Shown here one piece after another: positions 1 to 64,000 of a stretch of DNA of 64,000 nucleotides (position 1 is its first letter; every line of letters begins with the position of its first letter). This DNA comes from Promethearchaeota archaeon. GTDB lineage: Archaea; Asgardarchaeota; Heimdallarchaeia; Hodarchaeales; Hodarchaeaceae. Where the stretch lies: assembly GCA_048938105.1 (NCBI GenBank), contig JBHLMN010000013.1:1-64000 (forward strand), given 5' to 3'. Both the position numbers and the translations under genes were made by a program. The notes under the pieces are model-generated. The model made no database searches. It had not been told where the DNA came from and saw only the letters and a list, made by a program, of their open reading frames with translations.

Positions 1-2
1 AA

Positions 3-191
3 ATACAGAAGATTGATATTGAGAAAGTTTCCAACTATATTTTTATATTAGCAGGCGGGATTTATAATTATTATCGTTCACTTTCGAGTGTGGAGTTAGT
101 AACAAAAAAAGAGACTGAAATGATCAAAAATGAAACAACAAGGGCATTAAAAATATTCATTCAAGGATTAAAAAGTCCTAACCTTTCGTGA
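3..191 (+). CDS. 3' end of a gene truncated by the window edge, possibly a TetR-family regulator C-terminus
   Basis: Open frame IQKIDIEKVSNYIFILAGGIY...TRALKIFIQGLKSPNLS* ending at TGA 189-191; 'LKIFIQGL' resembles the last helix of TetR proteins. Confidence 0.45.
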   Translation: MQKIDIEKVSNYIFILAGGIYNYYRSLSSVELVTKKETEMIKNETTRALKIFIQGLKSPNLS

Positions 192-597
192 AAAGACTCT
201 ATCATCCTATTACAGTTCTGTTTATGATTGTTTTTTCTAATGTCTTCAAACATCGATTTGACGACTTAATGATTATTCTTGAATTCATGATTTATTTGTA
301 TCATTTTATGATAAATCTCACAAATTTAAATAGATTTTAATTGAATAATTTAGCATATGTTAATCAGTGGGAATCAAATTTAATCTCAATAGGAGAATGC
401 TTTTCTCTAGAATATATTGTCTTAGAATCTGGAATTGTTCATCCATCATTAAACATAATAAGCTCTCTATAGACTTTTTCTTGTTCTTTTTAACTTCATA
501 TAAGTACACTTCAAAAAATTCAAAACATCATATTATTTGTGTGACAAAACGACACTAATAACTCCATCTCTCATTTATTCTGAGGAGTCAAGCAAAT

Positions 598-1863
598 ATG
601 GGATTAGAACACCCTACTGAAGTGGAACCTCCTACTCCACCAAGTTTTATGAACGACTTTATGAATACTTTACTATCAACTATTATTACTGTTGTATTGT
701 GGATTTTATTCTTTGCATACTATGAATGGTTGAGATTATTTTTCCCGCTTTTCTTTGGCATTTCTATTGGGACAATAGTCGCCACATTACTTGTATTTTT
801 CCTTACATATTCAACAGTTATTCGTTGGCTTGATGTTTGGGCATATCAAATAGCTTCATGGCGTAGTAATGTACCTTACATGAATTATCAGACAAAATGT
901 CCTTTTCTCCAACGAAAACTTCTGTCATTTACCTGCAGAGCTGAACAAATCGCACCTTTTGAGGTAGAGCTTTTCGAGAAGTGTCATAAAGAACTCATGT
1001 GGGAAGCTTGTTGGCCTGAACGAATTCCATCCATTTTACTTGTGTATGATGAAGCGCCAGCAAAAATGAAGCAGCAACTAGCATTCATACTTGCAGCAAT
1101 GAAAGAACACGCTTTACCTGCAGCTGAAAAGATGCATGAAGTTTTAACTAGTGAAACCCTCGGGCTTGAAGAACGGGTTTCTGCTGGATATGCATTAGAA
1201 GAAATGAAAGATGAGAGGGGGATTGAGCCGCTTATAACAATGGTTGCTAAGTACGATCAACGTACAGATAAGATGATTCGTGCAATTCTGACGCGTTATC
1301 AAGAGATGGCAATACCTTATCTAATTGATGCAGTTCAAAATTGTGAGAATGACATTCAGTGTGGAGGATATATTGAAGTTATGGGGAAGATAGGACATGA
1401 TAGTACTATTCCAGTTTTAGAGAACTTGTTGATGAACGATACTACAGGGGATTATTCAAAGCTACATACAATTTATGCCTTTCAAGAAATTGGAAATGAA
1501 GAAGCGTTTAAGATATTGATTGCATACCTTGAAAAAGCATCTGATGAGGAGCAATCAGCTATTAAGCAAGTTTGTTTAGCCCGAAAGTTGATTAGCTTAC
1601 CAATGTTGATAGATCTATTATCAAATACCGAAATTTCAGAAGATTATTACGCTCGAATTGGTGACATATTGGCAGAGGTTGATGCAAATACATATGACCG
1701 TTTCTTTACGAAAATAGGTGAATCACAAGGAATTGAAAGCGTTCAAAGATTAGCTGCAATCTTAAAGGAAAATACTCCAGAAGAAGAAGAGTTTATCAGA
1801 GTACATGAGGTTCTTTCCAAGTACTTAGCTTCCACAGAGCCCTCAACAAATATTACTGATTAA
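598..1863 (+). CDS. Membrane-anchored HEAT/PBS-lyase repeat protein
   Basis: Two N-terminal hydrophobic segments, then HEAT-like repeats (RVSAGYALEEMKDERGIEPLI; MGKIGHDSTIPVLENLL; FQEIGNEEAFKILIAYL); SD GAGGAG upstream. Confidence 0.75.
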   Translation: MGLEHPTEVEPPTPPSFMNDFMNTLLSTIITVVLWILFFAYYEWLRLFFPLFFGISIGTIVATLLVFFLTYSTVIRWLDVWAYQIASWRSNVPYMNYQTKCPFLQRKLLSFTCRAEQIAPFEVELFEKCHKELMWEACWPERIPSILLVYDEAPAKMKQQLAFILAAMKEHALPAAEKMHEVLTSETLGLEERVSAGYALEEMKDERGIEPLITMVAKYDQRTDKMIRAILTRYQEMAIPYLIDAVQNCENDIQCGGYIEVMGKIGHDSTIPVLENLLMNDTTGDYSKLHTIYAFQEIGNEEAFKILIAYLEKASDEEQSAIKQVCLARKLISLPMLIDLLSNTEISEDYYARIGDILAEVDANTYDRFFTKIGESQGIESVQRLAAILKENTPEEEEFIRVHEVLSKYLASTEPSTNITD

Positions 1864-1941
1864 AATTCCATCATTTCCTTTATCCAAGAGAAAGAATTGC
1901 TAATAAAAGTGTTATCGTTCTTTCCTGTTTTTCATTCTTAA

Positions 1942-2232
1942 TTAAAACTGAATTAGGACTTTCCAGCCTAATTCTTTTAGATTATTAATAAAATCACGAA
2001 CAAATAACCTTTCTTTGGGGGAAACGTCTTCAATTTTGGATATTTTTTTTTCATTAAGCCAAAGCTCTATTTCCTGACCAGGAAAATGGATAGTCCTTAA
2101 CTTTTTTGGAATATAATAATTTCGGAGCATGAGTCTCACATTTAAGTCTAATAAAACTAAATCAATATAAGAATTAGGAAGACACCCCAATTTTGAAGAA
2201 ATAGTAATGTGAGATAAATTTGAGTAAGACAC
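1942..2232 (-). CDS. Small hypothetical protein (true start uncertain, perhaps the internal Met of MLRNYY)
   Basis: ORF track only; no recognisable motif. Confidence 0.35.
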   Translation of the reverse strand: MSYSNLSHITISSKLGCLPNSYIDLVLLDLNVRLMLRNYYIPKKLRTIHFPGQEIELWLNEKKISKIEDVSPKERLFVRDFINNLKELGWKVLIQF

Positions 2233-2425
2233 TTGAAAATTAAATAAGACTGTCTTGTGAAATAAAAGTTGAGATACGCTTTATGGGAAACACCAATGAT
2301 TAAAATCTTTAAATTACAAATTATCGTTTTTTATCGGAATATTAATTATTTGACGAATTTTATTGAAATACTGATTGTAAAACATATTCTTAAATGAAGG
2401 AATGTCTCTTTAAACAGGAGAATAA

Positions 2426-3124
2426 ATGACTATTACAATAATCTTTTTTGAATCTGCTCTTGAATTGATCCCAAAATCTTTACGTAAACATCCTTTGATT
2501 CGTAAAGAGTGGCAAAAAGGTCTAAGAAAGAAGAGCAGGGGAATTTTACTAGATGGAGCCATACACAGGCCATTATTAGACTCACTAGAAGATGCTGAAA
2601 AGCGGGGGAGACCTGATATCATCCATCATTCACTTTTGGCCATAGTTTATTCTCCTTTGTTCAGAGACAATAAAATTCATGTTATTATTCATACTCGTAA
2701 TGATCTGTGTATTGAAATACCATCTCATTGGAGGGTACCTGTTAACTACAATAGATTTTGTGGGTTATTTTCACAACTATTATTAAAAAAAAGAGTACCT
2801 CTTTCAGGTGAACCAATTCTGACTGTTAAACATAGTTCTCTTTTTAATTTGCTTGATCAATTTAAGGGGACTGAAATTTTTTTTTGTGAACAGACTGGAA
2901 AAAATAATAAGGAAATCAAAGCCAAGAATCTTAGTCAAATTTCACCAATTTCTTCAAAGATTTTTTTAATAGGAGGATTTCAACGTGGAACCACAAAGGT
3001 TCGTATTCCAGAATCAAATATTTCACCCCGTGATTGGATGCTACTCACTTTATATGAGGAAGTAAAACCAGCTTGGGTGATTGCAGCAAAGCTTATTCAT
3101 TGGTTAGAGGTAAGTGATGGTTAA
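2426..3124 (+). CDS. nep1: 16S rRNA pseudouridine N1-methyltransferase Nep1/EMG1 (SPOUT)
   Basis: ESALELIP, KRGRPDIIH, PVNYNRFCGL and IGGFQRG motifs. Confidence 0.93.
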   Translation: MTITIIFFESALELIPKSLRKHPLIRKEWQKGLRKKSRGILLDGAIHRPLLDSLEDAEKRGRPDIIHHSLLAIVYSPLFRDNKIHVIIHTRNDLCIEIPSHWRVPVNYNRFCGLFSQLLLKKRVPLSGEPILTVKHSSLFNLLDQFKGTEIFFCEQTGKNNKEIKAKNLSQISPISSKIFLIGGFQRGTTKVRIPESNISPRDWMLLTLYEEVKPAWVIAAKLIHWLEVSDG

Positions 3125-3681
3125 TGGTAGTAAGGGTACTTATAGCTAGTCTAAATCCCGTGAAAATCCAAGCCACTCATGAAGCTTTTTCTAGTTTTTT
3201 TGATAATCTTGATATTTCCAATATTGGAATTATATCAACAGAGAATCATTTGAAATCACAACCCTTAGGCGAAGAAGAAACTTATGAAGCATCTAGATGG
3301 CGAGTAAAATTTGCACAAAAGAATAACTCTGAGTTTGATTATTATGTGGGAATTGAAGGGGGAGTTGTTTTAACTCCACAAAACCAACCAAGGATTGTAG
3401 TGTATAGTTCTATCGGTAATCACAACATTATTGAAACAATAAGAGGTTGTGAAATCCCTCTCCCTCGTAAATGGTATACTAGGTTGACAGATTCTCCACA
3501 ATTAGAATTAGGTGACTTAGTAACTGAAATTAGTGGTATTTCCAACATTAAACAAAAGGAGGGAGCCGTTGGGTTTCTAACTCAAAATATTGTAAAAAGA
3601 TTTGACATTTTAAAGCAAAGTGTGATGATAGCACTGATTCCTTTTTTAAATCCGACATTTTTCGAGACCTCAATGAAGTGA
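3124..3681 (+). CDS. yjjX: Inosine/xanthosine triphosphatase (YjjX family)
   Basis: ASLNPVK, QPLGEEET, VGIEGG and KQKEGAVGFLT motifs; TAATG overlap with nep1. Confidence 0.9.
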   Translation: MVVRVLIASLNPVKIQATHEAFSSFFDNLDISNIGIISTENHLKSQPLGEEETYEASRWRVKFAQKNNSEFDYYVGIEGGVVLTPQNQPRIVVYSSIGNHNIIETIRGCEIPLPRKWYTRLTDSPQLELGDLVTEISGISNIKQKEGAVGFLTQNIVKRFDILKQSVMIALIPFLNPTFFETSMK

Positions 3682-3772
3682 AAAAGAGGAAAAAGAAAAA
3701 TCATTAATACAGTGCATTGTTCATCTTAAGTAAAGAGAATTATGCTTTTTATTAAAAGGAAATTGGTATTTA

Positions 3773-4300
3773 ATGAGATCTATTCATCCAATCACTAATC
3801 ACACGAGAATTCCTAAACAAATTGAACAAATTAAGCACTGGTTAGATCTTTTAAGGTTGGATTATGTTATATTATCCAATTCTCATGATTCAAGTTTCAC
3901 ATTTCTTCTCCCAATCAAAAATTGCCCTGATATTAATATTACTATTGAGGGAGACTTTTCACATATATCTTTTTTTTCCAACGGATTAACACGGTTATCA
4001 ACAGAGTCAAAAGAGGCTGTTAACTCATTTCTCCGTCAGTTAATGCAACTCCAAAGCCATTATTTTACTAGTAGAGTCATATCTACAAGCCCTCAAGAAG
4101 ATCTGCGAGTATTTCTAGGATTTCGCTACAATGAAATGTCTATGTATCGTTTTTCAAGAAAAATCCGCGAATTGATCCAATTCGTTAAGGAAGTATCAGA
4201 ATTAATCGATAAACATAAAATGAATGAGTTGTGGCGAGATACTGAACAAGAACCAAAGTTTCCAGAAATTGACGTTAGAGAGCGAATACGTTTCCTTTAA
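3773..4300 (+). CDS. Hypothetical protein, possibly YbjN/chaperone-like fold
   Basis: Helix-strands-helix-strands-helix pattern reminiscent of YbjN; inference only. Confidence 0.5.
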   Translation: MRSIHPITNHTRIPKQIEQIKHWLDLLRLDYVILSNSHDSSFTFLLPIKNCPDINITIEGDFSHISFFSNGLTRLSTESKEAVNSFLRQLMQLQSHYFTSRVISTSPQEDLRVFLGFRYNEMSMYRFSRKIRELIQFVKEVSELIDKHKMNELWRDTEQEPKFPEIDVRERIRFL

Positions 4301-4307
4301 AGCGTCT

Positions 4308-4823
4308 TTAAAATGGTTTATTGCGCCAACTAAGGACGGTTTCCGCCCAACAAACGGAAACTGCAAACAATCCGAAAATAAGAGCAAAAACTTCACCTGT
4401 AGAGAAGGGTGATGTTAGAAAAAAGATGATATATCCTCCAAATAAAACAGAAACGAAAATGGCATAAAAGAAGAAGCGGGGGAGAGTGTAGTTTCCTACC
4501 ATCACAAATTGATTTAAGGCTCCAATGTCAATCTTTTTTGCTACTTCATAATTACCAAATCTATTTTTACGAACTATCCCTAAGGTCTCTAGCTTTTCCA
4601 AATGATAACTAGAAACACTGGGAGATGATAAATCTAGGCTTCTTTGTATTTCTCGGACTCCTGCAGCGCTTTTCTTCCGTAATAAATAGAAATAAACATC
4701 TAGAGTAGTGCCTTTAATTACACTCTCATAATTTATTTCTGAGGTTCCAGTATCTTTTTCATTTCTGTTCTCAGAAAAGTTTTTGACTCTCCTTAAAACG
4801 GTCCTAGTATATTGATGAACCAT
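4308..4823 (-). CDS. Membrane-tethered winged-helix transcription regulator
   Basis: GVREIQRSLDLSSPSVSSYHLEKLETLGIV HTH followed by two TM segments; likely start ATG 4823 rather than the track's 4916. Confidence 0.8.
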   Translation of the reverse strand: MVHQYTRTVLRRVKNFSENRNEKDTGTSEINYESVIKGTTLDVYFYLLRKKSAAGVREIQRSLDLSSPSVSSYHLEKLETLGIVRKNRFGNYEVAKKIDIGALNQFVMVGNYTLPRFFFYAIFVSVLFGGYIIFFLTSPFSTGEVFALIFGLFAVSVCWAETVLSWRNKPF

Positions 4824-4966
4824 GTTAAAACCACAAAAAAAAGCTATTCTTTCACACTTCAGTGAGTTTTCTTTGGCGATATTTAAATAAAATATGTCTG
4901 GTGTTGTCACCAACACTTTCTATGGATCTGTAGTAATAAACAAAATTAAAGGAGATAAATCAGAAA

Positions 4967-5443
4967 ATGACTATTCGATCTTCAGAGTCAGAAAAGATCG
5001 ATTCCCTTCGCGATATCCTCTCTTCACTTGAAACAACTGCTCAAGTGAGACCAGAAATCGAAAAATATACCATATCTCTTTCAAATAGACTTCTCTCTTT
5101 GACTAGGGATTATTATGCAAGCTTGATCTTTATGTTCACTACTCCATTATCATTTCATCAAAGGTTAATTTTCATGCAATTAATTGCAATCTTCCCCCAA
5201 GGTAGTTCAGGTATTGACTTAGCACGAGCTTTGGGAATCTCTGTACAATCTAAGTCTATTTATAGAGATCTAAAGGCCCTAGAAAAACAAGGGCTTGTTC
5301 GAATTGATGAAGTTCACTCTCGTTTAAAACTAGCATTCGCTAATAGTGATAATCAACTTGTTAATAGGTTGATTGAACTTGTTCAAATCCACGGAGAATC
5401 TCTGAGGGAATTACTTAGTGCTAAAAATAAAAGGGGTGAATAG
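4967..5443 (+). CDS. Winged-helix HTH protein
   Basis: SGIDLARALG...KSIYRDLKALEKQGLV; SD GGAG upstream. Confidence 0.75.
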   Translation: MTIRSSESEKIDSLRDILSSLETTAQVRPEIEKYTISLSNRLLSLTRDYYASLIFMFTTPLSFHQRLIFMQLIAIFPQGSSGIDLARALGISVQSKSIYRDLKALEKQGLVRIDEVHSRLKLAFANSDNQLVNRLIELVQIHGESLRELLSAKNKRGE

Positions 5444-5445
5444 AA

Positions 5446-6090
5446 CTGCTATTACTGCCAAATAAGAGAATTTGGAGATATCAAATCGGTCTTATTGTAG
5501 TTTTAGCTTCCACCCTTTCCTTAATGCTTGTTTTCTTACACCCCATCATCCAAAGCTGTAGCAGAACGTCAATTAATGGTTATAGGATTGTTGGGCCCAC
5601 TTCTGAAACATATGCTGACAGTATTGAAGGGGTTAACCCTCTTCTAGGGATTATCAGCTCACTAATATTCATAATTGGGTTATTGATACTAATTGAATCA
5701 ATATTCTTTTGGGTTCCATCATTAACAGACCTATTTATAGACAATAGTAAAGGGAAAATGATTTGGTATTGGACACGACTTGGGTTTCCTGAAAGAGTCT
5801 TTTCTCTTATAGATACCGATGTTAGAATTATTGTTCGTCGGAAACGTTTTTCTCTTAAAGGCCTATTTATGAGAGAATTTACGATGGAAATTCATTTTAC
5901 AAAGGACACATCTGAAGTCAAACGAATTTCTGATTTTACTGGGATTGCGAAGATTATCCAAAAAACTCCTTCTCATATTATTCTTCTGAAAACAGTAATG
6001 CTGAAGAGTTTACCACTTCAGATCCTCCAAATTAAAACATTATTAGCTTCAAGTGCAAAAATCCGTGCGAAAACAGGGTCCATTCTATAA
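5446..6090 (+). CDS. Hypothetical two-TM membrane protein (probable CTG start)
   Basis: Frame is open from CTG 5446, 7 nt after SD GGTG; the extension completes a first hydrophobic helix upstream of the track's ATG 5524. Confidence 0.6.
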   Translation: MLLLPNKRIWRYQIGLIVVLASTLSLMLVFLHPIIQSCSRTSINGYRIVGPTSETYADSIEGVNPLLGIISSLIFIIGLLILIESIFFWVPSLTDLFIDNSKGKMIWYWTRLGFPERVFSLIDTDVRIIVRRKRFSLKGLFMREFTMEIHFTKDTSEVKRISDFTGIAKIIQKTPSHIILLKTVMLKSLPLQILQIKTLLASSAKIRAKTGSIL

Positions 6091-6191
6091 CCTAGAAGAT
6101 CTCTGTTGTAATAGAGGGTGTTTTCTTCCGTTTAAAATCCATTCTTGAAGTTTTTAAATTGTTAGCATTTTTAGGAAAAACAGTGGTTTAT

Positions 6192-6794
6192 TTGGGAAAT
6201 ACTCGAATTGTAGCTTATCAGGTTCAAGATAACGGTTTTTTTGATCCGGTTATCTTTAGAAAAGAGAACTTGATTTCCACTGAAGTTTTTATCTTCGTTG
6301 ATGAAGGTAAAAAAGAGATCTGGATCTGGATTGGAGAAGATGCTGATGTTAGAACACGATTCATCTCCAGCACAGTAGCTTCAGAGATCAGAGGGCTTTA
6401 TGGTCTTACTTTTCGGGTTAGATCTGCAGACCAAGGACGAGAGGGCACCGATTTTTGGGAATTCCTTGATATCATCCCACAAGAGGGGATTGGGCCTACA
6501 AAGGATAAGGAACCATTTGAACGAAAACCTCCTGTTCTGGAGATCTTAAAGAAAAAGCTCCCAAAGAAAGATGTAGATCAGGTTTCTAAAAAGAAACAAA
6601 ATAAACCTTTAACTGAATATATAGAAGCAAAACCTTCTTTAGTGACAACCCCATCATGTCCTCAGTGCAAAAAAGGGCACTTAATTCCATTCTCACAAAT
6701 AGTTAAAGTAACCTCACGAAGGAAGGAGGTATTGCCTTTCGCAAAATGGGTTTGTTCAAACTGTGGTTTTTCTCCTAAAGGAATTGATTCTTAA
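6192..6794 (+). CDS. Single gelsolin-like domain protein with Lys-rich linker and C-terminal zinc ribbon
   Basis: EVFIFVDEGKKEIWIWIGEDA...QGREGTDFWEFL matches the gelsolin repeat pattern (vFilD..iyiWiG..s / qG.E...Fw); CPQC...CSNC at the C-terminus; likely TTG start 6192. Confidence 0.8.
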   Translation: MGNTRIVAYQVQDNGFFDPVIFRKENLISTEVFIFVDEGKKEIWIWIGEDADVRTRFISSTVASEIRGLYGLTFRVRSADQGREGTDFWEFLDIIPQEGIGPTKDKEPFERKPPVLEILKKKLPKKDVDQVSKKKQNKPLTEYIEAKPSLVTTPSCPQCKKGHLIPFSQIVKVTSRRKEVLPFAKWVCSNCGFSPKGIDS

Positions 6795-6798
6795 TTCC

Positions 6799-7503
6799 CT
6801 ATCTCGAGTCAGAAGTCTGCTGTTGTGTCTTTAGGAGCTCGTCAAGTTGTTTTCGCTTTTCTTCTGGCATCTCTTCCATGACTTTTTGCTGTTGCTCAAG
6901 TAAATTTTGCATAAAAAGTGAGTATATTAAAGGAAGCATCATTTGTGCTTCAACTTTAGCTTCGAAATCAAGGCGTGCATTATCACGGTCTTCGATAAGA
7001 CGTTCTTTAGTCATTGTACCTTGTCCTAATCCAGGAACTGATTTATCTTTGATGAAATAATTTTTCCCATTATATCCTAATGGGAATGCTTTACATTCCA
7101 AAGGCATTGCATGATAAATATTACAAAGTCTATTCTCCTTATCGAACATTGAACATCCATTTTCCGAACTAGTAAGAATAAGGGTTAAAACGCCCTGATT
7201 CTCTTCTGATCCTGTTGTTTTAAGTGTTCGCAACCTTAGGTTTGGAAAAACAGCATTAATTGCTCCTGATTGGGTCCAATTTCGAATATCAGCTAGTGAT
7301 ACTGGCACAAATTCTCTTTTCTCGCAACAGTTTCCGCATTTTGTACAATTGAACACATACTTCTTCTTGGTCTCAGGTTTTGCTGCAGATTCCTGCTCTT
7401 CTTTGTCTTTTTCATCTTTTTTAGTCTCTTCCCCTGAAGACGTTTCTGAATCCTTTCTCATTTCTTCTTTGCTTTCTTTTTCGGACATTCTACCATCTTC
7501 CAT
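6799..7503 (-). CDS. YkgJ-family (CxxCxxCC) Fe-S/Zn cysteine-cluster protein
   Basis: FNCTKCGNCC, CSMFD...CNIY...PLECKAFP; charged N-terminal tail. Confidence 0.85.
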   Translation of the reverse strand: MEDGRMSEKESKEEMRKDSETSSGEETKKDEKDKEEQESAAKPETKKKYVFNCTKCGNCCEKREFVPVSLADIRNWTQSGAINAVFPNLRLRTLKTTGSEENQGVLTLILTSSENGCSMFDKENRLCNIYHAMPLECKAFPLGYNGKNYFIKDKSVPGLGQGTMTKERLIEDRDNARLDFEAKVEAQMMLPLIYSLFMQNLLEQQQKVMEEMPEEKRKQLDELLKTQQQTSDSR

Positions 7504-7587
7504 ATATCTAAGGTCTGATTCTTTTTTTTGACAATCTTTTTTATTTTATTTTCTAAGAATATTAAGACACTTCTAACTTAGAATTAG

Positions 7588-8385
7588 TCATTTATTAATG
7601 TCATTACATTGTTTTGCAATAAGTGCAGCCGTTGCGCCAGCGTTTATTCCATTGTCGATGTTGACAACGACCAATCCAGGAGAACAGCTTTGAAGCATTG
7701 TCATTAAGGCCCCTTCCCCCTTTCCACCATATCCATAACCTATTGAAGTAGGAACACCTATTACGGGGATGTTTACTAGACTTGAAACAATTGTGGGTAG
7801 TGCTCCTTCCATACCAGCCACGACAACTATTACTCTAACTTTTTCTTTAACCATTTCTTTAAGTGGTGTGAATAATCGATGAACTCCCGCAATTCCAACA
7901 TCATTGAACTGTACGGTTTGTACCCCCATTAATCGTGCTATAGCTCTTGCCTCCTCTGCAACTGGGATGTCTGATGTCCCAGCAGTTAATAGACCTATGC
8001 TGCATTTGGATGTCGGAAATTCAAATCCAAATTTCGTTATAGTGACCGTATAAGGTTCAAAAGATGGTGCATAATGAATGTTGTATCTATCTTCATATCT
8101 CTCCTTTATGAGATCAAGATGTTTGGAAAGAACCCTAGACAGTAGAATGGCCGAATTATCAACCATGTATTTTGCTATGATCTCTATTAAGATTTCAGGA
8201 TCCTTTTTTTCGGCGTAAATCACTTCTGGAATACCTCTACGATTGTACCTCCCTAAATCCAGTTTGACACCATCTTCAATGAACTCTAAGCTAAATAAAC
8301 TTAAAGCAGCTTTTGCTTCTTTCAAATCTATTTCTCCCGCTTTAAGCTGTCTTAAAATTGTATCAATATCACGCATTGTTTTCAT
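7588..8385 (-). CDS. larB: Nickel-pincer cofactor biosynthesis protein LarB
   Basis: RRGIPEVIYAEKK, TAGTSDIPVAEEA, DVGIAG, AGMEGALP, VPTSIGYG and VVNIDNG motifs. Confidence 0.93.
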   Translation of the reverse strand: MKTMRDIDTILRQLKAGEIDLKEAKAALSLFSLEFIEDGVKLDLGRYNRRGIPEVIYAEKKDPEILIEIIAKYMVDNSAILLSRVLSKHLDLIKERYEDRYNIHYAPSFEPYTVTITKFGFEFPTSKCSIGLLTAGTSDIPVAEEARAIARLMGVQTVQFNDVGIAGVHRLFTPLKEMVKEKVRVIVVVAGMEGALPTIVSSLVNIPVIGVPTSIGYGYGGKGEGALMTMLQSCSPGLVVVNIDNGINAGATAALIAKQCNDINK

Positions 8386-9604
8386 CCTGCTTGTGAATTT
8401 CCGAGAGAATGCGTTTTCTAATTTCTCTCAATGAAACTCCCTTCTGTTGTGCTATTCGTTTCAAATCATCATATTCGACTTTTTCTGAGACGAGCTCCGA
8501 ATTTACATATCCCCTTTTTAGATGAACAGACTCCATTCCATCCATTATATTGATTTGATGGGAAGTTTGTTTACGGGGAACGATATGACGAAATCCAGGG
8601 AGTATTCGTACTCCAAGAGTGCCCAATTCACGGGTTAAGATTTTTGTTACTTGTAAAGTTTTTGAGGGCTCCACGATTGCTCGAATAAGGAATCCTGGCC
8701 GATTTTTTTTCGAAACTGTGTTAATTATGGTAAGATCAAGGATGAAATTATCTTCAAACAAAATATCAAACAAGTAACCCAGTGTTTCTCCATCTACATC
8801 ATCAACATTAGTTTCTAAGATGTTAATTTCTTCTTTCAGCAATGTTGAAGGCTGAGAACCTCGAATGATTTGTAAACAGGTTAATGTACCCTTCTGATAT
8901 TCGCGAGTTCCAAAGCTTCGTCCAATATCATGAATATATATTGCTGGAAGGAAATTAACTGACTGAGCTTTTAATGAAGCAAGAATTGCCGCTCCAGTTG
9001 GAGTTAATAATTCCCCCTCAATTGGTCCTCCTTTTACGAGAAGGTTTCCTAGCCGGATGATTTCGGTGGTTGCAGGTGATGGAACAGATACTTGCCCATG
9101 AGCAATAGTAATCAAACCTCCGCCTAAAGCAATAGGTAGTATATTAGTTTGCATTTGATGAAAGCCTAATTGTTCCCAAAGATAAGAAAATCCAATAATA
9201 TCGAATACTGTGTCAATAAGGGCTAATTCATGAAAATGAGTGAGCTCAGAGTGCTGGCCATGAACTTTTTTCTCAGCTTCAATTAAGAAATTCAAAGCAT
9301 TAAAGGCTATTTTCTGACATTTAGGTGATATTTCCAGTTTTTTACTTAAATCACTAATCATTTCATGCATTTCTTGGGGAGAGAATTTTTTTATAGCAGA
9401 GGTTTTAACTTGAGTGCCAATTATACCTTGTTTTTTAACAGATAGCCAGTTTACTTGAAAATTAGAGTCGTACTCTACCAATAGGTTCTGAAAGAGTTGA
9501 CAAAATTCGGTACGAAAGGTCTCTCCTCGTAAATCTAATAATGAAGCGATTAATAGATCACCTGCAGCACCAGATGTGGTGGGATCAATTATTACAAGCG
9601 ACAT
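8369..9604 (-). CDS. larC: Nickel insertase LarC
   Basis: IDPTTSGAAGD, HFHE, IAHG..VPSPAT, GELLTPTGAAI, LETNVDD, KKNRPG and GTLGVR motifs; true start ATG 9604 (track extends to 9832). Confidence 0.92.
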   Translation of the reverse strand: MSLVIIDPTTSGAAGDLLIASLLDLRGETFRTEFCQLFQNLLVEYDSNFQVNWLSVKKQGIIGTQVKTSAIKKFSPQEMHEMISDLSKKLEISPKCQKIAFNALNFLIEAEKKVHGQHSELTHFHELALIDTVFDIIGFSYLWEQLGFHQMQTNILPIALGGGLITIAHGQVSVPSPATTEIIRLGNLLVKGGPIEGELLTPTGAAILASLKAQSVNFLPAIYIHDIGRSFGTREYQKGTLTCLQIIRGSQPSTLLKEEINILETNVDDVDGETLGYLFDILFEDNFILDLTIINTVSKKNRPGFLIRAIVEPSKTLQVTKILTRELGTLGVRILPGFRHIVPRKQTSHQINIMDGMESVHLKRGYVNSELVSEKVEYDDLKRIAQQKGVSLREIRKRILSEIHKQDENNA

Positions 9605-9834
9605 TGTCAGTTTCCCTTTGAAAATAGCTGATTTTTCTTGAGATTTTAATTTTGTTTCAACAATCTTTCTCGTTTTTGACTCTAGAATTATTGAAATGCG
9701 TGAAAATAGTAGTTTCAAAATACCTAAATGTGAGGGATAACATGCAAGAAATAACGATAGGAATAGAATATGTATAACATTTAAGCTAAAAACATAAAAT
9801 CGGATTATATCTCGTCCGATAGAGGAAACCACGA

Positions 9835-10584
9835 ATGCTTGGGGTAAACATTACTACTAAGAATGGCTTATTGCTTTTTTCTCATTTTTTCGTGGCAGGA
9901 TTTTCCGATGTTGACGAAGATTTACGAGCAGGGTTAATGACTGCAGTTTTAAATGCTGTAAAAAAGACACACAATAATTCAAGCATAGATACGAGTATTA
10001 AAACGATTGATCAAGGTAGATATTTCGTTCATATTGTCGAGGGGGTATTTACCTACGGCCTTTTCTTTAGTCATGAAAATGATCTGAAAGAAAATACATT
10101 TGCAAACACGACTCTCCAGAAATTTGAAAGTATGTTTGAACAAAATCTGAATGAAAATATTTCTTTTGATGAAAAAGAATTCACAATATTCAGTGATTAT
10201 CTAAAGAAGGAGTATAATGCCTTAATCTCTATTGATGTAGTTGGACTCTCTAAGATTATTGAAATTATGGAGGAATCATTTTTCTCAAACTACATCATAT
10301 TGGAAAAACCAAATTTGCATCAAGTTTTCACAACAGTTTCTCTTCCAGCAATTTATCCATACACAAATCAACTAGTATTGATGTGTAAAAACATTCTAGA
10401 GGCAAGTTTCAAAATAAAAAATGAAATATCCGAAATTAAATTCAATCTTGGAGAAAACATCTATATCTTTGTCCATAGCCTTCGAAAATATGTGGTAATC
10501 ATCATAGTGGAAAAAAAGGATCATGATAAAGCAATCAAGGAAATCGTACGAATTCACAATAAAATTGAATTATACTTTTTTTGA
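9835..10584 (+). CDS. Longin-like domain protein with a second longin/roadblock-like domain (eukaryotic signature protein)
   Basis: ITTKNGLLLFSHFF...DEDLRAGLMTAV is the typical Asgard longin start (i...sG..lfs....d..l.ggl.tai); C-terminal beta-meander plus helix. Confidence 0.65.
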   Translation: MLGVNITTKNGLLLFSHFFVAGFSDVDEDLRAGLMTAVLNAVKKTHNNSSIDTSIKTIDQGRYFVHIVEGVFTYGLFFSHENDLKENTFANTTLQKFESMFEQNLNENISFDEKEFTIFSDYLKKEYNALISIDVVGLSKIIEIMEESFFSNYIILEKPNLHQVFTTVSLPAIYPYTNQLVLMCKNILEASFKIKNEISEIKFNLGENIYIFVHSLRKYVVIIIVEKKDHDKAIKEIVRIHNKIELYFF

Positions 10585-10842
10585 GATAATTATCTTCATT
10601 AAAAATTAAGAATTATTCTATTAGAATTGTTTCAATACATTTTATTGGTATTTTTTCTTCGGACCATTGTTTTAATCGAATATAGCCTAGAAGACCAAAT
10701 ATTTTTCAATACTATCTTTAAATCAGGGTGCTTAAACTAGAGAATTTGATATTTTCATATCAATTCGAATCAGTTTGAATATTATTTAGGAAAGGAATTA
10801 TTAAAAGAAAAAATCCCTTAAGAAAGTTAAGTGAGTGAGAGT

Positions 10843-11694
10843 ATGCCTGAATTTCCAGAAATAGAATCAATTCGCCAATACTTACAAGCAAATATTTTAA
10901 ACGAGGTTATTTCTGAAGTAAAGACATTTCAACATACTGTGATTCGAAATCCATCAAAAGATGAATTTGAAGTCCTTTTACAAGATGCAAAATTAGATCA
11001 TATTGAACGAATCGGAAAACTACTTGTGTTTAAATTGCAGAAATTTAACCTATTTCTTCATTTATATATTGACCATGGTTTAACAGGAAGATTAGCTTGG
11101 TGTTCATCACAGGAGCTTCCAAGAAGGACTGTGTTTTTAATAAAGTTTAGAAATGAAAAAACATTAATTTATCATGATTCTAAATTACATGGTGCTGTCT
11201 GGCTATTCTCAAACATAAATCATCAACAGCTAGAGTACCCTCCAGTAATTGATAGCTGGGGTCCTGATATTACACAAATTACTGAAAACGAGTTTATCGA
11301 GAGGTTAAGGAGATTTAATGGTGAGATTAAGGGAATATTAACCAACCAAAAGTTTATTACAGGAATTGGTAATGCTTACGCTGACGAAATTCTATTTGAG
11401 GCAAAGATACATCCTTTTAATAAGCGACCTCAACTTACTGAAAAAGAAAAAACAAGACTTTTTCTTGCTTGTCGTAATACTTTATCTACTTCTATAAGCA
11501 AGATCTCTGATATGTTAAATAAAACACATAAATTAGATAATCAGCGTTATTGGCGACAACAAATTTTTAAGATTCATCTAAAAGGAAAACAACCTTGTTC
11601 TAGCTGTGGAAACCCGATTTCAACAATAAAAGCTAGAAGAATAACGAATTTTTGCCGTAATTGCCAAATTCCAAAAAATAAAAACTTTATTTAA
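10843..11694 (+). CDS. mutM: Fpg/Nei-family DNA glycosylase/AP lyase
   Basis: N-terminal MPEFPE, H2TH GIGNAYADEILF and C-terminal CSSC...CRNC zinc finger. Confidence 0.9.
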   Translation: MPEFPEIESIRQYLQANILNEVISEVKTFQHTVIRNPSKDEFEVLLQDAKLDHIERIGKLLVFKLQKFNLFLHLYIDHGLTGRLAWCSSQELPRRTVFLIKFRNEKTLIYHDSKLHGAVWLFSNINHQQLEYPPVIDSWGPDITQITENEFIERLRRFNGEIKGILTNQKFITGIGNAYADEILFEAKIHPFNKRPQLTEKEKTRLFLACRNTLSTSISKISDMLNKTHKLDNQRYWRQQIFKIHLKGKQPCSSCGNPISTIKARRITNFCRNCQIPKNKNFI

Positions 11695-11841
11695 GATTGA
11701 CAGGAATATTGTCGGTATTAAAGATCTAAAGTTTCAACATGAAAATCCTTAGGGTTTGATTAAAGCTTCTAATATCTATTTCCAAACTTATTGAAAACCT
11801 TCTTATCATCTCCTACTCATAATAATGTGAAAATTATTTGG

Positions 11842-13236
11842 ATGGAACGACCCGTGCTCGACTTTTTCTTTGAACCAAGGTCTGTAGCCATTATTGGAGC
11901 TTCTTCCGACGAAAAAAAATATGGTAGATTAATTTTCAATCATTTTGTTGTTCCTTTCCACGGTCGGGTGTACCCCATCAATCCAAACACCTCTAAAATA
12001 ATGGGCATCCAATGTTATCCTAGCGTTTTTGATCTTCCTGAGGTTCCAGATCTAGCAGTTGTGATTTTACCTGCAAAAATAGCGATTAAAGCTGTTGCAG
12101 ATATTTCCAAGCGTGGAATACCTGCAATTGTATGTATTACTGCAGGTTTTGCAGAAATCGGAAGAAATGATTTACAACAAGAATTAGTAAAAGCCTTAGG
12201 AGACTCCCGACTAATTGGGCCTAATTGTCTTGGAATTATCGATACAGAGAATCAGGTGAACACATTATTTCCCAATTTTGAATTACCAAAGAAAGGGTTT
12301 GTCTCCTTAATTTCACAATCGGGATCACTAGCAATTGACCTCTTGTTAGCCCTTCAACAGAGTAAAATAGGATTGAGAAGGTTTGTATCGTATGGAAATG
12401 GTGCAGATCTTAATGAAACTGACTTTATTCAATATTTTGGACAGGATCCTAATACAAAGATTATTGGAGCTTATCTGGAAAATGTAAAAGCTGGAAGAGA
12501 GTTTATTAAGATTTCAAAAGCTGTTGCTCGAAAAAAAGCCATTGTCGCGTTGAAGCTTCCAATGACCGAATTCGTAACAATGGCCGCTAAAAGCCACACA
12601 GGGGCGGTTGCTAGCACCTTAGGGCTTTATAAAGAAATTTTAAGACAAGCTGGAATCATTCAATGTGACTGTACTTCGCAATTTATTAATTCGATCAAAG
12701 CTCTATATAATCAACCTGCAGCATTTGGAAATCAGATAGCAATAGTGGGAAACACAGGAGGTCCCTTGGCTATGGCATTATATCGGATGAACCGATATAA
12801 TTTAAAGCTAGGATTGTTATCAGAGGAAACAGTTACTAGACTTCTGAATGTTATAAAAAAACACGGAGTTCAAACCTCTTTGTTATATGGAGAGGATAAT
12901 TCTCCAGTGGCGTTTTTAGATTTAACCGGAAGTGCGACTTCAGAGGTCATAGCGGAGGTTACACGAGTTTTCTTGAGTGAGGAAGAAGTATCTGGAATAA
13001 TAGTTGTACCACGTTCTGATGCTCCAGTTGTTTCAAAAGATGCTCCTGCACGAATTGCTCTGATTAAACAAGAGTACCCACAAAAGCCAATTCTTGTTTA
13101 TAATCTTCCTGATCCTCCTATTAACGCTGAATTCGAAAAATATGGGATTCCAGTTTTCCAAACAGCAGAAGATGCTGTTGATGGCATTTTTGCATTAGTA
13201 GAAAGGGGACGGATACTAAAACAATACCTATACTAG
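11842..13236 (+). CDS. ADP-forming acyl-CoA synthetase alpha-type subunit (CoA-binding)
   Basis: PRSVAIIGAS, GPNCLG, ISQSG and the phospho-His motif AKSHTGA. Confidence 0.88.
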   Translation: MERPVLDFFFEPRSVAIIGASSDEKKYGRLIFNHFVVPFHGRVYPINPNTSKIMGIQCYPSVFDLPEVPDLAVVILPAKIAIKAVADISKRGIPAIVCITAGFAEIGRNDLQQELVKALGDSRLIGPNCLGIIDTENQVNTLFPNFELPKKGFVSLISQSGSLAIDLLLALQQSKIGLRRFVSYGNGADLNETDFIQYFGQDPNTKIIGAYLENVKAGREFIKISKAVARKKAIVALKLPMTEFVTMAAKSHTGAVASTLGLYKEILRQAGIIQCDCTSQFINSIKALYNQPAAFGNQIAIVGNTGGPLAMALYRMNRYNLKLGLLSEETVTRLLNVIKKHGVQTSLLYGEDNSPVAFLDLTGSATSEVIAEVTRVFLSEEEVSGIIVVPRSDAPVVSKDAPARIALIKQEYPQKPILVYNLPDPPINAEFEKYGIPVFQTAEDAVDGIFALVERGRILKQYLY

Positions 13237-13245
13237 AGGATCTGA

Positions 13246-14301
13246 GTGTTGAGTATTATAGAGCCAGACAGTGATAAACAAAAAAAGATTCACGAACGAG
13301 TCCGTTCATTAATTTTGCAATCAAGTGAAAAAATCACTCAAAATATTCAGGTTACTACAGGGAGAATTTCTGACACTCGTCTGAAGAAAATCCGATCGTA
13401 TAGAGGAGCCGGAGGTAAAACATATGTTATTGAAGCAGTTCTTTCCACCTCTTTAGCAGGAGAGATTGATGGAGGGATAGTTTTGAAATTCGCAAATGAT
13501 TTAGAAGCAGAGGTTGATAATGCGGAGAAGTTAGCGAAGTTGCTTGCTTCTCGACAGACAGATTGGAATAACTGGAAAAAGAGTCATGAAATCTCATCCA
13601 GGATTCGACGGTTCCCAGATTTATTATTTGCTCCAGAAGTAATTCATGTCATTCCTGAAGTAAATGCCTTAATTCTAGAGTTCTTAGGTGGGTTTACTCC
13701 ATTACTTCAGCTTGCTGTCAAACCAGCAGACCGATGGGGATATGCTGGATATGCTTTAGCTCGATTACATGGTTCAAAACGGCAGAAAATCAATCTACAA
13801 CTTTACAATCCCATTCTCAAATTATTAAAGAAATGTATTGATGAAAAATATCTCAATTATTGGATTGAAGTCCTAGAACAATCGAAGGGTGGTGTTGAAT
13901 ATATTCACGGAGATAGCCACCTTAGTAATATACTTGTTTCCCCCACAAGAATCGCTTGGATCGACGCGATATTACTTCCTGAGCTTGATCGAATGGATGA
14001 TGTAGGTTACATTATCAGTCACGCAGTCCAAGAAAATGTTGCAGAAAAGATCGGATTTGGTATTGACGATTCAAGGTTAATTAAATCTGTTACAAGGTCT
14101 TGGGTACCTATCATTCTGACATGTTACAAACAGACATTCGATATTTCTCAGTTATACACTCGACTTCCATTGGATTTTTTCATTGGCTCCCATTTAATCA
14201 TTCGAGCTGGCTTATGGGAGAAAGAAATAGCAACTATTCTTACTCGATTAGGTCAGAAATTTATTTATGAAATGCCTATATCAAACATGCTTCAGGAATA
14301 A
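13246..14301 (+). CDS. APH/choline-kinase-like phosphotransferase
   Basis: IVLK, ALARLHG, Brenner-like HGDSHLSNILV, AWID...DD. Confidence 0.75.
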   Translation: MLSIIEPDSDKQKKIHERVRSLILQSSEKITQNIQVTTGRISDTRLKKIRSYRGAGGKTYVIEAVLSTSLAGEIDGGIVLKFANDLEAEVDNAEKLAKLLASRQTDWNNWKKSHEISSRIRRFPDLLFAPEVIHVIPEVNALILEFLGGFTPLLQLAVKPADRWGYAGYALARLHGSKRQKINLQLYNPILKLLKKCIDEKYLNYWIEVLEQSKGGVEYIHGDSHLSNILVSPTRIAWIDAILLPELDRMDDVGYIISHAVQENVAEKIGFGIDDSRLIKSVTRSWVPIILTCYKQTFDISQLYTRLPLDFFIGSHLIIRAGLWEKEIATILTRLGQKFIYEMPISNMLQE

Positions 14302-14477
14302 TAGGCTTATTTGTACGGTTTAAAGTTCCATTCTATTCATAAATAAGTACTCATTTCAGGAAACAAGATTGATAATAACTAATCGTAAATTTATCTTAGT
14401 CGGATAATGGTAGTTTTTTTGAATCTTCTCTTATGTCAAGATTATTCTTGATATTTAGGAAAAAAGGTTAGATAATT

Positions 14478-15539
14478 ATGAAGTTAGAAATTGACGGAAA
14501 GATAACTGATAGACCCGCAGTTTGGTGGGATCACAACAATGATATTGTTCGTATGATCGATCAAACTAAAATACCTTTTCAGGTTGAGGTACACGATTGT
14601 CCAACATATCGGGAAACTGTCCAGGCAATAAAGCAAATGATCATTCGTGGAGCTCCTTCGATCGGGGCTGCTGCCGCTTATGGATTAGCTCAAGCTGTTC
14701 GAGAATTTTGGAATACAGAGGAGTTTGAAGACCGAATTGAAATAGCATATAATGAGTTATTAGGAACACGTCCAACAGCTGTTGATCTTCAGAAAGGGCT
14801 TGACATTATCCGTACTATTGAACCATTGAACCCTGAAAATACTCTAAACAAGGCACAACTTTTCGCTAATCGTATTGCGGAGGAGGGCAAAAAAATTGGT
14901 GAAATTGGTAAGGAATTAATCACTCATAATATGAATATTCTTACTCATTGTCACACAGGCGCATTAGCTTTGGTAGATCACGGTAGTGCACTTTCTCCTA
15001 TTATACATGCATGGCAGGAGGGAAAACGTTTTCATGTATATGTTGATGAAACACGACCTAGATTTCAAGGTCGAATGACTGCATGGGAACTTAGTCAATA
15101 TGGTGTAAATCATACCGTAATATGTGATTCTGCGAGTGGATTCTTTATTTCACAGGGGAAAGTCGATTTAATCATTCTTGGGGCTGATCGTGTGACAAGG
15201 AATGGTGACATTGCAAATAAAATTGGCACCTATAATCTTGCTGTACTTGCGTATCGTCACAACATCCCTTTTTATACAGCTTTCCCTACATCTACCTTTG
15301 ATTACTCAACTTTAACTGGAAATGATATTGTAATTGAACAACGAGATACCATAGAGGTTAAACAAGCATCGGGGTACTCCCAGGCTCTTGATAGAAACCT
15401 TAATATTTCATTGTACACAGATAAGGTTAATTTCAGTAATCCTGCTTTCGATGTAACTCCTAACGAACTCATTACAGGATATATCACTCCTAAAGGTATT
15501 TTGAAGAAGTCTCAACTTGAAGAAGTATTATTTAACTGA
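14478..15539 (+). CDS. mtnA: S-methyl-5-thioribose-1-phosphate isomerase (eIF2B-related)
   Basis: IDQTKIP, MIIRGAPSIG, TRPTAVDL, LTHCHTGALA, ETRPRFQG, GADR...ANKIGTY and NPAFDVTP motifs. Confidence 0.9.
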   Translation: MKLEIDGKITDRPAVWWDHNNDIVRMIDQTKIPFQVEVHDCPTYRETVQAIKQMIIRGAPSIGAAAAYGLAQAVREFWNTEEFEDRIEIAYNELLGTRPTAVDLQKGLDIIRTIEPLNPENTLNKAQLFANRIAEEGKKIGEIGKELITHNMNILTHCHTGALALVDHGSALSPIIHAWQEGKRFHVYVDETRPRFQGRMTAWELSQYGVNHTVICDSASGFFISQGKVDLIILGADRVTRNGDIANKIGTYNLAVLAYRHNIPFYTAFPTSTFDYSTLTGNDIVIEQRDTIEVKQASGYSQALDRNLNISLYTDKVNFSNPAFDVTPNELITGYITPKGILKKSQLEEVLFN

Positions 15540-15816
15540 TCTAATCTAATAACCGAAGGAATCTATTGTTTACATCCTGAAATATGACAAAAAAATTACT
15601 TAAAGAATTTTTACATTTCTTTTCTGCTAAAAATTGGCTATTTAAGAGAGGTATCCATTCTTCTCTTTGATGTTCTATAATGGTGATGCGGAGGGTTTAA
15701 TTAGAACATTTTTAAATTAATGTTAAAACATATTTAATAAGAAATTATTACACTGAATAATTATCGAAATTAAGGAAAAAAATCGATTAAGAATCTGCTA
15801 TAATATTTCTTATGAA

Positions 15817-16134
15817 GTGATAGAAATGAAGGAGCTAATCAATCAAATACGTTCAGTTACAACCTTTTGTGGATTTGACATTGAATCCATAGTGTCACAT
15901 AAAACATTTATGGTAGTAGATTTAAAGTCAAAGAGCCTATTTCGTAAGAAAAGTTACCACTTGGGTGTTTCAAAGAGTTTAAATGGCATCCTGGCCGCTG
16001 AGCGGGAATTGACTCGAAATTATAAGAACAATATATTTATTCTCGATCCTATTAACCACCTCCCTGCGCCAACCTTTAATAACGTTACACTTTTCCATGA
16101 TCTTGATTCACTTCAAAAGGTTTTAAATGAATGA
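15817..16134 (+). CDS. Hypothetical protein
   Basis: 105-aa ORF directly upstream of, and co-oriented with, the GvpD-like ATPase. Confidence 0.6.
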   Translation: MIEMKELINQIRSVTTFCGFDIESIVSHKTFMVVDLKSKSLFRKKSYHLGVSKSLNGILAAERELTRNYKNNIFILDPINHLPAPTFNNVTLFHDLDSLQKVLNE

Positions 16135-16196
16135 AAATTAGCTTAATTTTAACCTTCATTTGAAGAAAATCATTGTAATTAGATGAGAGAATCTCG

Positions 16197-17609
16197 ATGG
16201 CAAAAAATAGGGGCACAATGCCTCCTGAATTTCCCGCGCTAGGTGAGATGGATCAAGGTTATTCTATTCTTATTAAAGGACTTCCTGGAACAGGAAAGTC
16301 AAGCCTAGCACTGGAATTGGTGAGCTGCATCCAAAATTCATTTTTTATAAGTACACGAATTAGTCCTGTAGTTATAATGCAAGATTTTCCATGGATATTA
16401 AAAGAAATCTCTAAAGATCGGGAATATCCTTTTTTCGTTGATGCAACACGATCAGAGTCGCAGATTTCTGAAAGTAATACACTAAAAATAAATTTCGAAA
16501 CAATGCCCGAATTTGTGCAACAGCTTTTCTCATTAGGAGCTGATCTCCCAAATAAAGTCATAGCTATTGATAGTTGGAACGCTTTAATAGCAAATTTATC
16601 TGAAAGTCAAATTAGTCATTGGGCATCTGCAATTGTCCAACATTTACGAGCAGAAACTTCTAAAATTATTTTTGTAATAGAAGGTGTGCAAGATACAAGT
16701 CTAGACTGGATTGTTGACGGTATAGTAGTTCTAAGCAAAAGAGCGATCACCTCTACTCATGGTATTCCCCGAAGAATTCGTGAATTAAGTTTTCACAAAA
16801 TGAGAGGTAGAGAGATACACAACGAAACTTATCTAGCTTCTTTAGCGAGTGGGCGGTTAAGAACTTTCTATCCTTTCAAATATCGTTTTCCTGCCATAAT
16901 TCTTAAATCTGAGGTCATTACCGACCCCGATGATCGTCATATCTCCACTGGGTCAATGGAATTTGATGATCTACTAAGTGGTGGTTTTGAACGAGGATCT
17001 TGGAATCTTTTTGAAGTGACAACTACTATTGGAGATGCTTTGGATATTGTTTTTATGCCTTTAATTACTAATCATTTAAACAATAAGCGGCCAGCAATTA
17101 CTATTTTTCGTGAGGGAATCAGTTTTGATTCAAATCAACCCTATCTCGATGTTTTCACTGGTAATAAGAAATGGATCAAACAAACGGTAAATTTCGAAAG
17201 ATTTATTCCAGAAAACACATCTAACAGATTCGAACTACCTGAAAAGATTGATCAATTGCTCGATACTATTGAAAAATCTAAGCAATCCTTACGAAAAGAA
17301 ATAGGTGGGCCTTTTCTTATAAATCTCGGGTTAGACGCTCTAGAAAATAAATATGGGATACCAGCACTTAATGAATTTATTGCAATCACAGTATCCAAAG
17401 CACGATTAGAAGGAGATGTAATTGTAGGATGGCTTAAAGAAAACCAAGAATTCCGAGGAGGAACAACAGCAGCAACCTCGCACTGGAAACTAGATTTAAT
17501 AAATCGTGCATTGGTTCTAGAGGGGATTATTCCTGCAACAGAGTATTATGCAATTTCCCCCATCCTTTCTAAAGGTTACATTGATTATAAGTTAACTCCT
17601 GTAATTTAA
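16197..17609 (+). CDS. GvpD-like/KaiC-RecA-superfamily double-domain ATPase
   Basis: YSILIKGLPGTGKS Walker A, ISTR, IAIDSW, KMRG; the second domain (ISTGSMEFDDLLSGG) lacks Walker A, as in GvpD. Confidence 0.85.
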   Translation: MAKNRGTMPPEFPALGEMDQGYSILIKGLPGTGKSSLALELVSCIQNSFFISTRISPVVIMQDFPWILKEISKDREYPFFVDATRSESQISESNTLKINFETMPEFVQQLFSLGADLPNKVIAIDSWNALIANLSESQISHWASAIVQHLRAETSKIIFVIEGVQDTSLDWIVDGIVVLSKRAITSTHGIPRRIRELSFHKMRGREIHNETYLASLASGRLRTFYPFKYRFPAIILKSEVITDPDDRHISTGSMEFDDLLSGGFERGSWNLFEVTTTIGDALDIVFMPLITNHLNNKRPAITIFREGISFDSNQPYLDVFTGNKKWIKQTVNFERFIPENTSNRFELPEKIDQLLDTIEKSKQSLRKEIGGPFLINLGLDALENKYGIPALNEFIAITVSKARLEGDVIVGWLKENQEFRGGTTAATSHWKLDLINRALVLEGIIPATEYYAISPILSKGYIDYKLTPVI

Positions 17610-17680
17610 AAGTCAAAGCCCGAAAATCTTATGAAAGCGACTTTTTTTTTCCCCTTTCTTAAAGAAGGAGTATAGATTCC

Positions 17681-19855
17681 ATGGATTTTCCTGATCCTCA
17701 TGTTCGAGAAATAATTGAGCGTTTGAAGAAAAGCATGAACTCAGATAAAATAATTGATTTGACAACAGAAATTGAAAATTTATCACTTTTTCAGAGATTC
17801 GAACTCTTTTGTTTAATTGATGATCGGAAAGCCATAAATCCAGAGTTATTTCCTTTAGAAACAAAAATCTGGGCGGTTTTTCAAGAACTTTTCCGTAATG
17901 ATTATACAGAAGCGTCATTACTTTCCGAAAATTACGAAAATAGCCTCGAGCTTGCTAAAATAGCTTTGTTGACTAAATTACTGGATTTAGAGGATTACAG
18001 AACTCTGGTTCGCTTTCTTTATACTAATGTGGAAGAATACACTCATTTCATGTTAAAATTAAATTCAAATCTAATACATGTTCTTCGAGTACGAGATGTA
18101 GGCTCTCAAGTTCTTATTTTTTTCAATCTTCTCTTACAATTTCTAGGCATTCCTTTAATTATTACGGATAAGCTGAAAAATAATCTGTTAGAGTTCTTTC
18201 CAGAGGCAGAATCTGAAATAAATGACTTCTTTGAACTACCAATCACTATGATGCAGCGTTATCCAGAGTATCTTGCCGAAATAGCTGAACAGCTTAACTA
18301 TGATAGAGATCTTCCCATTCTAAAGGATTGGTTGGATCACGAAACCCTATTTAAATTGGAACGACTAAAAATTGATCAATTCATTGAATCATGGAGACCA
18401 AGAGCTTCAACTACTGTTAATGAAATAGTTACTGATCTTAAAGGTGTTATAGCTAGTAATAATCTTAGTTCGATCCCAATTGTTTTTAATTCATTCGTAA
18501 AACCATTTTCAGGTTCTTTAAAACCTTGTGAAGTGAAATCGAGTGATTTAAGTTCAAATATTCCTCCAGAGATATTACAAAACTATGTAGAGAAGCTGGC
18601 TTACCCTATTCTAAGTCATAAAGAAATAAAAGTTAACATTACTTTTCTCGGTGGAGCTCATATAGGAACAATGGGAATCATAATATCTACTCCTCAATCG
18701 AACATTCTTATAGACTACGGAATGTCAGTATCTAATTATCAAATTCCGTATTGGAATGAGGCCTTAGAATATTTAGATGCAATATTAGTAACCCACGCTC
18801 ATCTAGATCATATCGGAGCTATCCCCTATCTTTATGCGCAAGGATACAAGGGATGTGTATTTGGTAGTGGGATGACTAAAAATTTTGCTAATTATCTTCT
18901 CATTGATAATCTTGAATTAATGAAAAAAAATATTAGTACTACAATCAGAGATATAGATCCTCGCTTCAAATATCTCTCACAATCAGCATATGTATATCAA
19001 ATGTTAGATAGATATGTAACCATTAAGGCGGGAGAAGAATATCAGCTCACTCCAGATATTGTGATCAAACCTATTCCTGCTTATCATATCCAAGGTTCTT
19101 TTGCATATCTTGTTGAATGTGGAAATAAACAAATTCTTTTTTCAGGAGATGTGAACTTAAACCCCACATCTCTTTTTGTAGATGCACCCCAGCTCCCTTA
19201 TGATGCAGATCTTTCCATAATTGATGGCACCTATTATGGCCAACCTGCTTTTGATCCAAGAAAAAGAGATGAATTACTTTTTAAAACGGTGAAAGAAGAC
19301 AATCGAGTAATTATACCCGCGTTTAGTGTCGGAAGAGCGCAGGAAATAATGATAAAGTTAGAAAAAGTGGGATTAACGAAAGAAAGAAAGGTTTCTATGT
19401 TGGGGATGGCCACAAAAGTCGCCAGAATTTCTGGATTAAAAACTGAAGGACTTTTAAGTGATCATCTAGCACAACCTTTTGAAGATGAGGTGGTGATAAC
19501 TGGAGGGGGGATGTTAAGTGGTGGATATTCGAGAGAGTTGGTAGAGGAAACTAAAGACGACCCTAATACCACTATTATTCTCTGTGGGTTCTTAGCACAA
19601 AATACATTGGGTTACAGATTGTTACATGAGTTGGAGTCTCAGTATAAACAAAAAGTAGTATTAACTAGGTTTAGCGGTCATTCCTCAAGTGAAACATTAT
19701 TATCTTACCTTAACTCTCTAAAAGGGCAGAAAGTTCTTGTTCATCTTGGTTCTCTAACTAAAGATCCCTTCACGACTGATGATATTCGAAAAACAAAAGG
19801 ATTTTTCCCCCAAGATTGTTATATTCCATCGTTGGGATCTTCTCTAGAAATATAA
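17681..19855 (+). CDS. MBL/beta-CASP nuclease with a long helical N-terminal extension
   Basis: FLGGAHIG, THAHLDH, YHIQGS, SGD, DGTY, PAFSVGRAQE and FSGH motifs. Confidence 0.88.
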   Translation: MDFPDPHVREIIERLKKSMNSDKIIDLTTEIENLSLFQRFELFCLIDDRKAINPELFPLETKIWAVFQELFRNDYTEASLLSENYENSLELAKIALLTKLLDLEDYRTLVRFLYTNVEEYTHFMLKLNSNLIHVLRVRDVGSQVLIFFNLLLQFLGIPLIITDKLKNNLLEFFPEAESEINDFFELPITMMQRYPEYLAEIAEQLNYDRDLPILKDWLDHETLFKLERLKIDQFIESWRPRASTTVNEIVTDLKGVIASNNLSSIPIVFNSFVKPFSGSLKPCEVKSSDLSSNIPPEILQNYVEKLAYPILSHKEIKVNITFLGGAHIGTMGIIISTPQSNILIDYGMSVSNYQIPYWNEALEYLDAILVTHAHLDHIGAIPYLYAQGYKGCVFGSGMTKNFANYLLIDNLELMKKNISTTIRDIDPRFKYLSQSAYVYQMLDRYVTIKAGEEYQLTPDIVIKPIPAYHIQGSFAYLVECGNKQILFSGDVNLNPTSLFVDAPQLPYDADLSIIDGTYYGQPAFDPRKRDELLFKTVKEDNRVIIPAFSVGRAQEIMIKLEKVGLTKERKVSMLGMATKVARISGLKTEGLLSDHLAQPFEDEVVITGGGMLSGGYSRELVEETKDDPNTTIILCGFLAQNTLGYRLLHELESQYKQKVVLTRFSGHSSSETLLSYLNSLKGQKVLVHLGSLTKDPFTTDDIRKTKGFFPQDCYIPSLGSSLEI

Positions 19856-19861
19856 TGATTT

Positions 19862-20701
19862 TCAATAATGATTTGGCTGCCTGTGTTTTAAGGAAGGAAG
19901 AGTAGATCTAACCTCTAGTAAAACAGACGGTTCAAGTTTGCTAGTAAGAACTTCCTCTTTCTCTGTACCTTCAACGAGAATATTCCCACTAGGATCGAAA
20001 ATTAATGAATGACCAAAGAATTCTGAGTTCGGGTCCTTTCCAACACGATTTACCCCACATACAAACAATTGGTTTTCAATTGCTCTTGCTTGTAAGAGTC
20101 TTTTCCAAACTTCATATTTCGGTCGTGGAAATTCGGCTAAATATATTAAAAAATCAGCATTTCCATCCAGCGTCACCCGGCGGCTCAATTCTGGAAATCT
20201 CAAATCATAACATATTAACAGACCTAAATTTGCACTACTTAGTGCGAAAGAAACACTAGAATGAGTAAATCCTCCGACAGAGAAGATTTTTGGTTCATTC
20301 ATGGGAGGAAATAAGTGGATCTTTCGATATTTTCCTAGAAAATCCCCATTTTCATCAATAACCACAGCTGTATTGTAATACTTTTCATTTTCTTCTACTT
20401 CTTCTTTTTCAATAATACTAGCTACAATTGTTGATGAAGTATCTTTTGCCAATTGAGTAAAAAATGTTGTAGTTTCTCCTCTAGGAATATATTCAGCATG
20501 AAGATGGACGTTGTCAAGATCATATCCAGTGGAAAACAGTTCTGGTAAGCATATAATATGAAAGATCTTGGGAGTTACTCGTGTAGAGGCTTTTTTAATT
20601 AATGAATTTGCTTTTTCAAGGTTTTCCTCTTTTTGACCAAAAGCAATGTCCATCTGAATAAGAGAGATTTGTGTTAGTTCCATATATAAATCCAAACTCA
20701 T
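19862..20701 (-). CDS. Carbon-nitrogen hydrolase (omega-amidase/Nit2-like)
   Basis: Catalytic triad in PELFSTGY, YRKIHLF and ICYDLRFPE; ARAIENQ. Confidence 0.9.
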   Translation of the reverse strand: MSLDLYMELTQISLIQMDIAFGQKEENLEKANSLIKKASTRVTPKIFHIICLPELFSTGYDLDNVHLHAEYIPRGETTTFFTQLAKDTSSTIVASIIEKEEVEENEKYYNTAVVIDENGDFLGKYRKIHLFPPMNEPKIFSVGGFTHSSVSFALSSANLGLLICYDLRFPELSRRVTLDGNADFLIYLAEFPRPKYEVWKRLLQARAIENQLFVCGVNRVGKDPNSEFFGHSLIFDPSGNILVEGTEKEEVLTSKLEPSVLLEVRSTLPSLKHRQPNHY

Positions 20702-21567
20702 TCGGAAGAATAATCTTCAGCCATTGCAACAGCAAAGCGCTTTGTTGTATATATGTGTACTAAAACGAAGATCACACCTGCACCAACAATCGAAGCAACG
20801 ACTCCAAGGATCATCTGAGAGAAATCTTCATAAGTGGTTTCAGCTTGAAATGCGAAATAAAAGAAATCCCAAAAGCCATGAATTGCAATAGGGAGGATTA
20901 AGTTATATTTTGTCGTTTTAAACACATAAGAAAAGGTTAATCCCATCATAAAGGCACTGATGAGAATAGCAAACATATCTGCTAATTGGCCTCCTGGAGC
21001 TAAAAGTAAAAGATGGAGCAGACCAAATAAAGCTGCCGATACAACAGCTGCATAAATGAAAGGGTATTTGGTTTCTATTATTTTCTGAATATAACCTCGG
21101 AATAGAAGTTCTTCTCCTACTCCAAATGCAAAAAAGGCTATAATGAGGGATAGAAGGATTCCAACAATATCAATCATCGGAAAACCTATATCTATAATAG
21201 GAAGTCCTTCAATAGTAGCAATACCGAATGTATATTCGAGAATAATTGTTGGAATAAATCCAGCAATGGTAATTGGGATACTGAGGAGGATCCACTCCCA
21301 ACCAAATTCTTTATTCCAAGATAAACCAGTCTCACTCATGGATTTCCTATCAAACTGCAAAAAAATATAAACTAAGCCAATACCTACAATTCCATTCATT
21401 GCACGAACAAGATTGGTCTCTAAGGTCTCAGGAAAGCTTTCTCCATTATTAAAAAGAGTTCTTACTATGGGAAGCACAAATCCTTGAAAACTAAAGATTA
21501 GAATTACGCAAATAGCAAAAAAAAGGATAATACGGATCCATAAGTCTTGTGTTGAATATTTTTTCAT
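20698..21567 (-). CDS. CPBP (Abi/CAAX) intramembrane glutamic protease
   Basis: EELLFRG, FGLLH and AIHGFWD motifs; multiple TM helices. Confidence 0.9.
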   Translation of the reverse strand: MKKYSTQDLWIRIILFFAICVILIFSFQGFVLPIVRTLFNNGESFPETLETNLVRAMNGIVGIGLVYIFLQFDRKSMSETGLSWNKEFGWEWILLSIPITIAGFIPTIILEYTFGIATIEGLPIIDIGFPMIDIVGILLSLIIAFFAFGVGEELLFRGYIQKIIETKYPFIYAAVVSAALFGLLHLLLLAPGGQLADMFAILISAFMMGLTFSYVFKTTKYNLILPIAIHGFWDFFYFAFQAETTYEDFSQMILGVVASIVGAGVIFVLVHIYTTKRFAVAMAEDYSSE

Positions 21568-21724
21568 CAGTTAAATCCTCTGAAAGCTGTTTGAATCTTT
21601 ATCATTGTGAATAGATTTGAAAAGATTCAATTCAAAAGACAAATACAAAAAGATCTTACTAATACAAGAAAGGATCAAATATATTTTAAAATGATTTTGA
21701 TATAATGATTCTCAGTGAAACATT

Positions 21725-23287
21725 GTGGTCGCTCCTTTCTTACCTTTTGTCGGGTTAACCGTTTTTGCATTGGTCAGACAGGTTGTTACAGACTATACTG
21801 CTCGTATGACTAAAAAGAAGCTAGCTAAATCCTTTCTGATAGAACGAATAGACTCTAAAATTGAGGCAAAACTTGGGAAAGATTTTCTAAAAAAGAGATT
21901 AAACAATGAAAATTTGGAGGAAATACGACAGATAATTCATGAAGAACTAGCTGCCTATTCTCCTCGTAAAGACATAGATCAACTAATTGTCAATAGTGCT
22001 ATGAAACTGAGTGATGAACATCAACAAATTCTGACAAAATTAGATAATGTAGAGTCCCTTCTCAAGAAAATTTCTATTCCATTGGCTTATAGTCTAGCAA
22101 AGGAGAGTGAGGAGGAGATCCCCGAGGAATTACTAACTGGAATTTTAGAGGGAAGTCTTCAGGGTCACGAATCATCTCAGAAAGTATTAACTGAGCTCAC
22201 AGAAGAGAACCAAGTGCCATCAGATATTTTTACCACTCTAAAAGAATTCGAATTTATAAAAAGAGTTAATGCAGAAGGAGAAACGGAAATATCTCGTTTA
22301 GTGAAGAAATTTACTACAAGTGAAGAGATTAACAGTTTAAGTACTTTAATGGACATCTCAACATTATTAATCGGAGGACCAAAAGAAGAACTAGACAATC
22401 TAATATCAGAATTTATTTTTAAGATGATAAATGAAGGTGTAAACACTTCCATTATTGAAGATTCAGTGATATCATTTTGTTTCTTAATTCATCGACTAGG
22501 AAAATTACACTTTCTCTCAGAAAATGATCGTTTAATCTTGGCTTCATTTTTAAGAAAAAATGTTCAAAAGATAGAAGACCCTACTCGAATGCTTGAAGCA
22601 TACTATTTACTTTCAGTTTTAGGGAAGGCTGATGACATTAATACCACTTTCATAAAAGAGATTTTAGAACGACACCAACAACAAGGAATTAGTTCAACTA
22701 AAGAAATGATGGGACAGTTACGAGTAGATGGAAGGTTGGCGCGGTTTTTAAAAAGATTAGGGTTTAAAACTCCTAAACCTCAGGCTTCTCTTCGCAATAT
22801 AAAATTTCTAATACGAAAATTAGAAAAGCGAAAGTTTATCAAAAGTACTCAATTATTGAAATACCAACTTGATCGTTTAATAACTGAGTTCAATCTTCTC
22901 ATCACATACTTTGAGAAAAAAGAGCCATCACAGGTTGATCTTGAAGAGATTGTTGAACTCATCCAACTTCTTTTAGAAATCTTAAACCGCCCGCAAGTTT
23001 TTGAATTAGATCTTGAAACACGAAAACGCGTACTTGAATTGATGGACGCTGCTTATTACCTCTACGATTTACTTGCTATTAGAAATTCTTGGAATTTAAT
23101 AAACACTTTTCAATTAGGTGTTAAATCCCTATATTCGCCCACACTCGGAAGTTATCAACGAATAACAACTGGCCAAGCAGAGTTTAATCGTACCCTTAGC
23201 GAATTCTCACGAAGAAGACTCCGAAGGGTTGAACGAGACTTACCAAGTCCTCCTCGAAAGGAAGCTAAAATTAAAAAGAGAGGGTAA
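21725..23287 (+). CDS. Large alpha-helical hypothetical protein with hydrophobic N-terminus
   Basis: 520-aa ORF rich in L/E/K; no recognisable motif. Confidence 0.65.
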   Translation: MVAPFLPFVGLTVFALVRQVVTDYTARMTKKKLAKSFLIERIDSKIEAKLGKDFLKKRLNNENLEEIRQIIHEELAAYSPRKDIDQLIVNSAMKLSDEHQQILTKLDNVESLLKKISIPLAYSLAKESEEEIPEELLTGILEGSLQGHESSQKVLTELTEENQVPSDIFTTLKEFEFIKRVNAEGETEISRLVKKFTTSEEINSLSTLMDISTLLIGGPKEELDNLISEFIFKMINEGVNTSIIEDSVISFCFLIHRLGKLHFLSENDRLILASFLRKNVQKIEDPTRMLEAYYLLSVLGKADDINTTFIKEILERHQQQGISSTKEMMGQLRVDGRLARFLKRLGFKTPKPQASLRNIKFLIRKLEKRKFIKSTQLLKYQLDRLITEFNLLITYFEKKEPSQVDLEEIVELIQLLLEILNRPQVFELDLETRKRVLELMDAAYYLYDLLAIRNSWNLINTFQLGVKSLYSPTLGSYQRITTGQAEFNRTLSEFSRRRLRRVERDLPSPPRKEAKIKKRG

Positions 23288-23592
23288 AATGAAGAGACAC
23301 TATATTTCAGAATTAAGTGAATTATTTTAATTTCCTTCACTAGTACTCGGAATTTTCCAGATATTCCTCTTTCTGTTGTTATCAGTATTGATCTATGGAA
23401 GCTGATGATAAAAAAGCGTAGTTTTTAAAGGATGGAGTCCTATTAAGGTTTGAGACTCTTAACAAGTCGATGACTTGCAAACATTTTTAATTAATCTTTC
23501 ATGGTTGTTGTTCCAACAACAGTAAGATGAAGTAGAAAGGAAAGTTAAATCAAGATCACATTTTAAGGCATGTTAATCGATCTGGTGTAAGT

Positions 23593-24618
23593 ATGCTCTT
23601 TGAAGGGATAATCCTGACAGTAATGGCCGATACTGGGCCGATGACTGAGCTTAATCTCTCAAAGTTAGATGATACAAGTGCAATGAAACTAAGTATCTCC
23701 CTTATGACCGCGTTAGGTCTAGGTGAGAGTCAAGATCAATTGAATCAGCTTCATGGCTCTTTCCCCGTTCCTGGCCGCAAGGAATTAGCTTTAGCTTATC
23801 CATTTATAGTTTCCTCTTCTACTTCCGCTGATCCTCGGATTCAAGCTTCTGGTCGATATTGCACTATTTTCCTCTTGTTTCTCCGTGAGACAAAACAAAA
23901 GGTACTAGCAAGTTATGAAATAATTGAACAAGTAATTTCAAGAATCCTTAAACCTGTTAAAAGACAAGATGATTTAACAGCCGATGTTTTAAAAGAGATT
24001 TATACAAATATTGAAAGCATAGTTGCAACTAGAGATGGAACAAGCACTCCTACAGCCATCAAACAGTCCACAGCAGATTTAGAACGACTTAAAATAGTTC
24101 ATGATCGTCATCAAATTCTTTCAGGAATAATACGAGAAATAACTCAAATCCAAACATCAATGGCCAAATTGTTAGACGAATTTATGATCTTTACAGACAC
24201 ACCAATATTAGAGGGAGCTTTCTATATGCGCCCAACTATCAAAGCTGAAGATTTCGTAAAGATATTACCAATGGTTTCCCGATATGAGAAGATTTTAGCG
24301 AGGCTGGACGGGGAAGACAAGGATACAGTGCGAGAGATCGTGGAACCTTCTATTCTAGTACGGATCGGTAATCTCTTCTATTGGAAGGCGCTAGCATCTC
24401 AACAGATACTCGAATATGAAAAAGCCATTGAGTTCTATATAAGGGCAAACCAGCTTAAGGACGACTCGGTATTGTATCTTACAATTGGATCCATTTACCG
24501 AAGAATCGATCGATCTGGTGATGCAAAGAATTGGATTGAGGGGGGATTTTCTCGGATGAGAAAGCGTAAAGAATCAATTAGGATATCTCGAAACATGCTT
24601 TTTGGAGATGTACGTTAA
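23593..24618 (+). CDS. uDENN/longin-like N-terminal domain plus C-terminal TPR protein
   Basis: IILTVMADTGP...HGSFPVP...LAYPF...DPRI...IFLLF resembles Asgard longin/uDENN-like domains; TPR-like IGNLFY...YEKAIEFYIRA...LYLTIGSIY. Confidence 0.6.
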   Translation: MLFEGIILTVMADTGPMTELNLSKLDDTSAMKLSISLMTALGLGESQDQLNQLHGSFPVPGRKELALAYPFIVSSSTSADPRIQASGRYCTIFLLFLRETKQKVLASYEIIEQVISRILKPVKRQDDLTADVLKEIYTNIESIVATRDGTSTPTAIKQSTADLERLKIVHDRHQILSGIIREITQIQTSMAKLLDEFMIFTDTPILEGAFYMRPTIKAEDFVKILPMVSRYEKILARLDGEDKDTVREIVEPSILVRIGNLFYWKALASQQILEYEKAIEFYIRANQLKDDSVLYLTIGSIYRRIDRSGDAKNWIEGGFSRMRKRKESIRISRNMLFGDVR

Positions 24619-24668
24619 CAGCTTAAAAAATACATCAGAATTCCCTCCCAAATTATCCGAAGAGTTAT

Positions 24669-25928
24669 CTATTGACTCGCATTACGTTTTCGTTTTTGTT
24701 TCTCAGGATTACTAGAAGACAATGCTCCTCCTGTTAATCCCACTTCTTTAGCTAGTTCCATGAATGGAAGAACCATTTGCGCTACTGACTTATATGCATC
24801 CTGTCCTTCTCCTAATAATATCATTCGATCCACATTGATATTCTTGAAAATCTCTGGAAGCATATCAATAGTTTTTAATTGGATGTATTTTTCGTCTGCT
24901 TGACTTAGGGCTTTTGCTTGCTCCAGAATCCCTTTAGCTAAAGCAATTTGAGTTTGACTGATCTTGGCCGCCTCACCTTCTGCTTCTGCGAGTAACTGGT
25001 CTTTACGTGCCTCTGCTTGCTGACGAATACGTTCCGCTTCTACACCAACTTCTTGTGTGACTCTAAGGTATTTTTCGGCTTCTGCATTAATTTGTTTTTG
25101 TCGACGTTCTGTTTCAGCTGCAATAATTGCGCGTTCTTGCTCTAATTGAGCGATTTGAATTTCTCTGTTCTTAGCTTTCGTTTCAATAGAAAGTTTAACC
25201 TCTTGATCTGACATGCCCGTTTTTTGGCGTACATCAAGGTTACGGAGTTGCACACGTTCTTCCATTTCAGCTTGTCGAAGTTGTGCGTTCTGAGCTTCTT
25301 CGATTTTTTTCACAGCTTCTAGATTATCTTTTAAACGGTCATCGAGAACCTCAACATCCCGAATTTCAATGGATTCAATTGTAATCCCCCAATCTCCTGA
25401 AAGTGCATGGAGCTCTGTAGTGACATTTTTGATAATCTCTGCTCGGTTTCGAATAATCTGTTCTATTTTCATATTAGCGCATGTTGTCCGAATAATTGCT
25501 TCTGTGGCGTTTTTAATCGCTTTTTCAACATAATCAGTTCGTGCCGGGTTCCAACTTACTTTGGAAAAAGATATCTCAGGGTTTGTGACTCTCCAATAAA
25601 CAAATGCAGTTAGTGCGACATCTTGGTATTCATAAGAAACAACCTTTTCCCGAGCTTCCAATAAGGTCTGTTGTACAGTCGTAGGGATGACCACTATTTC
25701 ATCAAAAATAGGCCATAATATTACAGTCCCACCTGTACCTGCTCTTTTCACCTTTCCACGTCGGAAGTGAATGACATACTCATTAGTTTTAAATTTCTTG
25801 AATCGGGAGACATAAAATATGATTATTAGCAGAAATATAATAAACCCGATTACAAAGATTGGTCCAATTAAATAGATCCAATCTTCCAAACCTTGAAGAA
25901 AGAATGTCTGTTGCATTTTTTTCACCAA
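24669..25928 (-). CDS. Flotillin-like SPFH/band 7 protein
   Basis: N-terminal TM, SPFH domain (WGITIESIEIRDV) and AEAE-rich coiled coil (LLAEAEGEAAKI). Confidence 0.9.
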   Translation of the reverse strand: MVKKMQQTFFLQGLEDWIYLIGPIFVIGFIIFLLIIIFYVSRFKKFKTNEYVIHFRRGKVKRAGTGGTVILWPIFDEIVVIPTTVQQTLLEAREKVVSYEYQDVALTAFVYWRVTNPEISFSKVSWNPARTDYVEKAIKNATEAIIRTTCANMKIEQIIRNRAEIIKNVTTELHALSGDWGITIESIEIRDVEVLDDRLKDNLEAVKKIEEAQNAQLRQAEMEERVQLRNLDVRQKTGMSDQEVKLSIETKAKNREIQIAQLEQERAIIAAETERRQKQINAEAEKYLRVTQEVGVEAERIRQQAEARKDQLLAEAEGEAAKISQTQIALAKGILEQAKALSQADEKYIQLKTIDMLPEIFKNINVDRMILLGEGQDAYKSVAQMVLPFMELAKEVGLTGGALSSSNPEKQKRKRNASQ

Positions 25929-25948
25929 ATATTACTATCAATTGTATT

Positions 25949-26761
25949 TTATTCCCATTCTATTTTACCTTCTGGAAGTGGTTTCTTTTCTGTTTCCGTT
26001 GAAGACCATTCGTCGATAATAAGGGTATTACCTTGGATTTCAACAACAAAAGCTGTCATATTTCTAGCGATGGCACCATATTTGGTCTTAGCGGCCATTT
26101 TCACAGGGCCGTGAATTGAGGAGGTTTCGATCACTACAAGACCACCTTTTTCATCTACAGTGGTAAGAGTTTGGACTGTATCATCAATTTTTATTGTCTC
26201 TAAAGCGGTCTCATATATTTCTGAGACTGCAATTTTCTCCCAGATTTTATTTGTCCCATAAGTAGTCCCAAAAGGAACGATAAAAATGATAAGGATTAAA
26301 ACGAGAGAAGTCAAGAAAGGCCCTTGAACAGCTGCATCGATAAGTAACAGACCAGAAGCCCCAAATGTTATCATGAAGGTACCTAATAAAAGCATTAAGG
26401 GGGTGGGAGTTTCAACACCATGATCATCGAAACCTATGTGTTTATCGACACCAACACTAACATCATGGTCAATATCAACATTTGTATCAAGACTTAGATC
26501 AGCATGTCCAACGTCTAATCCCCCATGATCTAGCGACACATCATGATCTAATGTAATATCATGATCAAGCGAAAAATCTTTGTCTAAAGATACACCATGG
26601 TCAACATCGTGGTCAAAATCAGCACCATGATGGAAAAGATGGCTTCCTTGAAGAAAAATCGTTAGAAAGAAAATGATTAAACCAGAGATCAAACTACCCC
26701 AGCAGATTTGTTTGAGGATCTCTAGAAGAAGGGTTAAATCAAAAGGTGCCATATTTCTCAA
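25949..26761 (-). CDS. YqiJ/NfeD-like membrane partner of flotillin with a His/Asp-rich loop
   Basis: TM - DH-rich repeats - two TMs - C-terminal OB-like domain (VVEIQGNTLII); directly upstream of the flotillin gene. Confidence 0.8.
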   Translation of the reverse strand: MRNMAPFDLTLLLEILKQICWGSLISGLIIFFLTIFLQGSHLFHHGADFDHDVDHGVSLDKDFSLDHDITLDHDVSLDHGGLDVGHADLSLDTNVDIDHDVSVGVDKHIGFDDHGVETPTPLMLLLGTFMITFGASGLLLIDAAVQGPFLTSLVLILIIFIVPFGTTYGTNKIWEKIAVSEIYETALETIKIDDTVQTLTTVDEKGGLVVIETSSIHGPVKMAAKTKYGAIARNMTAFVVEIQGNTLIIDEWSSTETEKKPLPEGKIEWE

Positions 26762-27201
26762 TTACTCCAAACACTTGTGATCTTTTATATTTTTACTTTG
26801 CAGAACTTCAACTTAATTCGGAATATGACCTCAACTTGACGAAGGATTTATACTCACTTCAACTGATTATTATATATTATTGCGTAATTGCAATCTGAAT
26901 TAGCTTGTGTTATGTAAGTTAAAGTAGAATTCGAAGTAAAGCAGTCGCAATTGTGTATTGAGGGTTCATAGAGATATAAGAAGTGTTCTATGAGAAGAAC
27001 AAAAAAGACGAAATCAGATATTGTGACAGAGCATCAGGTAATAGAAAACCTATTTCAAAGATTACATACGAAATAAATCTTTAATCTATGAATATTGCCA
27101 TATGAATATAGGATTATTCAACTAGAATTCCATATAGAACCATTAAAGCAGGTTGAATTTACTAACAGTTTTTCTTTAAATTTTAAGAAGAAATTAAATT
27201 T

Positions 27202-27264
27202 ACCCATATCATGTATACATATTTGACCCCTATGAGTAACCCATATGAGCAAACCTTTATTTAT
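27202..27264 (+). promoter_or_regulatory. Direct-repeat operator array (ACCCMTATGAG) adjacent to the putative TATA box of the liu operon
   Basis: ACCCCTATGAG 27226-27236, ACCCATATGAG 27239-27249 and ACCCATATCAT 27202-27212, followed by TTTATTTAT at 27256. Confidence 0.5.
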
Positions 27265-27405
27265 CCCTTACGAATGGTTATTTTTATGAACCTCTAGTGG
27301 CCTCCACCTTGTGGAGATCCCAGAATGATCTTCTTCCGATCCTTACTCAGTAGACTGGTAATAGGGGCCTAATCCTCTACTCAGAAAAGTGTTGATGTGG
27401 TTTTC

Positions 27406-29097
27406 ATGTTTAATCGGATTCTCATTGCTAATAGAGGAGAGATTGCCAGTCGAGTTATTAATTCTGCTCAGGAGATGGGAATAGAAACTGTTGCTATTTA
27501 TTCTGATGTCGATGAGGATGCTGTTCAGGTTCACGCTGCGAATTTTGCTTATCCTTTAGGAGACCCTATTCCATCTAAAAGCTATCTGAATATGGATAAA
27601 ATTATTAGCATTGCTCTCGAAAGTGAATCAGAAGCGATTCATCCTGGGTATGGTTTTTTGTCTGAAAACGCCAAATTTGCCAAGAAGGTTATTGATGCAG
27701 GATTAATTTGGATTGGTCCAACTCCTGAAGCTCTCCATGCAGTTGGCGACAAGATTCAGGCAAAAAAAACAATGGAAGCTGCAAACATTCCCGTCATTCC
27801 AGGTTATCATGGAAGATCTCGCAATAAGAAATACCTTTTGAAGAAAGCACAAGAAATTGGTTTTCCGCTCTTGATTAAAGCTACTGCTGGTGGTGGGGGA
27901 CGAGGTATGCGGATTGTTAACTCTAAGGAAGAATTCTTTTCTTCATATGATAGTGCACGACGAGAAGCTAAAGCGGCTTTCGGGAATGGTGATGTTTTTC
28001 TCGAAAAATACTTTGAACATATACATCATATCGAGTTTCAAATCTTAGGAGATCATTTTGGGAATATTATTCATTTAAATGAACGGGAGTGTTCTATCCA
28101 ACGCCGTCATCAGAAAATCATTGAAGAAACCCCTTCTATGGCGTTGGGTGATAAGTTAAGGAAACAGATGGGAGAGGTAGCCATTGCTGCCGCTCGCGCA
28201 GTAAATTATACTAACGCTGGCTCTGTCGAATTTATTCTTGATCAGGATAATAATTTCTATTTTATGGAAATCAACGCTCGATTACAAGTGGAACACGCGA
28301 TTACTGAAGCCACCACTGGAATCGATCTTGTGAAATGGCAGATTAAAATCGCTGCTGGCCAAGAAATTTCAATAAAACAGGAAGATGTTCTTGGAAGGGG
28401 TCATTCATTAGAATTCCGTATTTATGCAGAAAATCCAGAAAAACACTTCATGCCTACTGCAGGGAAGATTTACCAAATGCAATTCCCTGTTGGTGCCAAT
28501 ATCCGCACTGATTTGGGAATTCCTACTTCAGGGGGGGAAGTTTCTACTTTCTACGACCCAATGATTGCAAAATTAATTGTGCATGCCGAGAATCGCGAAG
28601 AAGCAATTCAAAAAATGCGTTGGGCGTTACGTAATTACTCTGCTCAAGGAGTGAAGACTAATATTCCCTTTTTAAAAGAGGTTCTCAACCATCCCGATTT
28701 TCTGGCGGGGGATACTTATACAGACTTTGTCGATGCTCATTTTTATAAATGGAAAGAATATAAAGAAACCCCCAATGAAGTTCTATTAGCCGCCGCACTT
28801 TTTGAAGTAATGGAACCTTTTATGACGGCGGGTAACGATGTTAATGCATCTGCTGTGTTAAATGGTATAGATCCGCATTCAACAGCAATCTGGCGAAAGA
28901 TGGGGACGTGGGGCCGAGAAAGTCTTGATGTGATATCAGATAAAATAACTGGTACTTTAGGTAAAGGAAAAAAGGCTATTAAAAAGATCATTCCAGTCAA
29001 GGGAAAGGATATTGGGTCCTCGTTCCTCCCTGATTCAGATCCTTTCTCTCCATGGAGAAGTTTAGGCTCATGGAAACTTAACAAGAATGAAAAGTAG
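27406..29097 (+). CDS. Biotin carboxylase subunit of methylcrotonyl-CoA carboxylase
   Basis: ILIANRGEIA, HPGYGFLSEN, GGGGRGMR, ERECSIQRRHQK, EINARLQVEH and YDPMIAKL motifs; operon context with MccB and hydratase. Confidence 0.92.
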   Translation: MFNRILIANRGEIASRVINSAQEMGIETVAIYSDVDEDAVQVHAANFAYPLGDPIPSKSYLNMDKIISIALESESEAIHPGYGFLSENAKFAKKVIDAGLIWIGPTPEALHAVGDKIQAKKTMEAANIPVIPGYHGRSRNKKYLLKKAQEIGFPLLIKATAGGGGRGMRIVNSKEEFFSSYDSARREAKAAFGNGDVFLEKYFEHIHHIEFQILGDHFGNIIHLNERECSIQRRHQKIIEETPSMALGDKLRKQMGEVAIAAARAVNYTNAGSVEFILDQDNNFYFMEINARLQVEHAITEATTGIDLVKWQIKIAAGQEISIKQEDVLGRGHSLEFRIYAENPEKHFMPTAGKIYQMQFPVGANIRTDLGIPTSGGEVSTFYDPMIAKLIVHAENREEAIQKMRWALRNYSAQGVKTNIPFLKEVLNHPDFLAGDTYTDFVDAHFYKWKEYKETPNEVLLAAALFEVMEPFMTAGNDVNASAVLNGIDPHSTAIWRKMGTWGRESLDVISDKITGTLGKGKKAIKKIIPVKGKDIGSSFLPDSDPFSPWRSLGSWKLNKNEK

Positions 29098-29105
29098 GAG
29101 CAACC

Positions 29106-29663
29106 ATGAGCGAAATTTTCAATTTCGATGATGGTAAACACAGGTTTGAAGTTCGGCTTCGTCGGAATGAAAACAATTCATATGTAATAGTGATTAATAG
29201 GGGAGAGGAAGAGGAGGAGAAGGAACTTCAAGTTAGTGCGAAAGTGCTTGGAGCTGGACAATTTCAGTTTTCTTTAGATAATGTTATCTACAAGTGTTCT
29301 GTTTCAAAAGATGCTGATGTTAGATTTATTCATTTAGATGGTGAAGATTACGAAATAACACGAGTAAGCGAAAAAATGGACGAATTTGGAGAGGCAGAAG
29401 AAGATCTAGGAAGTTTGTCAAGTCCTATGCCAGGAAGAATAGTGAAATTGTTAGTAAAACTTGGAGATCAGGTGAAAAAAGGTCAAGATCTTATCATTGT
29501 TGAGGCCATGAAAATGGAAAATAAGATTGCTGCGCCCTTTGATGGAACAGTAATAAGAATTTTTTTTCCTGAGGGGGATCAAATTGAAGCTAATGTGCCA
29601 TTAATCGAAATAGAAGAAAAAAAAGAACAAATAGAAGAAAATGAAGTGGAGATAAAGGATTAA
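29106..29663 (+). CDS. BT domain plus biotin carboxyl carrier protein
   Basis: SPMPGRIV and the EAMKM biotinylation motif. Confidence 0.92.
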   Translation: MSEIFNFDDGKHRFEVRLRRNENNSYVIVINRGEEEEEKELQVSAKVLGAGQFQFSLDNVIYKCSVSKDADVRFIHLDGEDYEITRVSEKMDEFGEAEEDLGSLSSPMPGRIVKLLVKLGDQVKKGQDLIIVEAMKMENKIAAPFDGTVIRIFFPEGDQIEANVPLIEIEEKKEQIEENEVEIKD

Positions 29664-29757
29664 AAGAAAATTTTTGCTAATTAGCTATTGATTATTTCAA
29701 TAATAATTTTGATTTGATTTTTCCAGGAATAAAACTGTGAGTAAGGAAACGCTTTAG

Positions 29758-29900
29758 GTTATTAAAACTGATGAAAACATATTCAGTTTTATTCATATGA
29801 TGTCATTAACTAGCTCGTCACCGAAGCTGGTCTCCATCGTGTAGGATGTAACCCGACATCCTCTATCCTGTCAGCATCAACAGCGTTCAGGAATGCTTTT
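29758..29900 (-). ncRNA. Putative omegaRNA scaffold / right end of the tnpB element
   Basis: Overlaps the tnpB 3' end as is typical for TnpB; terminal hairpin TAAAACTGA-N11-TCAGTTTTA followed by ATAAC; 5' boundary is a guess. Confidence 0.55.
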
Positions 29901-31021
29901 TTCATAATATTATAGGCACCATTCACATCAGCATTAATAACAGTGCCTTTTTGAGATTTGAATAGCCCTCTAGTCATTCTTCGGCCTAGATATTTGCTAT
30001 GATGTCCGATTGGCTCATTATCCAAAAAAGAACACCTACTTGAATAACTTTCCTCTTGCCTAACGACCGTTATCCCCTGCTCTGTGGCTTTATATTCCAA
30101 CTGTTTAATTAGCCTGTAGTACGGAATGGTGACAAAATTTTGGGTATTCATTTTACCCATCTTGCGGTTTTGTTTCCAATCGGGGTTGTAACCGATAACA
30201 ACTGTTCCAATGTCATTCATTACACAGTACTCAATAATCTTCTTACTAGTTTTATGGAAATAGTCTTTTATTTTCCTATTACGCTTTATGGTTAATTTTT
30301 GCATGGTTTTACCTGTTTTTATTCCTTGATGGTCATAAATTGATTGAATTCTGGCTCTTTTTTTGTTATAGTATTGATTAATGGATTTGATAATCCCACC
30401 TTTAATAACAAACGGTTTCAAACCGTTGTTATTTACTATAGTTATGAGATTGCGCACTCCTAAATCAATAGCTACGATATTATCTTTATTCAAGAGCTTA
30501 GGAAAAATTTTTTTCTTATAGATAATTTCTACTATATATCCTACCCCTTTTGGGATAATTCGTACCTCTCTGATGTCAGTTTTATCTGGTAGTCTTGTTT
30601 TTATTTTTAGACCTACTTTTTTAGGGAATCGAAGGGTGTCCGTTTTTAGCTTCACTTGTTGGTTGGTAAAAATAAGTATAAACTCCCCATTCTTGGATTT
30701 GTATTTAGGGATACTTGGTTCGGACTTAAATTTTGATGGATCCCTTTTCCACTCTTTAATGGCACCAAAAAAACTTTTCCAGTTCCTATCAAGAACTTTC
30801 AAGACCTGTTGGGCTGTCTGAGCAGGAAGCAAGTGATAATTATTAGAGGATTTTAGTAGATGATACAGGGAATTATATCGAATCCATTTACCGTGATTGA
30901 AGAACTCCTGACGGATCAGGTAGTTTCCTTCGTTGTAGAGGTTTTTTGAGAGATGACAGAGCCACGACAGGGCTTTGTGTGTTTTTAAGCAAATCTGTTC
31001 TGTTCGAGTCACTTTCATCAT
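29810..31021 (-). mobile_element. tnpB: IS200/IS605-family (IS1341-like, no tnpA) RNA-guided nuclease TnpB with rearranged RuvC-II
   Basis: SKNLYN, AQTAQQ, RuvC-I AIDLG, Gly at the canonical RuvC-II position (VVIGYN), alternative Glu in QEESYSS, RuvC-III NADVNGAYNI; SD GAGGTG. Confidence 0.93.
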
Positions 31022-31029
31022 CTACACCT

Positions 31030-31220
31030 CACTTTGATTGAATTTCCTGAGAGGATTTTTGTTCTAAGTTATTGATAAATTTTTGCTGTAATTGGTAGAA
31101 ATTATCTCATTTTCGTTTACGGATTGTATATACTCGTTCATAGATGCCTTTAGCTAAAGCGTTTGGAGACTCTAACATCTGTTCCTAAATACTCTCATTT
31201 GTTCGGTCAAGCAACATCAC
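31030..31220 (-). pseudogene. Possible decayed ORF immediately upstream of tnpB
   Basis: One frame reads VMLLDRTNESI*EQMLESPNALAKGIYERVYTIRKRK*DNFYQLQQKFINNLEQKSSQEIQSK*, and its last TGA overlaps the tnpB SD. Confidence 0.3.
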
Positions 31221-31546
31221 TTTTGATCATTCTCTAAAGATATAGGTTCCAGAGGTGGTATTATTGACCAAGAATAAAATTAGACACTTTCTTATAGCCA
31301 CCTAAGAAATCAATCTGATATAATTGTTGTTCTTAAATTTTTAAATGACAATAGAATGAAAAAACGTTTTAACAGAGATGAATAACTCCCTCTTCCAACA
31401 CAGTCGTGTATCGGTCTGGGAATCCGTAACACCCTTAGAAATTCTTTTAGTTTTTAATAGTACTGATTTTACTAGAAAGAAATATTAAATTATATCTTTC
31501 AGAAACGCTTTATAGTGGATCTTTCTATTCTCTCGAATGCTCTTCC

Positions 31547-33166
31547 ATGGTTGGTTCTCTTATGGTGGTCATTAAAAGCAAAGTTGAAAGTGATTCAAAA
31601 GAGTTCAAAGAAAATTATACGCATTATCAAAAACTACTTCAAGAATATCGTGAGATTTGTGATCAAGTGAGAGCAGGTAATCCAAAGGCTATTGAGAAAC
31701 ATCTTCAGAGAAAGAAAATACTCGCCCGAAAGCGAATTGAAATGATTTTGGATCCTGACACTCCATTCATGGAATTAAGTCCACTTGCAGCATATAATAT
31801 GTACGATAATGCCTGTCCTTATGCTGGGATTGTAACTGGTATTGGGTTGGTTGGTGGACGAGAGATTATGTTTATAGCAAATGATGCGACAATTAAAGGG
31901 GGAACCTATCATCCTATGACTGTAAAAAAGCATCTTCGTGCTCAAGAAATAGCTGAGCAGAATCGATTGCCTTGTGTATATTTAGTTGATTCTGGGGGTG
32001 CTTTCTTACCTCTACAGGCTGATGTATTTCCTGATAAAGAACATTTTGGAAGAATTTTTTATAATCAAGCTCAGATGTCAGCAAAAAAAATACCCCAGAT
32101 AAGCGCGGTAATGGGTTCTTGTACTGCTGGTGGTGCTTATGTTCCTGCAATGTCTGATGAGACAGTGATTGTAAAAGGCACTGGAACGATTTTTTTAGGA
32201 GGACCTCCTCTTGTTAAAGCTGCTACAGGAGAAGAAATCTCAGCTAATGAATTAGGAGGAGCAGACGTTCATTGTCGCATCTCAGGAGTTTCGGATCATT
32301 ACGCTTTGAATGATGAACACGCTCTTCATTTGACACGCGAAATAATAGAACATCTTAATCTACCACCTAAGACCCAATTAGATGTTCGCCCTCCTGAAGA
32401 TCCCCTTTATCTTCCTAATGAAATTTATGGTGTTCTACCAAAAGATCCTAAAAAGGCATATGATGTTCATGAAATCATTGCTCGCTTAGTTGATGGCTCT
32501 AATTTCCATGAATTTAAGCCTCTCTATGGAACAACGTTAGTTTGTGGCTTTGCTCGAATTATGGGTTATCCTGTGGGCATTCTTGCAAACAATGGAGTCC
32601 TTTTTTCTGAAAGTGCTTTGAAAGGAACACACTTTATTAATCTATGTTCTCAAAGACGAACACCTTTGATATTTCTACAAAATATTACTGGATTCATGGT
32701 GGGTAGCGATGCTGAGGCAGGAGGGATTGCAAAAGATGGAGCTAAAATGGTTATGGCTGTAAGTAATACTCAAGTGCCGAAAATAACCATTATAATTGGT
32801 GGAAGTTTTGGAGCAGGAAATTATGGAATGGCAGGACGAGCCTATTCTCCTCGGTTTCTCTTTATGTGGCCTAACGCGCGTATATCAGTTATGGGTGGTG
32901 AACAGGCAGCTAACGTCTTGGCAACTGTTAAAGAGGCCCAATACAAGGTTCAAGGTAAAAAACTTTCCCCAGAAGAGCGGAAGAAAATCATGGAACCCAT
33001 CCTAGAAAAATATGAAAGAGAGGGTTCTGCTTATTATTCCAGTGCTAGATTGTGGGATGATGGAATAATCGATCCTGCAGACACAAGAATTGTATTAGCT
33101 CTTTGTATTTCTGCAACATTAAATGCTCCAATACCTGATACGAACTTTGGTGTCTTCAGAATGTAA
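31547..33166 (+). CDS. mccB: Methylcrotonyl-CoA carboxylase carboxyltransferase subunit (MccB/LiuB)
   Basis: [55 protein letters not shown] and C-terminal FGVFRM. Confidence 0.95.
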
Positions 33167-33169
33167 CCA

Positions 33170-34021
33170 TTGGAAAGCGAGGAATTTACATTGAAATCAT
33201 ACGAAACAATTACTAGAAAAGATATCAATCATGTTGCAATTGTAACTTTGAACCGTCCAGAAGTTCATAATGCATTTAATACAATAATGATAGAGGAATT
33301 AACTACTATCTTTAAATATTTGGGTAATGATACTTCTATTAGAGCCATTGTAATAACTGGTGAAGGGAAATCATTTTCAGCTGGAGCAGACATAAAATAC
33401 ATGCAAGCGAGTAAAAATTTCAGTTATGAGGAAAATTATGAAGATGCCAGCCGCTTAGAGCAATTATTTAACACAATATATCTCACTCCAAAACCAGTCA
33501 TAGGCCGAATTAATGGAGCTGCTTTTGGAGGTGGTCTTGGGTTAATTTCCGTATGTGACATCGTAGTAGCGGTGAAAACAGCGAAAATGGCTTTTTCCGA
33601 GGTTAATCTTGGAATCCTTCCTGCAGTCATCAGCCCTTATGTAATCCCAAAAATTGGTTTTACAAACGCTGCTCGATTTTTTCTAAGTGGTGAACGTTTT
33701 AACGCTATTAAAGCGCATGAAATTGGCTTAATTCACGAACTTGTTGATGGAATTTCTGAACTAGATCAGAAGATCGCAGATATCCTCGATCAACTATTCA
33801 CAAGTAGTCCAGCTGCAATGGCGAGTATTAAGCGATTGTTGGTAAAGAATCGTGATACAGAGTTCCAAGAATTAAGAAAATATTGTATTTCCCAAATCGC
33901 TGAACTCAGGACGTCTGATGAAGGAAAAGAGGGATTAAGAGCTTTCTTAGAGAAACGGCCTGCAGAATGGAACTTCTCACCCTGGAAGGGGAGAGATAAA
34001 ATAGATGATCCTACTGAATAA
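33170..34021 (+). CDS. liuC: Methylglutaconyl-CoA hydratase (crotonase family, LiuC-like)
   Basis: LNRPEVHNAFN, FSAGAD, AFGGGLGL, SEVNLGILPAVISPYV; follows mccB. Confidence 0.85.
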   Translation: MESEEFTLKSYETITRKDINHVAIVTLNRPEVHNAFNTIMIEELTTIFKYLGNDTSIRAIVITGEGKSFSAGADIKYMQASKNFSYEENYEDASRLEQLFNTIYLTPKPVIGRINGAAFGGGLGLISVCDIVVAVKTAKMAFSEVNLGILPAVISPYVIPKIGFTNAARFFLSGERFNAIKAHEIGLIHELVDGISELDQKIADILDQLFTSSPAAMASIKRLLVKNRDTEFQELRKYCISQIAELRTSDEGKEGLRAFLEKRPAEWNFSPWKGRDKIDDPTE

Positions 34022-34038
34022 CTGGTTTGAATGTAAAA

Positions 34039-34788
34039 ATGGCTCGGATTGATTTTGATTACTATTCTCCAATAAAGCCTGACGTTCCAAATCTTATTTT
34101 CATTCATGGTGCTGGTGGAGATAAAACTCAATGGGAAAAACAAAAGATTTTTTTTCAACAACACGGTTGGGGGATTATCACTCTTAGCCTCCCAGGTCAT
34201 GGACATAGTTCTCCATCAGAATCATTGAGTATAGACAATTATGTAGAAACAATTAACGAAATAATAATCAAACAAAATTTGGAGAATATTACACTAATTG
34301 GTCATTCAATGGGTGGAGCCATAGCACTTCAATTCACTTTACAATACCCTGGATCGATAATTGACAAATTGATATTGATTGGTACGGGAGCAAGACTGAA
34401 AGTAGCTCCAGCTTTTATTGAGGCAATACAAACGGATTTTGATCATTTTTTGGAACTTTTGGGAAGAGTAGCATTTCATAAAAATACTATAGCTCAAATT
34501 AAACTTGCTAATGAAGAAGCTCTAAGAAGAAATGGAGGAGTAATCTTTCTTCAGGATTTTAAGATCTGTGATTCTTATGATATTCGGTCAGAGTTGCATA
34601 AAATTACTAATCAAACCCTGATTATAGTGGGACAAGACGATCAAATGACACCAGTGAAGTACTCAACTTTCTTGCACGAAAATATAAAGGACACTCAACT
34701 TACTATAATACCCGAAGCAGGACATTACGTGTATCAAGAGAAACCTCAAGCTGTAAATAACGAAATATACAAATTTTTATCAGAATAA
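34039..34788 (+). CDS. Alpha/beta hydrolase
   Basis: FIHGAGG, GHSMGG nucleophile elbow, GQDD and AGH. Confidence 0.9.
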   Translation: MARIDFDYYSPIKPDVPNLIFIHGAGGDKTQWEKQKIFFQQHGWGIITLSLPGHGHSSPSESLSIDNYVETINEIIIKQNLENITLIGHSMGGAIALQFTLQYPGSIIDKLILIGTGARLKVAPAFIEAIQTDFDHFLELLGRVAFHKNTIAQIKLANEEALRRNGGVIFLQDFKICDSYDIRSELHKITNQTLIIVGQDDQMTPVKYSTFLHENIKDTQLTIIPEAGHYVYQEKPQAVNNEIYKFLSE

Positions 34789-34801
34789 TAGGTGAATATA
34801 T

Positions 34802-35704
34802 GTGAGTGATCAGCCTTTAATCGAAAAACTAGGTTTTTCTCCAACTGATAAAGTAGTAATTTTTCATATAGATGATGTAGGGTTTTCGCACGCTTCAAAT
34901 TTAGCCTCTTTTGAATGTTTAGATTTTGGCGTTGCTACTTGTGGTTCTGTAATCGTTCCATCTCCATGGTTTTTAGAAACAGCATCAATCTGCAAAAATA
35001 ATCCAAAATATGATATGGGAGTCCACCTTACACTTACCTGTGAATATGACCTTTATCGCTGGCGAGCATTGAGTACTGTCGATAAAGAAACAGGATTATT
35101 AGACGATGAAGGATGTTTATGGAGAACAACAGAAGAAGCTATTAAACATGTGGCACCTGAAGCAGCGAAGAACGAGATGCGAACACAAATTCAACGAGCT
35201 TTAGATCATGGAATCGATGTTACTCACATCGATACTCATATGGGAGCAGTTATAGATCCAAAGTTTATTCAATCATATCTGACATTAGCATCCGAATTTA
35301 AAATTCCAGCCTTCTTGCCCCGCTTATCGCGTGAAGAGATCATTAACATGGGCTTTGGTGATTATGCTGATATGTACATGGAGCTACTCCCTCAATTGGA
35401 GGCAAGTGGCACTGTATTACTAGATCAGATAATCATCAATACTGGGGGAGAACAACCTGATAAATTACAATACTATTGTGATAGGATGGCTGAGATTAAA
35501 CCTGGATTAACTCACTTCCTATTCCATCCTGCTAAAATGAGCCCTGAACTCAAAGGTATCACCCCAGATTCTGGAGTATGGCGAAACCAAGATTATATGG
35601 CATTTACTGACAATCGAATCAAGAAATGCATCAAAAAACTTAAGTTAAAGCTTATTGGGTATAGAAAAATACGTGAATATTTAAGGAAAAATTTGCATAT
35701 TTAA
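34802..35704 (+). CDS. YdjC/ChbG-like deacetylase
   Basis: HIDDVG, GVHLTL, THIDTHMG and FHP motifs. Confidence 0.87.
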   Translation: MSDQPLIEKLGFSPTDKVVIFHIDDVGFSHASNLASFECLDFGVATCGSVIVPSPWFLETASICKNNPKYDMGVHLTLTCEYDLYRWRALSTVDKETGLLDDEGCLWRTTEEAIKHVAPEAAKNEMRTQIQRALDHGIDVTHIDTHMGAVIDPKFIQSYLTLASEFKIPAFLPRLSREEIINMGFGDYADMYMELLPQLEASGTVLLDQIIINTGGEQPDKLQYYCDRMAEIKPGLTHFLFHPAKMSPELKGITPDSGVWRNQDYMAFTDNRIKKCIKKLKLKLIGYRKIREYLRKNLHI

Positions 35705-35729
35705 TTTATCATAATTGTTTGTGATATAA

Positions 35730-36557
35730 ATGAAATTTAACATTGCTGCTGCTCAAATACAATCACATCAAGCAGATCCTCATGCTAATTTGGATAAAAT
35801 CTCGAAAATTTGTCAAAGAAAAGAAATTACTACTGATCCAAATACAATTGTAGTTTTCCCCGAACTTGCAGTTACAGGATATCTCATGCATGATGATGTA
35901 TTCAATTTAGCGGAGAAAATACCCACAGGCCCGCTTAGCAAAAAAGTAGCAAAAATAGCTGAAACAAATAATTGTTTTCTCATTGTAGGCATACCAGAGA
36001 TTTCGGTTCCTGGTGTATTATACAATTCAGCTGTATTGTTTGGTCCAGAAGGATTCTTAGGGAAAGGTAGGAAGATTTTCATTCCTAATCATTCTGTTTT
36101 TAATGAGAGACGATATTTTAGAAGTGCTACGACAATTAATGTTGTTGAAAGTCCATTCGGGAAAATTGGATTACAGATCTGTTATGATCTATTTAGTCCA
36201 GAAATTACACGAGCTCACGCTTTATTGGGAGCACATACAAGTATTTGTATTTCAGCATCTCCTGGGGTGCGTAGACAATATTTTGAATCGTTTTTACCTA
36301 CACGTGCGATGGAAAACACGATCAATATGGTTTATGTCAATCAATCAGGAATCCAAGATGATCTAGTATTTTGGGGAGGATCTGAAGTTCGAAATGCTAC
36401 GGGAAAACAACTTCTAAAACTCAAATATGACGAACCTGACTTTGGAATTACCCAATTGGATACTGTTGTGCGTACAGCTAGACCTTTTGTGCCTACTCTT
36501 AGAGACGTGCCACCATGGATTTTTTCAAAGTTAGAAAAAGAAAGTCAGGGACTTTAA
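35730..36557 (+). CDS. Carbon-nitrogen hydrolase, probable glutaminase partner of NadE
   Basis: FPELAVTGY, RKIFIPNHSVFNERRYF, ICYD, SASP and FWGGS; 16 nt upstream of nadE. Confidence 0.85.
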   Translation: MKFNIAAAQIQSHQADPHANLDKISKICQRKEITTDPNTIVVFPELAVTGYLMHDDVFNLAEKIPTGPLSKKVAKIAETNNCFLIVGIPEISVPGVLYNSAVLFGPEGFLGKGRKIFIPNHSVFNERRYFRSATTINVVESPFGKIGLQICYDLFSPEITRAHALLGAHTSICISASPGVRRQYFESFLPTRAMENTINMVYVNQSGIQDDLVFWGGSEVRNATGKQLLKLKYDEPDFGITQLDTVVRTARPFVPTLRDVPPWIFSKLEKESQGL

Positions 36558-36573
36558 TAATGGAGATTGAATA

Positions 36574-37413
36574 ATGAGCAAAATTCCTCCAATTGATGCT
36601 CCTCATGCAATAAAACTTATTGAAGATTTTATTAGAATCCGTGTGTCCGAAGCAGGAGCAAAAGGAGTAGTAATCGGGTTAAGTGGTGGTATTGATTCCA
36701 CAGTTGTAGCTTCGATCGCAGTTCGTGCAGTAGATCCAAAAAACATTTTTGCTTTATTTTTACCTAGTAGAACAACACCAAAAGTCGATTTAACAGATGT
36801 AAAATTGCTGTGCTCCCACTTAAAGATTGAGCTAACTGAAATAAACATCCAAAACTTGATTGATATCTTTGCTGAAGAAATAAAGGAAAAAGAAAATTCA
36901 TCACAATTAGAATGGGCAAATCTAAAACCCCGTATCCGTCAATCAATTTGCTATTTTTTTGCGAATAGACTTAACTATTTACTATGTGGAGCAGGAAATA
37001 AAAGTGAGTTAATGATAGGTTATTTCACCAAGTTTGGGGATGCTGCTGTGGATATTTTACCTATAGGGGATGTATACAAGACCCATGTATATCAACTGGG
37101 GGAATATTTGAAAGTACCAGAAGATATTCTTTCTAAAACACCATCAGCAGGTTTGTGGGAAGGTCAAACTGATGAAGCCGAGATTGGTATGTCTTACATC
37201 AAACTTGATAGTATTCTTTATAGTCTAGAACGGTTTCAAACCGAAATTGAAGTTGCAGAGTATCTTCAGATTCCTAGTGCTGAGGTAAAAAAAGTACAAT
37301 CGTTGCTGTATCAAAGTGAACACAAACGACGGGGTCCACTAATCTTTAAGCTAGGAATAAGAACCCCTAATATTGACTGGCGAATTCCATTGATTAAGCC
37401 AAGTGATTTATAA
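36574..37413 (+). CDS. nadE: NAD+ synthetase (single-domain)
   Basis: GLSGGIDS, NLKPRIR, NKSE..IGYFTKFGD, KTPSAGLWEGQTDE and SEHKR motifs. Confidence 0.95.
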   Translation: MSKIPPIDAPHAIKLIEDFIRIRVSEAGAKGVVIGLSGGIDSTVVASIAVRAVDPKNIFALFLPSRTTPKVDLTDVKLLCSHLKIELTEINIQNLIDIFAEEIKEKENSSQLEWANLKPRIRQSICYFFANRLNYLLCGAGNKSELMIGYFTKFGDAAVDILPIGDVYKTHVYQLGEYLKVPEDILSKTPSAGLWEGQTDEAEIGMSYIKLDSILYSLERFQTEIEVAEYLQIPSAEVKKVQSLLYQSEHKRRGPLIFKLGIRTPNIDWRIPLIKPSDL

Positions 37414-37442
37414 TCCCTTCCAATCAAATCAATATCACTGGT

Positions 37443-39977
37443 TTAGGTCAAAACTTTCAGTTTTATCGGTTCAACCTTACGATAGTATTTTAGCGGATCG
37501 ATATTAAAGGATTCATAATGTTCTGTTAATAGCTTAGGTTGGATCCCAAATAGACGTTCATTCTCTTGGATATATGGCTTGATAAGGTTCCAATCTTCAA
37601 ACTGCAAGGAACTAAATTGTCCGCCATTTAATTGGTTTGTTTCTACTTTCTTGAAAGGGTCTAGAATGTAAATTGCTCCTCCAGAAGCCAACGAGAATAG
37701 ATTACACCCAGGATAGGGTGTTATGAGTGATTTCAGTTCACCTTCCTCATTAATCTCTAATCCATTAAGGATTATGAATCCTCCTCCCTTCAATGGATCT
37801 CCAGCCATAAACGACTCAGCAAGATAATCTAAACAAGTACCATTGATTACGACTCTTGGTTTCCCTACAGCATTGATCAAGGGTCTTCCTGCAGCATTAC
37901 CTAATACATATGCTTCTCCTCCTTTTGCACCATACATGAAAGTTTGACCAACATCTCCATAAATCACAAGCTTACCACTTTTCATAATTTGAGCTACTTG
38001 ATCTTGCGCTGATGTATGAACAAAAATTTCAGCCCCATCAAGGCCAGAACCAAGGTAATCTCCTGGGTTCCCATAAACGTCAATTCTAAAATCTGAGGAG
38101 TTTGATCCTAATCCACAACCACAAAATCTCTGTCCTCTCCAATCAAACGTGTATATTTGCTTCCAACCTCGATTGTAAGCGTCTACGATGAATCTAGCAG
38201 CAGAATTACCTCCTTCCGACGGAAATTGGGATACATTCATTATTAAAGCTTTTTCACCAGAAACAGGAGCTCGAAGTCCGTCTTTTGTTTTCCAATCAAT
38301 ACGGATCCAGGTTGCACCAACAGACTTAAGTATAGAAGGAAATCCCCTAAAAATTTTCCATAATGTCTGCTCAATGATTGCTCGAGACCATCCATTCATT
38401 GCATATGGAGTGAGGTGTAATTTGTCAAGTATAGATGTGAGTATATTCACAGCTTTTCTTCTGGATTTGTTAGAGTTCTGAACTTGCTCTAGTAGATATT
38501 TACTAAATTGCGAAAACGATTTAATTTCACGATTTAAATAGACTTCAGTAAGGTTACTATCACTCAATATTCTTTTGAACATTTGCTGAAAAGGTTCTTT
38601 TATTATCTTATTCTTTTCTACGTGTATTTCTCTACCAAATTTATCTGTACATTTCATCATTGGTTTATCTTTACTAAAATTTACTGTGAAAATGAAGGCA
38701 CCACCATCAGTGTAACTACCACCCCGCGCATTCCAGTAGAGATCTGCTTTTCCTGCAAAACGAGAATCTTTATTTCCTAGACTACGTAAAAAAGCATCTA
38801 TGGCTTGTCGTTCTGAAGCAATGAGCCCTAATTCTTCCTCACCTTCTTGAAGGGCAAAAACTTGGGGCCTTAGCATTGAAGTATCTGTTATCCCTATTAG
38901 CTCAATTAATCTGTCTGTAGGCCTTGATCGCCCGACGATGAAGAACCATGGGCCATCAGGTGATCCATGAATATGAGTCACTTGAATCTCGTGATAAATT
39001 TCCCTTTTTGTCTCATTTAACATTAAAAAGTCTCGTTCTGTTGTTGGTGCCATTGCTTCAAGTAGATATTCAATTGGATATTTGTAAACCCGTCCCCATA
39101 AGTCGAAGAGGTAAACCGCTACTTCTGTATCTGTTAAAAATAGAGGGAAGATATTTCGTTGAGCTAAGTATTCGGAAACAGAGTGATAGTTAGAAAAATC
39201 ACCGTTGTGAACTAGAGCTTCATGTAAACCAATAAAAGGATGTGCTCCTCCAGGATGCCAGATAGTTCCTTTTGTAGGATAACGATGGTGTCCTATCCAT
39301 ACATGAGCAGAAAACGTTTCAAGTTTATAGTATTTAATTACTTGATGACCATACCCAACTAATTTGAAAATTAACATATTTTTTCCATGGGATAAGACGA
39401 AAGCTCTTTTTTCACCCAAAGAGGTATAGTATTTTCTGTTAAGAGCATATGTATTTTGATATACGAACTCATCTTCTGCCTCATTAGGACAAAGCTGAAG
39501 TTGATAGGTTTTCATAAAATCAGTAAGAATTTCTTTTTTTACCCTACAAAAATATCTGTATACATGAGGTGGTTCTACTTCTAAGCCAATTTCCTGATAA
39601 TTATCAATTGTATCTACCCATCCCTCTGCATGTATTTCAAAATTTGGTGTAATAAACTCGTTTTCTATGGCTTTAAGACAAGAAGGATCAAGTAATGCGA
39701 TCTGAATAATGTAATCATTCACTAAAACATCACTTGGTACTCCTAATTGCTCTGAGGAGAGACCTAAAACAGCAATACCTCCTCCTTTGCCGTTTCCACG
39801 ATTTTTCATTTGATAAAGGGGTTCTAAGAAGTGTTCTCCATTTAAAGGAACCGAACAAGCTGCCCCAATTACTCCACACCCACCTTCACCTACTTCTTTC
39901 TCATTAATATGTAATCCTTTTACCAAACGGGTACGTGATCGTATGATGTTCTCTATCTTACTCATTTCATACACCAT
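37443..39977 (-). CDS. Glutamate-synthase-like Ntn amidotransferase fused to a GXGXG (GltB3) domain
   Basis: EGGCGVIG (Ntn Cys), HHRYPT, GAHPF, HNGD, TDTE; C-terminal GNPGDYLGSG / GDVGQTFMYGAKGG repeats. Confidence 0.88.
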   Translation of the reverse strand: MVYEMSKIENIIRSRTRLVKGLHINEKEVGEGGCGVIGAACSVPLNGEHFLEPLYQMKNRGNGKGGGIAVLGLSSEQLGVPSDVLVNDYIIQIALLDPSCLKAIENEFITPNFEIHAEGWVDTIDNYQEIGLEVEPPHVYRYFCRVKKEILTDFMKTYQLQLCPNEAEDEFVYQNTYALNRKYYTSLGEKRAFVLSHGKNMLIFKLVGYGHQVIKYYKLETFSAHVWIGHHRYPTKGTIWHPGGAHPFIGLHEALVHNGDFSNYHSVSEYLAQRNIFPLFLTDTEVAVYLFDLWGRVYKYPIEYLLEAMAPTTERDFLMLNETKREIYHEIQVTHIHGSPDGPWFFIVGRSRPTDRLIELIGITDTSMLRPQVFALQEGEEELGLIASERQAIDAFLRSLGNKDSRFAGKADLYWNARGGSYTDGGAFIFTVNFSKDKPMMKCTDKFGREIHVEKNKIIKEPFQQMFKRILSDSNLTEVYLNREIKSFSQFSKYLLEQVQNSNKSRRKAVNILTSILDKLHLTPYAMNGWSRAIIEQTLWKIFRGFPSILKSVGATWIRIDWKTKDGLRAPVSGEKALIMNVSQFPSEGGNSAARFIVDAYNRGWKQIYTFDWRGQRFCGCGLGSNSSDFRIDVYGNPGDYLGSGLDGAEIFVHTSAQDQVAQIMKSGKLVIYGDVGQTFMYGAKGGEAYVLGNAAGRPLINAVGKPRVVINGTCLDYLAESFMAGDPLKGGGFIILNGLEINEEGELKSLITPYPGCNLFSLASGGAIYILDPFKKVETNQLNGGQFSSLQFEDWNLIKPYIQENERLFGIQPKLLTEHYESFNIDPLKYYRKVEPIKLKVLT

Positions 39978-41256
39978 AATACATTAATAAATCTTTTCTG
40001 CCTCGTAACTCTCTAATTGACCTTAATCCAAGAGCAGCCAATATCTGTCTCCATTGAATCGCCCAAGAATGATATAGATTTATCAATCGTTGAGCCCCCC
40101 ACTCAGGATTAATAAATAAAGATAATTCAGGATCAGTTGTTGTAATACCTACTTGACACCCTCTTCCTCGCTCACAATTACCACAATGAGTACATCCAAC
40201 AGCTATTGCCTCTGTTGTACCAATGACACACCCATCAGCTCCTAAAGCAATTGCCTTGGCGACATCATAAGCTGTTCTAATCCCTCCGCTAGCAATTAAT
40301 ACTATCTCATCACGGACGCCTTCAGATTCAAGATATTTATGTACTATGGGAATTGCATATTCAACAGGCATCGCAATATTCTTTTTAGCAATTTCTGGTG
40401 CAGCTCCAGTTCCTCCGTAAGCTCCATCAATGTGAATAATATTTGCTCCTGCATAATAACTTCCTATAGCTACCATATCTATATCTTTTGGAGTAGACAC
40501 TTTGATAGATACTAAAGCTCGAGGATTTATAGTTTTTAGCCAGTCTACGTGTTTTTTATGATCCTCAACAGAGTATACAGAATGAAACGGAAAGGGTGAA
40601 TATAATGTTGTGAAAGGTACTGATTCTCTCATTTTTGCTACCATTGATGTCACTTTATCAGCCAATAGATGACCACCTAAACCTGGTTTTGCCCCTTGAG
40701 CATATTTAAACTCAACTATTCGAGCGTACTGAATAGTTTCTTCTCGTACACCGAATAAACCAGTAGCTACTTGGGTGATGACATGATCCCTAAAAGGTAC
40801 CAGGGCAGGAGGATATCCTCCTTCTCCTGTAGATGTAAACGTATTAATCTGTTTTGCAGCGATTGCCCTTGCTAACATAAAGTTTAAACTTACTGAACCT
40901 AGTGACATACCACCACCGTACACTGGAATAGGGATAACAATTTGAGGACCATTCCGTTGATTCAAAGGAATAGATAGATCAATACTCAAATCATCCTCTT
41001 GTTTTTGAGGATCATTATCCGTCTTGAAATCAAGTAGGTCAAACCCTCCATTAGACAGGCCAACCTTGTATTCAAGCCCTGATGTTGGGGGACAACCTGT
41101 ATGTGCTTGTTCATAAGTTGTTAAAATTAAATCAGCTGTCCAACGTTTGTCCCCTAAAGCTTTTGGAACTCCGTATTTTAAAGATGGTAAGATTTGGAGT
41201 CCCTTAACAATATTCTCTGAATGTTTTTTGATTGTTGGATTAAGAGCATTTAACAA
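39967..41256 (-). CDS. Glutamate synthase FMN-binding subunit (GltB2-like)
   Basis: GGMSLGS, TGEGG, QVATGLFG, KYAQGAKPGLGGHL, DGAYGGTGAAP, SGGIR and CTHCGNC...C; start approximate (TTG 41256; track 41349). Confidence 0.9.
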   Translation of the reverse strand: MLNALNPTIKKHSENIVKGLQILPSLKYGVPKALGDKRWTADLILTTYEQAHTGCPPTSGLEYKVGLSNGGFDLLDFKTDNDPQKQEDDLSIDLSIPLNQRNGPQIVIPIPVYGGGMSLGSVSLNFMLARAIAAKQINTFTSTGEGGYPPALVPFRDHVITQVATGLFGVREETIQYARIVEFKYAQGAKPGLGGHLLADKVTSMVAKMRESVPFTTLYSPFPFHSVYSVEDHKKHVDWLKTINPRALVSIKVSTPKDIDMVAIGSYYAGANIIHIDGAYGGTGAAPEIAKKNIAMPVEYAIPIVHKYLESEGVRDEIVLIASGGIRTAYDVAKAIALGADGCVIGTTEAIAVGCTHCGNCERGRGCQVGITTTDPELSLFINPEWGAQRLINLYHSWAIQWRQILAALGLRSIRELRGRKDLLMYYGV

Positions 41257-42799
41257 TGTCACCAAACGCCTCCTTTTCAAGATCTTCATGAAACATGGCT
41301 CGACCAGTATCTCCTCGTAATCTACGAACGTCACGCATTCCCATGGCACTTAATATTTCAATCAATTGGTCATGCCATGAAGCAAGTAAGTTTATTAGGC
41401 GTTGAGAACCCCAATTAATCAGGAAGTTTTCCTTTACAATTCCTCCTGTCTCTGATGAAGCACATTCTCCCTTAAATTTGCATTGTAGTGCAACTAATAC
41501 TACAGTGTCAATTGCAATTAAATCTGCACCACAAATAATAGCTTTAGGAACATGTTCTGCTAGAGTGATACCCCCACTTGCAATAATTGTTACTTCATCA
41601 CGCAAACCTGTTTCTATTAGTGTTGTGTGGACCACTCGAATCAGTTCCTTTATAAACCTTGGTTTATTTTCTTCCAACTCTTCTCCGTGATAATTTGCAT
41701 GTAAATGAAGAACATCCACCCCTTGTTGAACCAGTTCTACTGCAATCTCTTCAATTCCCTTTTTGAAAGGTAGTCTAACTATCAATGATGCGTGGGGATT
41801 AAGCGACCTAATATCCTTATAAAAATTTGAATTAAAATTCATTAGCTCTAATACTCTAGCTTTTGAAACAGAAACAGATAAATTATTATAATTTAAAGGT
41901 GAAATTAATGGAATCATGAAAGGATCGATTGAGTTCTTAGGAAATTCTGATCCATCATTAATGTATAATGTACCTACCTTTCGTGCTGCAGTTCTAATAC
42001 TACCCCGTACGCTTTCGTTACTCATGGATGGGGGTAAATAATCGAAAATTATAGGGATAGGTATCTCCATCGTTTTCGATTTTGTTGTCAGTTGTGAACC
42101 AACAAATTTCAAATATTTAGGTTTTTTGCCAATATTTGTTATCGTAGAAATATATTCTCTTCCATGAACTCCATCTCTTGTAGGTCTGACAATTTCAGAC
42201 ATGTCAGTCCACATACTATCCCAACCAAGCTCAACAAATGCCCCTTTATATCCCATTCCTTTGATAGGGATTTTTCCAGTCTCAGCTTCATAACTAACGG
42301 TAGCCACGGGGCTATATGATAATTTTGTAGGATCTTTTCCTTTCCAGTAGGAATCCCCAGAAGAAGTATAGTCTGGATTTCTCTCAATATTACAAAAATT
42401 GGGGTATTCTAACACACATCGCATACAACCAGTGCAAAGCTCTCTTATTGGGTAAAATCCACCAACGGGTCTACTGAAAACACCATAAATACAAGGACGA
42501 CTTAAAAGAGCTTTCCTATACTCTTTTCTTAATAATTTGATGTTGTTTTTAAGAAGTTCTCGTATCAACATTAGAGCTAGACGGGGTTTACTTACTCTAG
42601 GAATGAAAGGGTGTGGAAGTTTGATTCTCGGAGGCGTATAAGAAGTCTGGATTGAAAAACGGTTGTATGTATGTAAAATGCTAGACACATCTGTTTTTTC
42701 TTTAAATCCTACCAATTGCTCGTATACTTGCTCTGTCATGGGATTGATCACCGAGTCTCTGTTGTTTCTATCGTTTACTTTCTGATGATTTACAGACAA
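41240..42799 (-). CDS. Second, divergent glutamate-synthase FMN-domain protein with an N-terminal ferredoxin-like segment
   Basis: CIYGV...CTGCMRC, DSMWTDMSEIVRPTRDG, RDEVTIIASGGI, KAIICGAD; lacks the GAKPG and TGEGG motifs. Confidence 0.8.
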   Translation of the reverse strand: MSVNHQKVNDRNNRDSVINPMTEQVYEQLVGFKEKTDVSSILHTYNRFSIQTSYTPPRIKLPHPFIPRVSKPRLALMLIRELLKNNIKLLRKEYRKALLSRPCIYGVFSRPVGGFYPIRELCTGCMRCVLEYPNFCNIERNPDYTSSGDSYWKGKDPTKLSYSPVATVSYEAETGKIPIKGMGYKGAFVELGWDSMWTDMSEIVRPTRDGVHGREYISTITNIGKKPKYLKFVGSQLTTKSKTMEIPIPIIFDYLPPSMSNESVRGSIRTAARKVGTLYINDGSEFPKNSIDPFMIPLISPLNYNNLSVSVSKARVLELMNFNSNFYKDIRSLNPHASLIVRLPFKKGIEEIAVELVQQGVDVLHLHANYHGEELEENKPRFIKELIRVVHTTLIETGLRDEVTIIASGGITLAEHVPKAIICGADLIAIDTVVLVALQCKFKGECASSETGGIVKENFLINWGSQRLINLLASWHDQLIEILSAMGMRDVRRLRGDTGRAMFHEDLEKEAFGDIVKCS

Positions 42800-43123
42800 A
42801 ATATATTAAGAATAAAGGAAGAATGGGTTGAATTATTGTATTTGACTCCCGAATCCAGCTTTTAATTTTTGAAATCTCATCAATAAAGGCGATAAATCAT
42901 ACTGTTCAACTGTATTTGTGTAAATACATTCCTTATAGCTCTCTAGAGAGTTATTTGGATTTCTCACGGAAGGTCACTATACAAAGCTCAAGATAAACGT
43001 TTGAACAGAAACAAGAAGTAAGACTTTATAAATGTATTAAAATTACATATATATCAATCATATGTACGGTGATATAAACAATATTTAATCAATTGTGCAA
43101 AATACAAGTGCAAGTTGTAATAA

Positions 43124-43135
43124 ATTTGTACAAAT
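43124..43135. promoter_or_regulatory. 12-bp perfect palindrome ATTTGTACAAAT, candidate Lrp operator
   Basis: Lies in the divergent region between the glt cluster and the Lrp gene. Confidence 0.35.
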
Positions 43136-43167
43136 GTAAAGAAAATGTTTTAGGAGAGAAAAACCAA

Positions 43168-43653
43168 ATGATTGACAATGTGGATAAAAATATCCTCAAC
43201 TCATTAAAAAAAGATTGTAGAAAATCCTATCGTAATCTTGGAGTGGAATTAGGCTTAGCACCAAGTACAATTAGTGCAAGAGTAAATAAAATGATAGAAA
43301 GAGGCGTTATCAAGGGATTCTCTGTAATTACTAATCATGAGAAGGTAGGTTATGATCTTACTGCAATTGTTGAAGTTGTGGTTTCTCAAGGAAAATTAAT
43401 TGAAATTGAACATGAGATTGCAAAATTTCCCCAAGTGTGTGCAGTATATGATGTAACTGGTACAACAGATATTATTGCTGTTGTGAAGGTTAAGAACCGT
43501 TCTGAACTCAGTTATCTAATAAAAACTCTGTTAGCAATGAAGTATGTCGAACGTACAAACACTCGAGTTGTTCTTACAACGGTCAAAGAAGATTTTATCA
43601 AAAATCCTTCGAATCTAACTGAAAAACCAGAACAGATTGCCCAACAGGGATAA
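43168..43653 (+). CDS. Lrp/AsnC-family transcriptional regulator
   Basis: IDNVDKNIL...DCRKSY...LGLAPSTI..RV..MIERGVI HTH and VYDVTGTTD RAM domain; SD GGAG before ATG 43168. Confidence 0.93.
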   Translation: MIDNVDKNILNSLKKDCRKSYRNLGVELGLAPSTISARVNKMIERGVIKGFSVITNHEKVGYDLTAIVEVVVSQGKLIEIEHEIAKFPQVCAVYDVTGTTDIIAVVKVKNRSELSYLIKTLLAMKYVERTNTRVVLTTVKEDFIKNPSNLTEKPEQIAQQG

Positions 43654-43762
43654 TATCCACATTTAAACCTTGAATATGTCCTTGGGCCTTCATGATAAAA
43701 GTGAATACCTTTTTTTTTCCTATAATTTCATGAAGTTCGAACCTGGTGATAAAACAGATGAA

Positions 43763-45535
43763 TTATTCAACTGTCGCTCTGATTCGTATCAACCCAACAC
43801 CAATACTTTTTTGCTTTTGGATTTTGAAATGTCCTATTTCCTGTGTATTCGTAACATGAGGTCCAGTACAGATTTCTTTTGAAAAAGATCCAACAGAATA
43901 AACAGAGACGTTCCCTTCATATCGATCTTCAAAGAAACCAAGAGCTCCTTTTTTTCTTGCTTCTTGAGGTGTCATTATCTCTTTTTTAACTGGTAGTGCT
44001 TCTCTGATCTTTTGATTCACAATATCTTCAACTTTCTTGAGTTCTTCAGTTGATAAGCTCTTGGGGTTACTAAAATCGAATCGGGTTCGTTCAGGTGTAA
44101 TATTGCTACCCTTTTGTTCAACATGATCGCCTAATACTTCACGAAGAGCTTGTTGAAGGAGGTGTGTTGCTGTATGCAATCGTGTTGTTCTTTCTGAATG
44201 ATCTGCAAGGCCGCTTTGGAAAGTTCCTGCAGTAGCTTTCCGAGAAAGGTTTCTATGATGTTCAAATTCTTTTCTGAAAATTTCTAAATTTATTGTAATG
44301 CCTTGTTCAGTAGCTAATTCTGTGGTTATTTCAAGAGGAAAACCAAACGATGTGAATAGAAGGAAAGCATCTTCTCCTGTAATTGTCCCTTTTTCTTTTA
44401 AGATTTTATTGAATTTACGGAGCCCTCGTCGCAATGTTTTGGAAAATTTATCTTCTTCTTGAGTGATATTTTCAATGATGAAATCTTTATTACGTTCAAG
44501 CTCTGGGTACGTTTCCTTATAAAAACTGATAACGATAAGGGCTAATTCTGGGAGAAATTGCTGCTGTATCTTTAATAAATTACCCTGTCGGATACTCCGA
44601 CGGATAAGTCGTCTTAGAACATAACCTTGACCTAGATTAGAAGGGGGAAGGTGTTTATCATCAGCGAGGATGAATGTTGCTGCTTTGATGTGATCTACAA
44701 TAATACGAATCGCTTTTTGTTGCTCTAGATTTTCTGGTCTCTTAATTCGTGCGAGCTTCATGACCCTATTAACTAGCGGAATATAGGACTCTATCTCGAA
44801 AACACTTTGCATACCATTTAAAACAGCAACTGTGCGTTCAATCCCCATACCTGTATCGACATTGTGTTGTTTGAGTTTTTCATACGTCCCGTCAGCTTTC
44901 TTATTGTAACTCATGAAGACATCGTTCCAAATTTCGAAGAATTTTCCACAATTACAACCAGGACGACAACTTTCTGAACAGAATTTTTTACCTGTATCAT
45001 AGAACATTTCCGTATCAGGGCCACAAGGACCTGTTTCTCCAGCAGGCCCCCACCAATTCTCTGATCTATCAAGGTAATAAATCCTGTCTTCAGGAATGCC
45101 TACTTTTCTCCAATACTTAGCTGATTCTTCATCACGGGGAACCTCTTCGTCTCCTTCAAATACAGTTACGGAAAGCTTTTCAGGATCAAGTCCTAACCAG
45201 CGTGCATCCGTTAAAAATTCCCAGCTCATGGCAATAGCTTCTTTTTTAAAGTAATCTCTGAGCGACCAATTACCTAGCATCTCAAAAAATGTCAAGTGGG
45301 TATCATCTCCCACATCATCGATATCTCCAGTGCGGAGGCATTTTTGACAATTTGCTAGTCGATTTCCAGCAGGATGGGGTTGCCCCATTAAGTATACTTG
45401 TAATGGATGCATCCCTGCTGTGGTAAAAAGAACCGTGGGGTCATCTTCAGGCATAATTGATGCTGAAGGGATTATTGTGTGATTTTTTTCCTTGAAAAAT
45501 TGAAGATAAAGCCTTCTTAGTTCATTCGAGTCCAC
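43763..45535 (-). CDS. alaS: Alanyl-tRNA synthetase, short form lacking C-Ala
   Basis: LFTTAGM, HLTFFEMLGNWS, GPCGPDTE, EIWNDVF, VDTGMGIER; editing HTATH and CTGPH motifs. Confidence 0.95.
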   Translation of the reverse strand: MDSNELRRLYLQFFKEKNHTIIPSASIMPEDDPTVLFTTAGMHPLQVYLMGQPHPAGNRLANCQKCLRTGDIDDVGDDTHLTFFEMLGNWSLRDYFKKEAIAMSWEFLTDARWLGLDPEKLSVTVFEGDEEVPRDEESAKYWRKVGIPEDRIYYLDRSENWWGPAGETGPCGPDTEMFYDTGKKFCSESCRPGCNCGKFFEIWNDVFMSYNKKADGTYEKLKQHNVDTGMGIERTVAVLNGMQSVFEIESYIPLVNRVMKLARIKRPENLEQQKAIRIIVDHIKAATFILADDKHLPPSNLGQGYVLRRLIRRSIRQGNLLKIQQQFLPELALIVISFYKETYPELERNKDFIIENITQEEDKFSKTLRRGLRKFNKILKEKGTITGEDAFLLFTSFGFPLEITTELATEQGITINLEIFRKEFEHHRNLSRKATAGTFQSGLADHSERTTRLHTATHLLQQALREVLGDHVEQKGSNITPERTRFDFSNPKSLSTEELKKVEDIVNQKIREALPVKKEIMTPQEARKKGALGFFEDRYEGNVSVYSVGSFSKEICTGPHVTNTQEIGHFKIQKQKSIGVGLIRIRATVE

Positions 45536-45803
45536 AGAGGGTTCACATCACAGTTTCACGATCATGAAGACCCGTCGGTCTAGATTTAATAAATTCTCGT
45601 CTCTGAAAGTAGGTGATCTTCGGGAAAATATAGCTAAAGAAATATCATTGAGAAACATCTTCATTAGTGAATTTATGCACCGTAATCCGTGTTATTTTTG
45701 TCATTCTCAAGATTCAATATTGTAAAGACCAATCTTCTGTAAAATATATGCTTAAACACCTTAGGTTCTCATCTGGAGCACTCTAGGAAAATAAAAAAGT
45801 TTA

Positions 45804-45838
45804 ATAATTGTTAATTAAAACTCATAATTGTTAATTAA
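45804..45838 (+). promoter_or_regulatory. Two copies of ATAATTGTTAATTAA at 20-bp period upstream of the tauE-like gene
   Basis: Copies at 45804-45818 and 45824-45838. Confidence 0.5.
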
Positions 45839-45902
45839 CTTAACTTAATTCGAATAAATCCTGTATTTCCAGGCTAATTAGAATAATGAAGGAATTTAAA
45901 TC

Positions 45903-46718
45903 ATGGTTCTCTATGTTGAACTAATCAGTCTTGGGATTTTTTTAGTTCTAATAGCATTATTTTGTGAATACATTGATTCAGCTCTAGGTGGTGGCTATGG
46001 GACTATTCTTGTCCCATTACTCCTCATTTTCGGATTTGAAAATGGAATAATAGTCCCCGCAGTATTATTCACTGAAATCTGGTCAGGTTTTTCTTCTGCA
46101 ATTCTTCATCATTTTGTAGGTAATGCAAATTTTGAAGCAAGAGTAGATTTTAAAAACGGTAATCTTAATGAAATTTTCTTTTTCTCTATTGATACTAAAA
46201 TTTCATTGATTCTAGCTGGATGTGGAGTTATAGGAGGTGCTGTAGCAGCCTTAGTCGCCTTGAATATTTCCAGTTTAATAGTTAAAACATATATTGGGAT
46301 TCTAGTAATTATTATGGGGATACTCGTTCTTTTTAAATTAAGATGGAATTTTTCATGGTATCGAATTTGGGGGATCGGTCTTCTTGCTGCATTTAATAAA
46401 GGTCTGAGTGGTGGGGGGTATGGTCCGTTGGTTTCTTCGGGACAAGTTATTGTGAATCGTAACCCCAAGGAAGCTGTTGCTTCAACATCTCTTTCAGAGG
46501 CCGTTGTTTGCATTTCAGCGCTGATAATCTACTTTCTTGCAGGAGGTTCTATTTTAGATGTCCAGATTACACTGTGCCTTTTAATAGGGGCTTTAGTTTC
46601 AGTTCCATTTGCAGTACTAACAGTGAAACATCTACCTATAGAAAAATTGAGTTCAATTATGGGATTTACTACCATTGGGCTGGGTTTTTTAACCCTGTTA
46701 AAGACTTGGTTTCTCTAG
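45903..46718 (+). CDS. TauE/SafE (TSUP) family transporter
   Basis: DSALGGGYGTILVP and GLSGGGYGP repeats, AVASTSLSE, about 8 TM helices. Confidence 0.88.
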   Translation: MVLYVELISLGIFLVLIALFCEYIDSALGGGYGTILVPLLLIFGFENGIIVPAVLFTEIWSGFSSAILHHFVGNANFEARVDFKNGNLNEIFFFSIDTKISLILAGCGVIGGAVAALVALNISSLIVKTYIGILVIIMGILVLFKLRWNFSWYRIWGIGLLAAFNKGLSGGGYGPLVSSGQVIVNRNPKEAVASTSLSEAVVCISALIIYFLAGGSILDVQITLCLLIGALVSVPFAVLTVKHLPIEKLSSIMGFTTIGLGFLTLLKTWFL

Positions 46719-46924
46719 ATACCTTAGAATCAATTAGGGAACTACTAGTGTTAACCATATACCTAGTTTGAAATCTCTTTGGTGGCTGATAATTTTCCTT
46801 ATTGTTATTGATTGGTAATCCAGAAGGTGTGAACGACACAATATATCTGTATTACGTCTCCATCTCTGATGAGATTTCTTTTAAATTGTCAATAATAGAA
46901 AAAAATAACATTAGAAAAGGGAAA

Positions 46925-47002
46925 ATGATGAATATGATTAAAGGTAAAATCTTTGAAAGAGGATATGAGCTTGGAAAAGCAAATGGAGAAGCTATTAGAT
47001 AA
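46925..47002 (+). pseudogene. Possible remnant of a peptidase C45-like N-terminus
   Basis: MIKGKIFERGYELGKANGEAIR resembles the C45 N-terminal 'G..yErG..hG....I' motif and is followed immediately by stop codons. Confidence 0.3.
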
Positions 47003-47298
47003 TCAACATAAATTAAGGGATTATATCTTTTTAAAAAATCTGAGATTCCGCGCACAAGGATGAGATCAGGTATAAATGTAAAACTAAATATCAATATATC
47101 TTTAAGAAGGTAATCTTTACTATAATGACTTCTAATGAGGTTTAATTCGTGAATCAATCATTAATCACATTCATATTTTTATGTATAATTGAGTTTTTGA
47201 CCCTGATTAAAACTTGGGGTTTGTAAGGGTTCTAAAAAACATGATACTATATCATTCAAGATATTCGACGTTTAGTTAGATGTAGCATTCCTTATAGT

Positions 47299-47454
47299 TT
47301 ATACTGAGTTCTGTACAAGAAGAATTTCAAAGAATACATCATTTAATGCATCCTTGGGGAAACATTCGGAAAAACATGTGCAATATCTGCAATTTGGATA
47401 GAAATCCTTACAAATTCTTTCTTTAATTATTTTAGATTTTGCATATTTTTTCAT
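47299..47454 (-). CDS. Cys-rich microprotein copy A (51 aa), stand-alone C-x6-C-x2-C-x5-C Fe-S-loop motif; not in the ORF track
   Basis: MKKYAKSKIIKERICKDFYPNCRYCTCFSECFPKDALNDVFFEILLVQNSV*; SD GAAGGTG; paralogous to 62867-63079 and 63192-63389. Confidence 0.85.
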   Translation of the reverse strand: MKKYAKSKIIKERICKDFYPNCRYCTCFSECFPKDALNDVFFEILLVQNSV

Positions 47455-47477
47455 TTATTTCACACCTTCTTACTTAT

Positions 47478-47549
47478 TTTTTCTTCTTATTTTACAAATA
47501 CTCTTCATAGAACATCTGACTTGTCTTTTGACCTTATCAGGTCAGGTAA
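47478..47549 (-). ncRNA. Conserved structured 5' leader, copy A (candidate cis-regulatory RNA)
   Basis: 69/72 identical to 62771-62842; hairpins UGACCU-GAUA-AGGUCA and CAGAUGUUCU-AUGA-AGAGUAUUUG. Confidence 0.6.
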
Positions 47550-47584
47550 AAATATAAAAAACAAGTTAATAAAATGTGAGTACA
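47530..47584 (-). promoter_or_regulatory. Shared regulon promoter of microprotein A
   Basis: TGTAC-TCACA-TTTTATTAA-N22-GACC-TGATAA-GGTC. Confidence 0.7.
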
Positions 47585-47783
47585 CAAATGAGATTTTTTT
47601 TTAAGATAATAACAATTTATTGATTCTCATAACATATAATCATAGTTTCATTAGTTATTTTAGGTGTACAATAATATCATACAATTTTTTCCGCTTTAGT
47701 GATATTAATGACACTTCATTATTGTCAAATGTATGAAAATTCGCAATTTCCTTATGCTTCAATGTTTATTATAGAAAATGTTA

Positions 47784-47843
47784 AATAATAATTAATTAAA
47801 AGTAATAATAATTAATTAAAAGTAATAATAGTTAATTAAAGGT
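47784..47843 (+). repeat. Three tandem 20-bp repeats (AATAATAATTAATTAAAAGT), probable operator array
   Basis: 47784-47803 and 47804-47823 are identical; 47824-47843 has 2 mismatches; about 100 nt upstream of 47942. Confidence 0.8.
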
Positions 47844-47941
47844 ATTATATATCCTCAACTAATATGAAAAGTTGTAATTGAATCAAGAGAGCATGTGAAA
47901 ACTAGTAAAAACAAAATCAATAATTAGAATAAGAAATAAAA

Positions 47942-48655
47942 ATGCAAAAAATTAAAGAGATCGATTTAATTGGAAATTCTTTGATCAAAAACCATAGGGA
48001 TATTCATAAACTTAACCATAACAAGCAAAACACAGTTTATAGGGTTTTCCTATATTTTTTTGACGAGATTGCAGGACACATTCCATTATTTAAATATCCA
48101 TCAACACCATTAAATGAGAAAGACAGACAAATACTCTCAATTCATAGTATTTGGTGGCACCAAGATAAATTCTTAACACCCTTCAAATTTAATTCAATCG
48201 ATCTTGAACTGGGAGGGATTACATATACCGCCACACTATTTCTTTGTCACACCCATAGAACAAGAAGACGATCTGGAATGGATTCAACTAAGTGGAAACC
48301 TGAAAGATTCGTTCTAATCGTAAAAATTCCTTCATTAGTCTCTTTTAGTACAAAAGAATTATTATTTAAGCTAAAATCAAGAATCCAAGGTGAAATTGGT
48401 GAAGATTTATGCTTTTTAGTAGAAAATTACATAAAAAAAACAGAGAATTCATATGTTGGTGACTTCATTGAAAAGAAATCTAGAGCTATTCTAAAACAAC
48501 TCACATCCTTATGTAAATCATTCAGTCCCAAAAAAAATAAAGTAAAAATCATAGCTAAACCAGAAAGAAAGACAATACAAGATATTCTTATAAATTCAGA
48601 TTCGAGAGAGATTAACGAATTACGATTTTCAATTCCTAAGCATAAGAATAATTAG
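47942..48655 (+). CDS. uDENN/longin-like domain protein
   Basis: VFLYFFDEIAGHIPLFKYP resembles the uDENN F-D-x3-G-P-x5/6-P start; later strands YTATLF and RFVLIV. Confidence 0.55.
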   Translation: MQKIKEIDLIGNSLIKNHRDIHKLNHNKQNTVYRVFLYFFDEIAGHIPLFKYPSTPLNEKDRQILSIHSIWWHQDKFLTPFKFNSIDLELGGITYTATLFLCHTHRTRRRSGMDSTKWKPERFVLIVKIPSLVSFSTKELLFKLKSRIQGEIGEDLCFLVENYIKKTENSYVGDFIEKKSRAILKQLTSLCKSFSPKKNKVKIIAKPERKTIQDILINSDSREINELRFSIPKHKNN

Positions 48656-48671
48656 GAGACTTGGAAACTTA

Positions 48672-49709
48672 ATGACCAAATTACTGAAAGATCCACTTAA
48701 TCTGAAATTGTTGTTACTCCTTTGTGCTGGAGAAGGAGTAAGTATAAATGTCAGTGCTCTCTCTCAACAATTAAATAAACATAGAAATACAGTTAATGAG
48801 AGAATAAAACAGCTTTTGAAATATAGAATTATTGAAAGACCTCTGTATCCTTTAATATGGTTGTTTAAAGAATATCCTCTATTGGTTGTCTCAAAAGATA
48901 AATTTTATCGGGATGAAGCAACCAAAAATTCTATTGAAAGCGACCCACATATCTTCGCTGCATTTTTCTTTCAAGAAGAGGTCTATAATACATTAACAAT
49001 TCAATTCCATGAAGACCTTTTTTCTTATGAAACTTGGTGTGATAAGATTTTACAGGAGGAAAAAATCATCAAAGAAGAGGATCGTCATCCTCCTGATGCA
49101 TTACTTTTCAGTACAAAACGTATTTTAAAGTATGACCCTTCAGCACCTTTTAGAATTATTAATCTAGGTTTTAAAAAAGGAAATATTAAGAAGATTGGTG
49201 ATCTTGAGCTAGATTCCTTATCTTTAAGAATCTTAAGAATGGCTTTAAATGGAAAAGCAATAAGAACAAATGAGAATTTTTTAGCACGAGCCCTAAATGT
49301 TAATAGAAATACTATTATTAGGAGGATTCAAACCTTACTAAAAGAAAATATAATCGGAAATCCTATTTCAAGATTCCCAAGAGTTATAGTCCCTCCCGAT
49401 TTCATGCTTATATTCTCTTTATTTGAAATTAGGAAAAATTGTGCAATTGTTGAGAGATTCATTAGAAACGATCCTCATGTTCCCCTCCTGATTAAAGCTA
49501 ATGTTGGAAGATACAACTATTTTGTCGCAAATACTTTTAGAACCATCGAGGATCACTTAGAATGGCAAGAGAATTATAATCAAAGGTTCCAAAACTGTAT
49601 AGATGGAATCAAGAACACTTACCTTTCTCCTGCAATGACCTTTGCTATTGGGCAAAATTTTGTCTCACTTGAACTCATTAGAAAGAAATTACAATTATTA
49701 CAGGGATAA
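48672..49709 (+). CDS. Tandem (double) Lrp/AsnC-like wHTH regulator
   Basis: Two HTHs (NVSALSQQLNKHRNTVNERIKQLLK; NENFLARALNVNRNTIIRRIQTLLK), each followed by a DPH-containing RAM-like domain. Confidence 0.8.
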   Translation: MTKLLKDPLNLKLLLLLCAGEGVSINVSALSQQLNKHRNTVNERIKQLLKYRIIERPLYPLIWLFKEYPLLVVSKDKFYRDEATKNSIESDPHIFAAFFFQEEVYNTLTIQFHEDLFSYETWCDKILQEEKIIKEEDRHPPDALLFSTKRILKYDPSAPFRIINLGFKKGNIKKIGDLELDSLSLRILRMALNGKAIRTNENFLARALNVNRNTIIRRIQTLLKENIIGNPISRFPRVIVPPDFMLIFSLFEIRKNCAIVERFIRNDPHVPLLIKANVGRYNYFVANTFRTIEDHLEWQENYNQRFQNCIDGIKNTYLSPAMTFAIGQNFVSLELIRKKLQLLQG

Positions 49710-49811
49710 AAATTTTTTATTTTTAATTTGGTTCGGATCTTCCATCTTAAATTAATTCAGCCTTCTTCTAATTCCTTTCTTATAGCTCCTATGCAGATAT
49801 CAGTTTATATA

Positions 49812-50387
49812 TTAGTTTTCCTTTAATAATTTTGCGTTTTGCTCTCCTAATAGTGAAACTAAGAAGTCTATGATTTTATCTATCGCATTCAATACTTCGA
49901 ATGATATTTCAGAGCCAAAGTCAAGGTTTTTTGGTTTGATCCCTAATATTCGTATTAATACTCCTGATTGATTTTTCATGTAATCTACCAAGACTTTCAT
50001 CGGGATGAGATGAGTACTTAACGTTGCCTGTTTGTTTTCGAGATCTGATGGTTTAAAAAAGCCAATAGTACCAGCTGGGATCTCATTATTTCCAAATTGA
50101 ACAGCATCAATTATTAAACAATGAGTAACATTTTCTTTTAAAAGAACAGAAAGAAAATTTTCCAAAGATCCTCCTACATTGTATATTAGAAATTTATTAT
50201 TACGTTCCATTCGTAACTTATGATAAATCATTGGACCTAAACCATCATCTCCTCTCAAATCATTCCCAACACAAAAGATACTTAATTTGCCTTTTTTCGC
50301 AGCCTTGAGAAATGAAAAGAATTCCAGCATATCAAACACATTATCTAAAATAACAATGATATTAAAAGACTTATTTTTCAGTGTCAA
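49812..50387 (-). CDS. hycI: Hydrogenase maturation protease (HycI family)
   Basis: CVGNDLRGDDGLG, IIDA, STH and LGIKP..LDFG motifs; alternative start ATG 50330. Confidence 0.9.
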   Translation of the reverse strand: MTLKNKSFNIIVILDNVFDMLEFFSFLKAAKKGKLSIFCVGNDLRGDDGLGPMIYHKLRMERNNKFLIYNVGGSLENFLSVLLKENVTHCLIIDAVQFGNNEIPAGTIGFFKPSDLENKQATLSTHLIPMKVLVDYMKNQSGVLIRILGIKPKNLDFGSEISFEVLNAIDKIIDFLVSLLGEQNAKLLKEN

Positions 50388-50813
50388 TTGTAATCAATAC
50401 TATTGCTAAGAGTATTTTGCCCACTATAATGTGATTGACTAATTTCTTTAATCTAAGATTTAATATCAAGTTATTTTGCATACCATTAGCTATTGGAGTA
50501 TTTATTATGGAATAACTATCAGCTCTTAAGTAATTACTTATAAAGGGCAATATCTAAGAAAATAATATTACTTATAAGCTCATTAAAGATATACACTTAA
50601 TTTGTATGAATAATAAGATAAAAATAATGATTTAAGGTATTATCACAGAAATGTGTCAAAATTGTATATTTTAAGTCTATAAAAACTACAAAAACACCAT
50701 AATTATTTTTGAAACTGTTCAATATTTTTGTATAATTTATTCCAATTTCAATCGCGTAATATATGTTTTTTATATTTATTTTTGTTATTTTTTGACATAA
50801 ATTCCTTAATTTT

Positions 50814-50868
50814 TGTACACATGATTTATTATTTGCTTTTTCTTATAATTACTCGACCATTATTGGAA
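50814..50868 (+). promoter_or_regulatory. Shared regulon promoter of the malic enzyme/hydrogenase operon
   Basis: TGTAC-ACATG-ATTTATTAT-N22-GACC-ATTATT-GGAA, with the same spacing as three other promoters. Confidence 0.6.
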
Positions 50869-50896
50869 GTACTTCATAAATAAGAAGGAATAATTA

Positions 50897-52288
50897 ATGG
50901 CAAAAGAAAGTGTTGAAGACCTACTCAAAAAAGCTGATATTCCTAATCAAAAGGCTGAATTATGGCATCCATATTATCGAGGAAAGATCGAAGTTGTTTC
51001 AAAAGTAAAAATCGATAATTTTGACGATTTTGCTGTTTGGTATACACCCGGAGTGGCAAGACCGTGCAAAATCATAGAAAAAGAAATGAAAGTTGCAAAA
51101 GCACAGAATTGGTCTTATAACTCGGTGTATGACTTGACGAATAAGTGGAACAACGTTGCAGTTGTATCTGATGGCAGTAGAGTCCTGGGATTAGGTGATA
51201 TTGGTCCTGAGGCTGCTATGCCCGTGATGGAGGGTAAAGCGTTATTATTTAAATATCTTGGAGGCGTAGATGCGTTTCCAATTTGTTTAAATTGTCATAA
51301 TGCCAATAAAATAATTACAACGGTAAAATGTATTCAGCCTAGCTTTGGTGGAATCAATTTAGAAGATATTTCTCAACCAAAATGCTTCAAAATACTCGAT
51401 GCTCTTCGTAGTGATAAGGATGTTCATATTCCTGTTTGGCATGATGATCAGCAAGGGACAGCAACCATTATTGTAGCAGGCATGTTTAACGCCTTAAATT
51501 ATCTCGATAAGAAATTAAATGAGGTAATTATTTCTATGGTTGGGGCAGGAGCTGCTAATATGGCAGCTGCTAGAGTTATGATAAGTTCTGGAGTCCCTAA
51601 AAAGAATATCATCATGATAGATTCTAAAGGAATTCTACATCCCGAAAGAAAGGATATTGAAGTAGTTAAGAAAAAATATAGTTTAAAATGGGATATTTGT
51701 CTCAATTCTAATGGTGAAGGAAGAGTAGGAGATATGTTTGATGGAATGAAAGACACAGATATGGTAATTGCGGCTAGTAAACCTGGTCCTGGAGTTATAA
51801 AACCAGAACATATTCAAGCAATGGCAGACGATCCAATTGTATTTGCTTGTGCCAACCCAGTTCCTGAGATATGGCCTTGGGAGGCAAAAGAGGCTGGAGC
51901 TGTGATAGTAGCCACTGGTCGATCTGATTTCCCAAACCAAGTGAATAACAGCCTTGGTTTTCCTGGAATCTTTCGAGGAACACTTGATGTGATGGCAATT
52001 ACTATTTCAGATGAAATGTGCATTGCTGCAGCTAAGGAATTGGCAAAAACAGCTCAAGATAAAGGATTAGAACCAAACTACATTATACCCTCAATGGATG
52101 ATTGGGAAGTATTTCCTCGAGAAGCAGTAGCAGTAGGTCAGCAAGCAATCAAAGAAGGTATTGCTAGACTTAAACTAACTCGTCAAGAAGCATATGAACA
52201 CGCTGAAATCCTTATTAGACGAGCAAGAGAGCAAACTCATTCATTGATGGATTTAGGATATATTTTGAAAGCTCCCTCAATTTATTAG
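50897..52288 (+). CDS. NAD(P)-dependent malic enzyme
   Basis: [47 protein letters not shown] and [13 protein letters not shown] motifs. Confidence 0.95.
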
Positions 52289-52338
52289 AAGTATTAATAT
52301 CAAATTTCGCTTGAAAAAAAAAGGAAAATGTAAAATTT

Positions 52339-52737
52339 ATGGCAGAAATAAATGCGGAAGAAACACCTAAAGGTTTTCCACTTAAATTAAATGGGTTAAA
52401 AACTTGCTTACCTTCAAATGGAATAGACACCTCCTCACCTCTAGCTGAATCCTTCGAACGTTGTTCTTATTTTGTTATTGCAGATTTAAACCGTCAGGAA
52501 ATCACAAGTTTTGTGAATTATGTTCAAACATTTCCAAGAGGTGAGAGTATTCAAACAGCGCAAATGATAATCGATCAACAAGTCGAAACAGTAATTGTAC
52601 CTGAAATCGATTCCAGCACTTTAAATATCCTTCAAAAAGCAGGAATAAAAATCTTTTTAGGTATTGATGGAACCATTCAAGAAAATATCGATTTATTTAG
52701 TCAGGGACGATTAGTTGAGATAAAAATCTCCAATTGA
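52339..52737 (+). CDS. NifB/NifX-family (FeMo-cofactor-binding-like) protein
   Basis: FERCSYFVIAD, TAQMI...VETVI, LQKAGIKIF..G.L motifs. Confidence 0.8.
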   Translation: MAEINAEETPKGFPLKLNGLKTCLPSNGIDTSSPLAESFERCSYFVIADLNRQEITSFVNYVQTFPRGESIQTAQMIIDQQVETVIVPEIDSSTLNILQKAGIKIFLGIDGTIQENIDLFSQGRLVEIKISN

Positions 52738-52874
52738 ATTTCTCAAACAAATCTAGGAGGTGTTTGAAGGAAAGAAAAGTGAGATAACTTTATATTAATG
52801 TTCCTTAGAATAAAATTTCAAACAAAGAAGCAATTTTTCTTCTACTTTTTCAAGCTATTTATGGTGTTTAATCC

Positions 52875-53222
52875 TTGGAATTCTTAAACGAGGTTCTACC
52901 AGCATTAATAGTTGCAATTATTGCAGTATTATGTTTGTATGGCTTCGCTAAATGGTTAAATATTGGGAGGTTCCAGACAACGAGATTAAAACAACAACTA
53001 TATCAAAGCGGAGAGACCATACTTCCTCGAAAGCGGCGTTACTTGGATCAAACATTTATTTGGATATCATACTTTTCTACAGCTCATGTTATATCATTTA
53101 TGTTTGCTACATTGTTGATTCTTTCTCTAGGTATAAGAATTAACATATTTTATCCTTTTGTGTATTTTGTTATAACTTCATATGCAATTTTCATGTTAGC
53201 AATAAAAACACCAGAGTCATAA
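52875..53222 (+). CDS. Membrane subunit, NuoA-like
   Basis: Three TM helices with a KQQLYQSGE loop (cf. NuoA K..PYECG); first membrane gene of the cluster. Confidence 0.7.
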   Translation: MEFLNEVLPALIVAIIAVLCLYGFAKWLNIGRFQTTRLKQQLYQSGETILPRKRRYLDQTFIWISYFSTAHVISFMFATLLILSLGIRINIFYPFVYFVITSYAIFMLAIKTPES

Positions 53223-53241
53223 ATTAAAGAGGTGTTATTAT

Positions 53242-53679
53242 CTGATAAATAGGAAAAAACTTGCAGTAAAAGCCTTAACAAACAGTCCATGGGTGGGACA
53301 TCTTAATTGTGGCTCCTGTAATGGATGTGACATTGAAGCATTGTCATTATTTGTTCCTCGATATGATGTTGAAAGATTTGGCATTATTTTAGAAGGATCA
53401 CCTAGACATTGCGACATCCTATTGGCAACAGGTGCAGTTACCAACCAATACATCCTAAGATTGAAACGTATTTATGAGCAAATGCCCGATCCAAAATTCG
53501 TGATTGCAATTGGTAATTGTGCAAGTACTGGGGGTGTTTACCAAGAAACCTATAACACACTAGATGGGGTAGATAAGGTGGTACCTGTTGATATCTATAT
53601 ACCAGGTTGCCCACCTCGTCCTGAAGCTATTGTTGATGGTGTTATCAAATTAATTAACAAAATTCGGCTTGATTTTTAA
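53242..53679 (+). CDS. Group 4 [NiFe]-hydrogenase small subunit (NuoB/MbhJ-like), probable CTG start
   Basis: SPWVGHLNCGSCNGCDIE, SPRHCD, GNCA..GG and PGCPPRP; the conserved SPW lies upstream of the track start. Confidence 0.92.
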   Translation: MINRKKLAVKALTNSPWVGHLNCGSCNGCDIEALSLFVPRYDVERFGIILEGSPRHCDILLATGAVTNQYILRLKRIYEQMPDPKFVIAIGNCASTGGVYQETYNTLDGVDKVVPVDIYIPGCPPRPEAIVDGVIKLINKIRLDF

Positions 53680-53697
53680 GATATAAGTATTAATTAT

Positions 53698-55467
53698 TTG
53701 GTGATTTTAGAAATGGAAGAAATTAAGCCTGAAACACTAGAGGATGTCGTAAAAAACCTAAATCTTTCAGTTCGTGAATCATCTGGGTTTCCACTGGATT
53801 TATATGTTACAGTTCAACCAGAAAGTCTAATCAAAGTAATAAAACAGCTAAAAGAAAAATATAATGTTACACATCTTTTAACAATCATTACTCAAGACCA
53901 AACGGATAGTTATAACTTACTTTATCCGTTCTCCATAAATTTAAGGAATCAGAAAAGTGGGAAATTAATTTTGGATCTCAAGCTTGATAAAAATGATCCA
54001 AAAATAAGTTCAATTGTAACAGAAATACCTGGAGCTATTTTATATGAGCGAGAAGTCTATGATATGATGGGTATCACGTTTTTAAACCATCCTGGTCTCC
54101 AGCGTTTATTAACACCCGATTCTTTGCCAAATTACATTTACCCCTTAAGGAAAGATATTACTTTTACGGAAATTCGTGAGAGATTAGCTGAATCAAGGAA
54201 AGAAAGAGAAGCTGAAAAAGAGCTAAAGGAATATATAAAGCGAGAGTATGTTGATTTTACTTCTGAAAGATCTGATTACTCAATATCTGTAGGGCCTCAA
54301 CATCCCTCTTTGGAAGAACCAATTCGTTTTATTTTTCATGTCAAAGGGGAGACTGTTAAAGCCATTGATTTGCGTTTAGGATTTTCTCATCGAGGGATAG
54401 AAAAGGCATTTGAAAGTCGTACATGGATGCAAAACCTCTATTTAGCTGAAAGAATATGTGGGATATGCAGTGATGCTCATCAATTATGTTATGTCCAAGC
54501 TGTAGAGAAATGTGCTGAATTAACTGAAGTAATACCAGAACGAGCACAGTATATTCGAGTAATAATGGCTGAACTTGAACGTATACACTCACATTTATTA
54601 TGGTATGGAATTCTAGCCCACGATACTGGCTTTGATACAATGTTTCAATACACTTGGCGAGATAGAGAAATTGTGATGGATATTCTGGAGGAGATCTCTG
54701 GGAACCGTGTTAATTATGCTATGCATACCATTGGCGGGGTTCGCCGAGACATTGATTCAGAAGTGACAAAAGTCAAAATTATTCCAAAATTAAAAAATCT
54801 TCGAAAAAGGGTTGAAAAGCATAAAAAAATGATAATCCAGCAAAGAAGTTTTATTTCTCGTCTAAAAGGCATAGCAATATTAACAAGAAAAGATGCAGCA
54901 CGTTTTTGTGTTGTGGGGCCAACTGCTCGAGCTAGTGGAATAAATATTGATGTTCGAAAAAATGATCCTTATGGTGCTTATGATCAGCTCTCGTTCAATA
55001 TTCCTCTTTTAACTGAAGGTGATATTTTAAGTGGATTAATAAATCGCTTAGATGAAAGTCTTATCTCTATAGATCTAGTAATTGATGCACTCAAAGCCTT
55101 GCCTCCAGGTAATTTAACAATTAAAGTACCTCGACAAATTCCTGTAGGAGAAGGAATGAGTTGTGTTGAAGCACCAAGGGGAGAGAATGTGCATTATATT
55201 CGATCGAATGGTAAGAATAATCCAGAACGTCATAAAGTTCGTGCTCCAACCCTCGCCAATATGCCAAGTTTGGTATATCGATTAATTGGTGTACAAGTAG
55301 CAGACATTCCTCCTGTCATCCGAGTCATCGATCCATGCATCGGTTGTATGGATAGAGTCACTTTCATAGACTCAGGAAAAGGAAAAAAGCTTGATTTATC
55401 AGGAAATCATTTAATAAGTCGGGCAAATCGTGCTTATCGTTTGGGTACTAAAATTCTTGACTTTTAA
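53698..55467 (+). CDS. Group 4 [NiFe]-hydrogenase large subunit, fused NuoC/NuoD-like
   Basis: EREVYDMMG (C module), GPQHP, L1 ERICGICSDAH, EAPRGE, L2 DPCIGCMDR plus a 36-aa C-terminal extension. Confidence 0.95.
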   Translation: MVILEMEEIKPETLEDVVKNLNLSVRESSGFPLDLYVTVQPESLIKVIKQLKEKYNVTHLLTIITQDQTDSYNLLYPFSINLRNQKSGKLILDLKLDKNDPKISSIVTEIPGAILYEREVYDMMGITFLNHPGLQRLLTPDSLPNYIYPLRKDITFTEIRERLAESRKEREAEKELKEYIKREYVDFTSERSDYSISVGPQHPSLEEPIRFIFHVKGETVKAIDLRLGFSHRGIEKAFESRTWMQNLYLAERICGICSDAHQLCYVQAVEKCAELTEVIPERAQYIRVIMAELERIHSHLLWYGILAHDTGFDTMFQYTWRDREIVMDILEEISGNRVNYAMHTIGGVRRDIDSEVTKVKIIPKLKNLRKRVEKHKKMIIQQRSFISRLKGIAILTRKDAARFCVVGPTARASGINIDVRKNDPYGAYDQLSFNIPLLTEGDILSGLINRLDESLISIDLVIDALKALPPGNLTIKVPRQIPVGEGMSCVEAPRGENVHYIRSNGKNNPERHKVRAPTLANMPSLVYRLIGVQVADIPPVIRVIDPCIGCMDRVTFIDSGKGKKLDLSGNHLISRANRAYRLGTKILDF

Positions 55468-55482
55468 TGGAGAAATAAATGA

Positions 55483-56622
55483 ATGCCATCTATTAATTCT
55501 GTATTAAGACCTCTGATTTTTTTCATGATTTATTTCCTAATTATAGCCAGTTTATTCTTTTTTTTTCAAGAATCTCCTGAGATGATTATTCTCTTGAAGT
55601 ATTTTCTCTTCCCAGGTATTCTTTTTATTTTTACTGGGGCTTTATTTTATAATTGGTTTGAACGGAAAATTTACGCTCGGATGCAAAACCGAAAAGGCCC
55701 CCGATTAATTCAACCTGTTTACGATGTTCTTAAACTACTCGTTAAAGAAGATATTACACCAAATGGTGTTGATACGCCTGAATTCAATGTAATTCCCCCA
55801 ATTCAATTACTTTTAGCACTCTTATTGGCCTTCTTTTTACCAATATATATAGCAGAAGGATTAATCTCTTTTGATGGTGATTTGCTTTTTTTGCTATTTT
55901 TATTGGCAGTGTTATCAGGATCAATCTTTTTGCTTGGATGGGCTAGTAACAATCCATATGGTTTACTTGGAGGATCTAGAGCTGCAATTGCAGAATTATC
56001 ACTCGAAATTCCGTTAACCATAGCTTTTATTGCCCCTGCTATCTTAGCAGGGTCACTCCGTATCTCAAATATCGTTCAGAGCGAATTCAATCTAATTGAT
56101 ATTCCCTTGAATGTAATCTTTCAAATGAATGATTTTTCTATTCATCATCTGTTGTATTTAATTCCTCTTTCTCTTCTCTTCTATATTGCAGTATTGTCTG
56201 CAAATGCAGTCCTAGAAAAAGTTCCATTCGATCCAGCTCACGCAGAAGTTGAAATTGTTGGTGGTTGGACAGTAGAACTTAGTGGGAAAAAGCTTCTTTA
56301 CATTCGCCTTGCAAATTTAGTAACGGAATTTGCAATTGCAGGGATTATAGCAACTATTTTCTTAGGTGGTCCAGGATTTAGTCCATTAAACAAAATGTTC
56401 GATGGGATTCTAATTGTTGGACGATGGGATGTATTTTATTATATTATAAACTTTTTAACCTTTATTATTAAAACTACACTATGTATTTTTTTTATTACGA
56501 TTAGCCGTACAGTTCTATCCCGCCTTCGAATTGACCAATTAGTTCAATATTTTTGGCGGTATTATTTACCTGTTTCTTTCTTTGCATTAATAGTGATAAT
56601 CTATCTAGCAGGAGTAATTTAA
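55483..56622 (+). CDS. NuoH/MbhM-like membrane subunit
   Basis: ERKIYARMQNRKGP, QPVYDVLKLLVKE and PFD..AE.EIVGG..VE.SG motifs. Confidence 0.93.
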   Translation: MPSINSVLRPLIFFMIYFLIIASLFFFFQESPEMIILLKYFLFPGILFIFTGALFYNWFERKIYARMQNRKGPRLIQPVYDVLKLLVKEDITPNGVDTPEFNVIPPIQLLLALLLAFFLPIYIAEGLISFDGDLLFLLFLLAVLSGSIFLLGWASNNPYGLLGGSRAAIAELSLEIPLTIAFIAPAILAGSLRISNIVQSEFNLIDIPLNVIFQMNDFSIHHLLYLIPLSLLFYIAVLSANAVLEKVPFDPAHAEVEIVGGWTVELSGKKLLYIRLANLVTEFAIAGIIATIFLGGPGFSPLNKMFDGILIVGRWDVFYYIINFLTFIIKTTLCIFFITISRTVLSRLRIDQLVQYFWRYYLPVSFFALIVIIYLAGVI

Positions 56623-56624
56623 AG

Positions 56625-57083
56625 ATGGTTAAAATACCTGATCTTTTTCCTGTGTTAAGTGAAGTTACTCGGAATTTAATAAATAAAACAGTTACAGTCG
56701 AATTTCCTTTTGAGAATGTAAAAGTTCCAGATGGATATAGAGGGGCACCAGAAGTCAATCCAAAGCTATGTATTGTTTGTAAAACTTGTGAAAAAATATG
56801 CCCAACACATTGCATTGAGATTATCCCTGTGAATCCCAGTGAAATTGCAGATTATTCTCAGGAGAAAGGAATTCCCTTTTGCTTTTCAATTAACCTTTCA
56901 CAATGTATGTTTTGTCAGGAATGTGAGAAATCTTGTCCAGTAGGTAAGAAAGGAGAATCTGCTATAAACCTTAATTCAAGTCGATGGTTAATGGCTAATT
57001 ATAAAATTGCAGATACAACTGAAAAAAAACTTGTTTATCAGAGACCTAAGAGAAAAAAGAAAATTAACGCTCAAGGAAGTTAA
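56625..57083 (+). CDS. NuoI/MbhN-like 2x[4Fe-4S] subunit
   Basis: YRGAP, CIVCKTCEKICP and CMFCQECEKSCP; start ATG 56625. Confidence 0.93.
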   Translation: MVKIPDLFPVLSEVTRNLINKTVTVEFPFENVKVPDGYRGAPEVNPKLCIVCKTCEKICPTHCIEIIPVNPSEIADYSQEKGIPFCFSINLSQCMFCQECEKSCPVGKKGESAINLNSSRWLMANYKIADTTEKKLVYQRPKRKKKINAQGS

Positions 57084-57088
57084 ATCCA

Positions 57089-57373
57089 ATGGCATCGGTC
57101 GAAGTAGTAATCTTAACTATATTTACAATAGCAATGGCGGCTGCAGCGCTTGAGGTGGAAAATATAACTCGTTCTATCCTTTGTTTAGCGCTTTCGTCTA
57201 TTGGAGTTGGTTCTATATTCTTTTTTGTTGGTGCTAGTTATGCTGCCGTTTTTGAATTCGTTCTTTATGCTGGTGTTTTAATAATTTTGTTTATTGTTGC
57301 AGCTAGTTTAACTGAAATCACCGAAAAAGAGACTATTGGAGAGGATCTCTTGATAAAGGAGATAAAATCATGA
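57089..57373 (+). CDS. NuoJ N-terminal-half-like membrane subunit
   Basis: GASYAAVFEFVLYAGVLIILF. Confidence 0.85.
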   Translation: MASVEVVILTIFTIAMAAAALEVENITRSILCLALSSIGVGSIFFFVGASYAAVFEFVLYAGVLIILFIVAASLTEITEKETIGEDLLIKEIKS

Positions 57374-57642
57374 ATAATAAGGAAGTATTAGGAAGAATCG
57401 GATTTGCTATCATTGGCTTTATTTTGTTAGTTCTTATTGTTGATGCACAAGATAGTGGAGCTTGGGCAACCTTACAAACTGTGAAACCAAATTTAGCAAA
57501 CGAAAGGAGTTTGGGGTTATTATGGACCACTCTAGCAACCTCAACTATAATTCAAGGTTTTATGCTTTATGCAGCCCTTTTGGGTTCAAATTTACAGTTC
57601 TCGCCACCAACAAAAGAGAGAGAAAAAGAGGAGGAGTCTTAA
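57370..57642 (+). CDS. Small membrane subunit, probable NuoJ C-terminal half
   Basis: Two TM helices, LGLLW; ATGA overlap with the preceding gene. Confidence 0.65.
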   Translation: MNNKEVLGRIGFAIIGFILLVLIVDAQDSGAWATLQTVKPNLANERSLGLLWTTLATSTIIQGFMLYAALLGSNLQFSPPTKEREKEEES

Positions 57643-57974
57643 TGGCGTTTTCTGTAGATTCTTTCACTGATTTTGAAATTTTACTAGCTTTATCGTTTAT
57701 CATGCTCTTAATTGGTATTTATGGCCTAATTACAAAACGTTTAGCTATTAAAACAATAATGGCTTTAGAAATCCTTGTTACTGCACCTAATATAGCATTT
57801 ATTGCTTTTGGTTTTACTCAAAATACAAATATAGATCCACAGACACAGGCTTTTGTAATTATATCCTTATCAGTTGGGGCTGCCGTTATTGGTCTGGCTT
57901 TAGCTTTTCTTCGCAATTTGTACAAACACTTCGAAACAACTGAAGTGGACGCTTTTACAACACTTAAAGGATGA
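57642..57974 (+). CDS. NuoK/MnhC-like subunit
   Basis: IGIYGLITKR...IMALEI, DPQTQAFVI, LKG end; start ATG 57642. Confidence 0.88.
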   Translation: MAFSVDSFTDFEILLALSFIMLLIGIYGLITKRLAIKTIMALEILVTAPNIAFIAFGFTQNTNIDPQTQAFVIISLSVGAAVIGLALAFLRNLYKHFETTEVDAFTTLKG

Positions 57975-57975
57975 G

Positions 57976-59946
57976 GTGGCTAAAAATATGTCCAGCTGGC
58001 GAATAACAACTTTTGAAAACCTTATTGATGTTTCTCTTCAACCTTGGTTTTTAGTTTTCGCTATTCCCATTGTTGGAGCATTTTGTTCACCAATTGTAGG
58101 TAGATTTAATTCAACTCTACGTAATTTTTTTTCAATTGCAACAATCGGGATTTCAACCCTACTTGCAGGATATCTGGTTGCACTTGGAACTGCAGAAGAA
58201 CATATAATATTATTCGTTCCAACAATTATTAACAATTCAACTTTTGATTTTTTCTGTAATTCAATAAATCTTGACGCTTTAGGTGTCTTTATCGCTCTAA
58301 TTGCATCAGGATTGGGTTTCTTAATAGCAATTTTTTCATTAGAATATATGAAGGAAGACACAGCTCAAGGAAGATATTATTTTTTCCTCCAGCTTTTTAT
58401 TGGTGGAATGGTTCTTCTTGTTCTTGCTGGGGATTTGATATTCCTGTACTTTGGCTGGAAAATGGTAGGAGTGTGTAGTTATTTCCTAATTGGTCACTGG
58501 TTTCATAAACCTGAACCACAAGGTTCTTTATGTGCGAAGTCAGGAATGAAGGCCTTTCTTATGACACTTGTAGGTGATATTGCTCTTTTGATTGCACTTG
58601 GAATCCTATGGTTTGAATTAGACACAATTAATATTAAAATCATAACTCAAGCGTTTAATTCAGGAGTAACATCTGGACTCCAAACATTCGTTGCTTTACT
58701 CATTCTTCTTGGGGCAATTAGTAAATCAGCGCAATTTCCATTCATTACATGGTTAAGTAGTCCAAGAGATATTAATATTGATGCCATGCAGGGCCCTACA
58801 ACCGTCAGTGCACTCATACATGCCGCAACTATGGTAAAGGCGGGAGTTTATCTTATTTCAAGGTTTTATATGGTTTTTGCGCCAGTAAACATAACATTTT
58901 TTATCATGATCATTTCACTTATCGCTGCGATTACTGCATTGATAACTGCAGCTTCAGCTTTAGCATCCATTGATATTAAGCGTGTATTGGCTTATTCAAC
59001 TGTTAGTCAACTAGCCTATATGTTTATGGGCCTCTCTATTGGCTTTTTAGCTTATATTGAGAAACCAATAATTAGCATCGAAGGTTTTATGGGGACTCAG
59101 TTCCATCTATTGTCACATGCAATATTCAAAGCTCTTCTCTTCCTTTCAGCAGGAGCAATTATACATTCTTTAAATGAAGAAAGGAATATTAAATGTATGG
59201 GTGGATTAAAAGATGAATTACCAATTATTCATTGGACAACATTAATAGGAATATGTGCTTTAGCTGGTGTTCCATTCTTCTTTAACGGTGGATATAGTAA
59301 AGAGGCGATATTAGGCTCAATAGTTAACTTCGTTTTTAGTGGTGCAAAATTAGCTCTTTTTGGATGGATAATTTATGGGGCTGGTATGATAACAGTAATT
59401 TTAACATCGTTATACGCTTTTCGACTCTTTTTTCTAATTTTTTATGGCAAAAAGTCAGAAAGTTTGAAAGTAAACAAACCTGGCTTTATTATGCGGGGAG
59501 TGACATCCTTTTTAGCAATTCTTGTTGTTATAACTGGATTTATTGGGCCTATTCTTTTAAATACCCATTTTAGACCAATGTTTAAGAATTCAGAATATCA
59601 TTCACCATTAATATACATTCCTGATCCTTTACATCAGCCATTAGCTTTTATCAACATGGTTATTGTAATTGGATTGGTTATTATCGGATTTGGTCTTAGT
59701 TATCACATTTACTACAAGGGTCCAAGAACGATTATGCCTACTGTTCAGAAGAACTGGATTCTTAACGCTTTCCATACCATAATTATAGAGGGATTTTATC
59801 TAGATACGATTTACAACGAGCTCATAGACTTATTCATGTTTTTAAACTGGAAACTTCGAAAGTTACAGACTGGGGATCTCAATTTTAACATGGCAGGAGT
59901 AGGTATGATAGCTATTCTAATAATCATAACTTTATTGTTATTTTAA
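57976..59946 (+). CDS. NuoL/MnhA-like antiporter subunit
   Basis: SYFLIGHW, KAF, KSAQFP, AMQGPTTVSALIHAATMVKAG, IKRVLAYST, HAIFKALLF and LQTG motifs. Confidence 0.93.
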   Translation: MAKNMSSWRITTFENLIDVSLQPWFLVFAIPIVGAFCSPIVGRFNSTLRNFFSIATIGISTLLAGYLVALGTAEEHIILFVPTIINNSTFDFFCNSINLDALGVFIALIASGLGFLIAIFSLEYMKEDTAQGRYYFFLQLFIGGMVLLVLAGDLIFLYFGWKMVGVCSYFLIGHWFHKPEPQGSLCAKSGMKAFLMTLVGDIALLIALGILWFELDTINIKIITQAFNSGVTSGLQTFVALLILLGAISKSAQFPFITWLSSPRDINIDAMQGPTTVSALIHAATMVKAGVYLISRFYMVFAPVNITFFIMIISLIAAITALITAASALASIDIKRVLAYSTVSQLAYMFMGLSIGFLAYIEKPIISIEGFMGTQFHLLSHAIFKALLFLSAGAIIHSLNEERNIKCMGGLKDELPIIHWTTLIGICALAGVPFFFNGGYSKEAILGSIVNFVFSGAKLALFGWIIYGAGMITVILTSLYAFRLFFLIFYGKKSESLKVNKPGFIMRGVTSFLAILVVITGFIGPILLNTHFRPMFKNSEYHSPLIYIPDPLHQPLAFINMVIVIGLVIIGFGLSYHIYYKGPRTIMPTVQKNWILNAFHTIIIEGFYLDTIYNELIDLFMFLNWKLRKLQTGDLNFNMAGVGMIAILIIITLLLF

Positions 59947-59958
59947 GGTGGTACAATC

Positions 59959-61491
59959 ATGATTGTGATCTTTGGACTAAATATTACATTAATTACTTTC
60001 GTTATTATCCCCCTTTTTTTTTCATTTTTTCTTATACTTTTAGAAAAGTTATTTTCATCCTCACGGTTAAAAAAGAATTTTATTCATATAATAGCATTAA
60101 TTGGGGCATTATTTGATTTACTTCTTGCTTTTCTTTTCTGTTCCGAGATCCTGAAGACTGGAAAAGAATTTTTTATAGATACTTCTTTCCTCGTTTTAAA
60201 AACTGATATCACATCTCTCTTTTTTATACTGATTTTTACAACAATTCATTTTACTGTATCCATTTATTGTGTCAATTTTATGGATCAATTCGATGACCTT
60301 GCTATTTTTTATGCGTTATTATTTGCATTAGTAACAGGTCTTAATTTGATAGTTATGGCTTCTGATTTTTTCACGCTTTTCGTAGCTTATGAGGGAATGG
60401 CATTATGTGCTTATTCCATGGTTGGATTTTACCGTAATCTAGAATCATCTGAAGCAGGATTTAAGTATCTGATGATGAGCTCAACTGGAAGCCTCTTATT
60501 ATTATTCGGCTTAGCCTTACTGTATGGAGTAGTAGGAAGCCTTAATTTTGCCTACTTGTCAACTGCCAACTTAGATAACAATTTGATGTTATCTTTAGCG
60601 ATTATCTTGATGGTTCTTGGATTTGGAATAACAGCTTCGATGTTCTTCTTAAATACTTGGCTTCCAGATGCTCATCCTGCCGCACCACCACCTGCTAGTG
60701 TCATTCTATCAGGAATTGTAGTTATCGCAGGGACATATGGATTATTAAGAACTTTCACTCTTCTTATAATTCCTTTAAACATCAATTCAGAACTATCATG
60801 GTCTAATCTGTTTATACTTATCGGTATTTTTACATCATTACAAGGGAATCTCTTTGTACTCATTCAATTCAAGAGAACTGATTCGCAGGCAAGAAATCTT
60901 AAACGGATATTAGCTTTTTCAACAATTTCACATATGGGCTACCTATTAACTGGAATAGGTACTGCTAATATCATGGGTATAAGCGGAGTTCTACTGCATG
61001 CTCTCAATCATGCAATTGCAAAAGGAATTATGTTTATGATTGCAGGTTATCTTATTTTTTCTGGAGGTTCGCATTGTCTCGATCATTATAAGGGATTAGG
61101 CCGTCAAGATCCAGTGATTGGAACCTGTTTAGTTATTGGTTTGTTTTCATTGGCCTCAATACCTCTTACTGGTGGTTTCTGGTCGAAATTACAGCTAATA
61201 CTTGGTCTTTTTGAAAATGGTTATCCCTTCGGAATATTCGCAGGTGTAAGTATGCTTGGATTAACTTTTTTCGCTGCAATAGGTTACCTTTGGATAATCA
61301 AATATATTGTTATGGATCATTCAGATATGGATTTAGAATATATTCATAATTTTAAGAAGATGAATCTAAGAAGGGGCGGATTTATGAAGTTAGCGATTAT
61401 CATATTGACATTAATTGTGGTTATTCTCGGATTATTACCAGGTCCATTCATAAATTTAACATTACAGGCTGCACATTATCTATTTGGATAA
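59959..61491 (+). CDS. NuoM/N (MnhD-like) antiporter subunit
   Basis: EAGFKY, WLPDAHPAAP, LKRILAFSTISH and PLTGGFWSK motifs. Confidence 0.92.
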   Translation: MIVIFGLNITLITFVIIPLFFSFFLILLEKLFSSSRLKKNFIHIIALIGALFDLLLAFLFCSEILKTGKEFFIDTSFLVLKTDITSLFFILIFTTIHFTVSIYCVNFMDQFDDLAIFYALLFALVTGLNLIVMASDFFTLFVAYEGMALCAYSMVGFYRNLESSEAGFKYLMMSSTGSLLLLFGLALLYGVVGSLNFAYLSTANLDNNLMLSLAIILMVLGFGITASMFFLNTWLPDAHPAAPPPASVILSGIVVIAGTYGLLRTFTLLIIPLNINSELSWSNLFILIGIFTSLQGNLFVLIQFKRTDSQARNLKRILAFSTISHMGYLLTGIGTANIMGISGVLLHALNHAIAKGIMFMIAGYLIFSGGSHCLDHYKGLGRQDPVIGTCLVIGLFSLASIPLTGGFWSKLQLILGLFENGYPFGIFAGVSMLGLTFFAAIGYLWIIKYIVMDHSDMDLEYIHNFKKMNLRRGGFMKLAIIILTLIVVILGLLPGPFINLTLQAAHYLFG

Positions 61492-61702
61492 CTTCTAATA
61501 TTTCCACATTTATCAAATAAGATATTTTTAAAATATAAACGTGTAATAAATGAGAATTTTATATTTAAAGAAAATATAATTTTGATAATATTTTTCCTTC
61601 ATATATGAAACATTGATTTACATGAAAAGGGCAGAAATCAATACTAATCATATGTCTTAAAATTCAGTGGGGACGAAATCTTCCAAGAAATAAGATTTAT
61701 TC

Positions 61703-61757
61703 TGTACATATATTTTATTAACTCATTATTGGTATTTATAATCGACCCTTGTTGGTC
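61703..61757 (+). promoter_or_regulatory. Shared regulon promoter of the small-ORF cluster
   Basis: TGTAC-ATATA-TTTTATTAA-N22-GACC-CTTGTT-GGTC. Confidence 0.7.
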
Positions 61758-61785
61758 AAGCTAAATCTAATTTGGGATAATACAG

Positions 61786-61932
61786 ATGAAAAGTATTAGC
61801 GAACAGAAAGAAAATTTACGATCATCCACAGATAATAAACGAATTTCAAAAGATATTAGACTTAGAAATCAAGATCATGAAACTAAATGGTTGCCAAAAA
61901 GAGGTAACCATTACGTTATAATTGAATGGTGA
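61786..61932 (+). CDS. 48-aa hypothetical microprotein (below the track cutoff)
   Basis: MKSISEQKENLRSSTDNKRISKDIRLRNQDHETKWLPKRGNHYVIIEW*, just downstream of a regulon promoter, weak SD GGGA. Confidence 0.5.
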   Translation: MKSISEQKENLRSSTDNKRISKDIRLRNQDHETKWLPKRGNHYVIIEW

Positions 61933-61997
61933 CATGTCCATCTGATTCATTACCCAATATGAAATTTAATAATCCATGAATAAGAGGATGATCAGAA

Positions 61998-62210
61998 TTG
62001 GCACTTAAAAACGATTTAGTAACTTCACATAATTTAATACTCAGTTTTATTCTATTATCAAGCATTTATATGATTGTATTTGACTGGAGAATTATTATTT
62101 TCGCCATTATTATAGTCTCAATATTTGGAGGCTATTTGGCTTTTATCTCTGTAGGATTCATGGATTTAGATTATAGAACAAAAAATGAAAAAAAGAATTT
62201 GGAAGAATGA
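61998..62210 (+). CDS. Small two-TM membrane protein
   Basis: SD GAGGA, TTG start, two hydrophobic helices. Confidence 0.6.
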   Translation: MALKNDLVTSHNLILSFILLSSIYMIVFDWRIIIFAIIIVSIFGGYLAFISVGFMDLDYRTKNEKKNLEE

Positions 62211-62446
62211 AAATGACAATAAAAGAAGGAATATACCCATTCTCTCAAACAACATTAAGAAAAGATCGTGTTAGTTCATTAGAACTAAATAGTGTGAGAT
62301 CTAAAGCCATATTAGAGCAAAATTACATGAGTTTAAAAGGTTTAGACGACGAACTTTTTAAAACTCTTTCAGAGAAATCGTTTAAAGAAGCTAAAGAAGT
62401 CACGTATGAATTAATTGAAGAAGATAATGAAAATCCTTATCTATAA
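62207..62446 (+). CDS. Small hypothetical protein
   Basis: ATGA overlap with the previous ORF. Confidence 0.6.
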   Translation: MKMTIKEGIYPFSQTTLRKDRVSSLELNSVRSKAILEQNYMSLKGLDDELFKTLSEKSFKEAKEVTYELIEEDNENPYL

Positions 62447-62735
62447 GGTATTTTCTTGATCTTTATCTTAACCAAAGACAAGATACAGAGAATCAATCGT
62501 TAAACTAAAGGAACCAATCAATCTAGGGAAATAATCGTCTAAGTTCAAAATGTCAATTAATACGTATAAAACTGGCATCTATGATATCAATCATCTTATT
62601 CATTCTTTCAAAAGAGACATTTCATTTCTATCTTATTAATCAATATTAATGTACATAAAGTACCTATCTTAATCTTGTAGTTATTTGTTTTTTAATTCTA
62701 TAATTTAGATTTTTCTCACATAATCGTTTTTTTTT

Positions 62736-62790
62736 TGTACATACGTTTTATAAATTCTTGATTAATATAATTACCTGACCTGAAAAGGTC
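62736..62790 (+). promoter_or_regulatory. Shared regulon promoter of microproteins B/C
   Basis: TGTAC-ATACG-TTTTATAAA-N22-GACC-TGAAAA-GGTC. Confidence 0.7.
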
Positions 62791-62842
62791 AAAAAACAAG
62801 TCAGATGTTCTATGAAGAGTATCTGTAAAATAAGAAGAAAAA
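62771..62842 (+). ncRNA. Conserved structured 5' leader, copy B (candidate cis-regulatory RNA)
   Basis: Hairpin UGACCU-GAAA-AGGUCA (GNRA loop) and 10-bp stem 62802-62811/62816-62825 with an AUGA loop; 69/72 identical to copy A. Confidence 0.6.
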
Positions 62843-62866
62843 TTGATCAAGGAGGATTTGAAATAA

Positions 62867-63079
62867 ATGATGAGCCTACCGCGATCTAAAGAAGTTAAAG
62901 AAAAAATTTGTAAGGATTTCTTTCCAAACTGCACATATTGCACTTGCTATAGCATGTGCTTTCCCACAAATGAAACAGAAGATTTATCATCTCAAGCTCT
63001 CTTAGAACAAGAAAAAGCATTTAGAGAAGCACAATTATCATCAGAAACCCTAGTTGGTTTGAAAGAATCAACTACTTAA
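62867..63079 (+). CDS. Cys-rich microprotein copy B (70 aa), C-x6-C-x2-C-x5-C
   Basis: KEKICKDFFPNCTYCTCYSMCFP; SD GGAGG. Confidence 0.85.
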   Translation: MMSLPRSKEVKEKICKDFFPNCTYCTCYSMCFPTNETEDLSSQALLEQEKAFREAQLSSETLVGLKESTT

Positions 63080-63191
63080 CTAAATAGCTAAGTACTTCCA
63101 GATATATAATTAAACAAAATCACAAGCTAGAAGTTCTATTAAGACTATCAACAAAATAAGAAGAAAATAAGAGCAAGAAGGTATGAAATAA

Positions 63192-63389
63192 ATGATGGAT
63201 CCAAAAGCAAAAGAAAAAATTTGTAAAGATTTCTATCCAAATTGCAGATATTGCACTTGCTTCAGTATGTGCTTCCCTAATTGTCTAGCTCAAGATGTAT
63301 CATCTCAAGCCCTTTTAAGACAAGAAAATAGGAGAATAAAGGAATCACATATAACGCCCAGGGTTTCTTTAGTACTAAATAATTCTTAG
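63192..63389 (+). CDS. Cys-rich microprotein copy C (65 aa), tandem paralog of B
   Basis: KEKICKDFYPNCRYCTCFSMCFPNC; SD GAAGGT; degenerate leader at 63122-63167. Confidence 0.85.
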   Translation: MMDPKAKEKICKDFYPNCRYCTCFSMCFPNCLAQDVSSQALLRQENRRIKESHITPRVSLVLNNS

Positions 63390-63588
63390 AATAGAAAAAT
63401 TAGACCCTCGCTTAAAAACGAGTCTATCTTTCAAAAAGATAAAGTCTGATGAAAGAGCTAATGTAACTATCCCTTTTAACTTCAATTTTCAGCATTCTTA
63501 AGTAAGCTTTTGCCATTTATTTTATACTGTGTTTTTTCAAAACAGTAAAATTGAATCCACATTAGATTCTTAAATATGATACTCCTTT

Positions 63589-63999
63589 TCAGCTCACTTT
63601 AGATAATTTCTTTATCAAAGAAAATAATTTCAGATCGGTATAATCTTTCACTATGAGATCAGCTTTAAATCTGTTTTCGGGTAGATGACTTGAATTAACA
63701 ATAACGACCGTCATAAAATTTTTTTTTGCTGCAATTGCACCAAGAGAGGAATCCTCAAAAACTAAACAATTATCTGGACTTACCTGAAGATCCTTAACAA
63801 CTGAACTTAAAAGGCGATCCTTAGAGGCTTTATAAGAACCTTGTTCTGCACTATAATACTTGATGTGATGTAAATATCCGATAGCGTTTAAGGTAGTTTC
63901 TATACTAGAAGGATGGCCATTAGATGCAATAACAATAGGAATAGGGGGTATCGATATTGTTTTTAGCCAATTAAAAAACTTTGAAAACCCATTAATCTC
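63589..63999 (-). CDS. HAD-superfamily phosphatase (beta-PGM-like), 5'-truncated by the window edge
   Basis: Minus frame reads ...IVIASNG...K...VSPDNCLVFEDSSLGAIAAK...ADLIVKDY...*. Confidence 0.85.
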   Translation of the reverse strand, partial: EINGFSKFFNWLKTISIPPIPIVIASNGHPSSIETTLNAIGYLHHIKYYSAEQGSYKASKDRLLSSVVKDLQVSPDNCLVFEDSSLGAIAAKKNFMTVVIVNSSHLPENRFKADLIVKDYTDLKLFSLIKKLSKVS

Positions 64000-64000
64000 T

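Follow-up and report, generated by a model that had tools for sequence, protein, structure and literature searches.

The window, as we call the whole 64,000-nt stretch of DNA analysed here, contains an operon (50897..61491, + strand) encoding malic enzyme, a NifX-like protein and a complex-I-ordered group 4 [NiFe]-hydrogenase with both CxxC Ni ligands and a C-terminal tail. The operon is of the Heimdallarchaeia complex-I-like group 4 hydrogenase kind described in a preprint (bioRxiv 10.1101/2024.07.04.601786), which, in the part drawn on here, covers the structure and phylogeny of these enzymes; our literature search found no description of a promoter or regulator for it. Upstream lie a gene for a HycI-type hydrogenase maturation protease (49812..50387, − strand), divergent from the malic enzyme promoter, and a gene for a 345-aa fused double Lrp/AsnC-type regulator in which HTH-RAM occurs twice (48672..49709, + strand; the 48672 protein). 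On one side the cluster is flanked by Cys-rich microprotein A (51 aa, 47299..47454, − strand), and on the other by two conserved small ORFs (61998..62446, + strand; 70 aa, 61998-62210, and 79 aa, 62207-62446) and by Cys-rich microproteins B (62867-63079) and C (63192-63389; together 62867..63389, + strand). Microprotein B had no usable match in the ESM Atlas. Microprotein C has kept a copy of the leader, its own promoter being absent. We propose the operon, microprotein A and the small ORFs as targets of the regulator.

Four exactly spaced promoter elements

An earlier note had placed the pattern TGTAC-N5-WTTTATWAW-N22-GACC-N6-GG(TC) at four sites, and we confirmed it at each of them, with exactly 41 nt from the start of TGTAC to the start of GACC. 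The sites lie in promoter A (matched at 47584-47530; −66 to +15, 47529..47609, − strand; TGTAC at 47584-47580, TATA-like box, predicted +1 at 47543, the G of GACC), the malic enzyme/hydrogenase promoter (50814-50868; 50789..50869, + strand; TGTAC at 50814, predicted +1 at 50855, degenerate right arm GGAA), the small-ORF cluster promoter (61703-61757; 61678..61758, + strand; TGTAC at 61703, predicted +1 at 61744) and promoter B (62736-62790; 62711..62791, + strand; TGTAC at 62736, predicted +1 at 62777, predicted 5' hairpin at +1..+14).

The full pattern matched only these four times in the whole 5.85-Mb genome of this Hodarchaeales-like Asgard archaeon, and the motif is not common genome-wide. 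Since the pattern had been fitted to the same four sites, its significance was tested by independent routes. TGTAC-N36-GACC was observed four times as compared with 0.12 in shuffled windows, and TGTAC-N5-TATA four times as compared with 0.013, while the pattern mis-spaced by one base, which served as a negative control, gave a chance match alone. A motif-blind repeat finder grouped three of the four sites into one family. With a weight matrix made from 14 sites of relatives, the four sites scored 74.7, 68.3, 45.1 and 43.0 bits, the next best score in the genome being 2.7, and columns unused for selection ranked them 1, 2, 3 and 5. All four sites are thus real, but they amount to three independent ones, because promoters A and B are a single 175-nt duplication with 75% identity. 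The proposal that the 50814 and 61703 loci are otherwise not homologous to A and B held for the DNA flanks (29-45% identity) but not entirely, as an AAGAGTA motif is common to the 61703 leader and A/B, and the 79-aa ORF of the 61703 cluster weakly resembles the microproteins at SQALLEQ (probability 23%). No Rfam covariance model matched at gathering score within the window, and a sigma-70 scan, which is not applicable here, stayed at chance level.

The element is longer than first described, including a T-tract at −66..−61, AAA at −56..−54, TTT before TGTAC, and WKTAC at −7..−3. The TGTACA box occupies −41..−36 and adjoins a putative BRE of non-consensus sequence, and the gap between the box and the TATA-like box was exactly 6 nt in the 40 sites collected from relatives as well as in an independent set of homologue promoters (both described below). 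Promoters A and B carry a second TGTACA at −127 that the first reading had overlooked (47665..47670 and 62650..62655, no strand assigned); 19 of 39 sites have this distal box in the same place, the malic enzyme/hydrogenase promoter being without it. Position −1 was a pyrimidine and +1 a purine in 40/40 sites, and in all 40 the spacing of the predicted TATA box fits the approximately 26-28 nt before the start that are usual in archaeal core promoters. An EM search recovered no genome-wide TATA/BRE consensus in this AT-rich genome, and tRNA upstream regions gave no clear one, so the TATA box was assigned from its spacing and from the TATAAAT-type boxes that the homologue set carries at this position.

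Occurrence in relatives and downstream genes

Congeners and metagenomes together contained 40 distinct sites with the same spacing, which lay sense-upstream of genes wherever checked. The genes behind them encode three unrelated hydrogenase types, malic enzyme, microproteins, OsmC, a C_GCAxxG_C_C protein and ferredoxin, and often belong to the regulator's own operon. The motif precedes the group 4 enzyme described above, a distinct group 4 enzyme in G020 and L112 and, in L118, a Hox-type operon that also includes ferredoxin and malic enzyme, with a similar case in G009; this suggests that it follows function rather than gene homology. The architecture thus behaves like that of a regulon, as had been claimed, being rare genome-wide, kept in congeners and retained before hydrogenase/malic enzyme operons despite the swap of hydrogenase type. 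Calling it a hydrogenase regulon is a bit narrow, given that OsmC, the C_GCAxxG_C_C protein, ferredoxin and the regulator are also included. It is a small regulon, restricted to a single genus; outside that genus, 378 Asgard genomes yielded five one-mismatch matches as compared with four control matches.

The motif was present in 11/11 genomes with the 48672 regulator clade and in 1/10 without it, these genomes being related and not independent. Both G010, with an orthologous hydrogenase operon, and G011, with a ferredoxin-malic enzyme-hydrogenase operon, are without the regulator clade and without the full motif, while G019 (84% complete) has a site and yielded only a distant regulator homologue. 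In seven genomes or contigs (G002, G004, G013, L117, L175, L178 and L179) the regulator gene lies inside a motif-led unit. Because regulator, targets and motif travel jointly as a gene cluster, their shared presence in genomes of this genus is not enough on its own to identify the regulator.

The fused double-Lrp protein as candidate binder of TGTACA

The 48672 protein is an internal duplication, with halves 32% identical over 97 aa (E 2.5e-10), and in its AlphaFold model (pLDDT 92) Foldseek identified an N-terminal HTH and RAM fold twice, with structural matches to NirDL and Lrp proteins; HTH Pfam matches and a match to PH0061 were also obtained. It departs from the Lrp norm of a single unit of about 150 aa acting as dimer or octamer, and is a single-chain pseudo-dimer. 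Both HTH recognition helices are conserved across 105 homologues. The best structural match, the siroheme decarboxylase NirDL (PDB 4CH7; E 1e-10, TM about 0.5), shares the fused double Lrp-like architecture, whereas the 48672 protein is 11-12% identical to it, conserves both recognition helices, has a regulatory rather than a tetrapyrrole context and gave no match to the Pfam NirDL/Ahb families.

An independent set consisted of 44 regions upstream of distant homologues of the regulator, 19 of which separate the homologue from a divergent Glu/Leu/Phe/Val dehydrogenase gene. GTACA was the top enriched 5-mer in this set (72 vs 16). TGTAC-N6-TWTAW was found on the divergent strand in 10/44 regions as compared with 0.3 expected (maximum of two in 200 shuffles), while it was found in none on the other strand and in 0/103 other promoters of the same contigs; in the window's own genome it occurred in 4/2881 promoters, with no spacing peak. 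Allowing TGTAA, a variant added after looking, raised the count to 20/44, and the association of one HTH2 residue with TGTAC or TGTAA is suggestive only. Taken together, these sequence comparisons point to the 48672 protein as the likely binder of TGTACA. The promoters of the wider family lack the GACC part, which this protein alone leaves unexplained. An enrichment of TGAYA/TRTCA beside family genes, considered as an operator matching TGACC, was set aside because a large part of it coincides with the expected place of a GGTGA-type ribosome-binding site.

The layout described for archaeal Lrp activators combines upstream helper sites with a constrained site only a few bp away from the BRE (PMC2995911), and the TGTACA box likewise keeps a constant distance of a few bp to the BRE/TATA downstream of it. 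The 13-17 bp semi-palindrome with an AT-rich centre expected of such promoters was not found, since the box has one strong half only, with a LysM-like 15-bp palindrome at 1/40 sites and otherwise no matching second half-site. LysM of Sulfolobus (PMC3597687) shares the Lrp fold, a box ending in GTAC, a fixed place just upstream of the BRE/TATA and extra sites, but is a one-unit protein with a 15-bp semi-palindrome (e.g. GTACG-N5-CGTAC) 11 bp from the BRE, whereas here a fused two-unit protein is paired with one strong box of 6 bp directly beside the BRE and with energy-metabolism targets. Ptr2 and Ss-LrpB (PMC2995911) share the constrained promoter-proximal site, upstream helper sites, redox targets and autoregulation, and differ in their sequences, whereas here 86 bp separate the helper from the proximal site (about 54 bp in homologues linked to GDH) and the protein is a single-chain pseudo-dimer. 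TFB-RF1 of Pyrococcus (PMC5937170), which is not an Lrp protein, shares the three-part promoter of site, weak BRE and TATA and the position of the regulator within its own target operon; its motif TCTG-N5-CAGA was found at 0/40 sites. SurR of Thermococcales (PMC12162507) likewise coordinates hydrogenase and redox genes as one factor, but has an ArsR-related fold. In agreement with the earlier note, the box is not a SurR site, as GTT-N3-AAC was found at 0/40 sites and the SurR-type CxxC redox switch is absent from the 48672 protein. NrpR operators read GGAA-N6-TTCC or ACC-N7-GGT, which were found at 0/40 and 1/40 sites, respectively, and the sites do not form an NrpR regulon.

Proposed regulation and the GACC-N6-GGTC arm

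We consider it probable that the four elements are promoters of one small regulon under the 48672 protein, with TGTACA as its operator. Its HTH domains would bind the box at −41..−36, beside the non-consensus BRE and TATA, and in many promoters the second box at −127 as well, while the phased A/T tracts between the boxes may aid wrapping of the DNA round an Lrp oligomer. The protein would then assist TBP/TFB in loading on a weak promoter, in the manner of Ptr2, LysM and Ss-LrpB, and we lean towards activation over repression; that an Lrp factor can act beside BRE/TATA is already known in principle. Transcription would begin at the G of GACC, so that the RNA would start with a short hairpin where the complementary arm is present. 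By analogy with the Lrp family the signal may be an amino acid, and switching on malic enzyme and the H2-evolving hydrogenase could serve reductant disposal during fermentation.

The same regulator and box might instead repress or switch sign, if a dimer spanned TGTACA and the TATA-like hexamer, occluded the BRE/TATA and perhaps touched WKTAC at −7. This is a less probable reading that deserves weight, as the hexamer follows TGTACA at a distance of exactly 11 bp and resembles it at 4/6 positions, perfect GTACA-N5-TGTAC repeats with the same period occur upstream of the G010 hydrogenase and in L187, the regulator often lies inside its own motif-led operon, and an accessory LysM site covers BRE and TATA (PMC3597687). 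However, the conserved A/T tracts reach upstream to −66, the hexamer of the homologue set varies like a TATA box (TATAAAT or TTTATTA) and not towards TGTACA, and the BRE position is non-consensus, as in activator-dependent promoters (PMC5937170). The earlier note had seen in TGTAC either an activator site or a BRE for an alternative TFB; the former is favoured, with the 48672 protein as the probable factor, while an extended BRE, or the site of an unlinked factor with the Lrp gene as a mere passenger, is unlikely. The genome has four TFB genes, three of them with a changed C-terminal recognition helix, but several are also found in motif-negative congeners (counted without per-paralogue orthology), the box lies outside the 6 nt adjoining TATA and is present again at −127 with no TATA behind it, and in other lineages it is enriched only beside this regulator family. 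Clustering of all four sites inside 15 kb, with the A and B copies forming an inverted repeat around the cluster, would also suit remnants of local promoter duplication or recombination/transposon ends with no shared regulation. We regard this as very improbable, since the spacers have drifted to 42-53% identity with the boxes unchanged, the sites point into unrelated gene families in many species, and they have no associated recombinase or transposase.

Returning to control by the 48672 protein, we advance only tentatively a wider reading, in which the single-chain double-Lrp family of Asgard archaea, Bathyarchaeia and Thermoplasmatota might read TGTACA and so switch amino-acid fermentation and the disposal of reductant in general. 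Within the Hodarchaeales genus studied here, a single clade would have been rewired to hydrogenases, its promoters gaining the invariant GACC start, a 5' RNA hairpin and a structured leader read by another factor. Models of eukaryote origin give a central place to the hydrogen metabolism of Hodarchaeales, a group put forward as the nearest relatives of eukaryotes. Almost no gene regulation has been described so far for Asgard archaea, and our literature search found no regulator or promoter motif for Hodarchaeales. The protein, six-base box and exact positions named here make the regulator-site pair testable in vitro without culturing, provide an uncharacterised family of archaeal regulators with a probable site, tie three orphan microprotein families to hydrogenase expression as a proposal, and offer a set of putative Asgard core promoters.

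The GACC-N6-GGTC palindrome had been proposed to be either a repressor operator or a 5' hairpin. The right arm is lost at four malic-enzyme promoters and, in seven sites, moved by 24 nt to +33..+38, so a fixed operator is not favoured and the arm better fits a 5' hairpin at the predicted start. On this sub-question, a DNA operator for a second, repressing factor is a doubtful yet serious alternative: sites of the short class always have six bases between the arms, the left arm hardly varies even without its partner, A at +15 is kept in 33/40 sites, and changes at three sites break inner pairs. Besides the missing and moved arms, the pairing itself speaks against such an operator, as all 42 cells of the moved class are paired, including G-U and one A-U (a result that does not beat the shuffle control, 288/500), and changes in the short class are mostly G-U or double (2-12/500 shuffles, inflated by kinship). 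No covariation of −1 with +15 was found, and the G002 malic promoter retains the upstream half alone. A short ORF from the leader's ATGAAGAGT was rejected because its ATG is not conserved. Only in this genome was the 5' GACC predicted to pair with the start codon of the malic enzyme gene.

Four promoters with one fixed architecture

As the earlier note had claimed, TGTAC and GACC stand 41 nt apart at four promoters of the window, those of microprotein A (47584 to 47530, minus strand), the malic enzyme/hydrogenase operon (50814-50868), the small-ORF cluster (61703-61757) and microprotein B (62736-62790), and these were the sole matches in the 5.85-Mb genome. Since the pattern had been fitted to the four sites, we used pattern-independent controls. 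A motif-blind repeat finder placed three of the four sites in one family and identified promoters A and B as one 175-nt duplication, leaving three independent sites. With a matrix built from relatives' sites only, the four scored 43-75 bits, the next genome position reaching 2.7, and on matrix columns unused for site selection they ranked 1, 2, 3 and 5 in the genome. The two-box pattern itself was observed four times, compared with 0.12 matches in shuffled windows. The four-site feature is real. Non-duplicate sites were 42-53% identical in their spacers and 29-45% in their flanks; boxes that stay fixed while spacers drift, before unrelated genes, are unlike recombination ends or idle duplications.

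In full, the element comprises a T-tract (-66 to -61), AAA (-56 to -54), TTT followed by TGTACA (-41 to -36), a non-consensus BRE position between TGTACA and the TATA-like box, that box (TTTATWAW, -30 to -23), AT (-10/-9), WKTAC (-7 to -3) and a pyrimidine at -1 followed by GACC from +1. Position -1 was always a pyrimidine and +1 always a purine, 30 nt past the T that opens the TATA-like box, a pattern and distance that would fit a start site; no genome-wide TATA consensus was derivable in this genome. Of 39 sites, 19 carried a second TGTACA at about -127, among them promoters A (47665) and B (62650).

The earlier suggestion that TGTAC is the BRE of an alternative TFB could draw on the four TFB genes of this genome, but it is unlikely, as several TFBs also occur in motif-negative congeners and the second box at -127 would not be expected of a BRE. 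The SurR, NrpR and TFB-RF1 motifs were absent from the motif sites, in agreement with the claim that this is not a SurR site (SurR motif and CxxC definition from PMC12162507). Three of the four TFB paralogues (genes on contigs C38, C31 and C52 of this genome, G000) had a changed recognition helix, TPVTIRNR versus TEVTVRNR, and two were extended at the C-terminus; having more than one TFB is the rule across the genus.

Genes behind the motif

Putative targets in the window are microproteins A, B and C, all Cys-rich, a pair of conserved small ORFs, and one operon, which encodes malic enzyme, a NifX-like protein and a group 4 [NiFe]-hydrogenase in complex-I order. The hydrogenase keeps both Ni-binding CxxC motifs, and a HycI protease gene is divergent from the operon. 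Hydrogenases of this kind are known from Heimdallarchaeia (10.1101/2024.07.04.601786).

The motif was present in 11 of 20 congeners, and 40 distinct sites were counted when further assemblies were included; 378 Asgard genomes outside the genus gave 5 one-mismatch hits versus 4 control hits. The sites that were mapped lay sense-upstream of genes. Some precede a hydrogenase of the window's own type; in G020 and L112 the enzyme is another group 4 hydrogenase, and in L118, much as in G009, the site leads an operon of ferredoxin, malic enzyme and a Hox-type hydrogenase. Other sites precede an OsmC gene with a TusA-like neighbour, a gene for a C_GCAxxG_C_C protein, and units containing the regulator gene itself. 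The last three make the proposed hydrogenase regulon a little too narrow a term; its conservation and its association with several hydrogenase types stood.

Members of the 79-aa ORF family (62207-62446) close with an acidic tail, ENPYL, that is invariant; a stretch resembling SQALLEQ is common to them and microproteins B/C (62867-63389), the profile match being weak (23%). Additional homologues of the microproteins lack the promoter motif (G000:C50:27742-27855; L074; L067). Three tandem 20-nt AT-rich repeats (47784-47847) lie between promoter A and a 237-aa ORF (47942-48655) that had no Pfam match and is directly upstream of the regulator only in G000, G003, G012 and G014.

A fused double Lrp as candidate regulator

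The protein encoded at 48672 consists of two HTH-RAM units, a fused double Lrp (model pLDDT 92), and the top fold matches of the predicted model were NirDL and Lrp proteins. Both recognition helices were conserved among 105 homologues. The protein's nearest homologues are in records labelled Hodarchaeota, Hodarchaeales and Heimdallarchaeota, which makes the host most likely an Asgard archaeon of the Hodarchaeales; the family is also recorded in Bathyarchaeia, Thorarchaeia and Thermoplasmatota. The family tree splits in two. All motif-bearing loci fall in group 1, whose two subclades are each well supported and meet at 82/62; group 2, a well supported clade, lies mostly beside Glu/Leu/Phe/Val dehydrogenases. 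The motif occurred in 11 of 11 genomes with the group-1 regulator (two counted from regulator fragments) versus 1 of 10 without it, these relatives not being independent. G010, with the orthologous hydrogenase operon, and G011, with a ferredoxin-malic enzyme-hydrogenase operon, lacked both the group-1 regulator and the full motif.

The strongest test came from outside the genus: a non-redundant set of 44 upstream regions, taken from distant homologues at 41-51% identity, had GTACA as the top enriched 5-mer (72 versus 16). Boxes cluster there at two distances from the start of the regulator gene, 174-177 nt and about 120 nt. TGTAC-N6-TWTAW, the window's own spacing, was found on the divergent strand in 10 of the 44 versus 0.3 expected, counts that overstate independent events because the regions may share ancestry; it was absent from their other strand and from 103 other promoters of the same contigs, and occurred in 4 of 2881 promoters of this genome. 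Admitting TGTAA, a variant noticed afterwards, raised the count to 20 of 44. Targets differ between the genus and the outside set, the regulator family being what they have in common. These results argue for TGTAC as a regulator site, as the earlier note had proposed, with the 48672 protein as the likely candidate binder. Most probably the feature is a regulon under a single-chain double Lrp, a reading open to direct tests in vitro; we found no description of motif or regulator in the literature searched, which covered few subscription papers.

Regulator copies were split or partial beside intact motif sites at L118:13552-14621, G002:C58:45326-46408, G008:C24:756-1010 and G009:C1:1738042-1738485, reflecting either decay or assembly error. 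Outside the window, a paralogue (45% identity; G000:C4:76630-77944), placed in group 2 (C4:76877), is divergent from a Glu/Leu/Phe/Val-dehydrogenase-like gene heading an HdrA/FrhB/GltB cluster; its promoter carries TTTTGTACA, conserved in G003, G008, G009, G011 and G014, and the gap to the TATA-like run is 1-2 nt longer there. Across the upstream regions L180-L253, a single residue in the second recognition helix was mostly Lys (8/9) with TGTAA promoters and more often Arg (6/10) with TGTAC promoters, a contrast confounded by kinship.

Mode of action and the palindrome

Lrp activators use a fixed-distance site beside the BRE and upstream helper sites (PMC2995911), and a weak BRE is a hallmark of promoters that depend on an activator (PMC5937170). 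By this analogy, the 48672 protein is somewhat more likely an activator than a repressor. Repression by covering BRE/TATA is possible, because box and TATA-like hexamer are 11 bp apart and the perfect GTACA-N5-TGTAC in G010 and L187 has this same period. What is known of the family, and the dehydrogenases beside it in 19 of the 44 regions, suggest that the effector would be an amino acid and that the regulon might serve disposal of reductant as H2. The perfect palindrome of G010 stands, outside any full motif, at the orthologous hydrogenase promoter (L169:9330-9360, G010:C9), and G010 carries a divergent family member elsewhere.

The left arm GACC was nearly invariant. The right arm lay at +11 to +14 in microprotein, small-ORF and OsmC promoters, where 83% of cells paired and changes leaned to wobble or double changes; in seven sites it lay at +33 to +38, with 42 of 42 cells pairing (G-U and one A-U included), a result that did not beat the shuffle control. 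It was missing from four malic-enzyme promoters, the G002 malic promoter retained the upstream half alone, and genomes with a single regulator (L118, G009) had both spacings; no covariation of -1 with +15 was detected among sites. Of the two earlier readings, this variable, movable arm suggests that the palindrome is probably a 5'-terminal hairpin and not a fixed repressor operator. The hairpin does not account for the invariance of GACC; GACC might serve as an initiator-like element, or the same or another protein might contact it.

In microprotein and small-ORF leaders (62777-62835, 47485-47543; 61744-61800) a further hairpin is predicted, with AURA as its loop, and AAGAGTA occurred at +39 or +46 in 23 of 40 sites versus 8 expected. 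Leader folding gave z-scores as low as -4.9 in B and -5.7 in G013.
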